Origin: an uncultured Gammaproteobacteria bacterium
GTDB taxonomy: Bacteria; Patescibacteriota; Patescibacteriia; Patescibacteriales; UBA12465
Length of the DNA stretch: 49,246 nucleotides
Direction of reading: 5' to 3'
Assembly (NCBI GenBank): GCA_964355275.1
Contig: CAYHCB010000008.1
Span: 1 to 49,246 of the forward strand
A program made the position numbers and the translations under genes. The notes under the pieces were generated by a model. It worked only from the letters and a program-made list of their open reading frames with translations, was not told where the DNA came from and ran no database searches. Positions 1-49,246 of this stretch are shown here, in pieces (positions within the stretch are counted from its first letter, which is position 1; the number at the start of each line of letters is the position of its first letter).

Positions 1-1
1 A

Positions 2-343
2 GTTAAATTGATTTGGACTGTTGATGCTAAAAAAGCTTTAGAATTTGCTAAGAATTATCGCCCATCCATTGATTTACTGTTAGTGAATATAAATTGGGGA
101 GGAAAAGGCTCTTTTTATTATTTACCAGCACAAAGTCAATTAAAGGTTTATGAAAAACTAGGTATTGATAAATATTTTAAATTACCAAAACCAGGGACAA
201 ATCCAAGAGGGGTGGAAATTACCAAAGAAGCTTTAGAATTAATAGCAAAAGATGAAGATTCAAAAATAATCGAAATAGATTGGGTAAGAGGGGACATGAG
301 TTGTGACGTATATGATAGGTGGGTTGATCTGTGGAGAGAATAA
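2..343 (+). CDS. hypothetical protein, probably 5'-truncated by the window edge
   Basis: The frame is open from nt 2 (gtt aaa ttg...), so the TTG at 8 in the ORF track is likely internal. Stop at 341-343 is followed by a hairpin terminator. No family recognised. Confidence 0.5.
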   Translation, partial: VKLIWTVDAKKALEFAKNYRPSIDLLLVNINWGGKGSFYYLPAQSQLKVYEKLGIDKYFKLPKPGTNPRGVEITKEALELIAKDEDSKIIEIDWVRGDMSCDVYDRWVDLWRE

Positions 344-354
344 TTTTTATTAAT

Positions 355-386
355 AAAAAAGACTATGTTGTACATAGTCTTTTTTA
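355..386. terminator. bidirectional intrinsic terminator between convergent genes
   Basis: A-run, then an 8-bp stem gactatgt/acatagtc (361-379) with a 3-nt loop, then a T-run. Confidence 0.7.
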
Positions 387-824
387 TCTTCTAGTTTTTT
401 CAGTTTCAAAGTGTTTTTGAGTTATTGCAACTATGTAAATTATTTTATTTATTTCATTGATAAAATAAAACATTCTTGAAGTTCCCTGTAGCATATGTTC
501 ATATAATTCGACGTCATCATGAAGTCCGTTAAAAAGCTTTTTGTATTCGCCAGCATGTTTTATTGGCTTAGAAGATATACCGTTGCTATTAAAATCTTTA
601 AATTCAATTATATCCTGGCTAATCTTTCTTAAGGAATGCAGAACCTTCACGGGGCAATTTTTTGGTAATAAATCTACTTCGCAAAGTTTTTTATTGTATT
701 TTTGGTATGATATTAGAAATGGTTTAATCTCTGGTTCATCCTCAGTCTTTAATTCAGATATACTATCAGGCAGCATTCCCTTTTCTTTTATAATACTATA
801 GTCCTCTGTTTCTGGTAAACTCAT
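384..824 (-). CDS. candidate toxin: RelE/ParE/HigB-like C-terminal domain with an acidic N-terminal extension of about 35 aa
   Basis: Its ATG overlaps the upstream gene's TGA (ATGA at 821-824). The C-terminal string KKLFNGLHDDVELYEHMLQGTSRMFYFINEINKIIYIVAITQKH resembles the RelE/ParE beta-sheet core. PFLISYQKY...LHSLRKISQDIIEF resembles the N-terminal strand and helices. Confidence 0.5.
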   Translation of the reverse strand: MSLPETEDYSIIKEKGMLPDSISELKTEDEPEIKPFLISYQKYNKKLCEVDLLPKNCPVKVLHSLRKISQDIIEFKDFNSNGISSKPIKHAGEYKKLFNGLHDDVELYEHMLQGTSRMFYFINEINKIIYIVAITQKHFETEKTRR

Positions 825-1303
825 TTTTTTAGCAATTCTGAATAATAATTTGCCATTGATTCTAGGCTAATTTCTACGTTAGAACTATCTGATGGACACA
901 TTCCTAGTCTCGCCTCTTTCCAAGGGGTTTCATTATGGGTTAGAAGCTCTAAATAAGATGCATCATGTTTACCATACACTCTCCAAATCTCTTCTAAGAA
1001 TTTCTTTGTCTCACCGGCAACCTTTTTTATATTTTCAGAAGAATCATTTTTTGTAATTGGCGAAAAACCAAGATGTCTGAACTCTAAATAAACGCTCCTA
1101 ATAGCTGGTCCATGAACCCACGCTTCAATCTTATCCTTAAACAAAGGTTTATTGGTTAAAGCCATGCTCCAGGCCTGCGAGTAATATAAAAGTTTTTGTA
1201 GCTTCTTATTGGTTATGGGCGTCTTACCTTCAACACCCTTTTCAATAAAAAAATTTACCACAGAACTAATTGGTAATTTAGTGAAAGATTTAGTCTTTTG
1301 CAT
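821..1303 (-). CDS. Panacea-domain (DUF4065, SocA/GepA-like) antitoxin candidate
   Basis: Hallmark DUF4065 string: ITNKKLQKLLYYSQAWSMALTNKPLFKDKIEAWVHGPAIRSVYLEFRHLG. It sits upstream of, and overlaps by 4 nt, the 146-aa ORF. Confidence 0.8.
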   Translation of the reverse strand: MQKTKSFTKLPISSVVNFFIEKGVEGKTPITNKKLQKLLYYSQAWSMALTNKPLFKDKIEAWVHGPAIRSVYLEFRHLGFSPITKNDSSENIKKVAGETKKFLEEIWRVYGKHDASYLELLTHNETPWKEARLGMCPSDSSNVEISLESMANYYSELLKK

Positions 1304-1589
1304 ATTTTTAGGCTATATTAAACAATAATTTGCTTTTTTAGCTTCTAATTTATTATATCACATATTACATGACAGTGTATAATATCAAAGTAGTTGCCAA
1401 ATGGCAATAATTAATAGCGTCCCCCTATATTGTTATGTTCGAATTGTGACCTATCTGGTGTCAGAAAGATGATAGGCGTTGTATAATTTATTTTATTTTG
1501 ATAACGATTGATAAACATTAAAACCCTTATTTAATAATGCTTAAATCATTTTTAACCTTTATTTACTGGTCTTACTCTAATTTAGTAGA

Positions 1590-1637
1590 GTGGGTTGTGG
1601 TCCTGTTATCGAGAGTTCAATTCTCTCTGGGCACCCA
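1590..1637 (+). other. orphan tRNA-like 3' fragment (T-arm plus acceptor 3' strand, CCA-like end); no matching 5' half
   Basis: gagag-ttcaatt-ctctc (1611-1627) is a canonical T-stem and T-loop, followed by tgggcac-c-ca. I found no complementary gtgccca acceptor strand or D-arm upstream. Confidence 0.4.
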
Positions 1638-1645
1638 TAAAGAAT

Positions 1646-1670
1646 AACTCCTGTTTTAGGAGTTTTTTTG
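1646..1670 (+). terminator. intrinsic terminator directly after the tRNA-like fragment
   Basis: Stem aactcct/aggagtt with loop gtttt, then a T7 run. Confidence 0.7.
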
Positions 1671-1700
1671 TTTTATAACCATAGGGGGGGGCTGAGCTAG

Positions 1701-1729
1701 TTGACAAAATGATTCATTTATGTTATAAT
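1701..1729 (+). promoter_or_regulatory. consensus sigma70 promoter (TTGACA-N17-TATAAT)
   Basis: TTGACA at 1701-1706, a 17-nt spacer, TATAAT at 1724-1729. A G8 tract lies 10 nt upstream. Confidence 0.7.
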
Positions 1730-1800
1730 ATTTTTATTACACTGAGTAACGCTGAAAATCAGATTCAAAGAGAGTAGGCACTTTAAAAACTAAAAACATC

Positions 1801-2547
1801 ATGAAAAACAACAAAATGAAAAAGGCTATTGTAGCCACAATGATTGCAACCATGCTCTATGCAATGTACCTTTGGGTTTTGCAAAACGTTAACGGCCCTC
1901 AGGTTGAAACTACTGTCACATTTTTCGTATCCAGTTGGCTACAGTTACCGTTAAATTTTTCAGTATCGCCTTGGTGGAACCTAATGATTTCTCTTTTTGT
2001 CATTATGACTCTTGCTTATTTCTTCAATCAAGAAGCCATTATCGGCAAAGAACCACGCGGCGCCGCTTCTTCATCTGGCTATAAATATTATACACGTCAG
2101 CACGTGTTTTTAGTTAATAGCATCTCACTTTTTATGGCAGTTGCTTTCATGATTTTAGCCGCTTTTATTTCGCCAATCTTAGAAGATGAGCTAGTTCTTT
2201 TGGGACCGTTATCAGCTCTTGTTGATGCTGTAATAATTTGGTTTGTGTGTTATATCGGCTTCGCAGTTTGGATTGAAGCCCTTATGTGTTTTGTCGGTTG
2301 GAATACAATTGCCGATGAAATGAATCAAATCGAAGTTACTCACCTAAGTCTAATTGATAGGTATCAGGTAACTATGGCGAGCTTCGTTAAAATAGGAGTA
2401 ATAAAAACCCTTCCGTTTACTATTGGAATGACACTCGGCTTCCTATTAAGAATTTCTTATGAAAAAATCATTTCTTTTCTGAAAGAAATAATTTCTTTTC
2501 TTAAGCCAATTAAGATTTCTTATAATAAAGAAGCCAACAAAATATAA
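1801..2547 (+). CDS. polytopic membrane protein, unknown family
   Basis: Multiple hydrophobic segments. It has its own consensus promoter and terminator. There is a short internal duplication, ISFLKEIISFLKP, near the C-terminus. Confidence 0.7.
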   Translation: MKNNKMKKAIVATMIATMLYAMYLWVLQNVNGPQVETTVTFFVSSWLQLPLNFSVSPWWNLMISLFVIMTLAYFFNQEAIIGKEPRGAASSSGYKYYTRQHVFLVNSISLFMAVAFMILAAFISPILEDELVLLGPLSALVDAVIIWFVCYIGFAVWIEALMCFVGWNTIADEMNQIEVTHLSLIDRYQVTMASFVKIGVIKTLPFTIGMTLGFLLRISYEKIISFLKEIISFLKPIKISYNKEANKI

Positions 2548-2565
2548 CCTTAATTGGTGTATAGC

Positions 2566-2594
2566 GCTCCGAACTAAAAATTCGGAGCTTTTTT
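2566..2594 (+). terminator. intrinsic terminator
   Basis: Stem gctccgaa/ttcggagc with a 7-nt loop, then T6. Confidence 0.75.
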
Positions 2595-2644
2595 ATTAAA
2601 ATTAACTTTTATGTTAATATTTAAAGGTAATAAGTAATTATCAT

Positions 2645-3349
2645 ATGAAAGAAAACGCTAATAAAATTTTTAAACCAGATAAGGTCGCAAAAATAATTGT
2701 AAATTATTGCCTTTCTTTAAATAAAAGTTTTATTTTTATTTCTGGAAATGGGGGTGCTGGAAAAACGGAATTAAGTAATATTATATATAAGGAGGCAAGC
2801 AAATATGGACACGCCAATATTTTAAGTACTGATGATTTTATTGTTGACACTAAACTAAGACATGCAGCGCAAGCAACTTGGAGTGATAATGAAAAAGGAT
2901 TACAAACTGGAAAATATACAAGCTCATTAAAGGGGTCATATTTTTTACAAAGCATAAAAGCGATAATATACAACATTGAGAAAGGAAACGATTATTATCA
3001 TTGGCCTAAAAAAGCCCGCGAGACTAAAGATTGCCGCTTACTTTACGGTGATGCCGTTTTAACAATCGTTGAGGGGGTTGGTTCAGTTTTTTTAGATAAG
3101 TATGAAAATAACTCTATCGGTATATTTATGAAGTGTGGCGAAGAAATAGAAATTGCTCGAAGAATTAAAAGGGGTGGTTTTATTAACAAAGAAGAGGAGG
3201 CTGAAGTATATAAAAAATTTACCGAAAGAAATAGTCAATATAAAGTAAATATCGAGCCGCATAAAAAAGAATTTAAAATTGTAGTTGAGAGCTTAGAAAA
3301 TCATTTTATAGCTATTATACGAGATGATAATGCTATTTTTAGTAATTAA
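2645..3349 (+). CDS. P-loop kinase, uridine kinase/phosphoribulokinase-like family
   Basis: Walker A ISGNGGAGKTELS, then STDDF, VLTIVEGVG and IARRIKRG blocks in the order typical of Udk/PRK-family kinases. Confidence 0.65.
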   Translation: MKENANKIFKPDKVAKIIVNYCLSLNKSFIFISGNGGAGKTELSNIIYKEASKYGHANILSTDDFIVDTKLRHAAQATWSDNEKGLQTGKYTSSLKGSYFLQSIKAIIYNIEKGNDYYHWPKKARETKDCRLLYGDAVLTIVEGVGSVFLDKYENNSIGIFMKCGEEIEIARRIKRGGFINKEEEAEVYKKFTERNSQYKVNIEPHKKEFKIVVESLENHFIAIIRDDNAIFSN

Positions 3350-3367
3350 AAAGATAATTAAAAATAT

Positions 3368-3949
3368 ATGAAAACTCTGATAGTTTATGCGCACCCAAAA
3401 CATGAGGGGCATCACGCTTATTTTTTAGAAGAACTTATTTTAGTTTTAGAAAATAAAAAAATAGAGTATGAATTATTAGATTTATACGCTTTAAATTTTG
3501 ACCCAATTTTAAAATCAGAAGAACTTGTTAGGCAAAAAGATAGTGATGTAAATTTAGAAGTAAAAGATTTTAAGCTTAAAGTGGCTGAAGCAGAAAGATT
3601 AATTTTTATTTTTCCAACCTGGTGGCAAAGTATGCCAGCTATTTTAAAAGGATTTTTTGATCGAGTCTTTTCAGCTGGTTTTGCTTTTAAATATAAAAAT
3701 GGTTTTCCGGTTGGTTTGTTAAAAGGAAAAAGAGCAGCTGTTTTTTCAGCTACCGGTGGGCCTAAAATTATAAACAAATTATTGTTTGGCAATAAATCAA
3801 TGAAGGTTATTGTAAATGATACCTTAAAATTTTGTGGCATCAAGGCTCGCGGTTTTTCAGTTGGCTCGGCAATTAAATTTAATGATAATCAAAAAATAAA
3901 AATTTTAAAAGAAGTAAATAAGTTAGCTAAATATTTGTATAAAAAATAA
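3368..3949 (+). CDS. flavodoxin-like fold NAD(P)H (quinone) oxidoreductase family protein
   Basis: MKTLIVYAHP start and FIFPTWWQSMPAILKGFFDRVF motif, typical of the Flavodoxin_2/KefF/general stress protein 14 family. Confidence 0.75.
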   Translation: MKTLIVYAHPKHEGHHAYFLEELILVLENKKIEYELLDLYALNFDPILKSEELVRQKDSDVNLEVKDFKLKVAEAERLIFIFPTWWQSMPAILKGFFDRVFSAGFAFKYKNGFPVGLLKGKRAAVFSATGGPKIINKLLFGNKSMKVIVNDTLKFCGIKARGFSVGSAIKFNDNQKIKILKEVNKLAKYLYKK

Positions 3950-3965
3950 TTTATTTATTAGCCAG

Positions 3966-3997
3966 AAAAAAAGAAGCTAAGTTAGCTTCTTTTTTTA
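3966..3997. terminator. bidirectional intrinsic terminator
   Basis: A-run, 8-bp stem agaagcta/tagcttct, T-run. Lies between convergent genes. Confidence 0.75.
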
Positions 3998-4027
3998 TTT
4001 ATATTTTTATTATTTAAACTAAATATT

Positions 4028-4684
4028 TTATTTTATTAGTTTAGCTGAGATAGAAAAATTGTAGTCAATATTATCTTTAATAGCTTGGTCGCCTAAATTA
4101 TCAAAGAATTTATTAGAACCAAATTTTATATCCCAAAGGGTGCGATCAATAGAAAAATTTCCCGTTAAAGTAACCAGACCATCAGAATTGATTGTATTAG
4201 CATCAAAAGTGATTTGGTTAGTTTTGTCTTTAATTGTTAGATTGCCAGAAATTTCATATTGACTAGGGCTGTCGTTCTTTTGAATAATTTTAGTTAATTC
4301 AATTTTAGATTCTGGAAATTTTTCAACATCAAAAAAATCCACACCCTTTAAATGTTTAATTAATGGCTCGGTATTTTTGTTGTCCGAGATTGTTGTCATA
4401 TCAACAAGAATGGAGCCATTATTTGTGTCATTATTAAAAGAGATTTCTCCACCTTTAATTTTTACGTTTCCATCATGTGAATTGCCAATAAATTTTTCAG
4501 CATGCCAATTTAATTGGCTATTTTCGGAGTCAATTAAATATTTTCCGGAGACAATCGGTGTTACCTCCGAGTTGGTATTTTTTGTTTCGTTGTCGTTTTT
4601 AGTTTCTTCGTTTATTTTATTTGTTCCACAGGCACTAAAAATTAAAGCACCCGCTAATAGTAAAATTGGTAAATATTTTTTCAT
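4028..4684 (-). CDS. YceI-like lipoprotein (polyisoprenoid-binding family)
   Basis: Lipobox LIFSAC-G at the N-terminus. YLIDSENSQLNWHAEKFIGNSHDGNVKIKGG and LTIKDKTNQITFD resemble the YceI beta-barrel family. Confidence 0.75.
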   Translation of the reverse strand: MKKYLPILLLAGALIFSACGTNKINEETKNDNETKNTNSEVTPIVSGKYLIDSENSQLNWHAEKFIGNSHDGNVKIKGGEISFNNDTNNGSILVDMTTISDNKNTEPLIKHLKGVDFFDVEKFPESKIELTKIIQKNDSPSQYEISGNLTIKDKTNQITFDANTINSDGLVTLTGNFSIDRTLWDIKFGSNKFFDNLGDQAIKDNIDYNFSISAKLIK

Positions 4685-4783
4685 ATACTTGATTAAAATT
4701 AATAATGCTTACATAATATATTAAACAGTGACTATGAACAAGTACGCACAATTAAGTTATATACATACTAAAAAGATACTAAT

Positions 4784-5128
4784 ATGAAAAATACTGGTTT
4801 ATTAGACAGTAAATTTAAATGCCACGCTAACATTCAAATAACTCTAAATGTTATTGGTGGTAAATGGAAGCCCATTATTCTTTGGCATTTACTGGAAGAA
4901 AAAAAGCGTTTTAGTGAATTACAGCGAGGTATTAGCGGAATTTCTCAAAAAATTTTAACTTCCCAATTAAGGGAATTAGAAAGAGATTTAATTATCCATC
5001 GTGAAGTATACAAACAAATACCCCCAAAAGTAGAATATTGGATTACCGCTTATGGTAAAACACTGCAACCAATTTTAGAAAGTATTGGTGGGTGGGGCGA
5101 AAAACACCGAAATAATAAAAATTTTTAA
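4784..5128 (+). CDS. HxlR-family winged-helix transcriptional regulator
   Basis: LNVIGGKWKPIILWHLLEEKKRFSELQRGISGISQKILTSQLRELERDLIIHREVY...PPKVEYWIT is the canonical HxlR pattern. It is divergent from the yceI-like gene. Confidence 0.85.
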   Translation: MKNTGLLDSKFKCHANIQITLNVIGGKWKPIILWHLLEEKKRFSELQRGISGISQKILTSQLRELERDLIIHREVYKQIPPKVEYWITAYGKTLQPILESIGGWGEKHRNNKNF

Positions 5129-5169
5129 AATAGCTTATTAATAATGATTAGTCACAAAAGGTATTAAAA

Positions 5170-5198
5170 AAGACAACTGCCTACTAATTTGTTATAAT
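5170..5198 (+). promoter_or_regulatory. extended -10 promoter candidate for the Fe-S protein gene
   Basis: TGtTATAAT at 5190-5198, with aagaca at the -35 position. Confidence 0.45.
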
Positions 5199-5247
5199 TT
5201 TCATAAAGGGATTTTAGATAAAAAAAGAAAATAAATAATTATTTTAT

Positions 5248-6519
5248 ATGGGACACGTTACTTCAAAAAACTATTTTCAATTACAAAAACGTTTAGACAT
5301 GAATGCTCAAGGAGCGCCAGCCTCAGAAACTTTATATAAAATTTTAGAAATTTTATTTTCTGAAGAAGAGGCAATTAAGGTTTCTAGCTTACCAATTAAA
5401 CCATTTGTTTTAGAGGAGGCCTCTAGACGGTGGAACCTTTCAATTGAGGATACAAAGAAGATTCTAGATGAATTAGCTGATAAGGGGCTTTTATTAGATA
5501 TGAATAATGATGGAATTCAGGTTTATGTTTTAGCACCAACAATGGCCGGTTTTTTTGAATTTGCTTTAATGCGTACTGATGGCCGTTTTGACCGTAAAGT
5601 TTTGTCGGAACTTTTTTATCATTATATTAATGAAGAAGATGATTTTGTAGAAAAAGCGTTAATGCAGAGAACCCCAATTGCCAGGACTATGGTTCATGAA
5701 CACACGATTCAAAATAAAGATCAGTCGGTAGTTTTAGATTACGAAAGGGCTACCCATATAATAAATTCCGCCAGCCGCATTACTCTAGGAACCTGTTATT
5801 GTCGTCATAAAATGGAACATGTTGGTAAAGCTTGCGACGCCCCACAAGATGTTTGTTTAACTTTTAATTCGGCGGCAGAAAGCTTATCAAAGCACAAGAT
5901 AGCTAAAGAAATTACTAAAGAGGAGGCTTTAGCTGTTTTAGATAAATGTGTTTCTTACGGTTTAGTCCAGATTGGCGATAATGTTCAAAATGAGGTTAAT
6001 TGGATGTGTAACTGTTGCAGTTGTTGTTGCGAGGCTTTACTGGCTTATAAAAAATTAGGCTATAGAAAAAAAATAAATAGTAATTTTGTTGCCCAAGTCG
6101 ATAATGAAAAATGTGTTGGCTGTGGAATTTGTGCAAGTAAGTGCCCGGTTGGAGCTATTACAATGATAAACAAAAAGGCCATAGTAAATAAAGAAATTTG
6201 CATAGGTTGTGGCGTCTGTCATCGTTTTTGTAACCCTAAAGCTATTTCAATCGAACGTCGAAAAAAACTAGAAATAGTTCCACTAGATAGTTTTGAGCGT
6301 TGTGTTATAAATGCTATTGAAACAAATAAATTGCAAAATTATATTTTTGATAACTACGATTTATGGACCAATGAGTTACTTAGAAATTTAGTTGGTGTGC
6401 TTTTTAAACTTAGTCCGGCTAAATTTTTAATAGCTAATAATCAGATTAAATCCCGTTTTTTAAGCGTCTTGAGAAAATCTTGGAAGAGTAAACTTTTCAG
6501 TGATTTATATAAAAATTAG
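5248..6519 (+). CDS. 4Fe-4S dicluster domain-containing protein with Cys-rich central region
   Basis: Two ferredoxin motifs, CVGCGICASKCP and CIGCGVCHRFCNP, plus CYCRHK...CNCCSCCC Cys clusters. Confidence 0.75.
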   Translation: MGHVTSKNYFQLQKRLDMNAQGAPASETLYKILEILFSEEEAIKVSSLPIKPFVLEEASRRWNLSIEDTKKILDELADKGLLLDMNNDGIQVYVLAPTMAGFFEFALMRTDGRFDRKVLSELFYHYINEEDDFVEKALMQRTPIARTMVHEHTIQNKDQSVVLDYERATHIINSASRITLGTCYCRHKMEHVGKACDAPQDVCLTFNSAAESLSKHKIAKEITKEEALAVLDKCVSYGLVQIGDNVQNEVNWMCNCCSCCCEALLAYKKLGYRKKINSNFVAQVDNEKCVGCGICASKCPVGAITMINKKAIVNKEICIGCGVCHRFCNPKAISIERRKKLEIVPLDSFERCVINAIETNKLQNYIFDNYDLWTNELLRNLVGVLFKLSPAKFLIANNQIKSRFLSVLRKSWKSKLFSDLYKN

Positions 6520-6565
6520 TTTTAGAATAATCATTTTAAAACTAGTAAGTCACAATAATAAAGGT

Positions 6566-7015
6566 ATGAAATTAAAAGTAGAGGAGCTAGTTTATGTGAT
6601 CCCTGAACCAAGAGATGAGTTAAAAATAAAATCTTTTTTAAAAATTTTAAATGGTGATACCTCTAAATTTAAACTTAAAAATTTTATTATTGCAAAGGGA
6701 GTAGAAAAAATAATTGGTTGTATTAGAACTAAAATTTTAAGTGACGGCACCCTTGAACTATCTAGTTTGGCCGTATTACCAGATTATCGTAACATGGGCA
6801 TCGGCGGTAAACTTATTGAAACTCTGCTGTTGTTTAATAAGAATAGACCAATTTTTCTTTTAACATCTAGTGAAAAAGAAATTTTTTATAAAAAGTTTAA
6901 TTTTATTTTAGTAGAGGCTGATAATTTACCCGGCCTGTTTAAAGAGGAATACCTTAGAATTAAAAATTTACCATTTGCTAAAAATATTAAAGTTATAGCT
7001 ATGGTGCTTAAATAA
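6566..7015 (+). CDS. GNAT-family N-acetyltransferase
   Basis: Motif A: LSSLAVLPDYRNMGIGGKLIETLL. The start was moved to the ATG at 6566 because the 6500 start overlaps the upstream gene and adds a non-protein-like leader. Confidence 0.7.
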   Translation: MKLKVEELVYVIPEPRDELKIKSFLKILNGDTSKFKLKNFIIAKGVEKIIGCIRTKILSDGTLELSSLAVLPDYRNMGIGGKLIETLLLFNKNRPIFLLTSSEKEIFYKKFNFILVEADNLPGLFKEEYLRIKNLPFAKNIKVIAMVLK

Positions 7016-7024
7016 ATAAAAAAT

Positions 7025-7858
7025 ATGTCTGAGAAAGAAATTTTTAATATTAACGGTCAAGAGGATTTAATTTTATTAAACGAAGAGGATGAACGACTTA
7101 GTTCGGAACAAATTTATGATTTAGAGGGCCCGATAGATAATGAGGAGCCCCTGGAAATTCCCGATTTTTTAGAGATAATAAAAGAATTAAGAAATAATGA
7201 TTTAGAGGTTATTGGTGAGAGAGAGCCTTGGAGCGGCGGAGTTTTTGGCCCAATTTTTAGGATAAAAACCAGAAGCATCTCAACTGGCAAAGAACAGTAT
7301 GTTATAGAAAGAACTTTTACTGAAGTTAAAGATATTGAAAGAAGATTTTCTCTAGTTAACAGTAAGGAAAATATATATTTAAACGATTCTGAGCCGAGAT
7401 ATAAAATTGTTAATCACCTAGATCAAGGGAAAGACAAATTAGTTATTGATTATTTATATAACGAAGAGCGGGCTTTACTTGATTTGCAAAAAATAGAAGG
7501 CGTTCCTAAATTTTACGGAGCTGTTTACGATGATTTATTAGGCTCAACTCTAGAAGAATTTATTGATGGCTATGATTTAAGTGAGGTGTTATTGCAAGAA
7601 ACAATAGGAGATGTGAATAATATAATAAGTATTTTAGAAAAAGTAAAAATTATTTATATTAAGGCGGCGGAGCTTGGTTATATCCATGGTGACCCCGTCG
7701 GTTCAACTATTATGGTTGACCGTAAAAATAATCCATACCTTACCGATTGGTATTTATATGCACATGGTTCGTTTACTTCAAATAATGATTTAAATAAAAA
7801 ATATATCAAAGGACTAGAGCAAATAAATGAATTACAAAAAAGAGTGATGGCAGACTAA
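7025..7858 (+). CDS. protein-kinase-like fold protein (RIO/Kdo/APH-like) with acidic N-terminus
   Basis: YIHGDPVGSTIMVD...LTDWYL resembles the HGD catalytic loop plus DFG-equivalent of atypical kinases. The assignment is tentative. Confidence 0.45.
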   Translation: MSEKEIFNINGQEDLILLNEEDERLSSEQIYDLEGPIDNEEPLEIPDFLEIIKELRNNDLEVIGEREPWSGGVFGPIFRIKTRSISTGKEQYVIERTFTEVKDIERRFSLVNSKENIYLNDSEPRYKIVNHLDQGKDKLVIDYLYNEERALLDLQKIEGVPKFYGAVYDDLLGSTLEEFIDGYDLSEVLLQETIGDVNNIISILEKVKIIYIKAAELGYIHGDPVGSTIMVDRKNNPYLTDWYLYAHGSFTSNNDLNKKYIKGLEQINELQKRVMAD

Positions 7859-7898
7859 AGAGTAGATAAAAATCTTCCTTATTTGGGGGGGGTTTTAA

Positions 7899-7927
7899 AA
7901 AAAGCAATTCTTTCGAATTGCTTTTTA
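7899..7927. terminator. bidirectional intrinsic terminator
   Basis: A-run, stem aagcaattc/gaattgctt (7902-7923) with loop tttc, T-run. Confidence 0.7.
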
Positions 7928-7999
7928 AACTTTTAGATTTTCGACGGATATTTTTACCTCGTTAAACTTTTAGATTTTCGACGGATATTTTTACCTCGT
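7925..7999. repeat. perfect 37-bp tandem duplication spanning the stop codon and last 11 codons of plsC
   Basis: ttaaacttttagattttcgacggatatttttacctcg occurs at 7925-7961 and again at 7962-7998. Confidence 0.9.
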
Positions 8000-8645
8000 C
8001 TTTTATTTTCCGTAAATCAGATAAGTCGGAAAAAACTATTGGTTTACCAATAATCATCCGACCTCTTTTTTTTCGGTAAATTTTAAAGAAGTTAAACCCC
8101 GATTCAATCGGCATAATTGGTTGAATGTTTTCGAGTAAAACGGGAATAACAATTGGCCTCATAAAGTAAATTGTTCGAGCTACTCCGGCACGAGTTGGGC
8201 CGATTTCTCCATTTCTGGTTCTTGTCCCTTCAAAAAATAATAAGAGGCGGCCAGACCTTAAGACAGAGTAAAATCTTTCTAGAGTTTCCTCGGTAACCTC
8301 TTTTTTTGTGCACCCCCTATCAACTGGAATCGTTTTTAATAAATCCATTAATATTCTTTCAAGTGGGCGACTAAAAAAGTTTTTGCGATCGGGAGCATTC
8401 CAGGGAATGCGGTGATAACGAAAAAATGGTTCCCACCATCGAGCCACCCCCATACCAATTAGTAGTGAATCGATTAGGGTTTCGTGGTTAGATACAAATA
8501 AAATATTCCGGCCACGAGGAATATTTTTACGCCCTTCAATTTTTACTTTATTTAATATTTTGAAAATGTAAAATCCCAAAAGTAAAAAGAATAATAAAGC
8601 CAGTGGGCTTATTAGGCGCTCAAGACCAAATTTTAACTTTCTCAT
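7962..8645 (-). CDS. plsC: 1-acyl-sn-glycerol-3-phosphate acyltransferase
   Basis: NHETLID (HX4D) and FFEGTRTRNG (EGTR) acyltransferase motifs, with an N-terminal TM segment. Confidence 0.85.
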   Translation of the reverse strand: MRKLKFGLERLISPLALLFFLLLGFYIFKILNKVKIEGRKNIPRGRNILFVSNHETLIDSLLIGMGVARWWEPFFRYHRIPWNAPDRKNFFSRPLERILMDLLKTIPVDRGCTKKEVTEETLERFYSVLRSGRLLLFFEGTRTRNGEIGPTRAGVARTIYFMRPIVIPVLLENIQPIMPIESGFNFFKIYRKKRGRMIIGKPIVFSDLSDLRKIKDEVKISVENLKV

Positions 8646-8805
8646 GGTTGTTGTTTTTAAAGTTCTCTATTAAGTATATTCCCGTGCGGTTAATTGTAAA
8701 GTTTTGCAATATATTATTTAATATTAGTAAAAATAATTATTATTACTGAGGCGTGGTATAATTATTATATTATAGTCGTTTAAGTATTATAAATATTTTA
8801 AAAAA

Positions 8806-9921
8806 ATGAAAAAAATAAAAATAGTAATATTATTTGTTCTGATATTTTTTAGCGCTAGTTATAAGGGTGCGCTTGCTGAAAGCAGTGTTCCTGGTATCTT
8901 AGATAAACCAAAAATAGCTGAAGCCCAGGTTTTAAAAATATTAGATCAAAAAGAAGATTTTAGAGAGAATGGCTCTAAAACAATTCAACAAAACCTAGAA
9001 CTTGGAATTTTATCGGGGCCACTAAAGGGGCAGACTGTTGTTTATTTAGGGATTTCTGGAATTGATGTGGTCTCATCTCACATTTATAAAATTAATGATA
9101 AAGTTTTAGTTAGTTATAATCGTGATGAAACTGGACAATATGTTTTTTATGTAACCGATTATATTAGAACTGGAAGCTTGCTTTGGTTATCTTTATTTTT
9201 TCTACTAGTTGTTTTACTTGTTGGTGGACGAAAAGGAGTAATGGCCTTAGTTTCTTTGGCAATTAGTTTTTTTGTTATTATAAAAATATTAGTCCCCCTA
9301 GTTTTTGCGGGTTATGATCCACTGGCAGTGGGAATTTTAGTCTCATTTTTAATTCTTTTTGCTTTAATTTATTTAACTGAAGGTTGGAACAAAAAGGCCC
9401 ATGTTTCGGTTTTAAGCATTGCCATTTCGTTAGCCGTAACAGCTGGCCTAGCAATTATTTTTGGCCACTTAAGCCATTTATCAGGTTCCGCCCAGGAGGA
9501 AATAATTTTTTTAATTGACGCTGTTAATGTACCAATTAATTTTCATAATCTATTATTAGCTGCCATTGTAATTGGTACTTTAGGGGTTTTAGATGATGTT
9601 GTTGTGGGGCAAGTTGAATCAGTGCAGCAAATTAAAATAGCTAACCCAGATTTAAATAATAGTCAGGTTTTTAAGATGGCAATGAAAATTGGCAGGGCTC
9701 ATTTAGGGGCTATTACTAATACTTTATTTTTAGCCTACGCTAGTGCCGCGCTACCTTTAATACTTTTATTTAGTGTTCATCAGGAACCATTTTTGACGGT
9801 TTCTCAAGTTATAAATAATGAGGATATTGCTACAGAAATAGTAAGAACTCTGGTCGGCGTAATAAGTCTGTGTTTATCAGCCCCTATCGCTACTTTTTTA
9901 GCAGTTAAATATTTAAAATAG
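8806..9921 (+). CDS. YibE/F-family membrane protein
   Basis: Signal peptide, an extracytoplasmic domain (AQVLKILD...LKGQTVVY...), then a multi-TM region with GGRKGVMALVSL, typical of YibE/F. Confidence 0.65.
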   Translation: MKKIKIVILFVLIFFSASYKGALAESSVPGILDKPKIAEAQVLKILDQKEDFRENGSKTIQQNLELGILSGPLKGQTVVYLGISGIDVVSSHIYKINDKVLVSYNRDETGQYVFYVTDYIRTGSLLWLSLFFLLVVLLVGGRKGVMALVSLAISFFVIIKILVPLVFAGYDPLAVGILVSFLILFALIYLTEGWNKKAHVSVLSIAISLAVTAGLAIIFGHLSHLSGSAQEEIIFLIDAVNVPINFHNLLLAAIVIGTLGVLDDVVVGQVESVQQIKIANPDLNNSQVFKMAMKIGRAHLGAITNTLFLAYASAALPLILLFSVHQEPFLTVSQVINNEDIATEIVRTLVGVISLCLSAPIATFLAVKYLK

Positions 9922-9937
9922 AAGACTTTAAATAGTA

Positions 9938-9946
9938 TGGTATAAT
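9938..9946 (+). promoter_or_regulatory. extended -10 element (TGgTATAAT) placing the predicted TSS on the ATG at 9953
   Basis: TG at 9938-9939, TATAAT at 9941-9946, and 6 nt to the A of the ATG. Confidence 0.45.
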
Positions 9947-9952
9947 ATAAAT

Positions 9953-10672
9953 ATGATAAAAACACAGCAAAAAATAAAAAATTTCTTTATATTGCTAGCC
10001 GCATTAGATGTTATTTTTATTATTATTACCCCTCTTTTAAGCTTTAGATTTTTTAATTTTTCAGAAGAGTTTTCTGAAGTTACTTTAATTATTTTTTTGT
10101 TTATTTTAATTACCATTCTTTTTAGATTCTATGTTAAGGAGGTGGATAAATATAAACAAAGACACGAGGGCTTAGAAGAGCGTCTAAGAGAAACATTTAA
10201 ATATATTGGATCAATAAATTTACAGTTAGAAGAAATGAAAAAAGTTTTTTCTAGTTTTAATAAGTACCCAGAAAGTAAAAAAGACATTCATGCTTTGTTT
10301 GCCCATACAGCGGAAAAAGTTTTAGGAATTATTAATGCTGATTGGGTATTACTTCGTATTATTGATGTAAACACTGGATCTACGCTTCATGAATATTTTG
10401 TTTCTCGAGGTAATAAAAAAGTTGAAAAAGTTAAATTAGAAAATAAAACTCTTTTAAGCGGCGAGTGCTCATTTGGTGCTTGTTCAATAATAAAATCAAA
10501 TCAAGAAAACTTTAATATTAAAGCGTTTTGTATCCTTCCAGTTGCCTCTAAAAATAGCAATCAAGAGTTTTTAATCAACTCCATTATTAATCAACTTGAA
10601 ATGTTTTTTATTATTTTTAATTCACTATATTATAAAAGAAATAGCGATAATAAAAATACTTTAACTAATTAA
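9953..10672 (+). CDS. hypothetical membrane-anchored protein (2 TM, coiled coil, globular C-terminal domain)
   Basis: Hydrophobic N-terminus. No motif recognised. Confidence 0.6.
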   Translation: MIKTQQKIKNFFILLAALDVIFIIITPLLSFRFFNFSEEFSEVTLIIFLFILITILFRFYVKEVDKYKQRHEGLEERLRETFKYIGSINLQLEEMKKVFSSFNKYPESKKDIHALFAHTAEKVLGIINADWVLLRIIDVNTGSTLHEYFVSRGNKKVEKVKLENKTLLSGECSFGACSIIKSNQENFNIKAFCILPVASKNSNQEFLINSIINQLEMFFIIFNSLYYKRNSDNKNTLTN

Positions 10673-10678
10673 AAAAAT

Positions 10679-10954
10679 ATGACAACCACAAAAAAACAAA
10701 CAAAAAAACCAGACACTTTAAATTCGGAGCAATTTAAGGTTTATGGCCATGAATTACTTAAAAAAATAAAGGAGTTAATTAAAGAAGGAAATATACAGCG
10801 AATTATTATAAAAAATGAAAAGGGAAAAGTAATGGTAGAGATTCCTGTTACCTTAGCCGCCGTTGGTGCCTTAGTTGCCCCTATTTTAGCTGCTGTTGGC
10901 GCTTTAGCTGCTCTGCTTAATAAATGCACGATTGAGGTTATTAGAAAAAAATAA
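10679..10954 (+). CDS. DUF4342-like small protein
   Basis: EGNIQRIIIKNEKGKVMVEIPVTLAAVGALVAPILAAVGALAALLNKCTIEV matches the characteristic DUF4342 pattern. Confidence 0.65.
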   Translation: MTTTKKQTKKPDTLNSEQFKVYGHELLKKIKELIKEGNIQRIIIKNEKGKVMVEIPVTLAAVGALVAPILAAVGALAALLNKCTIEVIRKK

Positions 10955-10961
10955 ACTTTAT

Positions 10962-10992
10962 AAAAAAAGACTCTTTAACTAGAGTCTTTTTT
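10962..10992. terminator. bidirectional intrinsic terminator
   Basis: A-run, stem aagactct/agagtctt, T-run. Confidence 0.75.
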
Positions 10993-11001
10993 GTTTACCG
11001 T

Positions 11002-12375
11002 TTATTGTTGTTTTATAACTGATAATATTTCGTCTCGTTTTTTTATCATTATATTAGGACTTATAGCTTCTAAATTTAAACGAACCTTATCTTCGGTATT
11101 GGAGGCACGTACATTAAACCAATAGTCATTATACTCTACGGTTATGCCATCTAAATAATTTATTTTGCCATCAGAGTATTTTTCTGATAATACTTTTATA
11201 ACCTCAGATTTATTTTTTACGGTGTTATTTATTTCTCCGCTAGAAAAATATTTTTCTAAAGGATTTAAACAAATTGAAATTTTTTGTTCACATGAGGAAA
11301 ATTCTTCAAGTAATTTTCCAATCATAATATTAGGCATTTCAAAACAGCCAATTGGTAAATTAAGAAAAAAGTGTCCAGAAGATTCGCCGGCAAAATAAAT
11401 ATCTTCTTTAAGCATTTGTTCTTTAATTAGCGAGTGCCCCACCCTGGTGATAACAGGCTGGCCACCATTTTCAACAATTAAATCTCTGGTAATTTTTCCC
11501 GGACGAACATCATAACCAATTTTACTATTTGGCTTGGCTGTTAAAAATATTTTAGCTAGCAATCCTCTTATAATAGCTGGATTAATTGTTTCTCCATTAT
11601 TATTTACGAAGAAAATTCTATCACCATCACCATCTATAGCTATTCCTAAGTCTGCCTCTTTTTCTAGTACCATAGCATGTAACTGGGCCATATTTTCTTC
11701 TTTTAGGGGATCAGCTTCGTGGGCCGGGAAAGATCCATTAAATTCAAAATTTAAAGGTAATAAAATAATTGGTAAGTTTTTAAAAAGTTCAAATATGTAT
11801 TGTGCCCCCATTCCGTTTCCAGTATCAACCACAATTTTGAATGGTTTTATTTTTTCTAAGTTAATATATTGTAGGTCATGGCGTAATTGTTCTTTAGCTA
11901 TTCCATCTTTAATAGTCAAGGTGCCATCGTTGGTAATTTGAGGAAACAATTCTTTTTCAATTATATTTCTTATTATATTAAGTCCAGTTTCTCCGCTAAC
12001 CGGTATCGCTTTTGAACGAACAATTTTAAAACCATTCCACTCTCCAGGGTTATGAGAAGCTGAAACCATAATACCACCATCTAAGCCATAACTTGAGACA
12101 GCAAAATAAAAAGCCGGGGTGGACGCTAATCCAAAATCAATAACGTTTACTCCAGCGGCAATGAAACCGGCTATTAATTGTTTTTTAAGAGATGGTGTAG
12201 ATAGGCGCATGTCACCGGCCACGGCTAATTTAAGGGGGCGACTTGAATCATAATCTTTATCTTTTTGACGTAAGGCGACGTAAGCTAAAGCAATATCGTA
12301 AGCGTCTCCGTCATTAAAGTCAGTGTTGTATATTCCTCTTACGTCGTAAGCTTTAAAAATATCTAAATTAATCAT
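11002..12375 (-). CDS. phosphomannomutase/phosphoglucomutase (alpha-D-phosphohexomutase)
   Basis: Active-site MVSASHNPGEWNGFK and the Mg-binding loop AIDGDGDR. Confidence 0.9.
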   Translation of the reverse strand: MINLDIFKAYDVRGIYNTDFNDGDAYDIALAYVALRQKDKDYDSSRPLKLAVAGDMRLSTPSLKKQLIAGFIAAGVNVIDFGLASTPAFYFAVSSYGLDGGIMVSASHNPGEWNGFKIVRSKAIPVSGETGLNIIRNIIEKELFPQITNDGTLTIKDGIAKEQLRHDLQYINLEKIKPFKIVVDTGNGMGAQYIFELFKNLPIILLPLNFEFNGSFPAHEADPLKEENMAQLHAMVLEKEADLGIAIDGDGDRIFFVNNNGETINPAIIRGLLAKIFLTAKPNSKIGYDVRPGKITRDLIVENGGQPVITRVGHSLIKEQMLKEDIYFAGESSGHFFLNLPIGCFEMPNIMIGKLLEEFSSCEQKISICLNPLEKYFSSGEINNTVKNKSEVIKVLSEKYSDGKINYLDGITVEYNDYWFNVRASNTEDKVRLNLEAISPNIMIKKRDEILSVIKQQ

Positions 12376-13507
12376 TTTGTTTTTGTTTAATAGTTAAAAA
12401 TAGTCCACCTAATCCCCAAGTGACGAAAAACAAAGAGATAAGCGCCCCAAAATAAGGTATCGAACTTAATATAGTAAAAATAATTAAACCGGTAATAAGA
12501 ATTATAAAAGCATTAACCGACTCTTTGAAAATTATTTTAATTAATAAATCTCCTATAAAGAAGGACGAGGAGATAAGGGCTAAAAATATAAAAGTTAAGT
12601 ATCCTGTTAGTATTATTATAGCTAAAGGAATTCCGATAACAGTTAAACTGAAAAATAAAATAAGAGCCGGCGTTATAATTAAAGAGCTTAGTCCAATTAA
12701 AGTAGCTTGCCACCACTTACTTTTTAAAGTGCTGATCGTTGAATATATTATTTCCTTTTTTAGAGTAACTATAATTAAACCAATTAACAAAAGAGATGAT
12801 AATTTATAGAACATTTTAGATAATATATTTACCAGGTTGTCTGAAGTACTTTTAGATTTTTGACGATTTATTTCTCCGGCTACTGACGAAGGGCTCTCTA
12901 AATTAATTTCTTTTTCTGCCAAATAAGTTACTCCTCCGCCAATAACAGCATCTTTACTTATAAATATTCCCCCAAGTTTTGTGTTGTTACCACTATCATC
13001 TATAGTTAAATTTATATTTTTATTAATTTTTCCTTTAATGGCTGCCGTCTTTATATAACCATGTAAATTGCCACCAATATTACCATCAAAAACACCATTA
13101 ACTCCGGCAACTAAAACATCCCAACCGACAGTTGAACTCGGTGTTAAATTAATTTCGGTACCAAAACTGTTTATATTATGCCCAATAGCGCCGTTTATAT
13201 TTAAACTGGTTCCAGCTACACGAACACTTCCCTTTACTTCGCCGTTTATTGTTACATTATTACTAAAAGCTATTAAATCACCACTTACGGTTCCGTTTAT
13301 AACTATATTTTTACAAATAGCAAAAATATCTCCATTTACTGTGCCATCGATATTCATGTCTTCGCAACTAGCGTAAACATTTCCGTCAGCAATCTCTTCT
13401 TTATTTAAACGAACGGAATTATCAACCCTAACCTCAAAAGCGGTAGACTTACTAAAAGGAATAGCAATAAATATTGTGATAGCAACAAAAAGTAATATTT
13501 TTTTCAT
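12368..13507 (-). CDS. bactofilin-like (polymer-forming cytoskeletal type) beta-helix repeat protein with C-terminal polytopic membrane domain
   Basis: Repeated xNGxVxGD/N units (VNGDIFAICKNIVINGTVSGDLIAFSNNVTINGEVKGSV...). N-terminal signal MKKILLFVAI. The start was moved to the ATG at 13507. Overlaps the downstream gene by 8 nt. Confidence 0.5.
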   Translation of the reverse strand: MKKILLFVAITIFIAIPFSKSTAFEVRVDNSVRLNKEEIADGNVYASCEDMNIDGTVNGDIFAICKNIVINGTVSGDLIAFSNNVTINGEVKGSVRVAGTSLNINGAIGHNINSFGTEINLTPSSTVGWDVLVAGVNGVFDGNIGGNLHGYIKTAAIKGKINKNINLTIDDSGNNTKLGGIFISKDAVIGGGVTYLAEKEINLESPSSVAGEINRQKSKSTSDNLVNILSKMFYKLSSLLLIGLIIVTLKKEIIYSTISTLKSKWWQATLIGLSSLIITPALILFFSLTVIGIPLAIIILTGYLTFIFLALISSSFFIGDLLIKIIFKESVNAFIILITGLIIFTILSSIPYFGALISLFFVTWGLGGLFLTIKQKQND

Positions 13508-13578
13508 AGGATGAGTTGTTAATTTAGGAAATTTAGTATATCTTATAGTAATAAACATTTAGATTATAGCCTAAAACA

Positions 13579-15240
13579 ATGCCTGAAGCAATAATAGATT
13601 TAATTAAATATTGGCACAATCGAGTAAAAACAATAGACGATTTAGCCGAAGCTAAGCGGGAAATATCCAAAAAATACAAAATTGGATCTCTTTTAAATTC
13701 CCAAATTTTAGAAGTATACCGAGATTTAAAAAATAAGCATAAATTACCGGTTAATTTTAATAAAAGTTTATGGGAATCATTACTCCGTAAGCGCTCTATT
13801 CGTACTTTATCAGGAATAGCGCCGGTGGCAGTCTTAACTAAACCATATCCTTGCCCAGGAAATTGCGCTTATTGCCCCAATGAACCCGGAATGCCAACTA
13901 GTTATTTACCAAATGAACCGGCGGTTATGCGGGCGGTACGCTGTAATTTTGATCCTTATAAACAAACCGTTTTAAGGCTTAATTCTTTAGAAAATAATGG
14001 GCATCGACCAAATAAAATAGAAATTATTGTTATTGGTGGAACGTGGAGTTATTTACCGATTAAGTATCAGTATTGGTATATTTTAAATTGTTTTCGAGCG
14101 GCTAATGATTTTACTCGCTTACGCAAGAATAAAAGCATTGGTTCATATTTAGAATTTAGTCCTGAATCTAAATCACAAATTTTAAAATCTGTTTTAGGAA
14201 AACTAAAATCGCCCTACCCTCATAATTTATCCTTAGATAAATTAAAAGATTTTTTAAATAAAGAGCAGACCAAAAATGAAAAAGCAGAATATAAAATTAT
14301 TGGGCTTACTCTTGAAACTAGACCTGATTATATTAATGAAAAAGAATTAAGACAAATGAGAGAGCTTGGTTGCACTCGAGTGGAAATTGGCGTACAAGCA
14401 CCAGATGATGAAATTTTAAAAATAAATAAACGAGGACACAATGTTGCCGAAATTACTCGAGCAACTAAAGAATTGCGGGATTTCGGGTTTAAAGTCACTT
14501 ATCATATTATGCCAGCTTTACCTGGTTCAACACCTAGTCGCGATTTAGAAATGTTTAAAATGTTATTTTTAGATAGCCGTTTTCAGCCAGATCAAATAAA
14601 ATTTTATCCAACGGTAGTTACTCAAGGAAGTTTACTTTATCGTTGGTGGAAAGCCGGCAAATATCAACCATATTCTGATGAAGAACTCCAAGAATTAATA
14701 ATTGAGTGTAAAAAAATTGTACCTGAGTATGTGCGAATTATAAGACTCATTCGTGATATTCCAGGAGAGTCAATTTTAGCGGGTAATAAGATTACTAATT
14801 TGCGACAAATTTTACAACAACGAGGGGTGAAATGTAACTGTATTCGGTGTCGCGAATCCAAGGAAACTACTTATGTTAAAGATTTTAAAATAAATATTCA
14901 AGAATATGAAGCTGCTGGTGGGATAGAATATTTTATTAGTGCCGATAGTCAAGATAATAAAACTTTGTATGGTTTTTGTCGTTTAAGATTAAGTAACACA
15001 AGTCTTATCGCTCCAGCCATTATTCGCGAACTTCATGTTTATGGTGAGCTAATGCCTGTTGGTAAAGAACAAAAGACGCAACACCGGGGTCTTGGTAAAT
15101 TATTATTACTAGAGGCGGAAAAAATTGTAATTAAATCTGGAATAAAAAAGGTGGCAATTATTTCTGGTGTGGGCGTGCGTGGGTATTATCGAAAAACCGG
15201 CTATAAACTTAAAGACAGCTATATGACTAAGAGTTTATAG
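13579..15240 (+). CDS. elp3: Elp3-family radical SAM/GNAT tRNA uridine(34) carboxymethyl-transferase homologue
   Basis: PCPGNCAYCPNEPGMPTSYLPNEPAVMRA radical-SAM region, and a C-terminal GNAT with QHRGLGKLLLLEAE. The length and domain order are as in Elp3. Confidence 0.85.
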   Translation: MPEAIIDLIKYWHNRVKTIDDLAEAKREISKKYKIGSLLNSQILEVYRDLKNKHKLPVNFNKSLWESLLRKRSIRTLSGIAPVAVLTKPYPCPGNCAYCPNEPGMPTSYLPNEPAVMRAVRCNFDPYKQTVLRLNSLENNGHRPNKIEIIVIGGTWSYLPIKYQYWYILNCFRAANDFTRLRKNKSIGSYLEFSPESKSQILKSVLGKLKSPYPHNLSLDKLKDFLNKEQTKNEKAEYKIIGLTLETRPDYINEKELRQMRELGCTRVEIGVQAPDDEILKINKRGHNVAEITRATKELRDFGFKVTYHIMPALPGSTPSRDLEMFKMLFLDSRFQPDQIKFYPTVVTQGSLLYRWWKAGKYQPYSDEELQELIIECKKIVPEYVRIIRLIRDIPGESILAGNKITNLRQILQQRGVKCNCIRCRESKETTYVKDFKINIQEYEAAGGIEYFISADSQDNKTLYGFCRLRLSNTSLIAPAIIRELHVYGELMPVGKEQKTQHRGLGKLLLLEAEKIVIKSGIKKVAIISGVGVRGYYRKTGYKLKDSYMTKSL

Positions 15241-15243
15241 TTT

Positions 15244-15272
15244 TTGACAAAAAGTCTTAGCTAAACTATCAT
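15244..15272 (+). promoter_or_regulatory. sigma70 promoter (TTGACA-N17-TATCAT) upstream of glyA
   Basis: TTGACA at 15244-15249 and tatcat at 15267-15272. Confidence 0.6.
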
Positions 15273-15293
15273 AAATAGGCACAAAATAAACAT

Positions 15294-16538
15294 ATGAAAT
15301 ACGAATTTTTACCATCTCAAGACCCAAAATTATGGTCTTTTATAAGTGAAGAAGAAACTCGCCAAGAAGACGAAATTGAGTTAATTGCTTCGGAAAATTA
15401 TGTCTCCCCGGCCGTTTTAGAGGCGATGGCGACAGTTTTAACTAATAAATATAGTGAAGGTTATAGTGGCCACCGTTATTACGGAGGTAATCAAATAATT
15501 GATAAGATCGAGAGTTTAGCTATAGATAGGGCTAAAGAATTATTTGGTGCTGAACATGTAAACGTTCAACCTCTTTCCGGTTCACCAGCTAACGCTGCGG
15601 TTTATATGGCCTTTTTAGAGCCAGGGGATAAAGTTTTAGGTTTACGTTTGGATCACGGCGGGCATTTATCTCATGGTCATAAAGTTAATTTTTCTGGTCG
15701 TTTATATAATTTTATTCAATATGGCGTTAATCTAGAAACTGGAATTATTGATATGGATGAGGTTAGGCGGATTGCTCTAGCGGAAAAACCAAAAATGATT
15801 GTCGCTGGTTTTAGTGCCTATTCTAGAGAAATTGATTGGCAAAAGTTTAAAGAAATTGCCGATGAAATAGGTGCTTATACTTTTGCTGATATTGCTCACA
15901 TTGCTGGACTTGTGGCCGCTGGGATTGTAAGTAGCCCGGTTCCTTATTTTGATGTTATTTCAACTACTACCCACAAAACATTACGTGGACCACGAGGCGC
16001 CATTATAATGTGTAAAGAAAAATATGCTAAACAAATTGATCGCGCCGTTTTTCCGGGTATGCAAGGAGGGCCCCATGATCATATTAACGCCGCTAAAGCC
16101 GTGGCTTTCGGTGAGGCGCTTAAACCAGAGTTTAAAGATTACTCAAGACAAGTTATTTTAAATGCCCAGGCCCTAGCTAAAGCTCTAATTAATTTGGGTT
16201 ATAAAATTGTATCAGGTGGCACCGATAATCATTTAATGGTGATTGATTTAAGTGGTCAAGATTTGGCCGGTAAGGATGTTGAGACTGCTTTAGAAAATAT
16301 TGGAATTTCTGTTTCTCGTTCAACTATTCCTAACGACCCAAATCCACCAATGAATCCTTCAGGTATTCGTGTTGGGACTCCTGCGGTTACAACGCGCGGC
16401 ATGAAAGAGGCGGAAATGGTAATTATTGCTGATTTAATAAATCAAGCAGTAACTAATAAAGACAATAAAGAGAAGTTGCTTAGTTTAAAACAAATTGTTA
16501 AAGATTTGTGTGGACACTTTCCAATTTATAAAAAATAA
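15294..16538 (+). CDS. glyA: serine hydroxymethyltransferase
   Basis: ELIASENYVSPAVLEA, and TTTHKTLRGPRGA with the PLP lysine. Confidence 0.95.
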   Translation: MKYEFLPSQDPKLWSFISEEETRQEDEIELIASENYVSPAVLEAMATVLTNKYSEGYSGHRYYGGNQIIDKIESLAIDRAKELFGAEHVNVQPLSGSPANAAVYMAFLEPGDKVLGLRLDHGGHLSHGHKVNFSGRLYNFIQYGVNLETGIIDMDEVRRIALAEKPKMIVAGFSAYSREIDWQKFKEIADEIGAYTFADIAHIAGLVAAGIVSSPVPYFDVISTTTHKTLRGPRGAIIMCKEKYAKQIDRAVFPGMQGGPHDHINAAKAVAFGEALKPEFKDYSRQVILNAQALAKALINLGYKIVSGGTDNHLMVIDLSGQDLAGKDVETALENIGISVSRSTIPNDPNPPMNPSGIRVGTPAVTTRGMKEAEMVIIADLINQAVTNKDNKEKLLSLKQIVKDLCGHFPIYKK

Positions 16539-17372
16539 ATGATAAAAATAGATGGTCGCGCTTTAGCCGAAAAAGTTAAAGACAAAATTGCCAAAGAAGT
16601 TTTTAAAATAATTAAAAAAGGCGAACTTCATCCTAGTTTAGCAATTATTTTAGTTGGTAACCGACCAGACTCCAGATTGTACGTTTCTCTTAAAGAGCGG
16701 GAGGCTAAAAAATTAGGGATAGATACTCATCGTTATGAATTAGAGGAGGATGTTAGTGAAAAAGAAATAATAGATACTGTTAATTTCTTAAATAAAGATG
16801 ATTTAGTTGATGCTATTTTAATCCAATTACCGTTACCAGAAAAGTTCAATACAGAAAAAATAATGGCCACACTTATTCCTAGTAAAGATGCTGATGGTTT
16901 TTTAGATAATCATCCAGATTATGTGACGTCCCCAGTTCTAGCGGCGGTTAAGCTGATGTTAGAAGATACAAAAATAGACGTGGCCAATTTAAGTGCCGGC
17001 GCTTTGTATAATTCTGATATTTTTGGTGGCGCTTTGAAATCTTTATTAAAAGATTATGGCTTTAAAAAAGTCTTGGGTATTACTAGCCATGACGCCAGTG
17101 AAGTAAAAAAAGTAGCTTCTTCGGTTGATGTTTTAGTAAGTGCTATTGGAGTTCCTTTGTTTATAAAAGATAATATGATAAAAGAAAACGCTGTAATAAT
17201 TGATATTGGCACCACCAAAGTTGGTTCAAAAATTTATGGTGATGTAGATTTTGATAGTGTTAAAGATAAGGTTTCTTATATTTCTCCGGTACCGGGTGGT
17301 GTGGGGCCGCTAACAATTGCCTTTTTATTTAGAAATGTTTTAGAAATTTATAAAAATAAAAAAACCGCGTAA
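16539..17372 (+). CDS. folD: bifunctional methylenetetrahydrofolate dehydrogenase/cyclohydrolase
   Basis: LAIILVGNRPDSRLYV, QLPLP, and PVPGGVGPLTIAFL. Confidence 0.9.
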   Translation: MIKIDGRALAEKVKDKIAKEVFKIIKKGELHPSLAIILVGNRPDSRLYVSLKEREAKKLGIDTHRYELEEDVSEKEIIDTVNFLNKDDLVDAILIQLPLPEKFNTEKIMATLIPSKDADGFLDNHPDYVTSPVLAAVKLMLEDTKIDVANLSAGALYNSDIFGGALKSLLKDYGFKKVLGITSHDASEVKKVASSVDVLVSAIGVPLFIKDNMIKENAVIIDIGTTKVGSKIYGDVDFDSVKDKVSYISPVPGGVGPLTIAFLFRNVLEIYKNKKTA

Positions 17373-17411
17373 CCAGCGGTTTTAAAATGTTGGTTAATTA
17401 AATATTTGCTA

Positions 17412-19190
17412 ATGCCACAACGAAAAAAACAATTACTAGACTTACTTAAAATTCATTTTGGTTATGAATCTTTTCGTCCTGGGCAGGAAGAGGCAATTGA
17501 TTATATTTTAGCTGGTCACAGCGCTGTCGTTATTTTACCAACTGGTGGTGGCAAATCAATGATTTATCAGTTACCTGCTTTAATTTTTGACGGTATTACT
17601 TTAGTGGTCTCACCACTGATTGCTTTAATGAAGGATCAGGTTGACTCTTTAGATCGCGTAGGAATTCCCTCTACATTTATTAATTCTTCTCTGTCACCAC
17701 AAGAGAGTGAAAATCGTTTAAGAAAAATAAAAGAGGGTTATTATAAAATAATTTATATTGCCCCAGAACGTTTTTATAATGCCGCGTTCATGGCTGATTT
17801 AAAAAATTTGAAAATAAATTTATTTGCGATTGATGAGGCTCACTGTATAAGTCAGTGGGGACACGATTTTCGTCCCAGCTATTTACGTTTAAAAGAGGTT
17901 ATTAAATTAATCGGATCTCCAATAGTAGTAGCCCTAACAGCCACCGCCACACCGGAAGTAAGAGAAGATATTGCCAAACAACTTAACTTAGTTAATCCGA
18001 ATTATGTAATTAGTGGTTTTGCTAGACCAAATTTACAAATGGCCGTAGTCCAGGCTAGTAGTAGTCAAAAAACCCAATATATTTTAGATGCCTTAGATAA
18101 TAATAATTTAGGGTCAGGTATTATTTATGTTGGCACCAGATCAAAGGCCGATGAGTTAGCTGATTTGCTTATTGAGCGCAATATAAAGGCCGTGGTTTAT
18201 CACGCCGGAATGGATGCTAGTAGTAGAGATTGGGTACAAAATAGTTTTATGAGGGGCGAGGCCCAAGTGGTAATTGCGACTAACGCTTTTGGTTTAGGTA
18301 TTAATAAAAAAGATATTCGTTTTGTTATTCATCATGATTTGCCAGGAACTATTGAGGCTTATTATCAAGAGGCTGGTCGTGCTGGCCGTGATGGTAACCC
18401 TAGTTTTTGTTTATTATTTTATTCTCCACAAGATAGATATTTGAGAGAGTTTTTTATTAAGGGTGATAATCCGGCGCCGAATATAATTATGGAAATTTAT
18501 AATTTGCTAGTTGATTGGTCGGATCGTAATTTAGCAATCGGCGAAGATTCTGTTTTAATTACTTATTCCGAAATAACCCAAAATTTATCTGACCGGGTTC
18601 CGGAAATGGCCATCGGTACAGCTTTAAAAATTTTAGAAAAAGAGGGTTATCTATCGCGGCCTAATGAAAAAAACTCTAATGCTTTTCTAAAGGCTAAGGT
18701 GGACTCTTTAACTATGATTGAGTTATCCGGTAAAAGGGCTAAAGTGCAAATAGAAATTATAAGTTTACTTTTTGAAAGGTTTGCTAATAATTTTCAAACT
18801 GGTTGGGAACTTAATTTAGAAGAAGTCGCTAGTATTATTGGGGTAAAAAAAGATTCGCTAGGTAGAGCTATAAAAAAATTAATGGAAAAGGATTTAGTAG
18901 AATATCGTCCACCATTTCGTGGTACAGAAATTAAGATTTTAAAAAGAGTTGCCCCAGAAGATTTAAATTTAGATTTTAAAGCCTTGAGAAATAAAGCGGA
19001 CAGAGCTTATGAGAAACTTGATGAAATGGAACAATATGTTTTTCAACTCGGTTGTCGCCAGCAGTATATTTTAAAATATTTTGGCGATCTTGATGCTAAG
19101 GATTGCGGGCAATGTGATAATTGTCTAAAACTTAAGAAAGTAAAAGATGCTGGTGGGAGTGATTATCGTTATAAACAATATTTAGGTTAA
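17412..19190 (+). CDS. recQ: ATP-dependent DNA helicase RecQ
   Basis: FGYESFRPGQEEAI, PTGGGKS, IDEAHCISQWGHDFRP, and the Zn-finger CRQQ...CGQCDNC. ATG at 17412 is preferred over the TTG at 17406. Confidence 0.9.
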   Translation: MPQRKKQLLDLLKIHFGYESFRPGQEEAIDYILAGHSAVVILPTGGGKSMIYQLPALIFDGITLVVSPLIALMKDQVDSLDRVGIPSTFINSSLSPQESENRLRKIKEGYYKIIYIAPERFYNAAFMADLKNLKINLFAIDEAHCISQWGHDFRPSYLRLKEVIKLIGSPIVVALTATATPEVREDIAKQLNLVNPNYVISGFARPNLQMAVVQASSSQKTQYILDALDNNNLGSGIIYVGTRSKADELADLLIERNIKAVVYHAGMDASSRDWVQNSFMRGEAQVVIATNAFGLGINKKDIRFVIHHDLPGTIEAYYQEAGRAGRDGNPSFCLLFYSPQDRYLREFFIKGDNPAPNIIMEIYNLLVDWSDRNLAIGEDSVLITYSEITQNLSDRVPEMAIGTALKILEKEGYLSRPNEKNSNAFLKAKVDSLTMIELSGKRAKVQIEIISLLFERFANNFQTGWELNLEEVASIIGVKKDSLGRAIKKLMEKDLVEYRPPFRGTEIKILKRVAPEDLNLDFKALRNKADRAYEKLDEMEQYVFQLGCRQQYILKYFGDLDAKDCGQCDNCLKLKKVKDAGGSDYRYKQYLG

Positions 19191-19191
19191 A

Positions 19192-19887
19192 ATGAAAATT
19201 GACGAGCAAAATAGATTACTTAAAATAGTTCGCGATAACTATCAAGAAATTGCTAGTCAATTTAATGTAACTAGAAAAAAACATGGCTGGCCAGAACTAG
19301 AAGAGCTCACTAAGAATATAAAGTCCGGTGATAATATTTTAGATGTTGGTTGTGGCAACGGTAGATTACTTGACGTTCTTGTTGGTAAAAAAATTAATTA
19401 TCTAGGCGTTGATAATAGTCAAAAATTAATAGAAATAGCAAAAAATAATTATCCTAATTTTAATTTTTTGGTAGCTGATATTTTAGAATTAACAAAAGTA
19501 ATTAATAAAAAATTTGATTATATAATTCTAGTAGCTGTTTTTCACCACTTACCTGGCCAGGAGTTAAGACTAAAAGCTTTATCTCAGTTAAAACAATTGC
19601 TTATTGAAGATGGGCAAATTATTTTTAGCGTTTGGCGTTTGTGGAATAAATTAAAATATCGTAAGTATTTAATTAAAACTGTTTGGCAAAAAATAATCGG
19701 TAAAAGTCAGCTAGAAGTTGGTGATATTTTATTCCCTTGGAAAAATAGTCGAGGTGAGATAGTTAGCGAAAGATATTATCATGCTTTTACTAAAAGAGAA
19801 CTTAAGCAACTTTTAAATAAGGCGGGATTTAAAAATTTTAAACTTTATAGCGATAAATATAATTATTGGGTTGTTATAAATAAGTAA
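19192..19887 (+). CDS. class I SAM-dependent methyltransferase, Trm9/ALKBH8-MTase-like
   Basis: Blocks NYQEIASQFNVTRKKHGWP, LDVGCGNGRLL, VAVFHHLPGQELRLKAL, DILFPW, RYYHAFTKRELKQ and NYWVV parallel yeast Trm9 as recalled from memory. Confidence 0.65.
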   Translation: MKIDEQNRLLKIVRDNYQEIASQFNVTRKKHGWPELEELTKNIKSGDNILDVGCGNGRLLDVLVGKKINYLGVDNSQKLIEIAKNNYPNFNFLVADILELTKVINKKFDYIILVAVFHHLPGQELRLKALSQLKQLLIEDGQIIFSVWRLWNKLKYRKYLIKTVWQKIIGKSQLEVGDILFPWKNSRGEIVSERYYHAFTKRELKQLLNKAGFKNFKLYSDKYNYWVVINK

Positions 19888-19892
19888 CTATC

Positions 19893-19922
19893 TTGACACC
19901 CATTGGGGGTGTATGCTATTGT
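19893..19922 (+). promoter_or_regulatory. promoter with embedded GC-rich palindrome (candidate CsoR-type operator)
   Basis: TTGACA at 19893-19898 and tattgt at 19917-19922. ACACCC-attgg-GGGTGT (19896-19912) occupies the spacer. Confidence 0.55.
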
Positions 19923-19931
19923 TAGTTTATT

Positions 19932-20168
19932 ATGAAAACAGAAGAACAAAGAATCAATAATATAATTGGTCAGCTTGAGGGGGTTAAAAAAATGTTTAAA
20001 TCTGATGGCAAAGATTGTTTTGCTTTAATTATTCAACTTAAAGCAATTCGCTCAGCCATGTCATCACTAATGACCAAGGTGATTACTAAAGAAATGGACT
20101 CCTGTTTTTTAGGTAAAGAAAAACAACAAGATAAGATAGCAAAAATACTTAAAGAAATAATTAAATAA
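19932..20168 (+). CDS. CsoR/RcnR/FrmR-family (DUF156) metal- or thiol-sensing repressor
   Basis: INNIIGQLEGVKKM start and an all-helical 78 aa. Cys29 and Cys58 are at CsoR ligand spacing, with Glu54 at the His position. Confidence 0.8.
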   Translation: MKTEEQRINNIIGQLEGVKKMFKSDGKDCFALIIQLKAIRSAMSSLMTKVITKEMDSCFLGKEKQQDKIAKILKEIIK

Positions 20169-20175
20169 TAATTTT

Positions 20176-20505
20176 ATGTCACAAGCAAAAGACGTTAGTC
20201 GAGATAGCTTCGAAAGTGAAGTTTTAAAAAGTGAGTTGCCTGTTTTAGTTGACTTTTGGGCTCCTTGGTGTGCCCCTTGTCGAATGATGGCACCAATTCT
20301 TGATGAATTATCAGCCGAGCTTAGCAGTAAACTAAAGATTGTTAAGGTTAATACCGAAGAACACAATAATCAGGATTTAGCCATAAAATATGAAATCCAA
20401 AGCATCCCTAATATGAAACTTTTTAAGAACGGGTCAGTTATTGGAGAATTTATTGGTTTACGCAATAAAGAAACTTTAAAAGAAGAATTAGAAGCCTTAC
20501 TATAA
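20176..20505 (+). CDS. trxA: thioredoxin
   Basis: VDFWAPWCAPCRMMAP active site, 109 aa. Confidence 0.9.
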   Translation: MSQAKDVSRDSFESEVLKSELPVLVDFWAPWCAPCRMMAPILDELSAELSSKLKIVKVNTEEHNNQDLAIKYEIQSIPNMKLFKNGSVIGEFIGLRNKETLKEELEALL

Positions 20506-20518
20506 AATAGTTAAAGTT

Positions 20519-20556
20519 TAAAAAAAGACGAGAGTTTAACTCTCGTCTTTTTTTTA
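20519..20556. terminator. bidirectional intrinsic terminator
   Basis: A-run, 9-bp stem agacgagag/ctctcgtct, T8 run. Confidence 0.8.
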
Positions 20557-20573
20557 TAGCCATTTATATAATA

Positions 20574-21560
20574 TTATTGAGCGCAACCAGCGGCAGCTGT
20601 ACCACTAGCAGTTCCTTCACCGAATCCAGCTGATGGAGAGGCTGACGATAAAACAGTCTCACATTCTTTTGGTGGGGTGTTAAAAGCAGAACAAACAGCT
20701 GCTAATAAACTAGCACTATCTCGACCGCTTGAAACGTCAGTACCATTAATAATTAAAGTTGGTGATCCGCCAACGTTATATTTTGTGTTATCTTCTTTAT
20801 TAACATTAAATCCTGGAAAAGTTCCACGGAAATCGGTATTACTTTTAAAATTAGCAGTTACTTTAAATTGAGTATCAGCTTTAGCAACACAGGCTTCGTT
20901 TTTAGCAGTATCAACACCAGTGCTTGTTAAACAAGATGCGCTATCGCTAGCTTTTAAGAAACAAGTAAGATAGGCGTCAAATTTTGAAAGTTGTTCTTTT
21001 TGAATACAATATTGAACTAAATTTTCTTTCAATTCTTTTTCTCCGTGCATAGCGTAGTCACAGAATTTTAATTCAAAATCTATTTTATTACCAAGAGCTT
21101 TTACTACTGGTAACATTCCTTTTTCAATTTGGGTTCCGTATGGGCAGTAACTCATAACAAATAACTCAACTTTTGGTTTGTCATTTTTAGGTACATTAGT
21201 CGGGGTGCTAGCGGTGTCAGTACCAGCACTATCAGCATTAGCGGTGGATGGGGTTTTAGTTAACTCATCCATATCTAAAGCTTGAGGAAAAAATAGTTTT
21301 CCGTCTGGAGAAATGTAAGAATCTACATTTTGGTCAGCGCCGATATTAACTTTTACTTTGTAAAGTCCATAAGACTCTGTTAAATCAGAGATGGTTGCCT
21401 TGCTACCGCCCTGCATTAAATAGTTGTTAACAAAATTTTCAACTTTTATTTTAGCCGCTTCTGGCTTCATGGTATCCTTATTTGTATATAAGGCAATCCC
21501 TAATCCAATAGCTATTAACACAACTAGAGCTACTGAACCGAAAATGATTCTTTTTTTCAT
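20574..21560 (-). CDS. membrane-anchored thioredoxin-fold (DsbA-like) protein
   Basis: N-terminal TM segment. ELFVMSYCPYGTQ sits at the position of the CxxC motif, followed by several further Cys pairs. Confidence 0.55.
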   Translation of the reverse strand: MKKRIIFGSVALVVLIAIGLGIALYTNKDTMKPEAAKIKVENFVNNYLMQGGSKATISDLTESYGLYKVKVNIGADQNVDSYISPDGKLFFPQALDMDELTKTPSTANADSAGTDTASTPTNVPKNDKPKVELFVMSYCPYGTQIEKGMLPVVKALGNKIDFELKFCDYAMHGEKELKENLVQYCIQKEQLSKFDAYLTCFLKASDSASCLTSTGVDTAKNEACVAKADTQFKVTANFKSNTDFRGTFPGFNVNKEDNTKYNVGGSPTLIINGTDVSSGRDSASLLAAVCSAFNTPPKECETVLSSASPSAGFGEGTASGTAAAGCAQ

Positions 21561-21640
21561 ATCGTTTTTTTAATTAATTTTTTTTTAATTATTTGTTTAT
21601 TATAACGGAAAGACAAAATCTCGTCAAAAAAAGAATAACA

Positions 21641-22411
21641 CTAGTTTGTCTTTTTTAAAAAATTACTTAATTCAGTCGGTAATTCAATATTAAATGTTTG
21701 TTTTTCCTTGTTTAGATCTTTAAAACTTAATTCACTGGCAACTAGAAAAATCCGACCAAGGTTTATTTTTTGGTTTCTAACTTTAGTTTTTTTAGTAAAA
21801 TAAAGAGGGTCACCTAGCAGTGGATGTCCGTATGCATATAAGTGAACTCTTATTTGATGAGTGCGACCAGTTTTTATTTTTACTTCTAAAAGAGTGTAGT
21901 TTATATAACGTTTTATAACATTAAATTCAGTAATTGCTTCCCTTGATTCTTCTTGTGCTCTTAAAGTTCCTCGGTCACGATTATTTGGTTTGTTTTTATC
22001 GGTAATTGCTTCAGAACTAGTTGGCAGGGCGGCCATTTTATAACCATCGTGGGCTCGTTTTATTGGAAAATTAATTATATCTTCATCTTTATTTATATGA
22101 CCGTAAGCTAAGGCAATATATTTTTTTGTGATACGACGATTTTTAAATTGTTTTTTAAAATGATCAAAAGATTTTTGATTTTTAGCAATTACCATTAATC
22201 CGCTCGCCTCTTTATCTAAACGATGAACTAAACCCGGTCTTAGTGGGTCCTCTCCAACATTTTCTATAAAAGGATAAAGCTTGCGTAACCAATCAGTTAA
22301 AGCTGGCTCTGTTATTCCGGGTCCACCATGAACAATTAGCCCGGCCGGTTTATTTATAATCAAATAATCTTCGTTTTCAAAAATAATAATTGGCTCTAAT
22401 TTTTTTTCCAT
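21641..22411 (-). CDS. RluA-family pseudouridine synthase
   Basis: HRLDKEASGLMVIAK with the catalytic Asp, and GRTHQIRVHL. Confidence 0.85.
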   Translation of the reverse strand: MEKKLEPIIIFENEDYLIINKPAGLIVHGGPGITEPALTDWLRKLYPFIENVGEDPLRPGLVHRLDKEASGLMVIAKNQKSFDHFKKQFKNRRITKKYIALAYGHINKDEDIINFPIKRAHDGYKMAALPTSSEAITDKNKPNNRDRGTLRAQEESREAITEFNVIKRYINYTLLEVKIKTGRTHQIRVHLYAYGHPLLGDPLYFTKKTKVRNQKINLGRIFLVASELSFKDLNKEKQTFNIELPTELSNFLKKTN

Positions 22412-22415
22412 ATAT

Positions 22416-23861
22416 TTATAATAAATTTTTTTTATTTAATAAAAGACTTAAATCTTTTTTTGTTATTCCTTTAATTAAGTAAAGGCTAGAAAAATATATA
22501 AAGACACCTAAGCTAGCGCTAAGAATTAAGCCAATCCAAGTAGAGTAAAAGTTTTCTGGCAAATAATAAAAAACTAACCACATTACAAATGAGGCGATTA
22601 CCGTTTTTGTAAATATTTTAAAATTAGGAATAAATTTAGTATAACGCCAAACCGTGTAAGCCGAGAAAAAGGCAATTACTAGTTCACTATAAATTGTTAT
22701 AGCAGCCGCCCCATAATAAGAGAAGCGCGGTATAAAAATTAAATATAAAATAATTGAACTTACGCTAACAAAAATATAAGCACTTATCATTTTTTTCTGT
22801 TTGTTAATGGCTATTACAGCGTGAGCAAACATACAACCTAAAAAAATAGCAGCTAAAGCAAAAATTAATATTTTTAAAATTAAACTACTATCTAAAAAAT
22901 CTTTACCGGCTACTAAAACTATTAGCGGACCAGCCAGCACCAGAGTTCCTGCTATAATTGGTATAGAAAAAATAGCCATTAAATCAAAAGACTTTTGTAA
23001 GACTGTGTTAAAATAATCTTTTTTTTGTTCAAACCATGATGATGTTAAGATTGGCAAAATAATTCCGGCAAACATAAATGGAAGGGTTGTTAACACGTCA
23101 ATAATACGATAAGCGGCGCCGTATAAACCAACTTCCTCAGGGCTTTTTATAAGAGACAAAATTAACGTATCCGTTTTAAGATATAATAGATTAAGAACAA
23201 TCGTAATCGCTAGTGGCCAACTTTTATTTATTATTTCTTTCCATAACGAAAAATCAAAGGCTGGTTTTAAAATAATAAAATCAGTTGCCAAGATATAAGA
23301 AATAAAAAAGTTTAACCCAGCTGAGGCGACGGTTGCAAAAAGCATGCCGTTTAGGCCGTAATTAGAAATTATAGCGAACCAGATACCAAATACTAGTAAT
23401 ATTCGACTAGCCGTTTCGGCTATTACCGCCTTATCCATCCGTAATTTTTTTTGAAATAAACCAATTATTACTTGGCTTAAAGCGGGAAATAAAAATGAAG
23501 CTGTAATAATTAAAATTCCTGTTTTAACTTCAGCGGAATATGGTGAAAATATAGCAATGATTGGGGCTAGGCTTAAAAAAATAACAATTGAAACTAAACG
23601 TAAACCGAATAAATTATTTAATATTTTATTTTCATTAATACCGGGGCGACTAATCATTTGTGCTGTTACCAGCGTTAGTCCTAAGTCACCGATAATTGCA
23701 AAAAAAGAAACAAATGTAATAATTGTTGTGTAAGCCCCAAAGCCAGCTTGTCCGAGATAACGAGCCATCATGGCTAGCGAAATAAGTCCTAGAATTGTGG
23801 AAATTACTTTACCGGCTAATTGTATTATTGTATTATAAGCGATTTTTGATGATAAATTCAT
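22416..23861 (-). CDS. MOP-superfamily oligosaccharide/polysaccharide flippase (Wzx-like)
   Basis: About 14 predicted TM segments, with the N-terminal pattern typical of polysaccharide biosynthesis flippases. Confidence 0.7.
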   Translation of the reverse strand: MNLSSKIAYNTIIQLAGKVISTILGLISLAMMARYLGQAGFGAYTTIITFVSFFAIIGDLGLTLVTAQMISRPGINENKILNNLFGLRLVSIVIFLSLAPIIAIFSPYSAEVKTGILIITASFLFPALSQVIIGLFQKKLRMDKAVIAETASRILLVFGIWFAIISNYGLNGMLFATVASAGLNFFISYILATDFIILKPAFDFSLWKEIINKSWPLAITIVLNLLYLKTDTLILSLIKSPEEVGLYGAAYRIIDVLTTLPFMFAGIILPILTSSWFEQKKDYFNTVLQKSFDLMAIFSIPIIAGTLVLAGPLIVLVAGKDFLDSSLILKILIFALAAIFLGCMFAHAVIAINKQKKMISAYIFVSVSSIILYLIFIPRFSYYGAAAITIYSELVIAFFSAYTVWRYTKFIPNFKIFTKTVIASFVMWLVFYYLPENFYSTWIGLILSASLGVFIYFSSLYLIKGITKKDLSLLLNKKNLL

Positions 23862-23933
23862 GAGTTTGTGTTTTGATTTTTTTTTACGTATAATAAGAAT
23901 AGCCTTTTTATAATTATATTATATCAAAATAAT

Positions 23934-24374
23934 ATGCTTCTTGCTAAAAAATATTTTCTGTCATTTTTAATTATCGCTTCATTGGGGATTTTGCAATTTA
24001 ACATGATCTCCGGTATTAAGCCAGTTCAAGCCGACGCCTCGTTACTTGCCACCCAAGGTTTACTTAAACAGTCCGCTGCCCCCGTCTATGGGTCAACTGC
24101 CCCTAAAGATATAAAAATAATTGCGCTTAAGATGTTGGCTACAATTTTGTCTTTTTTAGCTATTTTAACTTTAGCCTTGCTTTTATTTGCTGGATTTAAA
24201 TATATGACTTCCGGTGGCGACGAATCTAAGATAAAAGAAGCCATGGGGCAAATTAAGGCATTAATTGTTGGTTTAATTATAATCTTATCTTCTTGGGGAA
24301 TTACCATGTATGTTCTTCGGGTTTTAATTTGTACTACCACAACCTCAGGTACCTCATGTAATACCTTTTGGTAA
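23934..24374 (+). CDS. TrbC/VirB2-like two-TM pilin family protein (CPR-type T4SS pilin)
   Basis: Signal peptide, then LLLFAGFKYMTSGGDESKIKEAMGQIKALIVGLIIIL, a two-helix hairpin pattern. Confidence 0.45.
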   Translation: MLLAKKYFLSFLIIASLGILQFNMISGIKPVQADASLLATQGLLKQSAAPVYGSTAPKDIKIIALKMLATILSFLAILTLALLLFAGFKYMTSGGDESKIKEAMGQIKALIVGLIIILSSWGITMYVLRVLICTTTTSGTSCNTFW

Positions 24375-24376
24375 TT

Positions 24377-24404
24377 TTGACAAAAATTAACTATTTGCTA
24401 TAAT
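24377..24404 (+). promoter_or_regulatory. sigma70 promoter (TTGACA-N16-TATAAT) upstream of nusA
   Basis: TTGACA at 24377-24382 and TATAAT at 24399-24404. Confidence 0.65.
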
Positions 24405-24492
24405 CACTATAAAGCTAGTTGTTAATCACAATTAGCTTTTTCTATAAATATAAGTAAAAAGACAATTTAATAAATACTCATTTTTAACTATT

Positions 24493-25755
24493 ATGTCTGA
24501 ATTATCAAACGCCATTAAACAGGTGTGTGAAGAAAAAAATTTGGAATACGGCGTCGTCGTTTCCACTATTGAACTTGCGTTAGCCGCAGCTTATCGCAAA
24601 GATTATGGTGAAAAAAATCAAAATATTAAAGTAAAGTTTGACGTTCAAACTGGTAAAAGTGAAATTTTTGATATAAAAACTGTAGTTGCTGATTTGCCAG
24701 AGCAAGAAGAGGCGGAAATGTTACAGCGTTTATATGGGCCACAAGATAGAAACTCTAAAGACGAAGTAGTTTACGTAGAACCAGAGCTTGATGCTGAGGG
24801 AAAAGAAGTTCGTAAATTTAATCCCAAAACAGACATTCAATTAAAGGAGGCTAAAATTTTAAAATCAACTGTGAGCGTTGGTGATGAACTGGTTACTGAT
24901 TTACCAATTCCTGATAGTTATGGAAGAATGGCAGCTCAAACCGCTAAACAAGTTATTATTCAAAAATTACGTGAAATGGAACGCGATATGATTTTTGATG
25001 AATTTAAAGATAAAGAGAAAGAGGTTGTTTCAGGAATTGTTCAGCGCCGTGAAGGACGCCTAGTTTTTGTTGATTTAGGTAAAGCAATTGGTATTTTACC
25101 AGCTGAAGAACAAATTTACGGTGAACGTTATAATGTTTCTGATCGCGTTAAAGTATATATAAAAGAAGTAAGGGAGGGTCATAAAGGACCAGAGATTATT
25201 TTATCACGACGCAGTGATGAAATTTTACGTAAGATTTTTTATTTAGAAATCCCCGAGATTGCTAATGGTTTAGTTGAGCTTAAAGCAGTTGCTCGTGAAG
25301 CTGGATCTAGGTCTAAGGTGGCCATTTGGACGGAGGCAGAGAATGTTGACCCAGTTGGTTCTTGTGTTGGTCAACGTGGCGCTAGAATTCAGACTATAAT
25401 TTCTGAATTAGGGGGCGAAAAAGTAGATATTATTGAATATAGTGAAAATCCGGCTAAATTTATTGCCAACGCCTTGGCCCCAGCTAAAATTTCTGATATT
25501 GAATTAATAGAAAAAGATCACAAAGCTATAGTTAAAGTGGCGCCTGATAAATTATCACTTGCAATTGGTAAGAGTGGTCAAAATGTTCGTTTAGCTGCTC
25601 ACTTAACTGGCTGGAAGATTGATATAATTTCCGCCGACGCCAGTGGTGAAATAATTATTGATAGTGAGGATCCGAAAATTGCCGAAGAATTTGAAGAAAC
25701 AGCTCATGTTGATGCTGAAGAGGCCGCTGATTTTGAGAAAGAGTTGTCTGAGTAA
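24493..25755 (+). CDS. nusA: transcription termination/antitermination factor NusA
   Basis: N-terminal domain, S1 domain (VSGIVQRREGRLVFVDLG) and two KH domains (GSCVGQRGARIQ, AIGKSGQNVRLA), with an acidic tail. Confidence 0.9.
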   Translation: MSELSNAIKQVCEEKNLEYGVVVSTIELALAAAYRKDYGEKNQNIKVKFDVQTGKSEIFDIKTVVADLPEQEEAEMLQRLYGPQDRNSKDEVVYVEPELDAEGKEVRKFNPKTDIQLKEAKILKSTVSVGDELVTDLPIPDSYGRMAAQTAKQVIIQKLREMERDMIFDEFKDKEKEVVSGIVQRREGRLVFVDLGKAIGILPAEEQIYGERYNVSDRVKVYIKEVREGHKGPEIILSRRSDEILRKIFYLEIPEIANGLVELKAVAREAGSRSKVAIWTEAENVDPVGSCVGQRGARIQTIISELGGEKVDIIEYSENPAKFIANALAPAKISDIELIEKDHKAIVKVAPDKLSLAIGKSGQNVRLAAHLTGWKIDIISADASGEIIIDSEDPKIAEEFEETAHVDAEEAADFEKELSE

Positions 25756-25779
25756 TTTAATAAAATTTAAATAAAGTGT

Positions 25780-25817
25780 CGGACTTATCACTCTTAATTA
25801 TTAAGACTGATAAGCCG
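25780..25817 (+). promoter_or_regulatory. long imperfect hairpin immediately upstream of the hppA start codon
   Basis: cggacttatcactcttaat / attaagactgataagccg. The arms pair over about 17 bp with two bulges, and there is no T-run. Confidence 0.4.
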
Positions 25818-25828
25818 TTCTAAGATTT

Positions 25829-27832
25829 ATGATCACTTTAATTGTTCTAGGTAGCGCCGCTTTGGCCATTATTTATGGAGCGGTAGTTATCCATTTTATT
25901 CTTAAGTTAGATGGTGGTAATGAAAAAATGAAAGAAATTGCTAAGGCTATTCAAGAAGGCGCTAAAGCTTTTTTAAATCGTCAGTATAAGGCCGTGGCCA
26001 TGGTGGCAGCAATTTTATTTTTAGTAATTGGCTTTATTCCTTCTTTAGGTTGGACAACGGCGGCCGCTTTTCTTTTGGGAGCTGTTTTGTCAGCTTTAAC
26101 GGGCTACATTGGTATGTTTGTTAGTGTGCGCGCTAATGTGCGAACCGCTGAAGCTGCTCGCGGTGGGCTGGCTAAAGCTTTAAACGTTGCCGTTAAAGGT
26201 GGTAGCGTAACAGGAATGTTAGTTGTTGGCTTAGCCTTACTGGGAACTGCTGGTTTTTATTTTTTAACCGGTGATTTACACGCTTTAATTGGTTTTGGTT
26301 TTGGTGGCTCTTTAATTTCTATATTTGCCAGACTTGGTGGCGGAATTTATACCAAGGCAGCTGATGTTGGCGCTGATTTAGTTGGTAAAGTTGAAGCTAG
26401 TATTCCAGAAGACGATCCTCGTAATCCAGCGGTTATCGCTGATAATGTTGGTGATAATGTTGGTGATTGTGCTGGTATGGCGGCTGATTTATTTGAGACT
26501 TACGCCGTTACTTCAATTGCAACTATGATTTTAGGTTCCCTGCTTTTTCCTGGGAATCAAGCTATTGTTTTATTTCCTTTAGTTCTGGGAGCAATTTCTA
26601 TTATAGCCTCAATCATTGGTATTTTCTTTATTAGATTAGGAAAAAATAAAAATATTATGCAAGCTTTGTATAAAGGCTTGATTGCTGCCGGCGCTTTATC
26701 GGCTGTTGCTTTTTATTTTGTTAGTAAAATGATGTTAGAGGGTTCATCTCTTAATTATTTGAATGTCTTTTTTGCCTCTCTAGTTGGTTTGTTGGTTACT
26801 GGTGCTTTAGTTGTTATTACAGAATATTATACTTCAACCGCTTTTGCTCCAGTAAAATCAATTGCTGAAGCGTCAACAACCGGTCACGGCACTAATGTGA
26901 TTGCCGGTCTCGCTGTTTCCATGAAATCAACAGCTGCTCCAATCATCGTAATTGTTGCCGCTATGTTAGGTGCTTATAGTTTAGCCGGTTTATACGGAAT
27001 CGCGATTGCTGCCATGGCTATGTTATCTATGGCTGGTATTATTGTAACAATTGATGCTTACGGTCCTATTACTGATAATGCTGGGGGAATTGCGGAAATG
27101 GCCGAACTAGGGGATGATGTGCGAAATATCACTGACCCTCTTGATGCTGTTGGTAACACAACTAAAGCTGTTACTAAAGGTTATGCTATCGGTTCAGCGG
27201 CTCTCGCTGCCCTAGTTTTATTTTCGGATTTTACTTATAAGATAAAAGATTTAGGCGGTAACGCAGAATTTCTAATTAATGACCCTTACGTGTTAGCTGG
27301 TTTATTTATCGGCGGCTTATTACCTTATTTGTTTGGGGCCATGGCTATGAAAGCGGTTGGTCGTGCGGCTGGCGCTGTAGTTGAAGACGTGCGCGCTCAA
27401 TTTAAAGAAAAACCAGGTATCATGTTAAATACTGAAAAACCTGATTACGGACGCACCGTTGATATTGTTACTAAAGCCGCTATTCGCGAAATGATTGTAC
27501 CAGCTTTAATTCCGGTATTAGTTCCAATTATTGTTGGTTTTGGTTTTGGTAAGGCTCACGGAGTGCAAGCTTTAGGAGGATTATTAGTTGGTTCAATCGT
27601 AACCGGTATTTTTGTGGCTGTTTCCATGACCTCCGGTGGAGGCGCTTGGGATAATGCTAAAAAATATATAGAGTCTGGTAATTTTGGTGGTAAAGGTTCA
27701 GATGCTCATAAGGCCGCTGTTACCGGAGACACTGTGGGTGATCCTTATAAGGATACCGCTGGACCAGCGATTAACCCAATGATTAAAGTATTAAATATTG
27801 TTGCTTTACTTATTGTTGGTTTGCTTCTCTAA
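25829..27832 (+). CDS. hppA: membrane-bound proton-translocating pyrophosphatase (K+-independent signature)
   Basis: [36 protein letters not shown] and [13 protein letters not shown] motifs. Confidence 0.95.
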
Positions 27833-27850
27833 AAATTTTTTAGTAAATAT

Positions 27851-27890
27851 AAAAAAGTCCCAGCCTAAAAAGTTGGGACTTTTTATTTTT
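27851..27890 (+). terminator. intrinsic terminator
   Basis: Stem aagtccca/tgggactt, then T-runs. Confidence 0.75.
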
Positions 27891-27905
27891 TTTAATATCG
27901 ATATC

Positions 27906-27934
27906 TTGACTTAAATGCTAATAAGTATTATAAA
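27906..27934 (+). promoter_or_regulatory. sigma70 promoter (TTGACT-N17-TATAAA)
   Basis: -35 at 27906-27911 and -10 at 27929-27934. Confidence 0.6.
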
Positions 27935-27981
27935 TCAGGTATCAAATAAATGTAATATTAACAATAAAAAAAGAGATAGGT

Positions 27982-28584
27982 ATGAGAAACCAGGAAATTT
28001 TTAGAATGTTGTCATTTAAATCTTTTTTTGAAGAATTGCAGTTAGCTGGATTAACTCCGGAGCACTTCATTATTCTTAGTAGAAAAAAAGGTTTAATGAA
28101 GACTGTGGCTCAAAAAATTATGGCAGTTATCATGGGCGCACTTTATGATTTACAAGAAGGGGACTCGCTCCAGTATGTAAATTATAATTCTAATATCGAA
28201 GAGCTTTGCGTAGATGCTGACCTGCAAAAAATTGATTCGGATATTAATTCTCACAACTTTCCGGTCAGTAAAAATGGCAAAGCCAGCCTTATAATGAAAT
28301 TAAGCAAGGACTCAGCGGTAAAGGCAAAAAGTTTATCTGATTTTAAGGCAGAGCCGGGTTATCGTTTAGCTACCTTTGAGGAGGCATTTGCCTATCTCGC
28401 TAGTCATCCGGAAGTGATAAAAAAAGCTCGCTTATTAGTACTTGGCTCTATTTGGCACAACATGCCAGAATTTGTTCGCCAAGTAATCACGCTTACTGAC
28501 ATTAATGGCCGGACCGAAGCTTATTTGGTCCCCAATAATTGTCCGTTAAAAGAGGATCATGCAACTTTTTTAGTTAAACTTTAA
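27982..28584 (+). CDS. hypothetical protein, no recognisable family
   Basis: 200-aa ORF with its own promoter and a GC-rich terminator, lying between hppA and tig. Confidence 0.65.
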   Translation: MRNQEIFRMLSFKSFFEELQLAGLTPEHFIILSRKKGLMKTVAQKIMAVIMGALYDLQEGDSLQYVNYNSNIEELCVDADLQKIDSDINSHNFPVSKNGKASLIMKLSKDSAVKAKSLSDFKAEPGYRLATFEEAFAYLASHPEVIKKARLLVLGSIWHNMPEFVRQVITLTDINGRTEAYLVPNNCPLKEDHATFLVKL

Positions 28585-28603
28585 GTTTAACCTAAACAGA
28601 GGG

Positions 28604-28635
28604 AAGGCGCAGTCACAAGATTGCGCCTTTTTTTA
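28604..28635 (+). terminator. intrinsic terminator
   Basis: Stem aaggcgca/tgcgcctt with a 10-nt loop, then T7. Confidence 0.75.
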
Positions 28636-28731
28636 TCTTGATTTTTATTAGCAATTATATTAAACTAAGTTTGGATTAATTAATCATTTTGGCAAGCTTT
28701 AGGGCTTGTTTATACTAAAAATAGATAAAAT

Positions 28732-30042
28732 ATGCAAGTAACAAAAAAAGATTTAGAAAAATCACAAAGTGAGCTAACAATCGAAATGACTCCTGAAGAA
28801 TTTCAACCATTTATTGAAAAGGGGGCTCAAAAAATTTCTGAAAAAGTTAAAATTGAAGGGTTTCGTCCAGGAAAAGCCCCTCTTGATATTTTAAAACAAA
28901 AAGTTGGTGAAATGACAATTTTAGAAGAGGCGGCTCACCAAGCTATTCATAAAACTATCGATGATATTATTGAAAAAAATACGATGGATAGAATGGCAGT
29001 TGGTCAACCAAAAGTAGAAATTACTAAACTCGCTCCAGGCAATCCTTTTGAATATAAAGTAACGATTGCTATTATGCCAACTGTAGCCCTTGGTAAATAT
29101 AAGGACTTAAAAATAAAAGTAACGGAAGCTAAAGTAGAAAAAGTTGATATTGAAAAAACTATCAAAGAATTACAGGAGATGCGAGTTAAAGAAACGCTAT
29201 CTGAAACTGAAGTTGGCGATAATAATAAAGTTTTAGTTGACGTGGAAATGTTTATTGATAAGGTTCCAGTAGAGGGCGGTCAAACAAAAGATTTAGCGGT
29301 CATTATTGGTAAGAATTATTTTGTCGGTGGTTTTGATAAAGAGTTACTTGGCGCTAAAACTGGTGAAGAACGTAAATTTTCTCTTCCCTTTCCTGGCGAT
29401 CATCATCAAAAAAATCTAGCCGGTAAAATGGTAGATTTTCAAGTAAAAATTGGCGCTGTTTATCAAAGAGAATTACCAGAAATAAATGATGAATTTGCAG
29501 TTGGTTTTCGTTTTAAAGATTTAGCCGATTTAGAAAAAACATTAAGTGAGAATATTATGGCTGACAGAAAAAGTCAGGCCGATAATAAATCCGAATTAGA
29601 AATGTTGGATGCGATTGCGGTTAATACTAAATTTGGCGATTTACCGGAGGCAATGGTAGAAAGTGAGACTCATCATATGATGCATGAAATTGAAGATAAT
29701 TTAGCTAGACAGGGCGGGAAGATGGAAGATTATTTACAGCATTTAGGAAAAACGCGAAATGAATTAGTTTTAGAATTGTTGCCAAATGCCGTAAAACGAG
29801 TAAAAACCGCTTTAGTTATGAAAGAGGTTGGTGTTGTCGAAAAACTTGATGCTAGTGAAAAAGAAATTGATAAAAAGCTCGATGAATTAAAAACGGAACA
29901 TAAGGATGATAATAGTTTAGAAAAAATGGCGACTGATAAAAATTACCGTCGTTATTTAGGCAACGTTATTCAGAATGAAAAAGTTTTGCTTAAATTAAAA
30001 GAATGGAATTATGCCGACTCTGGCCACCAACAAAAAAGCTAG
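28732..30042 (+). CDS. tig: trigger factor
   Basis: N-terminal ribosome-binding GFRPGKAP motif, a central FKBP-like region, and a helical C-terminal domain. Confidence 0.9.
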   Translation: MQVTKKDLEKSQSELTIEMTPEEFQPFIEKGAQKISEKVKIEGFRPGKAPLDILKQKVGEMTILEEAAHQAIHKTIDDIIEKNTMDRMAVGQPKVEITKLAPGNPFEYKVTIAIMPTVALGKYKDLKIKVTEAKVEKVDIEKTIKELQEMRVKETLSETEVGDNNKVLVDVEMFIDKVPVEGGQTKDLAVIIGKNYFVGGFDKELLGAKTGEERKFSLPFPGDHHQKNLAGKMVDFQVKIGAVYQRELPEINDEFAVGFRFKDLADLEKTLSENIMADRKSQADNKSELEMLDAIAVNTKFGDLPEAMVESETHHMMHEIEDNLARQGGKMEDYLQHLGKTRNELVLELLPNAVKRVKTALVMKEVGVVEKLDASEKEIDKKLDELKTEHKDDNSLEKMATDKNYRRYLGNVIQNEKVLLKLKEWNYADSGHQQKS

Positions 30043-30475
30043 TTTTGATTATAAGCTGCTAGAAATACTCGAGGCAGGATTGGTTCTTTATGGTCACGAA
30101 GTAAAAGCAGTGAAAGATGGACATATAAGCTTAAAAGGCTCTTATATTTCTTTTAGGTACTTAAACGGTGTCCCGGAACTGTATCTAATTGGAGCCCATA
30201 TTTCTAAATATCGTCATGCTGGCAATTTACCTGATTATAATCCCATTAGAGAACGCAAACTTTTACTTAAAAATAGAGAAATCAAGCACCTGTTGGGTAA
30301 AAAAGAAGAAAATGGCTTGACACTTGTGCCCGTCAAAATATATACTAAGCGTAGCTTAATCAAAATGGAGCTCGCGTTAGCCGAAGGTAAGAAGAAATTT
30401 GACAAGCGCGATGACCTTAAAAAGAAAGATTTGGATCGCCAAATTAGTACTTTAATGAAACAAAGATTAAGATAG
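30011..30475 (+). CDS. smpB: SsrA-binding protein SmpB
   Basis: NKKASFDYKLLEILEAGLVLYGHEVKAV and a basic C-terminal tail. Overlaps tig by 32 nt. Confidence 0.9.
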   Translation: MPTLATNKKASFDYKLLEILEAGLVLYGHEVKAVKDGHISLKGSYISFRYLNGVPELYLIGAHISKYRHAGNLPDYNPIRERKLLLKNREIKHLLGKKEENGLTLVPVKIYTKRSLIKMELALAEGKKKFDKRDDLKKKDLDRQISTLMKQRLR

Positions 30476-30847
30476 GGGATGTCGGGCTTTCGATAGCAAG
30501 ATTTCTCTTTAAACGTGCAAAACGCAGTGAGCATCTGCGTACTAAGGCTCAAAAAACAAATGCAAAAAAAACTGCAGCGTTTACTTGGTTAGTTCCAAGT
30601 TACGTCCCTGTTGTCGCTTAATATAGCCACAACCATCAGTCTGGTGAAGCTTAATAGCTAGTAACTGGTGTCATTTATAAAGCTAGGTTCTTTGGTTTCT
30701 TTCACTAGAAAAACCGAACTAAAAGAAAGATAGTCTTAGTGTTTTTCTCCCGGTTTATCATCACTAAGGCAAAATACAAACTGGAATAATTTTGTAGAAG
30801 CGTTTAAAGTAACTTGTTAGACATGGGTTCAACTCCCATCATCTCCA
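30475..30847 (+). ncRNA. ssrA: tmRNA (SsrA), one-piece
   Basis: 5' ggggatg pairs with 3' catctcc, including the G3:U wobble. T-arm atggg-ttcaact-cccat. H-type PK1 (gugc/cgcag/gcau/cugcg). The tag ORF ends at a UAA in a hairpin loop (30619-30621). Confidence 0.85.
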
Positions 30848-30876
30848 CATTTATTTTTTTAATAAATAATAAGAAG

Positions 30877-30960
30877 GCCGCGGTGGCGGAATTGGTAGAC
30901 GCGCTGGACTTAAAATCCAGTTGTGGCGACACAGTGCGGGTTCGATTCCCGCCCGCGGCA
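30877..30960 (+). tRNA. tRNA-Leu (anticodon UAA), class II with long variable arm; CCA not encoded
   Basis: Acceptor gccgcgg/ccgcggc, anticodon arm ctgga-cttaaaa-tccag, variable stem tgtg/caca, T-arm gcggg-ttcgatt-cccgc. Confidence 0.9.
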
Positions 30961-30985
30961 CATTATAACCCTGATGTTTAGGGTG

Positions 30986-31014
30986 TTGATTAAGAAATAA
31001 ATATTTGCTATATA
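30986..31014 (+). promoter_or_regulatory. promoter candidate (TTGATT-N17-TATATA) for tRNA-Gly
   Basis: Correct spacing, with the -10 ending 13 nt before the tRNA 5' end. Confidence 0.45.
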
Positions 31015-31027
31015 TTATATAGCTTAT

Positions 31028-31099
31028 GCGGGTATCGTATAGTGGTTATTATGCGACCTTGCCATGGTCGAGAGAGGGGTTCGATTCCCCTTACCCGCT
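31028..31099 (+). tRNA. tRNA-Gly (anticodon GCC)
   Basis: Acceptor gcgggta/tacccgc, anticodon arm cgacc-ttgccat-ggtcg, 4-nt variable loop, T-arm agggg-ttcgatt-cccct, discriminator U. Confidence 0.9.
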
Positions 31100-31108
31100 C
31101 AAAAATAA

Positions 31109-31137
31109 AAAGAAGCTCCAATGCGGAACTTCTTTTT
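31109..31137 (+). terminator. intrinsic terminator after the RNA gene cluster
   Basis: Stem agaag(c)tcc/gga(a)cttct, then T5. Confidence 0.6.
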
Positions 31138-31219
31138 GTTTACTCTTGGACAATTTTTTGTTATAAAATTATAATAATGTATGACTATAAATTTGGAAGA
31201 TAAATAAATAATTATTTTT

Positions 31220-31762
31220 ATGAATAACTCGTCTCTACCAGATATATTAGGTGAAGAAATAAATATTATTTTTTGTGGTCTTAGTGCTGGAAAACTTTCT
31301 TTAATGATGCAGCATTATTACGCTGATCCTGGTAATCGTTTTTGGCTATCTTTAAAAGAGGCCGGTCTTACAGAAAAGCAAATTATTCCCAGTCTTAATT
31401 CAGAACAAAGAGAAGTAAATTATAAATTTTTAAAATCAAAAAAGATTGGCTTAACTGATTTAATAAAGAGTGGCCAGGAAATTAAAGGCGATTTACTGGC
31501 GAGTGAAAAAGATATTGAACGATTGAATAATCTAATAAAAGAGTATCGGCCTAGAGTGTTAGCTTTTAACGGTAAAAAAGCGGCCCAATTATATTTAAAT
31601 AAAATAAATTCAAGTGAAATTAGATTTGGTGAATTACAAAATTTAAAAATTGGTAGCACTAAGGTATTTATTTTACCCTCAACTTCTGGCGCCGCTAAAG
31701 CTTTTTGGTCACTTGCCCCCTGGCGAGAACTTAGTTATCTAGTTAAAAAAATTAAAAGATAA
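31220..31762 (+). CDS. mug: MUG/TDG-family (family 2 UDG-like) DNA glycosylase with a deviant motif A
   Basis: IIFCGLSAGKLS...YYADPGNRFW and ILPSTSGAA parallel E. coli Mug VVFCGINPGLSS...PANRFW and NPSG. Confidence 0.65.
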   Translation: MNNSSLPDILGEEINIIFCGLSAGKLSLMMQHYYADPGNRFWLSLKEAGLTEKQIIPSLNSEQREVNYKFLKSKKIGLTDLIKSGQEIKGDLLASEKDIERLNNLIKEYRPRVLAFNGKKAAQLYLNKINSSEIRFGELQNLKIGSTKVFILPSTSGAAKAFWSLAPWRELSYLVKKIKR

Positions 31763-31787
31763 TATATTTATTTTTGTTCTTAGTAAA

Positions 31788-31811
31788 AGCAGATAAAAAT
31801 GTCTGTTTTTT
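31788..31811 (+). terminator. intrinsic terminator
   Basis: Stem agcaga/tctgtt (with one G-U pair), then T6. Confidence 0.55.
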
Positions 31812-31836
31812 CGTTTAATGGTTTTTTATTCACATA

Positions 31837-31865
31837 TTTACAAAAATATTTAACTATACTATAAT
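31837..31865 (+). promoter_or_regulatory. sigma70 promoter (TTTACA-N17-TATAAT)
   Basis: -35 at 31837-31842 and -10 at 31860-31865. Confidence 0.55.
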
Positions 31866-31901
31866 TTTTTTTAAATTAAAGAACTTTAACAAACAAAATT
31901 A

Positions 31902-31957
31902 ATTAGGTTAACTGCTAAGTTTGAGTTAGTTTACGCAATTTTAGCAGTTAACCTAAT
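31902..31957 (+). promoter_or_regulatory. perfect 17-bp inverted repeat with 22-nt loop in the predicted 5'-UTR
   Basis: attaggttaactgctaa (31902-31918) and ttagcagttaacctaat (31941-31957). Ends 17 nt before the ATG at 31975. Confidence 0.6.
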
Positions 31958-31974
31958 AATAATTTTAAAACGCG

Positions 31975-32349
31975 ATGTACATGAAAAAACCAAGTAAAGT
32001 TTTCTTGATTATGGTGATTTCTTTTCTTTCCGTATTTTTTGCGGTAGCAAATTTAATCCCAGTAATCGGCCCCGCCTTTATTGCTTATTTACTCGGCAAT
32101 AATAAATCCCGGTACTTGGCCTATGGCTTAGTTTGGGTTCATTTTTTTGTTTCGATTATGATCGGTGGTTTAATTTTTTTCTTGTTTAGTTCGCCTGTAA
32201 TTGGAGCATTTATTTTATTTAGTGATCCTAAAAATTTTTGGTATTTAATTGTCTTTAATTTCCTAATAAATTTAATATTTTCAGTGGCTTTTTATTTTTT
32301 GGGAAGCTACCGACACACACTTAAAATAAAAAAAAGAGCTATTCATTAA
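31975..32349 (+). CDS. small polytopic membrane protein, unknown family
   Basis: Three to four hydrophobic segments. The alternative start at 31981 is equally plausible. Confidence 0.6.
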   Translation: MYMKKPSKVFLIMVISFLSVFFAVANLIPVIGPAFIAYLLGNNKSRYLAYGLVWVHFFVSIMIGGLIFFLFSSPVIGAFILFSDPKNFWYLIVFNFLINLIFSVAFYFLGSYRHTLKIKKRAIH

Positions 32350-32361
32350 AAACGTTTAAAA

Positions 32362-32817
32362 ATGGAAAAACAAATGATTACCGTTAAATCAGAGCAAATT
32401 CAGGCTCTAAAGTATCTCATTTTTTGTTCAAAAGATGCTGGTACGGAAACCAAAAAAACCCTCTTTGCGCTAATTGATGCTAGTGAAGGGTTAACTAAGT
32501 CAGTCTGTTATACTGGCTACTCTCAGGATATTTCCTATGGCATAGAGAATCTTCTCTGCAGCCAACACGCGACACATTTAAACACTGTGATGACCTTAAT
32601 TGGCACAAATTTTAATTTTAGTCATCATGATGGTTATTTTGTAAAATCTGGGAAGTTCAAGATTGAACTTAAACCATTTAAAAAAGTCACTCACACCATT
32701 TGGCTGTCCCCGGAATCGTATGACAAAAAAGCGGTTGAAATTTCGGAAAAACAAGTTGACCGTGCTCAATTAGTTGCGCCACTTATGCAGACTAATCGAA
32801 GGATGGTTAACGTTTAA
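32362..32817 (+). CDS. hypothetical soluble protein, no recognisable family
   Basis: 151-aa ORF 12 nt downstream of the membrane protein gene. Confidence 0.6.
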   Translation: MEKQMITVKSEQIQALKYLIFCSKDAGTETKKTLFALIDASEGLTKSVCYTGYSQDISYGIENLLCSQHATHLNTVMTLIGTNFNFSHHDGYFVKSGKFKIELKPFKKVTHTIWLSPESYDKKAVEISEKQVDRAQLVAPLMQTNRRMVNV

Positions 32818-32889
32818 ATTATTTAGTAAATTAAACTGGCAGCAATGTCGGTTTTTTTTCTTTTTTTACCATAGATTTATTTTAATGAC

Positions 32890-32918
32890 TTGCAAAAAAT
32901 TGAAAATTATGTTATAGT
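32890..32918 (+). promoter_or_regulatory. sigma70 promoter (TTGCAA-N17-TATAGT)
   Basis: -35 at 32890-32895 and -10 at 32913-32918. Confidence 0.55.
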
Positions 32919-32975
32919 GTAGTTTACCTGTATTTTTAGGTCTAAACGTACTTTACTAACTAAATAAAAAATATC

Positions 32976-33686
32976 ATGGACACGGAATTATCGATAAAAG
33001 AAAAAGAAGAGGCTATTGCTACTTATATAAGCAATTTTAGGCACGACGTTATCGGCCCCATTTCTTCAATGGTTGCTTGTGCTGAGGTTATATTAACTGA
33101 AGATCTTTCAGTTACAGAAACTACTAAGTTTCTTAATCTCATCATTTTGGCTGGTAAAAATATTTTAAAAATGAATGAAAACTACCTGTTACTTGATAAA
33201 ATCGAGCGCGGCGCGATAGAGCTTGAAAAAGAAGAAAAAAGTATTTTCTGGATAAGAGAAGAAATTAAAAACTTATTTTTTGGCCTACGGAGCGATAAAA
33301 AGCTGATCATTTCGTTTCGATCTTTAGAAAATGAAGTAATGGACTATCAGGATATTCAGGCACCGATTAAGGTTAATGAATCCTTATTTATCTCTTTATT
33401 ATCAACCTTACTTCGTAATGCTTTGGAAGCGTCGCTGGATGCCGGTGGTGATATAAAAGTAAATATCTATCAAAAAGGTGACATTTGCATTAGTATTTCT
33501 AATCTGGGAGTAATCCCTGACAAAATTAAACAAAAACTCTTCCAAAAGTTCGCTACCAGTAAAAAACTGGGTAACGGACTAGGACTCTATAGCGCTAAGT
33601 TAATCGCTAAAGCTCATGGTGGGGACTTAGTTTATCAGTCTATTCCAGACGGAACTATGTTTACTATAATTATTCCGAGCTCATAA
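32976..33686 (+). CDS. cytoplasmic orphan sensor histidine kinase (HisKA + HATPase_c only)
   Basis: H-box NFRHDVIGPISS, N-box LLRNALEAS, and G-box GNGLGLYSAKLIAKAHGG. It has no TM or sensor domain, and no response regulator lies nearby. Confidence 0.8.
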   Translation: MDTELSIKEKEEAIATYISNFRHDVIGPISSMVACAEVILTEDLSVTETTKFLNLIILAGKNILKMNENYLLLDKIERGAIELEKEEKSIFWIREEIKNLFFGLRSDKKLIISFRSLENEVMDYQDIQAPIKVNESLFISLLSTLLRNALEASLDAGGDIKVNIYQKGDICISISNLGVIPDKIKQKLFQKFATSKKLGNGLGLYSAKLIAKAHGGDLVYQSIPDGTMFTIIIPSS

Positions 33687-33708
33687 GAAGTTCGTGGGCG
33701 AACGCATT

Positions 33709-33746
33709 GAGGGCTGATCTAAATCACGATCAACCCTTTTTTATTT
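33709..33746 (+). terminator. intrinsic terminator
   Basis: Stem gggctgatc/gatcaaccc (one mismatch), then T6. Confidence 0.65.
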
Positions 33747-33781
33747 TTAATATTTTATTAGGCTTAAAGGAGTTGTCGTTA

Positions 33782-33810
33782 TTGACTAAAGGAATATTTT
33801 AAGCTATAAA
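33782..33810 (+). promoter_or_regulatory. sigma70 promoter (TTGACT-N17-TATAAA) for the infC operon
   Basis: -35 at 33782-33787 and -10 at 33805-33810. Confidence 0.6.
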
Positions 33811-33898
33811 TAAGGAATAAGAAATATATTTAATATCTAAATGACCCTTATAAGGTCGTTTTTGGCTAGGACCCCCCGGTTTCGGCCCAAATAAACTA

Positions 33899-34453
33899 AT
33901 GAGAATAAAATTTCACAGAACAGAGGCTCGAGAAAAGATTTTTTTTAAATCTAATTTGCAAATAAAGGCGCCGCAAGTGTTTTTAATTGATGAAACCGGC
34001 GAAAGCATTGGTGTCATGGATACCGCTGAGGCAGTTTTAAGAGCTAAAGAACTAGATTTGGATTTAGTAGAAGTTAACCCTAAAGAAAATCCACCCGTTG
34101 CTAAGATTGTTGATTTAGGACAACTTAAGTATGAGCGCGAAAAAAAGGCTCATAAACAAAAAATGCAACAAAAAAAGGTAGAAGTTAAAGCTGTTCGTTT
34201 ATCTTTTAGAATTAGTGATCATGACACCGAGTTACGTCTTAATCAATCAATTAAATTCTTAACAAAAGGAGATAAACTTAAAGTAGAGTTATTACTTAAG
34301 GGTCGTGAAAAGCAATATCCGCAGAAAGCCGCGGAGATTATGAATGAATTTATTAATAAATTAAAAGCCGTGCCGGACTTTAATATTGAACTAGAACAAC
34401 CCTTGACAAAACAAGGGGGAAGATTTACTATGATAGTAATCAATAAAAAGTAA
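33899..34453 (+). CDS. infC: translation initiation factor IF-3
   Basis: IKAPQVFLIDETGESIGVM...DLDLVEVNP...PVAKIVDLGQLKYE. The true start may be a downstream non-ATG codon, as is common for infC. Confidence 0.85.
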   Translation: MRIKFHRTEAREKIFFKSNLQIKAPQVFLIDETGESIGVMDTAEAVLRAKELDLDLVEVNPKENPPVAKIVDLGQLKYEREKKAHKQKMQQKKVEVKAVRLSFRISDHDTELRLNQSIKFLTKGDKLKVELLLKGREKQYPQKAAEIMNEFINKLKAVPDFNIELEQPLTKQGGRFTMIVINKK

Positions 34454-34498
34454 GGATATCGTGAAATCAGGTTTCAGCCTGTTTTTTTCTTGAAAAGT

Positions 34499-34696
34499 AT
34501 GCCAAAAATAAAAACACATAAAGCTACTGCTAAACGTTTTAAAGTAACTGGTGGCGCAAAAGTTACTCAAAGAAAATCCGGACAAGCCCATAACAATGCT
34601 CATGAATCTGGAAGTACAACTCGTTCTAAGAGACTAGACTTGTCGACCACAAAAACTTTGACCAAGACTGTTAAGACCTTGGCTCAATTCAACTAA
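34499..34696 (+). CDS. rpmI: 50S ribosomal protein L35
   Basis: MPKIKTHKATAKRFKVTGGAKV. ATG at 34499 is preferred over 34490. Confidence 0.9.
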   Translation: MPKIKTHKATAKRFKVTGGAKVTQRKSGQAHNNAHESGSTTRSKRLDLSTTKTLTKTVKTLAQFN

Positions 34697-34720
34697 TCAA
34701 AATTATCAACTTAGAAACTT

Positions 34721-35068
34721 ATGCCTAGAGTAAAAAGAGGTACCTCTCATGTTAAGAGTCGAAAAAACCTCCTGAAAGATGTAAAAGGATACAAATGGGG
34801 CCGCAAAAAGCTAATTAAATTAGCTAAGACCGCTCGTACTTTAGCTGGCGCTCACTCTTATGTTGATCGTCGAAAGAAAAAACGCGATATGCGTGCTTTA
34901 TGGCAAATTAGAATTAACGCTTTTGTTCGTGAATACGATTTATCATACTCTAGATTTATAGGTTTACTTAAAGCTAGCAACATTGAAATTGATCGTAAAA
35001 TATTAGCCGAGCTGGCTGTTAATAATAAACCGGTATTAGTTAAAATAATCGAGAAAATAAAGAAATAA
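34721..35068 (+). CDS. rplT: 50S ribosomal protein L20
   Basis: MPRVKRGTSHVKSRKNLLKDVKGYKWGRKK. Confidence 0.95.
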   Translation: MPRVKRGTSHVKSRKNLLKDVKGYKWGRKKLIKLAKTARTLAGAHSYVDRRKKKRDMRALWQIRINAFVREYDLSYSRFIGLLKASNIEIDRKILAELAVNNKPVLVKIIEKIKK

Positions 35069-35071
35069 TTT

Positions 35072-35284
35072 ATGACCTGGATTAAGATTACACAACTCGC
35101 TGTTTCCATATTACTTATCGTAGCGATTTTACTACAAAATCGTGGCGCAGGATTAGGTTCAGCTTTTGGTGGGTCTGGCGGCGTTTATTTAACTAAACGA
35201 GGCCTTGAAAAAAAACTTTTTTTAGCTACTATAGTTTTAGCTGTTATATTTTTTTCTCTTTCATTTCTCGGCATTATTCTCTAA
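35072..35284 (+). CDS. secG: preprotein translocase subunit SecG
   Basis: 70 aa with two TM segments and LLQNRGAGLGSAFGGSGG. Confidence 0.8.
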   Translation: MTWIKITQLAVSILLIVAILLQNRGAGLGSAFGGSGGVYLTKRGLEKKLFLATIVLAVIFFSLSFLGIIL

Positions 35285-35296
35285 ATTTTTGCCAAC

Positions 35297-37258
35297 GTGA
35301 AATCTCTTAAAACCAAAAAAGAATTACTTACAGTAATCAGAAAAAACCGTAATCTTTTTTCAAAATATTTTGAAAAAATGGTAAGTTTTTTGTTAATCAA
35401 AAGTGGTCGTTTTTTTCCTGCTAAATTAAATCAAGAACGGGCAGATAAAAATTTGGTTTACACCCTAGCATCCAGTAAAATTCCTAGCGGAGAACAAATT
35501 AAGCATTTAAAAAAAACTCTGTCTAAAAAAGAAAGCATTGCTATAAAGATTTGTCTAGCCATTGTTTTAGTAAATATATTTTACTTAGGATTTCGTTTTT
35601 ATAATAAACACATTACTGTTTCGCCAATTTCTGGCGGCACCTATAGTGAGGGTGTTGTTGGTTATCCAAAAGCAATTAATCCTCTTTATGATGTAGCTAG
35701 AGATGTAGATAGCGACCTATCAAGACTTATTTATTCTAGATTATTTAATTACAATACAAATGGTCAATTAGTAGGCGATTTAAGTAGTGATATTCAAACT
35801 AGTGACAACAAAACATTTATTGTTACAATAAAGGATAATGTAAAGTGGCACAGTGGAGAAGATTTAACCGCCGATGATGTTATTTTTACTTTTAATTTAA
35901 TTTTAAATCCTGAATATAGATCACCGTTACGTAAAAATTTTAGTTCAGTTAGTGTCGAAAAAGTATCTAATTATCAAATTAAATTTACTCTTTCATCTCC
36001 TTACGCCGCTTTTCCTAATTTGCTTACTTTTGGTATTCTACCACAAAGTATCTGGGAAAATATTTCACCTGATTCAGCTAGTTTGACCGATCTTAATCTG
36101 CAACCAATTGGTTCTGGCCCATATAAATTTAGCTCACTTCTTAAAAGTAAGCAGGGGGAACTCAAAGAATACCGTTTAGTAGTTAATGATTATTATTATG
36201 GTGAAAAACCTTTTATTAAAAATGTAATTTTTAAATTTTATCCTGATTCGAGTGAACTTATTGCCGCTTTAAATGATGGCGATGTTCAGGGAATTGCTTA
36301 TTTGCCGCTTAATCAAAAAAACTTACTTTTAGCACAAAATTCTTTAAATTTTTATTCCCTTAATTCCGCTCAAGAAGATTTGATTTTCTTTAATCAGACT
36401 AATAATAGTTCTTTAGCTGATTTAAAAGTGCGCCAAGCTTTAGCTTTCGCAATAGATAAGAATACAATTGTTAAAGATATTTTTAATAATTTTTATAAAG
36501 TAATAGATGGGCCACTTTCAGTAAGTTCTTTTGCTTATTCTGATAATATAAGTAAATATAATTTTAATATTGATTTAGCTGGTTTAAAATTAGATGAAGC
36601 GGGGTGGTCAAAAATAATAGTAAGTAATGATAATTTAACTGCCGATTTACCGGAAATTAAAGCTATTATTGCTTACGCTAGTTCCACAAATGAAGCCTCA
36701 ATTGGTACTTGGCGATTTAAAAAAGATAAAAAAGATGTCGTAACAATACTTACTGTTAATTTTAGTGTTGTTGGCGGCGGAGACTCTTTTGAAGTCGCTA
36801 AAAAAATCAAAACATATTGGGACGCCATTGGTGTTCGCACAACTTTAAATTCTATAGCAACCAGCGACATCGCTAATCTAGTGTCTTCTCGAAGTTTCGA
36901 GGCGCTACTTTTTAGCCAAATTCTTGGCGGTGATCCTGATATTTTTGCTCTTTGGCATTCTAGTCAAGCGGGGAACAAAGGTTTGAATATAACAGGTTAT
37001 AAGAATGACAAAGTAGATAAACTTTTAGAAGAGGCCAGGGTTGCTCTTGATAAATCTTCTAGAATTTTAAATTATCAAGAAGTTCAAAAAATTATCAGCG
37101 AAGAATTGCCAGTGATTTTTCTTTACGAAAAAAATTATACATATTTACAAAGTAAAAAAGTTAAGGGTTTTTCTGGTTCGGCTATTATTAGACCGAGTGA
37201 TCGCTTTTCCGGTGTTACTAGTTGGTATTTAAAATATAAAAATAAATTCTCCTGGTAG
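35297..37258 (+). CDS. ABC transporter substrate-binding protein, family 5 (peptide/nickel type), membrane-anchored
   Basis: GTYSEGVVGYPKAINPL...VKWHSGEDLTADDVIFTF. GTG start. No permease or ATPase genes are adjacent. Confidence 0.75.
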   Translation: MKSLKTKKELLTVIRKNRNLFSKYFEKMVSFLLIKSGRFFPAKLNQERADKNLVYTLASSKIPSGEQIKHLKKTLSKKESIAIKICLAIVLVNIFYLGFRFYNKHITVSPISGGTYSEGVVGYPKAINPLYDVARDVDSDLSRLIYSRLFNYNTNGQLVGDLSSDIQTSDNKTFIVTIKDNVKWHSGEDLTADDVIFTFNLILNPEYRSPLRKNFSSVSVEKVSNYQIKFTLSSPYAAFPNLLTFGILPQSIWENISPDSASLTDLNLQPIGSGPYKFSSLLKSKQGELKEYRLVVNDYYYGEKPFIKNVIFKFYPDSSELIAALNDGDVQGIAYLPLNQKNLLLAQNSLNFYSLNSAQEDLIFFNQTNNSSLADLKVRQALAFAIDKNTIVKDIFNNFYKVIDGPLSVSSFAYSDNISKYNFNIDLAGLKLDEAGWSKIIVSNDNLTADLPEIKAIIAYASSTNEASIGTWRFKKDKKDVVTILTVNFSVVGGGDSFEVAKKIKTYWDAIGVRTTLNSIATSDIANLVSSRSFEALLFSQILGGDPDIFALWHSSQAGNKGLNITGYKNDKVDKLLEEARVALDKSSRILNYQEVQKIISEELPVIFLYEKNYTYLQSKKVKGFSGSAIIRPSDRFSGVTSWYLKYKNKFSW

Positions 37259-37381
37259 TTATTACCACTAATTATTTTAAAATAAAAATTATCTCTCTAA
37301 CGATAAATTAATTTACAGAATTTTTTTATTTAAATTCGGCGACTTGCCGGTAATATAAATAAAAAAAATCTATTTTCTCAC

Positions 37382-39490
37382 ATGATTACCAAGTACAAGT
37401 CAAACTCGGCGCCAGCCAGTTCATTTTCGTCTGGCAAAAAGCCTAGTCAAGATCCGGTTACTTTTAAACCGAATCAATCCAATTATTTTAAGGGGAGAAA
37501 AACCCTTAACACTAGCCCTGCGGCAGCTAATTTAACTGATCCTTTAAATATAGAGGCTATTTTAAGTGACAATAAAGAATTTTTGCGGCAAGAAGGGAAA
37601 CCTTTAGAAAATAATGTTCAAGCTAAAAAACCATTCGATAACGGAGCTTTAATTAATAAGAATAAAGGTAGTGTAAAAACTCCTTATAATAGTAATCGTC
37701 CAAATAATTATCAATCACTTCGAACTGGATCATCAACCCCTTATGCTCCAATGACCGTTGCGCCAACAAAAAAACCGATGACCGTTAATCAGGTTTTTTC
37801 TCATAAAGCTGATGGTAATAATTTGCGAGTCATAGTTTTGGGAGGACTAGAAGAGGTTGGTCGTAATATGACAGTTTTTGAGTACAATAAAGAAATTATT
37901 ATTATTGATATGGGTTTACAGTTTCCGGAAGAAGATATGCCCGGAATTGATTATATAATTCCTAATGTTACCTATTTACAAGATAAAAAAGACTGGATTA
38001 AGGGGGTTATTATTAGTCATGGTCATTATGATCATATTGGCGGCATACCTCATATTATGGGCGAGATTGGTAATCCGCCAATGTTTATGGGTAAATTAAC
38101 AGCGGGCCTGGTTCGTAAACGTAATATTGAATATAAAAATTCACCTGTTCTAAAAATTAAAGAAATTGACGACACTACCGTTATTAAATTAGGCTCATCT
38201 TTTAATTTAGAATTTTTAAGAGTTAATCACTCTATTCCTGATTGTTTCGCCACTGTTATTAAAACTCCAGTTGGAACTATTGTTCATACTGGTGATTTTA
38301 AAATTGATTTTACCCCGGTAAATGATAAGCCGGCTGATTTAAATCGAATGGCACAACTTGGTGCGGCCGGTGTTAGACTTTTGATGTCTGATTCTACCGA
38401 TGCAACACATCCTGGTTATCAGGTTTCCGAATCATATATTGGTGAAGAAATGGGAAAGTTATTTGAAAAAATTGAAGGCCGAATAATTATCGGTACCTTT
38501 GCTTCACAGTTATCTCGTGTTCAGAAAATTTTTGATTTAGCTGAAAAATATGATCGCCGAGTTTCTTTGCAGGGACGCAGCATGACCTCTAATGTAGAGG
38601 TTGCTCATGAAATTGGCTATTTAAAATTTAATCCAAAATTATTAATTGATGATAAGGATTTAAATAAAATGCCAGACAATAAAGTTATGATTGTCGGCAC
38701 TGGCGCTCAAGGTGAAAGTAATGCCTTTCTTAGCCGTGTGGTTAACGGTGAGCATCGGGTTGTTAGTATTAAACAAGGAGACACGGTCTTATTTTCCTCT
38801 TCGGTTATCCCTGGTAACGAAAGATCAATCCAAAACTTAATGGATCGAGTCGTTCGTCAAGGTGCTAAAATTATTCATTATAAAATGTTAGATATTCATG
38901 CTGGTGGCCACGCTAAAGCCGAAGACTTAAAATTAACCATGCGTTTATTTAAGCCAGAATTTTTTATGCCAATTGAAGCTAATCATTATATGTTGCGTGC
39001 TCACGCAGAATTAGCCGAACAAGTAGGGATTCCTAAAAGTAATATCTTTGTGGCTGATAACGGACAAGTAGTCGACTTGAGATTAGTCGGCGGTAAAGTT
39101 GAAGGAACCTTAACTTCTGAAAAAGTGCCAACCGATTACGTCATGGTTGATGGTTTAGGGGTTGGTGATGTTTCCGAAATTGTGTTGCGTGATCGTCGTA
39201 TGATGTCAGAAGACGGCATGATTGTTGCTATTGTAACAATTGATGCTCATACTGGCGATATTATTGGTAATCCTGATTTAATTTCTCGTGGCTTTGTTCA
39301 TATGAAGGAAAATCGTGAGCTTATTGAAAAAACCAGAATGAGAGTTAAAAAGATTATTAAAGATAAGGTGCCAACCTCTTTAGCGGATGATGATTATATA
39401 AAAAATAAAATAAGAAATGACGTTGGTCAATTCCTGTTTGCTCAAACCAAACGTCGACCAATGGTGCTTCCGGTTATTATAAAAGTTTAA
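37382..39490 (+). CDS. rnj: ribonuclease J with a low-complexity N-terminal extension of about 140 aa
   Basis: HGHYDHIGG beta-lactamase motif, beta-CASP region, and C-terminal domain. The N-terminus is rich in N, P, S and K. Confidence 0.9.
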   Translation: MITKYKSNSAPASSFSSGKKPSQDPVTFKPNQSNYFKGRKTLNTSPAAANLTDPLNIEAILSDNKEFLRQEGKPLENNVQAKKPFDNGALINKNKGSVKTPYNSNRPNNYQSLRTGSSTPYAPMTVAPTKKPMTVNQVFSHKADGNNLRVIVLGGLEEVGRNMTVFEYNKEIIIIDMGLQFPEEDMPGIDYIIPNVTYLQDKKDWIKGVIISHGHYDHIGGIPHIMGEIGNPPMFMGKLTAGLVRKRNIEYKNSPVLKIKEIDDTTVIKLGSSFNLEFLRVNHSIPDCFATVIKTPVGTIVHTGDFKIDFTPVNDKPADLNRMAQLGAAGVRLLMSDSTDATHPGYQVSESYIGEEMGKLFEKIEGRIIIGTFASQLSRVQKIFDLAEKYDRRVSLQGRSMTSNVEVAHEIGYLKFNPKLLIDDKDLNKMPDNKVMIVGTGAQGESNAFLSRVVNGEHRVVSIKQGDTVLFSSSVIPGNERSIQNLMDRVVRQGAKIIHYKMLDIHAGGHAKAEDLKLTMRLFKPEFFMPIEANHYMLRAHAELAEQVGIPKSNIFVADNGQVVDLRLVGGKVEGTLTSEKVPTDYVMVDGLGVGDVSEIVLRDRRMMSEDGMIVAIVTIDAHTGDIIGNPDLISRGFVHMKENRELIEKTRMRVKKIIKDKVPTSLADDDYIKNKIRNDVGQFLFAQTKRRPMVLPVIIKV

Positions 39491-39500
39491 TTGCTTCTTG

Positions 39501-39533
39501 AAAAAGACCCTCAGTAAAATGAGGGTTTTTGTT
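39501..39533 (+). terminator. intrinsic terminator
   Basis: Stem accctca/tgagggt with loop gtaaaa, then T5. Confidence 0.75.
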
Positions 39534-39546
39534 ATTAGCTAAACCC

Positions 39547-39574
39547 TTGCTAAAATCATTATTTCGTGTATAAT
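39547..39574 (+). promoter_or_regulatory. sigma70 promoter (TTGCTA-N16-TATAAT) for rpsA
   Basis: -35 at 39547-39552 and -10 at 39569-39574. It leaves a leader of about 150 nt. Confidence 0.6.
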
Positions 39575-39728
39575 TGAATCAAATTGAATAAGGCTCATAA
39601 ACCTCCTCTAAGTAATAAGAGTGAATTTATCACTCCTGGGCGCTTGAGGACTTTCCCGAAAAGGAAGGTTAAGATGGCTTTTTTTATTATCTTTTTAAGA
39701 AAATAAGTGCGAGCTATCTCATAAAAAT

Positions 39729-40943
39729 ATGGAAAATGACTTTGCTAAATTATTAGAGAAAGACGAAACTCGAATTCCTCAAAATGGCGACATTGTAAAA
39801 GGCGTTGTAATTACTGCTTCTAAATCAGAAGTTAAATTGGATATCGATGGCGTTTTAATGGGTATTGTGCGTGGCCCAGAACTTTATTCTGAAGTTGAAG
39901 AGTTTGCTAATTTAAAACCAGGCGATGAAATTGAGGCGGCTGTTATTGATGAAGAAAATGAAAATGGTGAGCTTGAACTTTCTTTTCGTACTGTTGGCCA
40001 AGAAAAAGCTTGGAATAATTTACGACAAGCCTTTAAAGATAAATTGGCTATTAAAGTTAAAATTATTGACGCTAATAAAGGTGGTTTACTAGCTCGTTAT
40101 TGTCAGATTAATGGTTTCTTGCCAGTATCACAACTTGCTCCGGAAAATTATCCAAGAATTAGCGGCGGAGATAAGAGCAAAATTTTAGAAAAATTAAAGA
40201 GTTTTGTTGGTCAAGAATTTGAAACCAACGTCATGACTTTAAATGAAGAAGAAAATAAGATTATTTTCAGTGAAAAGGATGTTTGGAATAGACGTCAGAA
40301 ACCAACTTTAGATAAATATAAAACCGGTATGACCGTTGAGGGTAAAATTACCGCAATCACTAATTTTGGTGTGTTTGTTAATTTTGATGACGGCATGGAA
40401 GGTTTAATCCATATTTCTGAACTTGCTTGGCAAAGAATTGACTCTCCAAATGAATTGTATAAAGTAAATGATAAAATAAAAGCAGAAATTGTTAGTATTG
40501 ATGGTTCTAAAATTTTCTTAAGTGCTAAGAAATTATTACAAGATCCATGGCTCGAGGCTAGCGCCAAATATAAAGTTGGACAAATTATCTCGGGTATTAT
40601 TCTAAAAGTTAATCCTTTTGGTTTATTTGTTAAACTTGATGAAGAGATCCACGGTTTAGCTCATATTAGTCAGTTAGGTTTATCAACTAAGGATAAAATA
40701 GGTGATTCTTATCAAGCTAATGAGGTTCGTGATTTTGAGGTGGTAAATATTTCACCATCAGAGCATCGTCTTGGCTTGAAATTAGCTGGTATTCCTTCTT
40801 CTGAAGAGAAAAAGACTGAAGTGAAAAAAGAAAAAGAGGTAAAAAAAGAAAAAGAAGAAACAGAAGTTAAGGTAGAAAAAGAGCCTAAGACAGAAAAAGA
40901 AGAAAAAGTAGCTAAGAAAAAAACAATAAAAAAAGCGGAATAA
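39729..40943 (+). CDS. rpsA: 30S ribosomal protein S1 (four S1 domains) with Lys/Glu-rich C-terminal tail
   Basis: Four repeats of the GxxVxGxV...GV/LFV...GL(I/A)HISE/Q pattern. The tail reads KKTEVKKEKEVKKEKEETEVKVEKE... Confidence 0.85.
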   Translation: MENDFAKLLEKDETRIPQNGDIVKGVVITASKSEVKLDIDGVLMGIVRGPELYSEVEEFANLKPGDEIEAAVIDEENENGELELSFRTVGQEKAWNNLRQAFKDKLAIKVKIIDANKGGLLARYCQINGFLPVSQLAPENYPRISGGDKSKILEKLKSFVGQEFETNVMTLNEEENKIIFSEKDVWNRRQKPTLDKYKTGMTVEGKITAITNFGVFVNFDDGMEGLIHISELAWQRIDSPNELYKVNDKIKAEIVSIDGSKIFLSAKKLLQDPWLEASAKYKVGQIISGIILKVNPFGLFVKLDEEIHGLAHISQLGLSTKDKIGDSYQANEVRDFEVVNISPSEHRLGLKLAGIPSSEEKKTEVKKEKEVKKEKEETEVKVEKEPKTEKEEKVAKKKTIKKAE

Positions 40944-40960
40944 ATTTACGGTTTAATGTT

Positions 40961-40996
40961 TAAAAGGGCCCCGCTACACTAAGTGGGGCTTTTTTA
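40961..40996 (+). terminator. intrinsic terminator
   Basis: Stem gccccgct/agtggggc (one G-U pair), then T6. Confidence 0.7.
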
Positions 40997-41000
40997 GAAG

Positions 41001-41029
41001 ATTGCTAAGACACATTATTCATTGTATAA
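41001..41029 (+). promoter_or_regulatory. sigma70 promoter (TTGCTA-N17-TATAAT) for ftsH
   Basis: -35 at 41001-41006 and -10 at 41024-41029. It overlaps the spurious TTG start at 41002 in the ORF track. Confidence 0.6.
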
Positions 41030-41067
41030 TTGTGATACTTAACTCACCTAAGATAGGAATATTCAAT

Positions 41068-42906
41068 ATGAAAAATTTATTTAAAAATTTAGCTATTTTT
41101 TTTCTAGTATTTTTAATAATTGCTGGCGTTTTTAGTATTTTTGGGAAATCAGCGGAAACAAAAACAGTCGGTCTTGATACTCTAATTAGCCAGATAAATA
41201 ATAGTCAAGTTAAGGCTATTGGGGTTGAAGGGGACAAGTTATCTGTAACCTTAAATGATGGCAGCATTGAAACAGTTAAGAAGGAAACAAATGACTCCCT
41301 TTCGTCTCTATTAAAAGATTTCGGAGTAACTCCAGAAAAAGTAGCAGCGATAGCAATTACCGTTAACGACCCTAGTAGCTGGGACTATATTCTGACCAAT
41401 TTTTTACCTTTTTTAATACCATTTTTAATTATTGGTGCCTTTTTGCTTTATACGATGAGAGGTGTTTCTGGTATGAATTCTAAGGCGATGAGTTTTGGCC
41501 AATCAAATGCTAAAGATTTTAACTTAAACCAAAAAGATAGAGTAACTTTTAAGGATGTTGCCGGAGCGAAAGAAGCTAAAGAAGAACTCGGAGAAGTAGT
41601 AGAGTTTTTGAAGTTTCCTAAAAAGTTCCATGATTTAGGAGCACGCATTCCTCGAGGTGTTTTATTATTAGGCAGCCCTGGAACCGGAAAAACATTATTA
41701 GCTAGAGCTGTGGCCGGTGAAGCTAATGTGCCTTTTTTTAATATTTCTGGTTCTGAGTTTGTAGAAATGTTTGTTGGCGTTGGTGCGTCCAGAGTTAGAT
41801 CATTATTTGAAAAAGCAAAAAAAGAAGCACCATGTATTATTTTTATCGATGAAATTGACGCTGTTGGTCGTCGTCGAGGAGCTGGATTAGGCGGGAGTCA
41901 TGATGAAAGAGAACAAACACTTAATCAAATATTAGTAGAAATGGACGGCTTTGAGCCTAACAATAATGTTATTGTGGTGGCGGCAACTAATCGCCCGGAT
42001 GTTCTTGACCCAGCGCTACTTCGACCAGGTAGATTTGATAGACAGGTTATAATTGATAAACCAGACTTAAAAGATAGAGAAGAAATTTTATTAGTTCATG
42101 CCCGTAAAAAACCTTTAGAATCATTAGTTAGTCTTAGAGCGGTTGCCGAACGAACGCCTGGTTTTTCTGGAGCAGACTTAGCTAATTTACTTAATGAAGC
42201 TGCTATTTTAGCGGCTCGTCAAGATAAAAAAATAATTGGACAAGCCGAAATATTTGAAGCCATTGAAAAGGTGATGATTGGGCCAGAGCGAAAAAGTCGA
42301 GTGATAACCGATCAAGATAAAAAGATTACTGCTTATCATGAGGCGGGACATGCGGTAATTGCCCATTTTTTACCGGGCGTTGACCCCATTCAAAAAGTTT
42401 CTATTATTGCTCGCGGCCAAGCTGGTGGATATACTTTAAAAGTTCCCGTTGAAGATCGACATTATCACGCTAAGAGTGACTTTATTAATGAATTATCAGT
42501 TTTACTAGCTGGCCATTTAGTTGAAAAAGAAATCTTTGGCGAAGTAACCACTGGGGCGACTTCCGATTTAAGAAGAGCCACTGCTTTAGCTAGAAGTTTA
42601 GTAACTGATTATGGAATGAGTGAAAATTTAGGTCCACGAACTTTTGGCGAAAAAGAAGAAATGATCTTTTTGGGTCGTGAAATTCACGAACAAAGAGATT
42701 ACAGTGAAAAAATTGCCGAAAAGATTGATGAAGAAATCGCCGCTTTTTTAGAAAAAGCGACAGTATCAGCCAGAAAAATTATCAGCGAAAAGAGAGAGTA
42801 TATAGAAAAAACCGTTGTTGTTTTGCTGGAAAAAGAAACTATTGAAAAGGATGAATTTGCCAAACTTATGTCAGAGGAAACTCCTGATGGTAAAAAAGAG
42901 GCCTAA
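41068..42906 (+). CDS. ftsH: ATP-dependent zinc metalloprotease FtsH
   Basis: [32 protein letters not shown] region, and HEAGHAV zinc site. The start is at the ATG at 41068, downstream of the promoter. Confidence 0.95.
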
Positions 42907-42909
42907 TGT

Positions 42910-42937
42910 TTGACTAAAATTTTTTTTAAGTTATACT
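42910..42937 (+). promoter_or_regulatory. sigma70 promoter (TTGACT-N16-TATACT) for rpmF
   Basis: -35 at 42910-42915 and -10 at 42932-42937. Confidence 0.55.
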
Positions 42938-42974
42938 AAATTTATAATTAATTAAATTAGCTTATTTAACACGT

Positions 42975-43169
42975 ATGGCCAATCCAAAAAAAAGAAAGAC
43001 CCATAGTGCCGTTGGTAAAAATAGATCCCATTTAGCCTTAAAAAAGGTTGCCTTAAATAAATGTACAAAATGTGGCAAACCTAAACAACCCCATAATGCT
43101 TGTGGTTTTTGTGGCGCTTACAAAGGAGAGGTGGTAATAAAAGTCAAAACTAAAAAGGTTGCTAAATAA
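42975..43169 (+). CDS. rpmF: 50S ribosomal protein L32 (zinc-ribbon form)
   Basis: MANPKKRKTHSAVGKNRSH and a CxxC...CxxC arrangement (CTKCG...CGFCG). Confidence 0.9.
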   Translation: MANPKKRKTHSAVGKNRSHLALKKVALNKCTKCGKPKQPHNACGFCGAYKGEVVIKVKTKKVAK

Positions 43170-43274
43170 TCTTTTAAAGATTTTAGATACAGAACCTCAG
43201 GTTTAAAAATTAAATATTTTATTTTTAGATATTTTAGGTTATTTATTAAAGTAAACTAGATCTTATTAAAATTT

Positions 43275-43781
43275 ATGTCCAATCGTCATTTGGCCCGAAC
43301 CATTGCTATGCAAACTTTGTTTGTTTGGGATTTTAATGGTAAAAAAAATGAAATGGTTGATAATTTAATTAGCGATAACTTTGCTAATTTTGCTCCTAAT
43401 TTTGATGACGGTGGTTTTGTAAAAGAACTAGTTACCGGAGTTATTTCTCGTTTAGATGAATTAGATAGTTATATTAAAAAGCATGCCACGGAATGGCCGC
43501 TTGATCAAATTACTTGCGTTGATAGAAGTGTGCTACGTTTAGGTATTTATGAGTTATTATATTGCGAAAATATTCCTTCACGCGTCGCTATTAATGAGGC
43601 CATTGAGGTGGCTAAAAGTTTTGGTGGTGATTCTTCCGGTAAATTTATAAACGGCGTTTTAGGCGCTATTTATAATGATTTGCCAGAAGATAAAAAAAGA
43701 GATAATAAAGAAGAGTTTGAAGAAAAGAAAAAACTGATAACAACCGATTCTAAGGAAGATTTATTTCCCCCAGCAACTTAA
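43275..43781 (+). CDS. nusB: transcription antitermination factor NusB with a charged C-terminal extension
   Basis: RHLARTIAMQTLF...DRSVLRLGIYELLY...PSRVAINEAIEVAKSFG. Confidence 0.85.
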   Translation: MSNRHLARTIAMQTLFVWDFNGKKNEMVDNLISDNFANFAPNFDDGGFVKELVTGVISRLDELDSYIKKHATEWPLDQITCVDRSVLRLGIYELLYCENIPSRVAINEAIEVAKSFGGDSSGKFINGVLGAIYNDLPEDKKRDNKEEFEEKKKLITTDSKEDLFPPAT

Positions 43782-43847
43782 TTATTAGACCTTTGCCTCG
43801 GGGCCGTTCTCGGGGTTTTTGTTTTTAAATATATTAATTTTAGTATT

Positions 43848-44540
43848 ATGAACAATGGTTTAAAATTACAGAACCAGTTAGGCGTTAATTTTAAAAACGC
43901 TGATCTATTAAAACAGGCTTTAGTCCACCGTTCTTATTTAAACGAACACCCCGAATTTCCGGTGGGGCATAACGAGCGTTTAGAATTTTTAGGTGACGCT
44001 GTTTTAGAGATTGTGGTAACTGAGTTTTTGTATTTAAATTTTAAAGATACCGATGAAGGTGACTTAACTAATTGGCGCGCCTCTTTAGTTAACGCCAAAA
44101 TGCTACACGTAGTAGCCATAGAGCTTAATTTAGAAGATTATTTATATTTATCCAAAGGCGAGGCTAAGGATAAAAATAAAAAATCAAGACAATATATTTT
44201 AGCTAATGCTGTTGAGGCAGTTATTGGTGCTATTTATTTAGATCAAGGTTTAAGTGTCGCTAAAGAATTTATTTTGCATAATATCGTTTCTAAATTAGAT
44301 GAAATTTTACGTAATGAGTTATATCTTGATCCTAAGTCCAGATTTCAAGAAGAGGCTCAAGAAAGAAAGGGTATAACCCCTCACTATGAAATTTTAAATG
44401 AAGAGGGGCCTGATCACGCTAAACTCTTTACAGTTGGTTTATATCTGGGAGATGAATTAATAATTAGTGGCGAGGGTTCTTCTAAGCAAGAAGCTCAAGT
44501 TGATGCCGCTGCCAAAGGATTGGAAAAATTAGGTTGGTAA
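43848..44540 (+). CDS. rnc: ribonuclease III
   Basis: NERLEFLGDAVLE signature and a C-terminal dsRBD (GPDHAKLFTV...GSSKQEAQVDAA). Confidence 0.9.
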   Translation: MNNGLKLQNQLGVNFKNADLLKQALVHRSYLNEHPEFPVGHNERLEFLGDAVLEIVVTEFLYLNFKDTDEGDLTNWRASLVNAKMLHVVAIELNLEDYLYLSKGEAKDKNKKSRQYILANAVEAVIGAIYLDQGLSVAKEFILHNIVSKLDEILRNELYLDPKSRFQEEAQERKGITPHYEILNEEGPDHAKLFTVGLYLGDELIISGEGSSKQEAQVDAAAKGLEKLGW

Positions 44541-44558
44541 AATAACTTTTTAATTATT

Positions 44559-45614
44559 ATGAATGTTAAAAATCTTTTTAAAATAGCGGCCGATAAAAAA
44601 GCTTCAGACTTACATTTATTAGTTGGCCAACCACCGATATTAAGAATAGATGGTAATTTAGTAACAGTTAATTCTGTTTGGAAGGGCAAAGAATTTTATA
44701 GCCCTTTAACCCAGACTGATTTGTCAATGGTTATTGAGTCTTTACTAGATAAAGATCAAAAAGAACGGTTAGCAAATGAAAAAGATTTAGATTGTAGTTA
44801 CGCTGTTGATAGCGTTCGCTTCCGTGTTAATGTTTCTTATGAAAAAGATCATTTATGCGTAGTGGCTCGTATTATAGAAGAGAAAAAACCGACTCTTGAT
44901 GAAATTGGTATGCCGGTAGTTATTAAAGAATTACTTGAGGCTCACCAAGGCTTAATACTAATTACTGGGCCCACTGGTTGTGGTAAATCAACTACACTGG
45001 CCGCGATGATTAATTATATTAATTCAACTCGCAGTTGTAATATTGTTACTTTAGAAGACCCTATAGAATATATTTTTACCTCAGATAAAAGTTTAGTGGT
45101 GCAACGTCAGCTAGGATCCGATGTTCTTTCTTTTGCTAGTGGCTTAAAACATGTGCTTCGCCAAGACCCTAATGTTATTATGGTTGGGGAAATGAGAGAT
45201 TATGAAACTATTTCTGCAGCTATCACCTTAGCTGAAACCGGTCATTTAGTTTTAGCTACGCTGCACACATATAATGCCGTACAAACAATCGACAGAATTA
45301 TTGATATTTTTCCGCCTCATCAACAGTCACAAATTAAATCACAATTATCAATGTTGCTTAATGCGATTATTTCTCAAAGATTATTACCACGAATAAGCGG
45401 TGGTCGGATTGCCGCTCGCGAATTACTTATTAGAAATGCGGCTGTTAGTAATTTGATTCGTGAAGGGAAAACCAGTCAGTTAAAAAGTGTGATGGAAATG
45501 CATAGTAAAGAAGGAATGCTCACTCTAAATACTCATTTAAAGGATTTATATCAGAATGGAGAAATTACTGCAGAAATAGCTCGTACTTATTTGGACGATC
45601 CGGCTCTAATTTAA
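44559..45614 (+). CDS. pilT: type IV pilus retraction ATPase PilT-family protein
   Basis: ASDLHL..G.PP..RIDG, Walker A GPTGCGKSTT, DPNVIMVGEMRD, and the His box LATLHT. Confidence 0.85.
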   Translation: MNVKNLFKIAADKKASDLHLLVGQPPILRIDGNLVTVNSVWKGKEFYSPLTQTDLSMVIESLLDKDQKERLANEKDLDCSYAVDSVRFRVNVSYEKDHLCVVARIIEEKKPTLDEIGMPVVIKELLEAHQGLILITGPTGCGKSTTLAAMINYINSTRSCNIVTLEDPIEYIFTSDKSLVVQRQLGSDVLSFASGLKHVLRQDPNVIMVGEMRDYETISAAITLAETGHLVLATLHTYNAVQTIDRIIDIFPPHQQSQIKSQLSMLLNAIISQRLLPRISGGRIAARELLIRNAAVSNLIREGKTSQLKSVMEMHSKEGMLTLNTHLKDLYQNGEITAEIARTYLDDPALI

Positions 45615-45646
45615 AGAAAAAATGAATTTTTTTAAAATTATTTTTT

Positions 45647-45675
45647 AAAGAAGCACCCTTTAGTGCTTTTTTTTG
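45647..45675 (+). terminator. intrinsic terminator after pilT
   Basis: Stem aagcac/gtgctt, then T8. Confidence 0.65.
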
Positions 45676-45708
45676 TTTTTCCCCTTATTTTTCAAGGGCT
45701 TTGTACTC

Positions 45709-45736
45709 TTGACAATATTTTTAAATAATCTATAAT
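45709..45736 (+). promoter_or_regulatory. sigma70 promoter (TTGACA-N16-TATAAT) upstream of the rRNA unit
   Basis: -35 at 45709-45714 and -10 at 45731-45736. Confidence 0.65.
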
Positions 45737-45831
45737 AAATAACAGTTTTACGAAATCAAAATAATCTATGCGTAAACACTTAATACATAAATCACCACGC
45801 GGTTAATAAAGACGATAACTCGTTTTTTGTG

Positions 45832-45853
45832 ACCGCCGCCCGGCGGTTTTTTT
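45832..45853 (+). terminator. GC-rich intrinsic terminator-like hairpin inside the rRNA leader
   Basis: Stem accgcc/ggcggt with loop gccc, then T7. It lies about 100 nt downstream of the promoter and about 160 nt upstream of the 23S. Confidence 0.6.
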
Positions 45854-46015
45854 AAATCTAGGGGTTACGGTGAGTATTAAGCCGAACATTAAAAATTAAA
45901 TATCTTTAGAATAATCAAAACATCAAAATATAACTTGATGCGGAACTTTGCAATTGTTCTGTATTAAGTCGCATTTCATTTTGCGAAATGCGCATACTTT
46001 TGGAAACAAAAGTGT

Positions 46016-49024
<3,009 letters not shown>

Positions 49025-49105
49025 ACTTTTGTTTGTTTAAAATTATTCTAAATATCGTCATAGCCTGAAAAATGGTTATGGCAAACAAAACAAAAAATAC
49101 CATTG

Positions 49106-49221
49106 TTCTGGTGATTGAAGCGGAGGGGTCACACCTGATCCCTTCCCGAACTCAGAAGTTAAGCCCTCCAGCGCCGATGATACTTGGGCCTGAGCCCTGG
49201 AAAAGTAGGTCGTCGCCAGAA
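49106..49221 (+). rRNA. rrf: 5S ribosomal RNA
   Basis: cccgaactcagaagttaag...gcgccgatgatact...agtaggtcg. Helix I: ttctggtga/tcgccagaa. A perfect 20-bp precursor stem extends beyond it (49094-49113 with 49217-49236). Confidence 0.9.
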
Positions 49222-49246
49222 CAATGGTATTTTTTGATACCCAAAA

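Follow-up and report, generated by a model that had tools for sequence, protein, structure and literature searches.

The window, by which we mean the whole 49,246-nucleotide stretch of DNA analysed, carries genes for Elp3 and a Trm9-family methyltransferase which, with a probability that we put at roughly three in four, constitute a wobble-uridine modification pathway of the archaeal/eukaryotic type in an ultra-small freshwater bacterium of the CPR/Patescibacteria. In archaea and eukaryotes, Elp3 and Trm9 are used to make mcm5U, a modification of the first anticodon base of tRNA. A 2017 review reported that a Trm9-type gene was absent from bacterial genomes; the family described here indicates that such genes are present in bacteria.

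In the proposed pathway, Elp3 would function in the absence of the other Elongator subunits, as it does in archaea and in Dehalococcoides. With its radical-SAM and acetyl-CoA-binding domains it would convert U34 of some tRNAs to cm5U34 by adding a carboxymethyl group at C5; the methyltransferase would then use SAM to methylate the carboxylate, giving mcm5U34. The chemistry, the product and the tRNA substrates are all predicted from the sequences.

The gene block

The two genes lie at the ends of a block of five, which, like every feature described below, is on the + strand. Elp3 (13579..15240, 553 residues, a predicted tRNA U34 cm5U synthase with radical-SAM and GNAT/KAT regions) is followed by glyA, encoding serine hydroxymethyltransferase (15294..16538; PF00464 542 bits, NF000586 607 bits), folD, encoding methylene-THF dehydrogenase/cyclohydrolase (16539..17372; both FolD Pfam domains), a RecQ-family helicase of 594 residues (17406..19190; TIGR00614 426 bits against a cutoff of 220, with Pfam DEAD, Helicase_C and RecQ_Zn_bind) and the SAM-dependent methyltransferase (19192..19887, 231 residues), a predicted synthase of the mcm5U34 methyl ester from cm5U34. 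The original prediction had all of these open reading frames correctly placed on this strand. The glyA stop codon directly abuts the folD start codon and, as had been pointed out, a single base separates the recQ TAA (19188–19190) from the methyltransferase ATG at 19192.

The description of these genes as a co-directional block stands as far as the shared strand is concerned, and the layout is a derived one peculiar to the clade. Scans of the region for promoters and terminators gave results at chance level, so that a single operon is at most a possibility. A promoter-like site, TTGACA-17-TATCAT (15244..15272), in the 53-nt spacer between Elp3 and glyA is the top consensus match of the region, at 11/12 positions; because the total of such sites across the region equals that in shuffled sequence, it is weak evidence and gives only a hint that glyA, folD, recQ and the methyltransferase gene may be transcribed separately from Elp3. 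The block recurs unchanged in one additional run; in a run belonging to a different study it is ~98.6% identical, with the gene order preserved. Two metatranscriptomes of the same samples yielded zero transcripts mapping to the block.

Assignment of the methyltransferase to the Trm9 family

Pfam and NCBIfam return only generic class I methyltransferase matches for this protein. Comparison with solved structures is more telling. The top relative is chain Z of 5CM2, the Trm9 of a Trm9–Trm112 complex, at 72 bits for the single sequence, with the next match at 44 bits; a family profile raises these values to 94.5 and 51 bits, widening the margin from 28 to 44. Similarity to the next-ranked solved methyltransferase is confined to the SAM-binding core. 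An HMM built from fungal Trm9 sequences only scores the window protein at 118.7 bits, its sole match in the window, and reports none of the E. coli enzymes CmoM (SmtA), UbiE, UbiG, CmoA and YmfD, so that no grouping with generic UbiE/SmtA-type enzymes was found. The conserved blocks that the original prediction had aligned to yeast Trm9 hold against a real fungal Trm9 from Yarrowia sp. (P0242), with which the protein shares 30% identity end to end (residues 6–231 against 18–229; 87 bits, E 2e-25) and with which the blocks NYQEIASQF..TRKK..WP, VAVFHH, DILFPW, RYYHAF and NYWVV are aligned. On these sequence comparisons the match to Trm9 is far beyond chance, and the assignment to this family, in preference to a generic UbiE/SmtA type, is confirmed.

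The AlphaFold2 model (pLDDT 91.3) has 5CM2_Z as its first-ranked Foldseek match, by a small margin over other class I methyltransferases. The family comprises 2,947 clusters at E ≤ 1e-10. Deep nodes of its tree are not resolved; the loci with the co-directional layout all fall in one clade.

Conservation of catalytic and substrate-binding residues

Equivalent residues were identified in a MAFFT alignment that included the 5CM2 chain, conservation was counted over 80 prokaryotic homologues, and both were compared with mutant data for yeast Trm9 (PMC4678810). All eight residues essential in the yeast enzyme are present in the methyltransferase; seven are kept in 71–80 of the 80 homologues, and the eighth, Y196, in 52. 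SAM-binding motif I, LDVGCGNG (residues 50–57, 19339..19362), is invariant in alignment A1, and D74 (19411..19413), D in 80/80, corresponds to ScTrm9 D72, whose replacement by alanine gives an inactive protein without SAM binding (PMC4678810). R28 (19273..19275; R in 78/80), a proposed carboxylate-positioning residue, is equivalent to R29, and R29A leaves ~5% activity (PMC4678810). The histidine pair H118–H119 (19543..19548) matches H115–H116 of ScTrm9. H119 is kept in 78/80 and H118 in 59/80, which mirrors the mutant effects, H116A being inactive and H115A only mildly affected (PMC4678810). Two tryptophans, W148 (19633..19635; 78/80) and W183 (19738..19740; 71/80), are the counterparts of W145 and W168, each of which yields an inactive enzyme when changed to alanine (PMC4678810).

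The remaining sites lie towards the C-terminus. The RYYH segment (R194–H197, 19771..19782), equivalent to R241, Y242 and Y243 of ScTrm9, belongs to the Trm9-specific β-hairpin lid, for which the model has strands at residues 178–184 and 190–197. Its arginine is conserved in 75/80, the first tyrosine in 72/80 and the second, as noted above, less well; R241A and Y243A strongly impair the yeast enzyme, as does N271A (PMC4678810), whose equivalent here is N224 (19861..19863; N in 77/80), a residue proposed to recognise O2/N3 of the uracil.

Elp3

The claim that 13579–15240 encodes a full-length Elp3 is borne out by TIGR01211, whose match spans residues 13–553 and, at 539.2 bits, exceeds the cutoff of 350. 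Pfam identifies Radical_SAM and Radical_SAM_C, and the GNAT domain (Acetyltransf_1) scores 20.2 bits, just below the 20.7 cutoff. Among solved structures, DmcElp3 (5L7J) ranks first with 403 bits; archaeal MinElp3 scores 373–381 bits and eukaryotic Elp3 289–316 bits. Both motifs named in the original prediction are present. The [4Fe-4S] cluster motif CPGNCAYC (13852..13875), located by reference to SYLP at residue 108, places C92, C96 and C99 in the canonical Cx3Cx2C arrangement and aligns to CPGKCIYC of DmcElp3; the acetyl-CoA motif QHRGLG of the KAT domain (residues 501–506, 15079..15096) is identical in the two proteins. The linker sequence CNCIRC (14833..14850), containing C419, C421 and C424, aligns to CRCIRC of DmcElp3 and is the zinc site; these three cysteines are conserved in bacterial and archaeal Elp3 and missing in eukaryotes (PMC6367351). 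Bacterial Elp3 had also been called rare, a view now outdated for the CPR, many of whose proteins are already named Elp3 by NCBI.

Linkage in related genomes and rearrangement in the window's clade

Related genomes support a functional link between Elp3 and the methyltransferase more strongly than does the block in the window. Elp3 is encoded within 10 kb of the methyltransferase gene in 52 of the 66 informative loci from named genomes, against a chance expectation of roughly 2% for a 1-Mb genome. The pair is head-to-head in 40 of these, co-directional as in the window in 11, and divergent at 2.9 kb in one. Head-to-head pairs extend across CPR classes, Chloroflexota, Acidobacteriota and Planctomycetota, and at least 14 contigs, judging by their lengths, are apparently common to the Elp3 and methyltransferase match lists.

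The order Elp3-glyA-folD-recQ-methyltransferase is, judging from these loci, a clade-specific local rearrangement of an ancestral head-to-head pair, of the type folD←glyA←Elp3← / →methyltransferase→bactofilin-like→PGM. The methyltransferase gene, originally at the head of Elp3, has ended up at the tail of the string, whereas the flanking genes have kept their places; we read the order in this way because the flanking genes are shared and the co-directional loci form a single clade in the tree. glyA follows Elp3 in 26/80 related loci, in both layout classes, and recQ is immediately upstream of the methyltransferase gene in 27 related loci, every one in the window's clade. The linkage is loose in this clade, since no Elp3 lies within 10 kb of the methyltransferase gene in 11 loci whose upstream sequence extends for 6 kb or more; there, Elp3 may be elsewhere in the genome or may have been lost.

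Alternative readings

The pathway could be real but supplementary, serving a few tRNAs beside MnmE/MnmG (and MnmA), so that core decoding would not be unusual. We regard this as a serious contender, only slightly short of an even chance. One 5.9-Mb contig that carries the pair (L072) is labelled Acidobacteriota, and genomes of that type normally contain MnmE/MnmG. Against this, a search of the 49-kb window, and of 1.25 Mb made up of the window and related loci, found no homologues of MnmG, MnmE or MnmA, which is a weak argument because that sample amounts to ~1.2 genome-equivalents of neighbourhoods.

We consider it unlikely that the methyltransferase is a Trm9-like paralogue acting on something other than Elp3-made cm5U34, such as another carboxylated nucleoside, a small molecule or a protein, with its proximity to Elp3 an inherited synteny. 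The generic domain matches would suit such a paralogue, as would the packing of the gene against recQ and not Elp3, the lack of Elp3 within 10 kb in half of the clade's informative loci, and the replacement of Y196 (Sc Y243) in 28/80 homologues. However, R28, H119, R194 and N224, the proposed holders of the cm5U carboxylate and uracil, are kept in 75–78/80. Moreover, inertia alone does not readily explain a head-to-head pairing that recurs across CPR classes and three other phyla, and no other neighbour gene was found to be conserved across the loci. That Elp3, historically described as a histone acetyltransferase, is a lysine acetyltransferase of proteins or has some other non-tRNA role, the U34 pathway being absent, is highly improbable: the sub-threshold GNAT match and a JGI label of 'Histone acetyltransferase' on one relative would fit, but the radical-SAM cluster motif is intact and a role in tRNA modification accords with the conserved pairing with a Trm9-family enzyme.

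Comparison with known systems

Known Trm9 enzymes require Trm112. The archaeal enzyme binds it (PMC6144793). No Trm112-family open reading frame was found near the Elp3 and methyltransferase genes. Two central hydrophobic Trm112-contact residues of the Yarrowia lipolytica enzyme, V59 and F78, are N48 and N69 in the window protein, and the V59 position is R or K in 54/80 prokaryotic homologues; these polar or charged residues hint that the bacterial methyltransferase may act independently of Trm112.

The fungal Trm9–Trm112 complexes (Saccharomyces cerevisiae; Y. lipolytica, PDB 5CM2) share with the window methyltransferase the class I fold and the two-stranded Trm9-specific lid, and both fungal Trm9 and the ALKBH8 methyltransferase domain, the latter with TRMT112, have Elp3 as pathway partner, as is proposed here. 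Unlike fungal Trm9, the window enzyme is encoded by a stand-alone bacterial gene and has a longer helix (residues 154–168) in place of a short loop in the fungal protein; it lacks the AlkB and RRM domains of ALKBH8.

Among bacterial U34 enzymes, E. coli CmoM (SmtA) is analogous in chemistry, forming a SAM-dependent methyl ester on the side-chain carboxylate of cmo5U34, and has a class I fold. Membership of the CmoM family was rejected for the window protein: the pairwise score is 22 bits, over the SAM-binding half only, CmoM is undetected by the Trm9 HMM, and in the tree it sits on a long branch apart from the family. MnmE–MnmG(–MnmC), the canonical route to xm5U34 in bacteria, has the same C5 of U34 as target and the same decoding purpose, but its enzymes and chemistry are unrelated, employing a GTPase and an FAD enzyme with methylene-THF and glycine.

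DmcElp3 (Dehalococcoides mccartyi, PDB 5L7J) is, like the window Elp3, a bacterial stand-alone enzyme with the same Cx3Cx2C, zinc-triad and QHRGLG motifs. The window protein differs in an insert of ~45 residues (178–226) and in ~70 additional N-terminal residues, which the TIGR01211 model matches from its position 8 onwards; the first 75 residues of the protein contain 17 K/R and 9 D/E. The N-terminal extension of archaeal MinElp3 likewise has no counterpart in DmcElp3 (PMC6367351).

The archaeal system (Haloferax volcanii HVO_2888 and HVO_1032 with Trm112; Sulfolobus solfataricus) has Elp3 without Elp1, Elp2 or Elp4–6. In S. solfataricus the genes for Elp3 and Trm9 form a cluster (PMC5372719), and (m)cm5U has been reported in H. 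volcanii tRNA (PMC6367351). Archaeal Trm9 has been described in Sulfolobales and Halobacteriales only (PMC5372719), whereas the host of the window is bacterial and its family, at 2,947 clusters, is large.

Organisation of the Elp3–methyltransferase block

Analysis of the open reading frames around the Elp3 gene bore out the original prediction of a five-gene co-directional layout. All five lie on the + strand, with Elp3 at 13579–15240 (553 aa), glyA at 15294–16538 (414 aa), folD at 16539–17372 (277 aa), a RecQ-family helicase gene at 17406–19190 (594 aa) and the methyltransferase gene at 19192–19887 (231 aa), separated in that order by 53, 0, 33 and 1 nt. The close apposition of the last two genes, also part of the prediction, is correct: the recQ TAA occupies 19188–19190, a single base follows, and the methyltransferase ATG begins at 19192. 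The Elp3 and methyltransferase genes are contained within one 6.3-kb block. The helicase clears the RecQ-family cutoff but not the RecQ equivalog cutoff. Some 180 residues separate its helicase core from the RecQ zinc-binding motif (residues 528–574), and this interval contains a winged-helix (MarR/GntR-like) segment at 462–502; no HRDC domain was detected in the protein.

A scan of the block for promoters and terminators gave counts no higher than those from shuffled sequence, so that operon boundaries cannot be called from it. The best promoter-like site of the region is in the Elp3–glyA spacer, in a scan that as a whole is at chance level. Two metatranscriptomes of the same samples contained no contig of this organism and no transcripts of the block. 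Directly downstream of the methyltransferase gene, at 19932–20505, are genes for a metal-sensing repressor of the CsoR family (78 aa) and for a thioredoxin, a pair kept at the same position in several relatives; an extended −10 element is part of a promoter-like site at 19893–19922, between the methyltransferase and CsoR genes.

The remainder of the window is core chromosome, encoding NusA, an H+-pyrophosphatase, trigger factor, SmpB, tmRNA, IF3, L20, RNase J, S1, FtsH, NusB and RNase III; a gene for a SocA/Panacea-domain antitoxin is located at 821–1303. The G+C content is approximately 0.31–0.35, rising to 0.47 at the 3′ end of the contig because a complete 23S rRNA and a 5S rRNA are situated there (46017–49221); no 16S rRNA was found upstream of the 23S rRNA within the window. 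Close homologues are labelled Candidatus Falkowbacteria or Patescibacteria. Lake and freshwater metagenomes contain the contig again: an identical copy in one more run, and a copy of approximately 98.6% identity, with gene order unchanged, in a run of a separate study.

The methyltransferase as a member of the Trm9 family

Pfam and NCBIfam return only generic class I methyltransferase matches for this protein, and specific tests of family were therefore required. Among all solved structures, the top match is 5CM2_Z, the Trm9 chain of the Yarrowia lipolytica Trm9–Trm112 complex, with 72.3 bits over nearly the full length, the next reaching 43.8 bits over the SAM-binding core only. A profile of 20 homologues from CPR bacteria scored 5CM2_Z at 94.5 bits and the next structure at 50.9. 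In the reciprocal direction, an HMM built solely from eight named fungal Trm9 proteins has a single match in the window, the methyltransferase (118.7 bits, E = 7.6e-35), and at the related loci it picks up all 82 ORFs of the family, with a median of 86 bits; E. coli CmoM/SmtA, UbiE, UbiG, CmoA and YmfD all went unreported. The conserved blocks of yeast Trm9 named in the original prediction every one align in full-length Yarrowia Trm9, which is 30% identical to the window protein from end to end. The HMM, structure-database and pairwise comparisons thus place the protein, as had been proposed, in the Trm9 family and not among generic UbiE/SmtA types.

The specific alternative that the protein is CmoM/SmtA draws on a BLASTP match to the E. 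coli enzyme of 22.3 bits (E = 0.006), which is confined to the N-terminal SAM-binding half; with no full-length similarity, and with CmoM/SmtA passed over by the Trm9 HMM, this identity is ruled out.

An AlphaFold2 model of the methyltransferase (pLDDT 91.3) has the two-stranded lid of the Trm9 type: strands βA and βB, which follow β5, span residues 178–184 and 190–197, with RYYH at 194–197, and the region aligns to RYRYYH of the Yarrowia protein. Foldseek with this model ranks 5CM2_Z first, by a margin over other class I methyltransferases that is small because the class I fold is too generic. In a maximum-likelihood tree, fungal Trm9 and the prokaryotic proteins share one unresolved group, with weak deep support; four of the five E. 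coli methyltransferases are outside the family on long branches, and YmfD is inside the polytomy. Since deep nodes are unresolved and branches long, we do not use the tree as the main argument for Trm9 identity. Automatic annotation at JGI calls some relatives 'TRM9' or 'alkB family protein 8'. Overall, we assign the window protein, on its sequence comparisons, to the Trm9 family.

Alanine mutants of eight residues of Saccharomyces cerevisiae Trm9 (R29, D72, H116, W145, W168, R241, Y243 and N271) lose activity (PMC4678810), and equivalents of all eight are present in the window methyltransferase. Counted over 80 bacterial and archaeal homologues, D72 (window D74) is kept in all 80, R29 (R28), H116 (H119) and W145 (W148) in 78 each, N271 (N224) in 77, R241 (R194) in 75, W168 (W183) in 71 and Y243 (Y196) in 52. 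The neighbouring H118, the equivalent of yeast H115, is kept in only 59 of the 80, and the H115 alanine mutant is only mildly impaired (PMC4678810); the pattern of conservation agrees in this respect with the mutant data.

Features of the Elp3 protein

Elp3 scores 539.2 bits against TIGR01211 (cutoff 350), residues 13–553 matching model positions 8–522. Its best solved relative is Elp3 of Dehalococcoides mccartyi (DmcElp3, 403 bits), followed by archaeal MinElp3 (373–381 bits) and eukaryotic Elp3 (289–316 bits). The radical-SAM [4Fe-4S] motif CPGNCAYC (C92-x3-C96-x2-C99) aligns with CPGKCIYC of DmcElp3, and the acetyl-CoA motif of the KAT/GNAT domain, QHRGLG at residues 501–506, is identical in the two proteins; the Pfam GNAT match covers residues 450–542. 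A cysteine triad in the linker, C419/C421/C424 (CNCIRC), aligns with CRCIRC of DmcElp3; such a zinc-binding triad between the domains is a feature of bacterial and archaeal Elp3 (PMC6367351). Unlike DmcElp3, the window protein begins with an additional basic stretch of some 70 residues, which the family model covers, and the corresponding N-terminus of archaeal Elp3 is important for tRNA binding (PMC6367351). Bacterial Elp3 was termed 'a rare example' in 2019 (PMC6367351), and Elp3 is described as present in 'numerous bacteria' in a 2026 paper (PMC13315578). NCBI automatic annotation already calls many CPR proteins 'Elp3'; a literature search on Elp3 in CPR bacteria found nothing linking the two.

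Elp3 and the methyltransferase are linked in other genomes

Scanning species-representative genomes yielded at least 445 tblastn-confirmed relatives of the methyltransferase, of which 80 loci (numbered with the prefix L) were used for comparison; an exhaustive search of representatives, counted as clusters of 50% identity, gave 2,947 for the methyltransferase family with E ≤ 1e-10 as the threshold and 336 with E ≤ 1e-30. As labelled in the databases, the CPR loci are from Falkow-, Parcu-, Peregrini-, Uhr-, Magasanik-, Kerfeld-, Berkel-, Dojka-, Gracili- and Saccharibacteria, and those outside CPR from Chloroflexota (Anaerolineae, Aquidulcis), an acidobacteriotal contig of 5.9 Mb, Planctomycetota and two archaea. 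The label 'uncultured Gammaproteobacteria', carried by many TPA_asm MAG records, looks unreliable and was set aside as a misfit with CPR-like gene content.

An Elp3 gene lies within 10 kb of the methyltransferase gene at 52 of the 80 loci, that is, at 52 of the 66 with enough upstream sequence to judge, and the linkage of the two genes suggested by the window is therefore upheld. Were a single-copy gene placed at random in a genome of some 1 Mb, such proximity would be expected in about 2% of cases. The genes are head-to-head at 40 loci, mostly with less than 250 nt between the tblastn alignment ends, co-directional as in the window at 11, and divergent and 2.9 kb apart at one. Comparison of the Elp3 and methyltransferase match lists revealed at least 14 further apparent pairs, recognised by contigs of equal length. 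The bacterial Trm9 family is large, and its physical pairing with Elp3 extends over CPR classes and into several phyla besides.

Clustering of all neighbouring ORFs at the 80 loci identified no further partner kept across most of them, and no thiolation-enzyme or Kti12-like genes were found among the conserved neighbours. The clusters of intermediate frequency are antisense shadow ORFs or housekeeping genes; glyA, folD and recQ are near the methyltransferase gene in about a third of loci.

At eight loci from relatives within the window's clade (L003, L005, L007, L008, L009, L018, L022 and L028), the methyltransferase gene is followed after some 100–1200 nt by a gene for tRNA-Arg(UCG), with tRNA-Met(CAU) and tRNA-Lys(CUU) often next in line. 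With U at its wobble position, this tRNA-Arg is a possible substrate of the pathway; the window has no tRNA gene at the corresponding position. Locus L007 has two members of the methyltransferase cluster, at 2026–2757 (−) and from 9986 onward (+), the second very divergent (20.9 bits to the fungal Trm9 HMM).

Origin of the co-directional layout

Comparison of the flanking genes relates the two main layouts to one another. At head-to-head loci such as L033 and L073, Elp3, glyA and folD are read in one direction, and the methyltransferase, a bactofilin-like membrane protein and PGM in the other. In the window and its relatives, the bactofilin-like gene and PGM are instead read away from Elp3, which is followed in the other direction by glyA, folD, recQ and the methyltransferase gene. 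The two layouts have the same flanking genes, so the change is a local move of the methyltransferase gene, which has left the head of Elp3 for the end of the string, and the co-directional layout of the window is derived from the head-to-head pair. The methyltransferase tree has one clade (SH-aLRT 90) that takes in every co-directional locus, and almost all of the head-to-head loci belong to the other. Linkage is looser in the window's clade, where Elp3 is missing within 10 kb at 11 loci whose upstream sequence extends for 6 kb or more. At two of these, L012 (1445–4600) and L013 (2256–5100), six tandem genes for small T4SS-pilin-like proteins are directly upstream of glyA, in the place taken by PGM, the bactofilin-like gene and Elp3 in the rest of this clade.

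The string Elp3–glyA–folD is found on the same strand in 26 of the 53 Elp3-carrying sequences (the 52 loci and the window, at 13579–17372) and in both layout classes, the head-to-head examples including L033, L035, L047, L059, L065, L071 and L073. It joins an enzyme using SAM and acetyl-CoA to one-carbon metabolism, which may reflect SAM or one-carbon supply, or inherited synteny only.

Possible independence of Trm112

All characterised Trm9 enzymes require Trm112 (PMC4678810, PMC6144793). Regular-expression searches and tblastn with E. coli YcaR located no Trm112/YcaR-like ORF in the window or in the gene neighbourhoods that make up the 80 loci. The core of the Trm112 interface in Yarrowia Trm9 is formed by six hydrophobic residues, two of which are altered in the prokaryotic family. 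At the position of V59 the window protein has N48, and 54 of the 80 homologues carry R or K there; at that of F78 it has N69, and most homologues carry D, E, K, N or S. The family retains F116 and D117. An interface altered in this way would fit an exposed surface and independence of Trm112, without proving either.

A predicted route to mcm5U34 and the MnmE/MnmG question

Wobble uridines are modified in nearly all organisms, and the routes are usually regarded as divided by domain, bacteria using MnmE/MnmG, and eukaryotes and some archaea Elp3 with Trm9–Trm112. By analogy with the latter, the window Elp3 would convert U34 to cm5U34 by means of a 5′-deoxyadenosyl radical derived from SAM and the acetyl group of acetyl-CoA, radical chemistry that is established for the family (PMC6367351, PMC13315578). 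The methyltransferase would then methylate the carboxylate of cm5U34 with SAM as donor, forming the methyl ester, mcm5U34. By homology to a published model (PMC4678810), R28 and H119 would place the carboxylate, N224 and H118 would read the uracil, and W148 would stack on it. We infer both steps, cm5U34 formation and methyl-ester formation, for this organism. Further 2-thiolation to mcm5s2U is possible; neither MnmA nor another thiolase was found in the window and related loci.

No MnmE, MnmG or MnmC gene was found within the 49 kb of the window. E. coli MnmG, MnmE and MnmA probes likewise found no match in the 1.25 Mb formed by the window and loci, which amounts to some 1.2 genome-equivalents of non-random neighbourhoods, so that absence there is a weak argument. 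A literature search on the MnmE/MnmG status of CPR bacteria found nothing pertinent. We put at roughly one in three the tentative reading that, here and in much of CPR, a minimal Elp3–Trm9 module of two enzymes replaces MnmE/MnmG, its Trm9 being free of Trm112, and that NNA and NNG codons are decoded with mcm5(s2)U34.

If the product is mcm5U, a 'eukaryotic' tRNA modification would extend to a major part of bacterial diversity, a naturally Trm112-independent Trm9 would be offered for mechanistic work, and there would be a concrete handle on accurate decoding in organisms with tiny genomes. The pairing would also bear on the origin of the Elongator pathway.

Relation to known systems

So far, mcm5(s2)U34 has been tied to eukaryotes and a few archaea. 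Trm9 orthologues are likewise recorded in the literature only from eukaryotes and a few archaea. According to a 2017 review, bacteria have no gene similar to the methyltransferases that partner with Trm112, bacterial U34 being modified via MnmEG/MnmC (PMC5372719). Because Trm9 is recorded only outside bacteria and automatic labels are partial, we class the methyltransferase as a bacterial member of known families and a known pathway: the enzyme families and the pathway have been described before, and what is new here is the bacterial member, with a function predicted from sequence.
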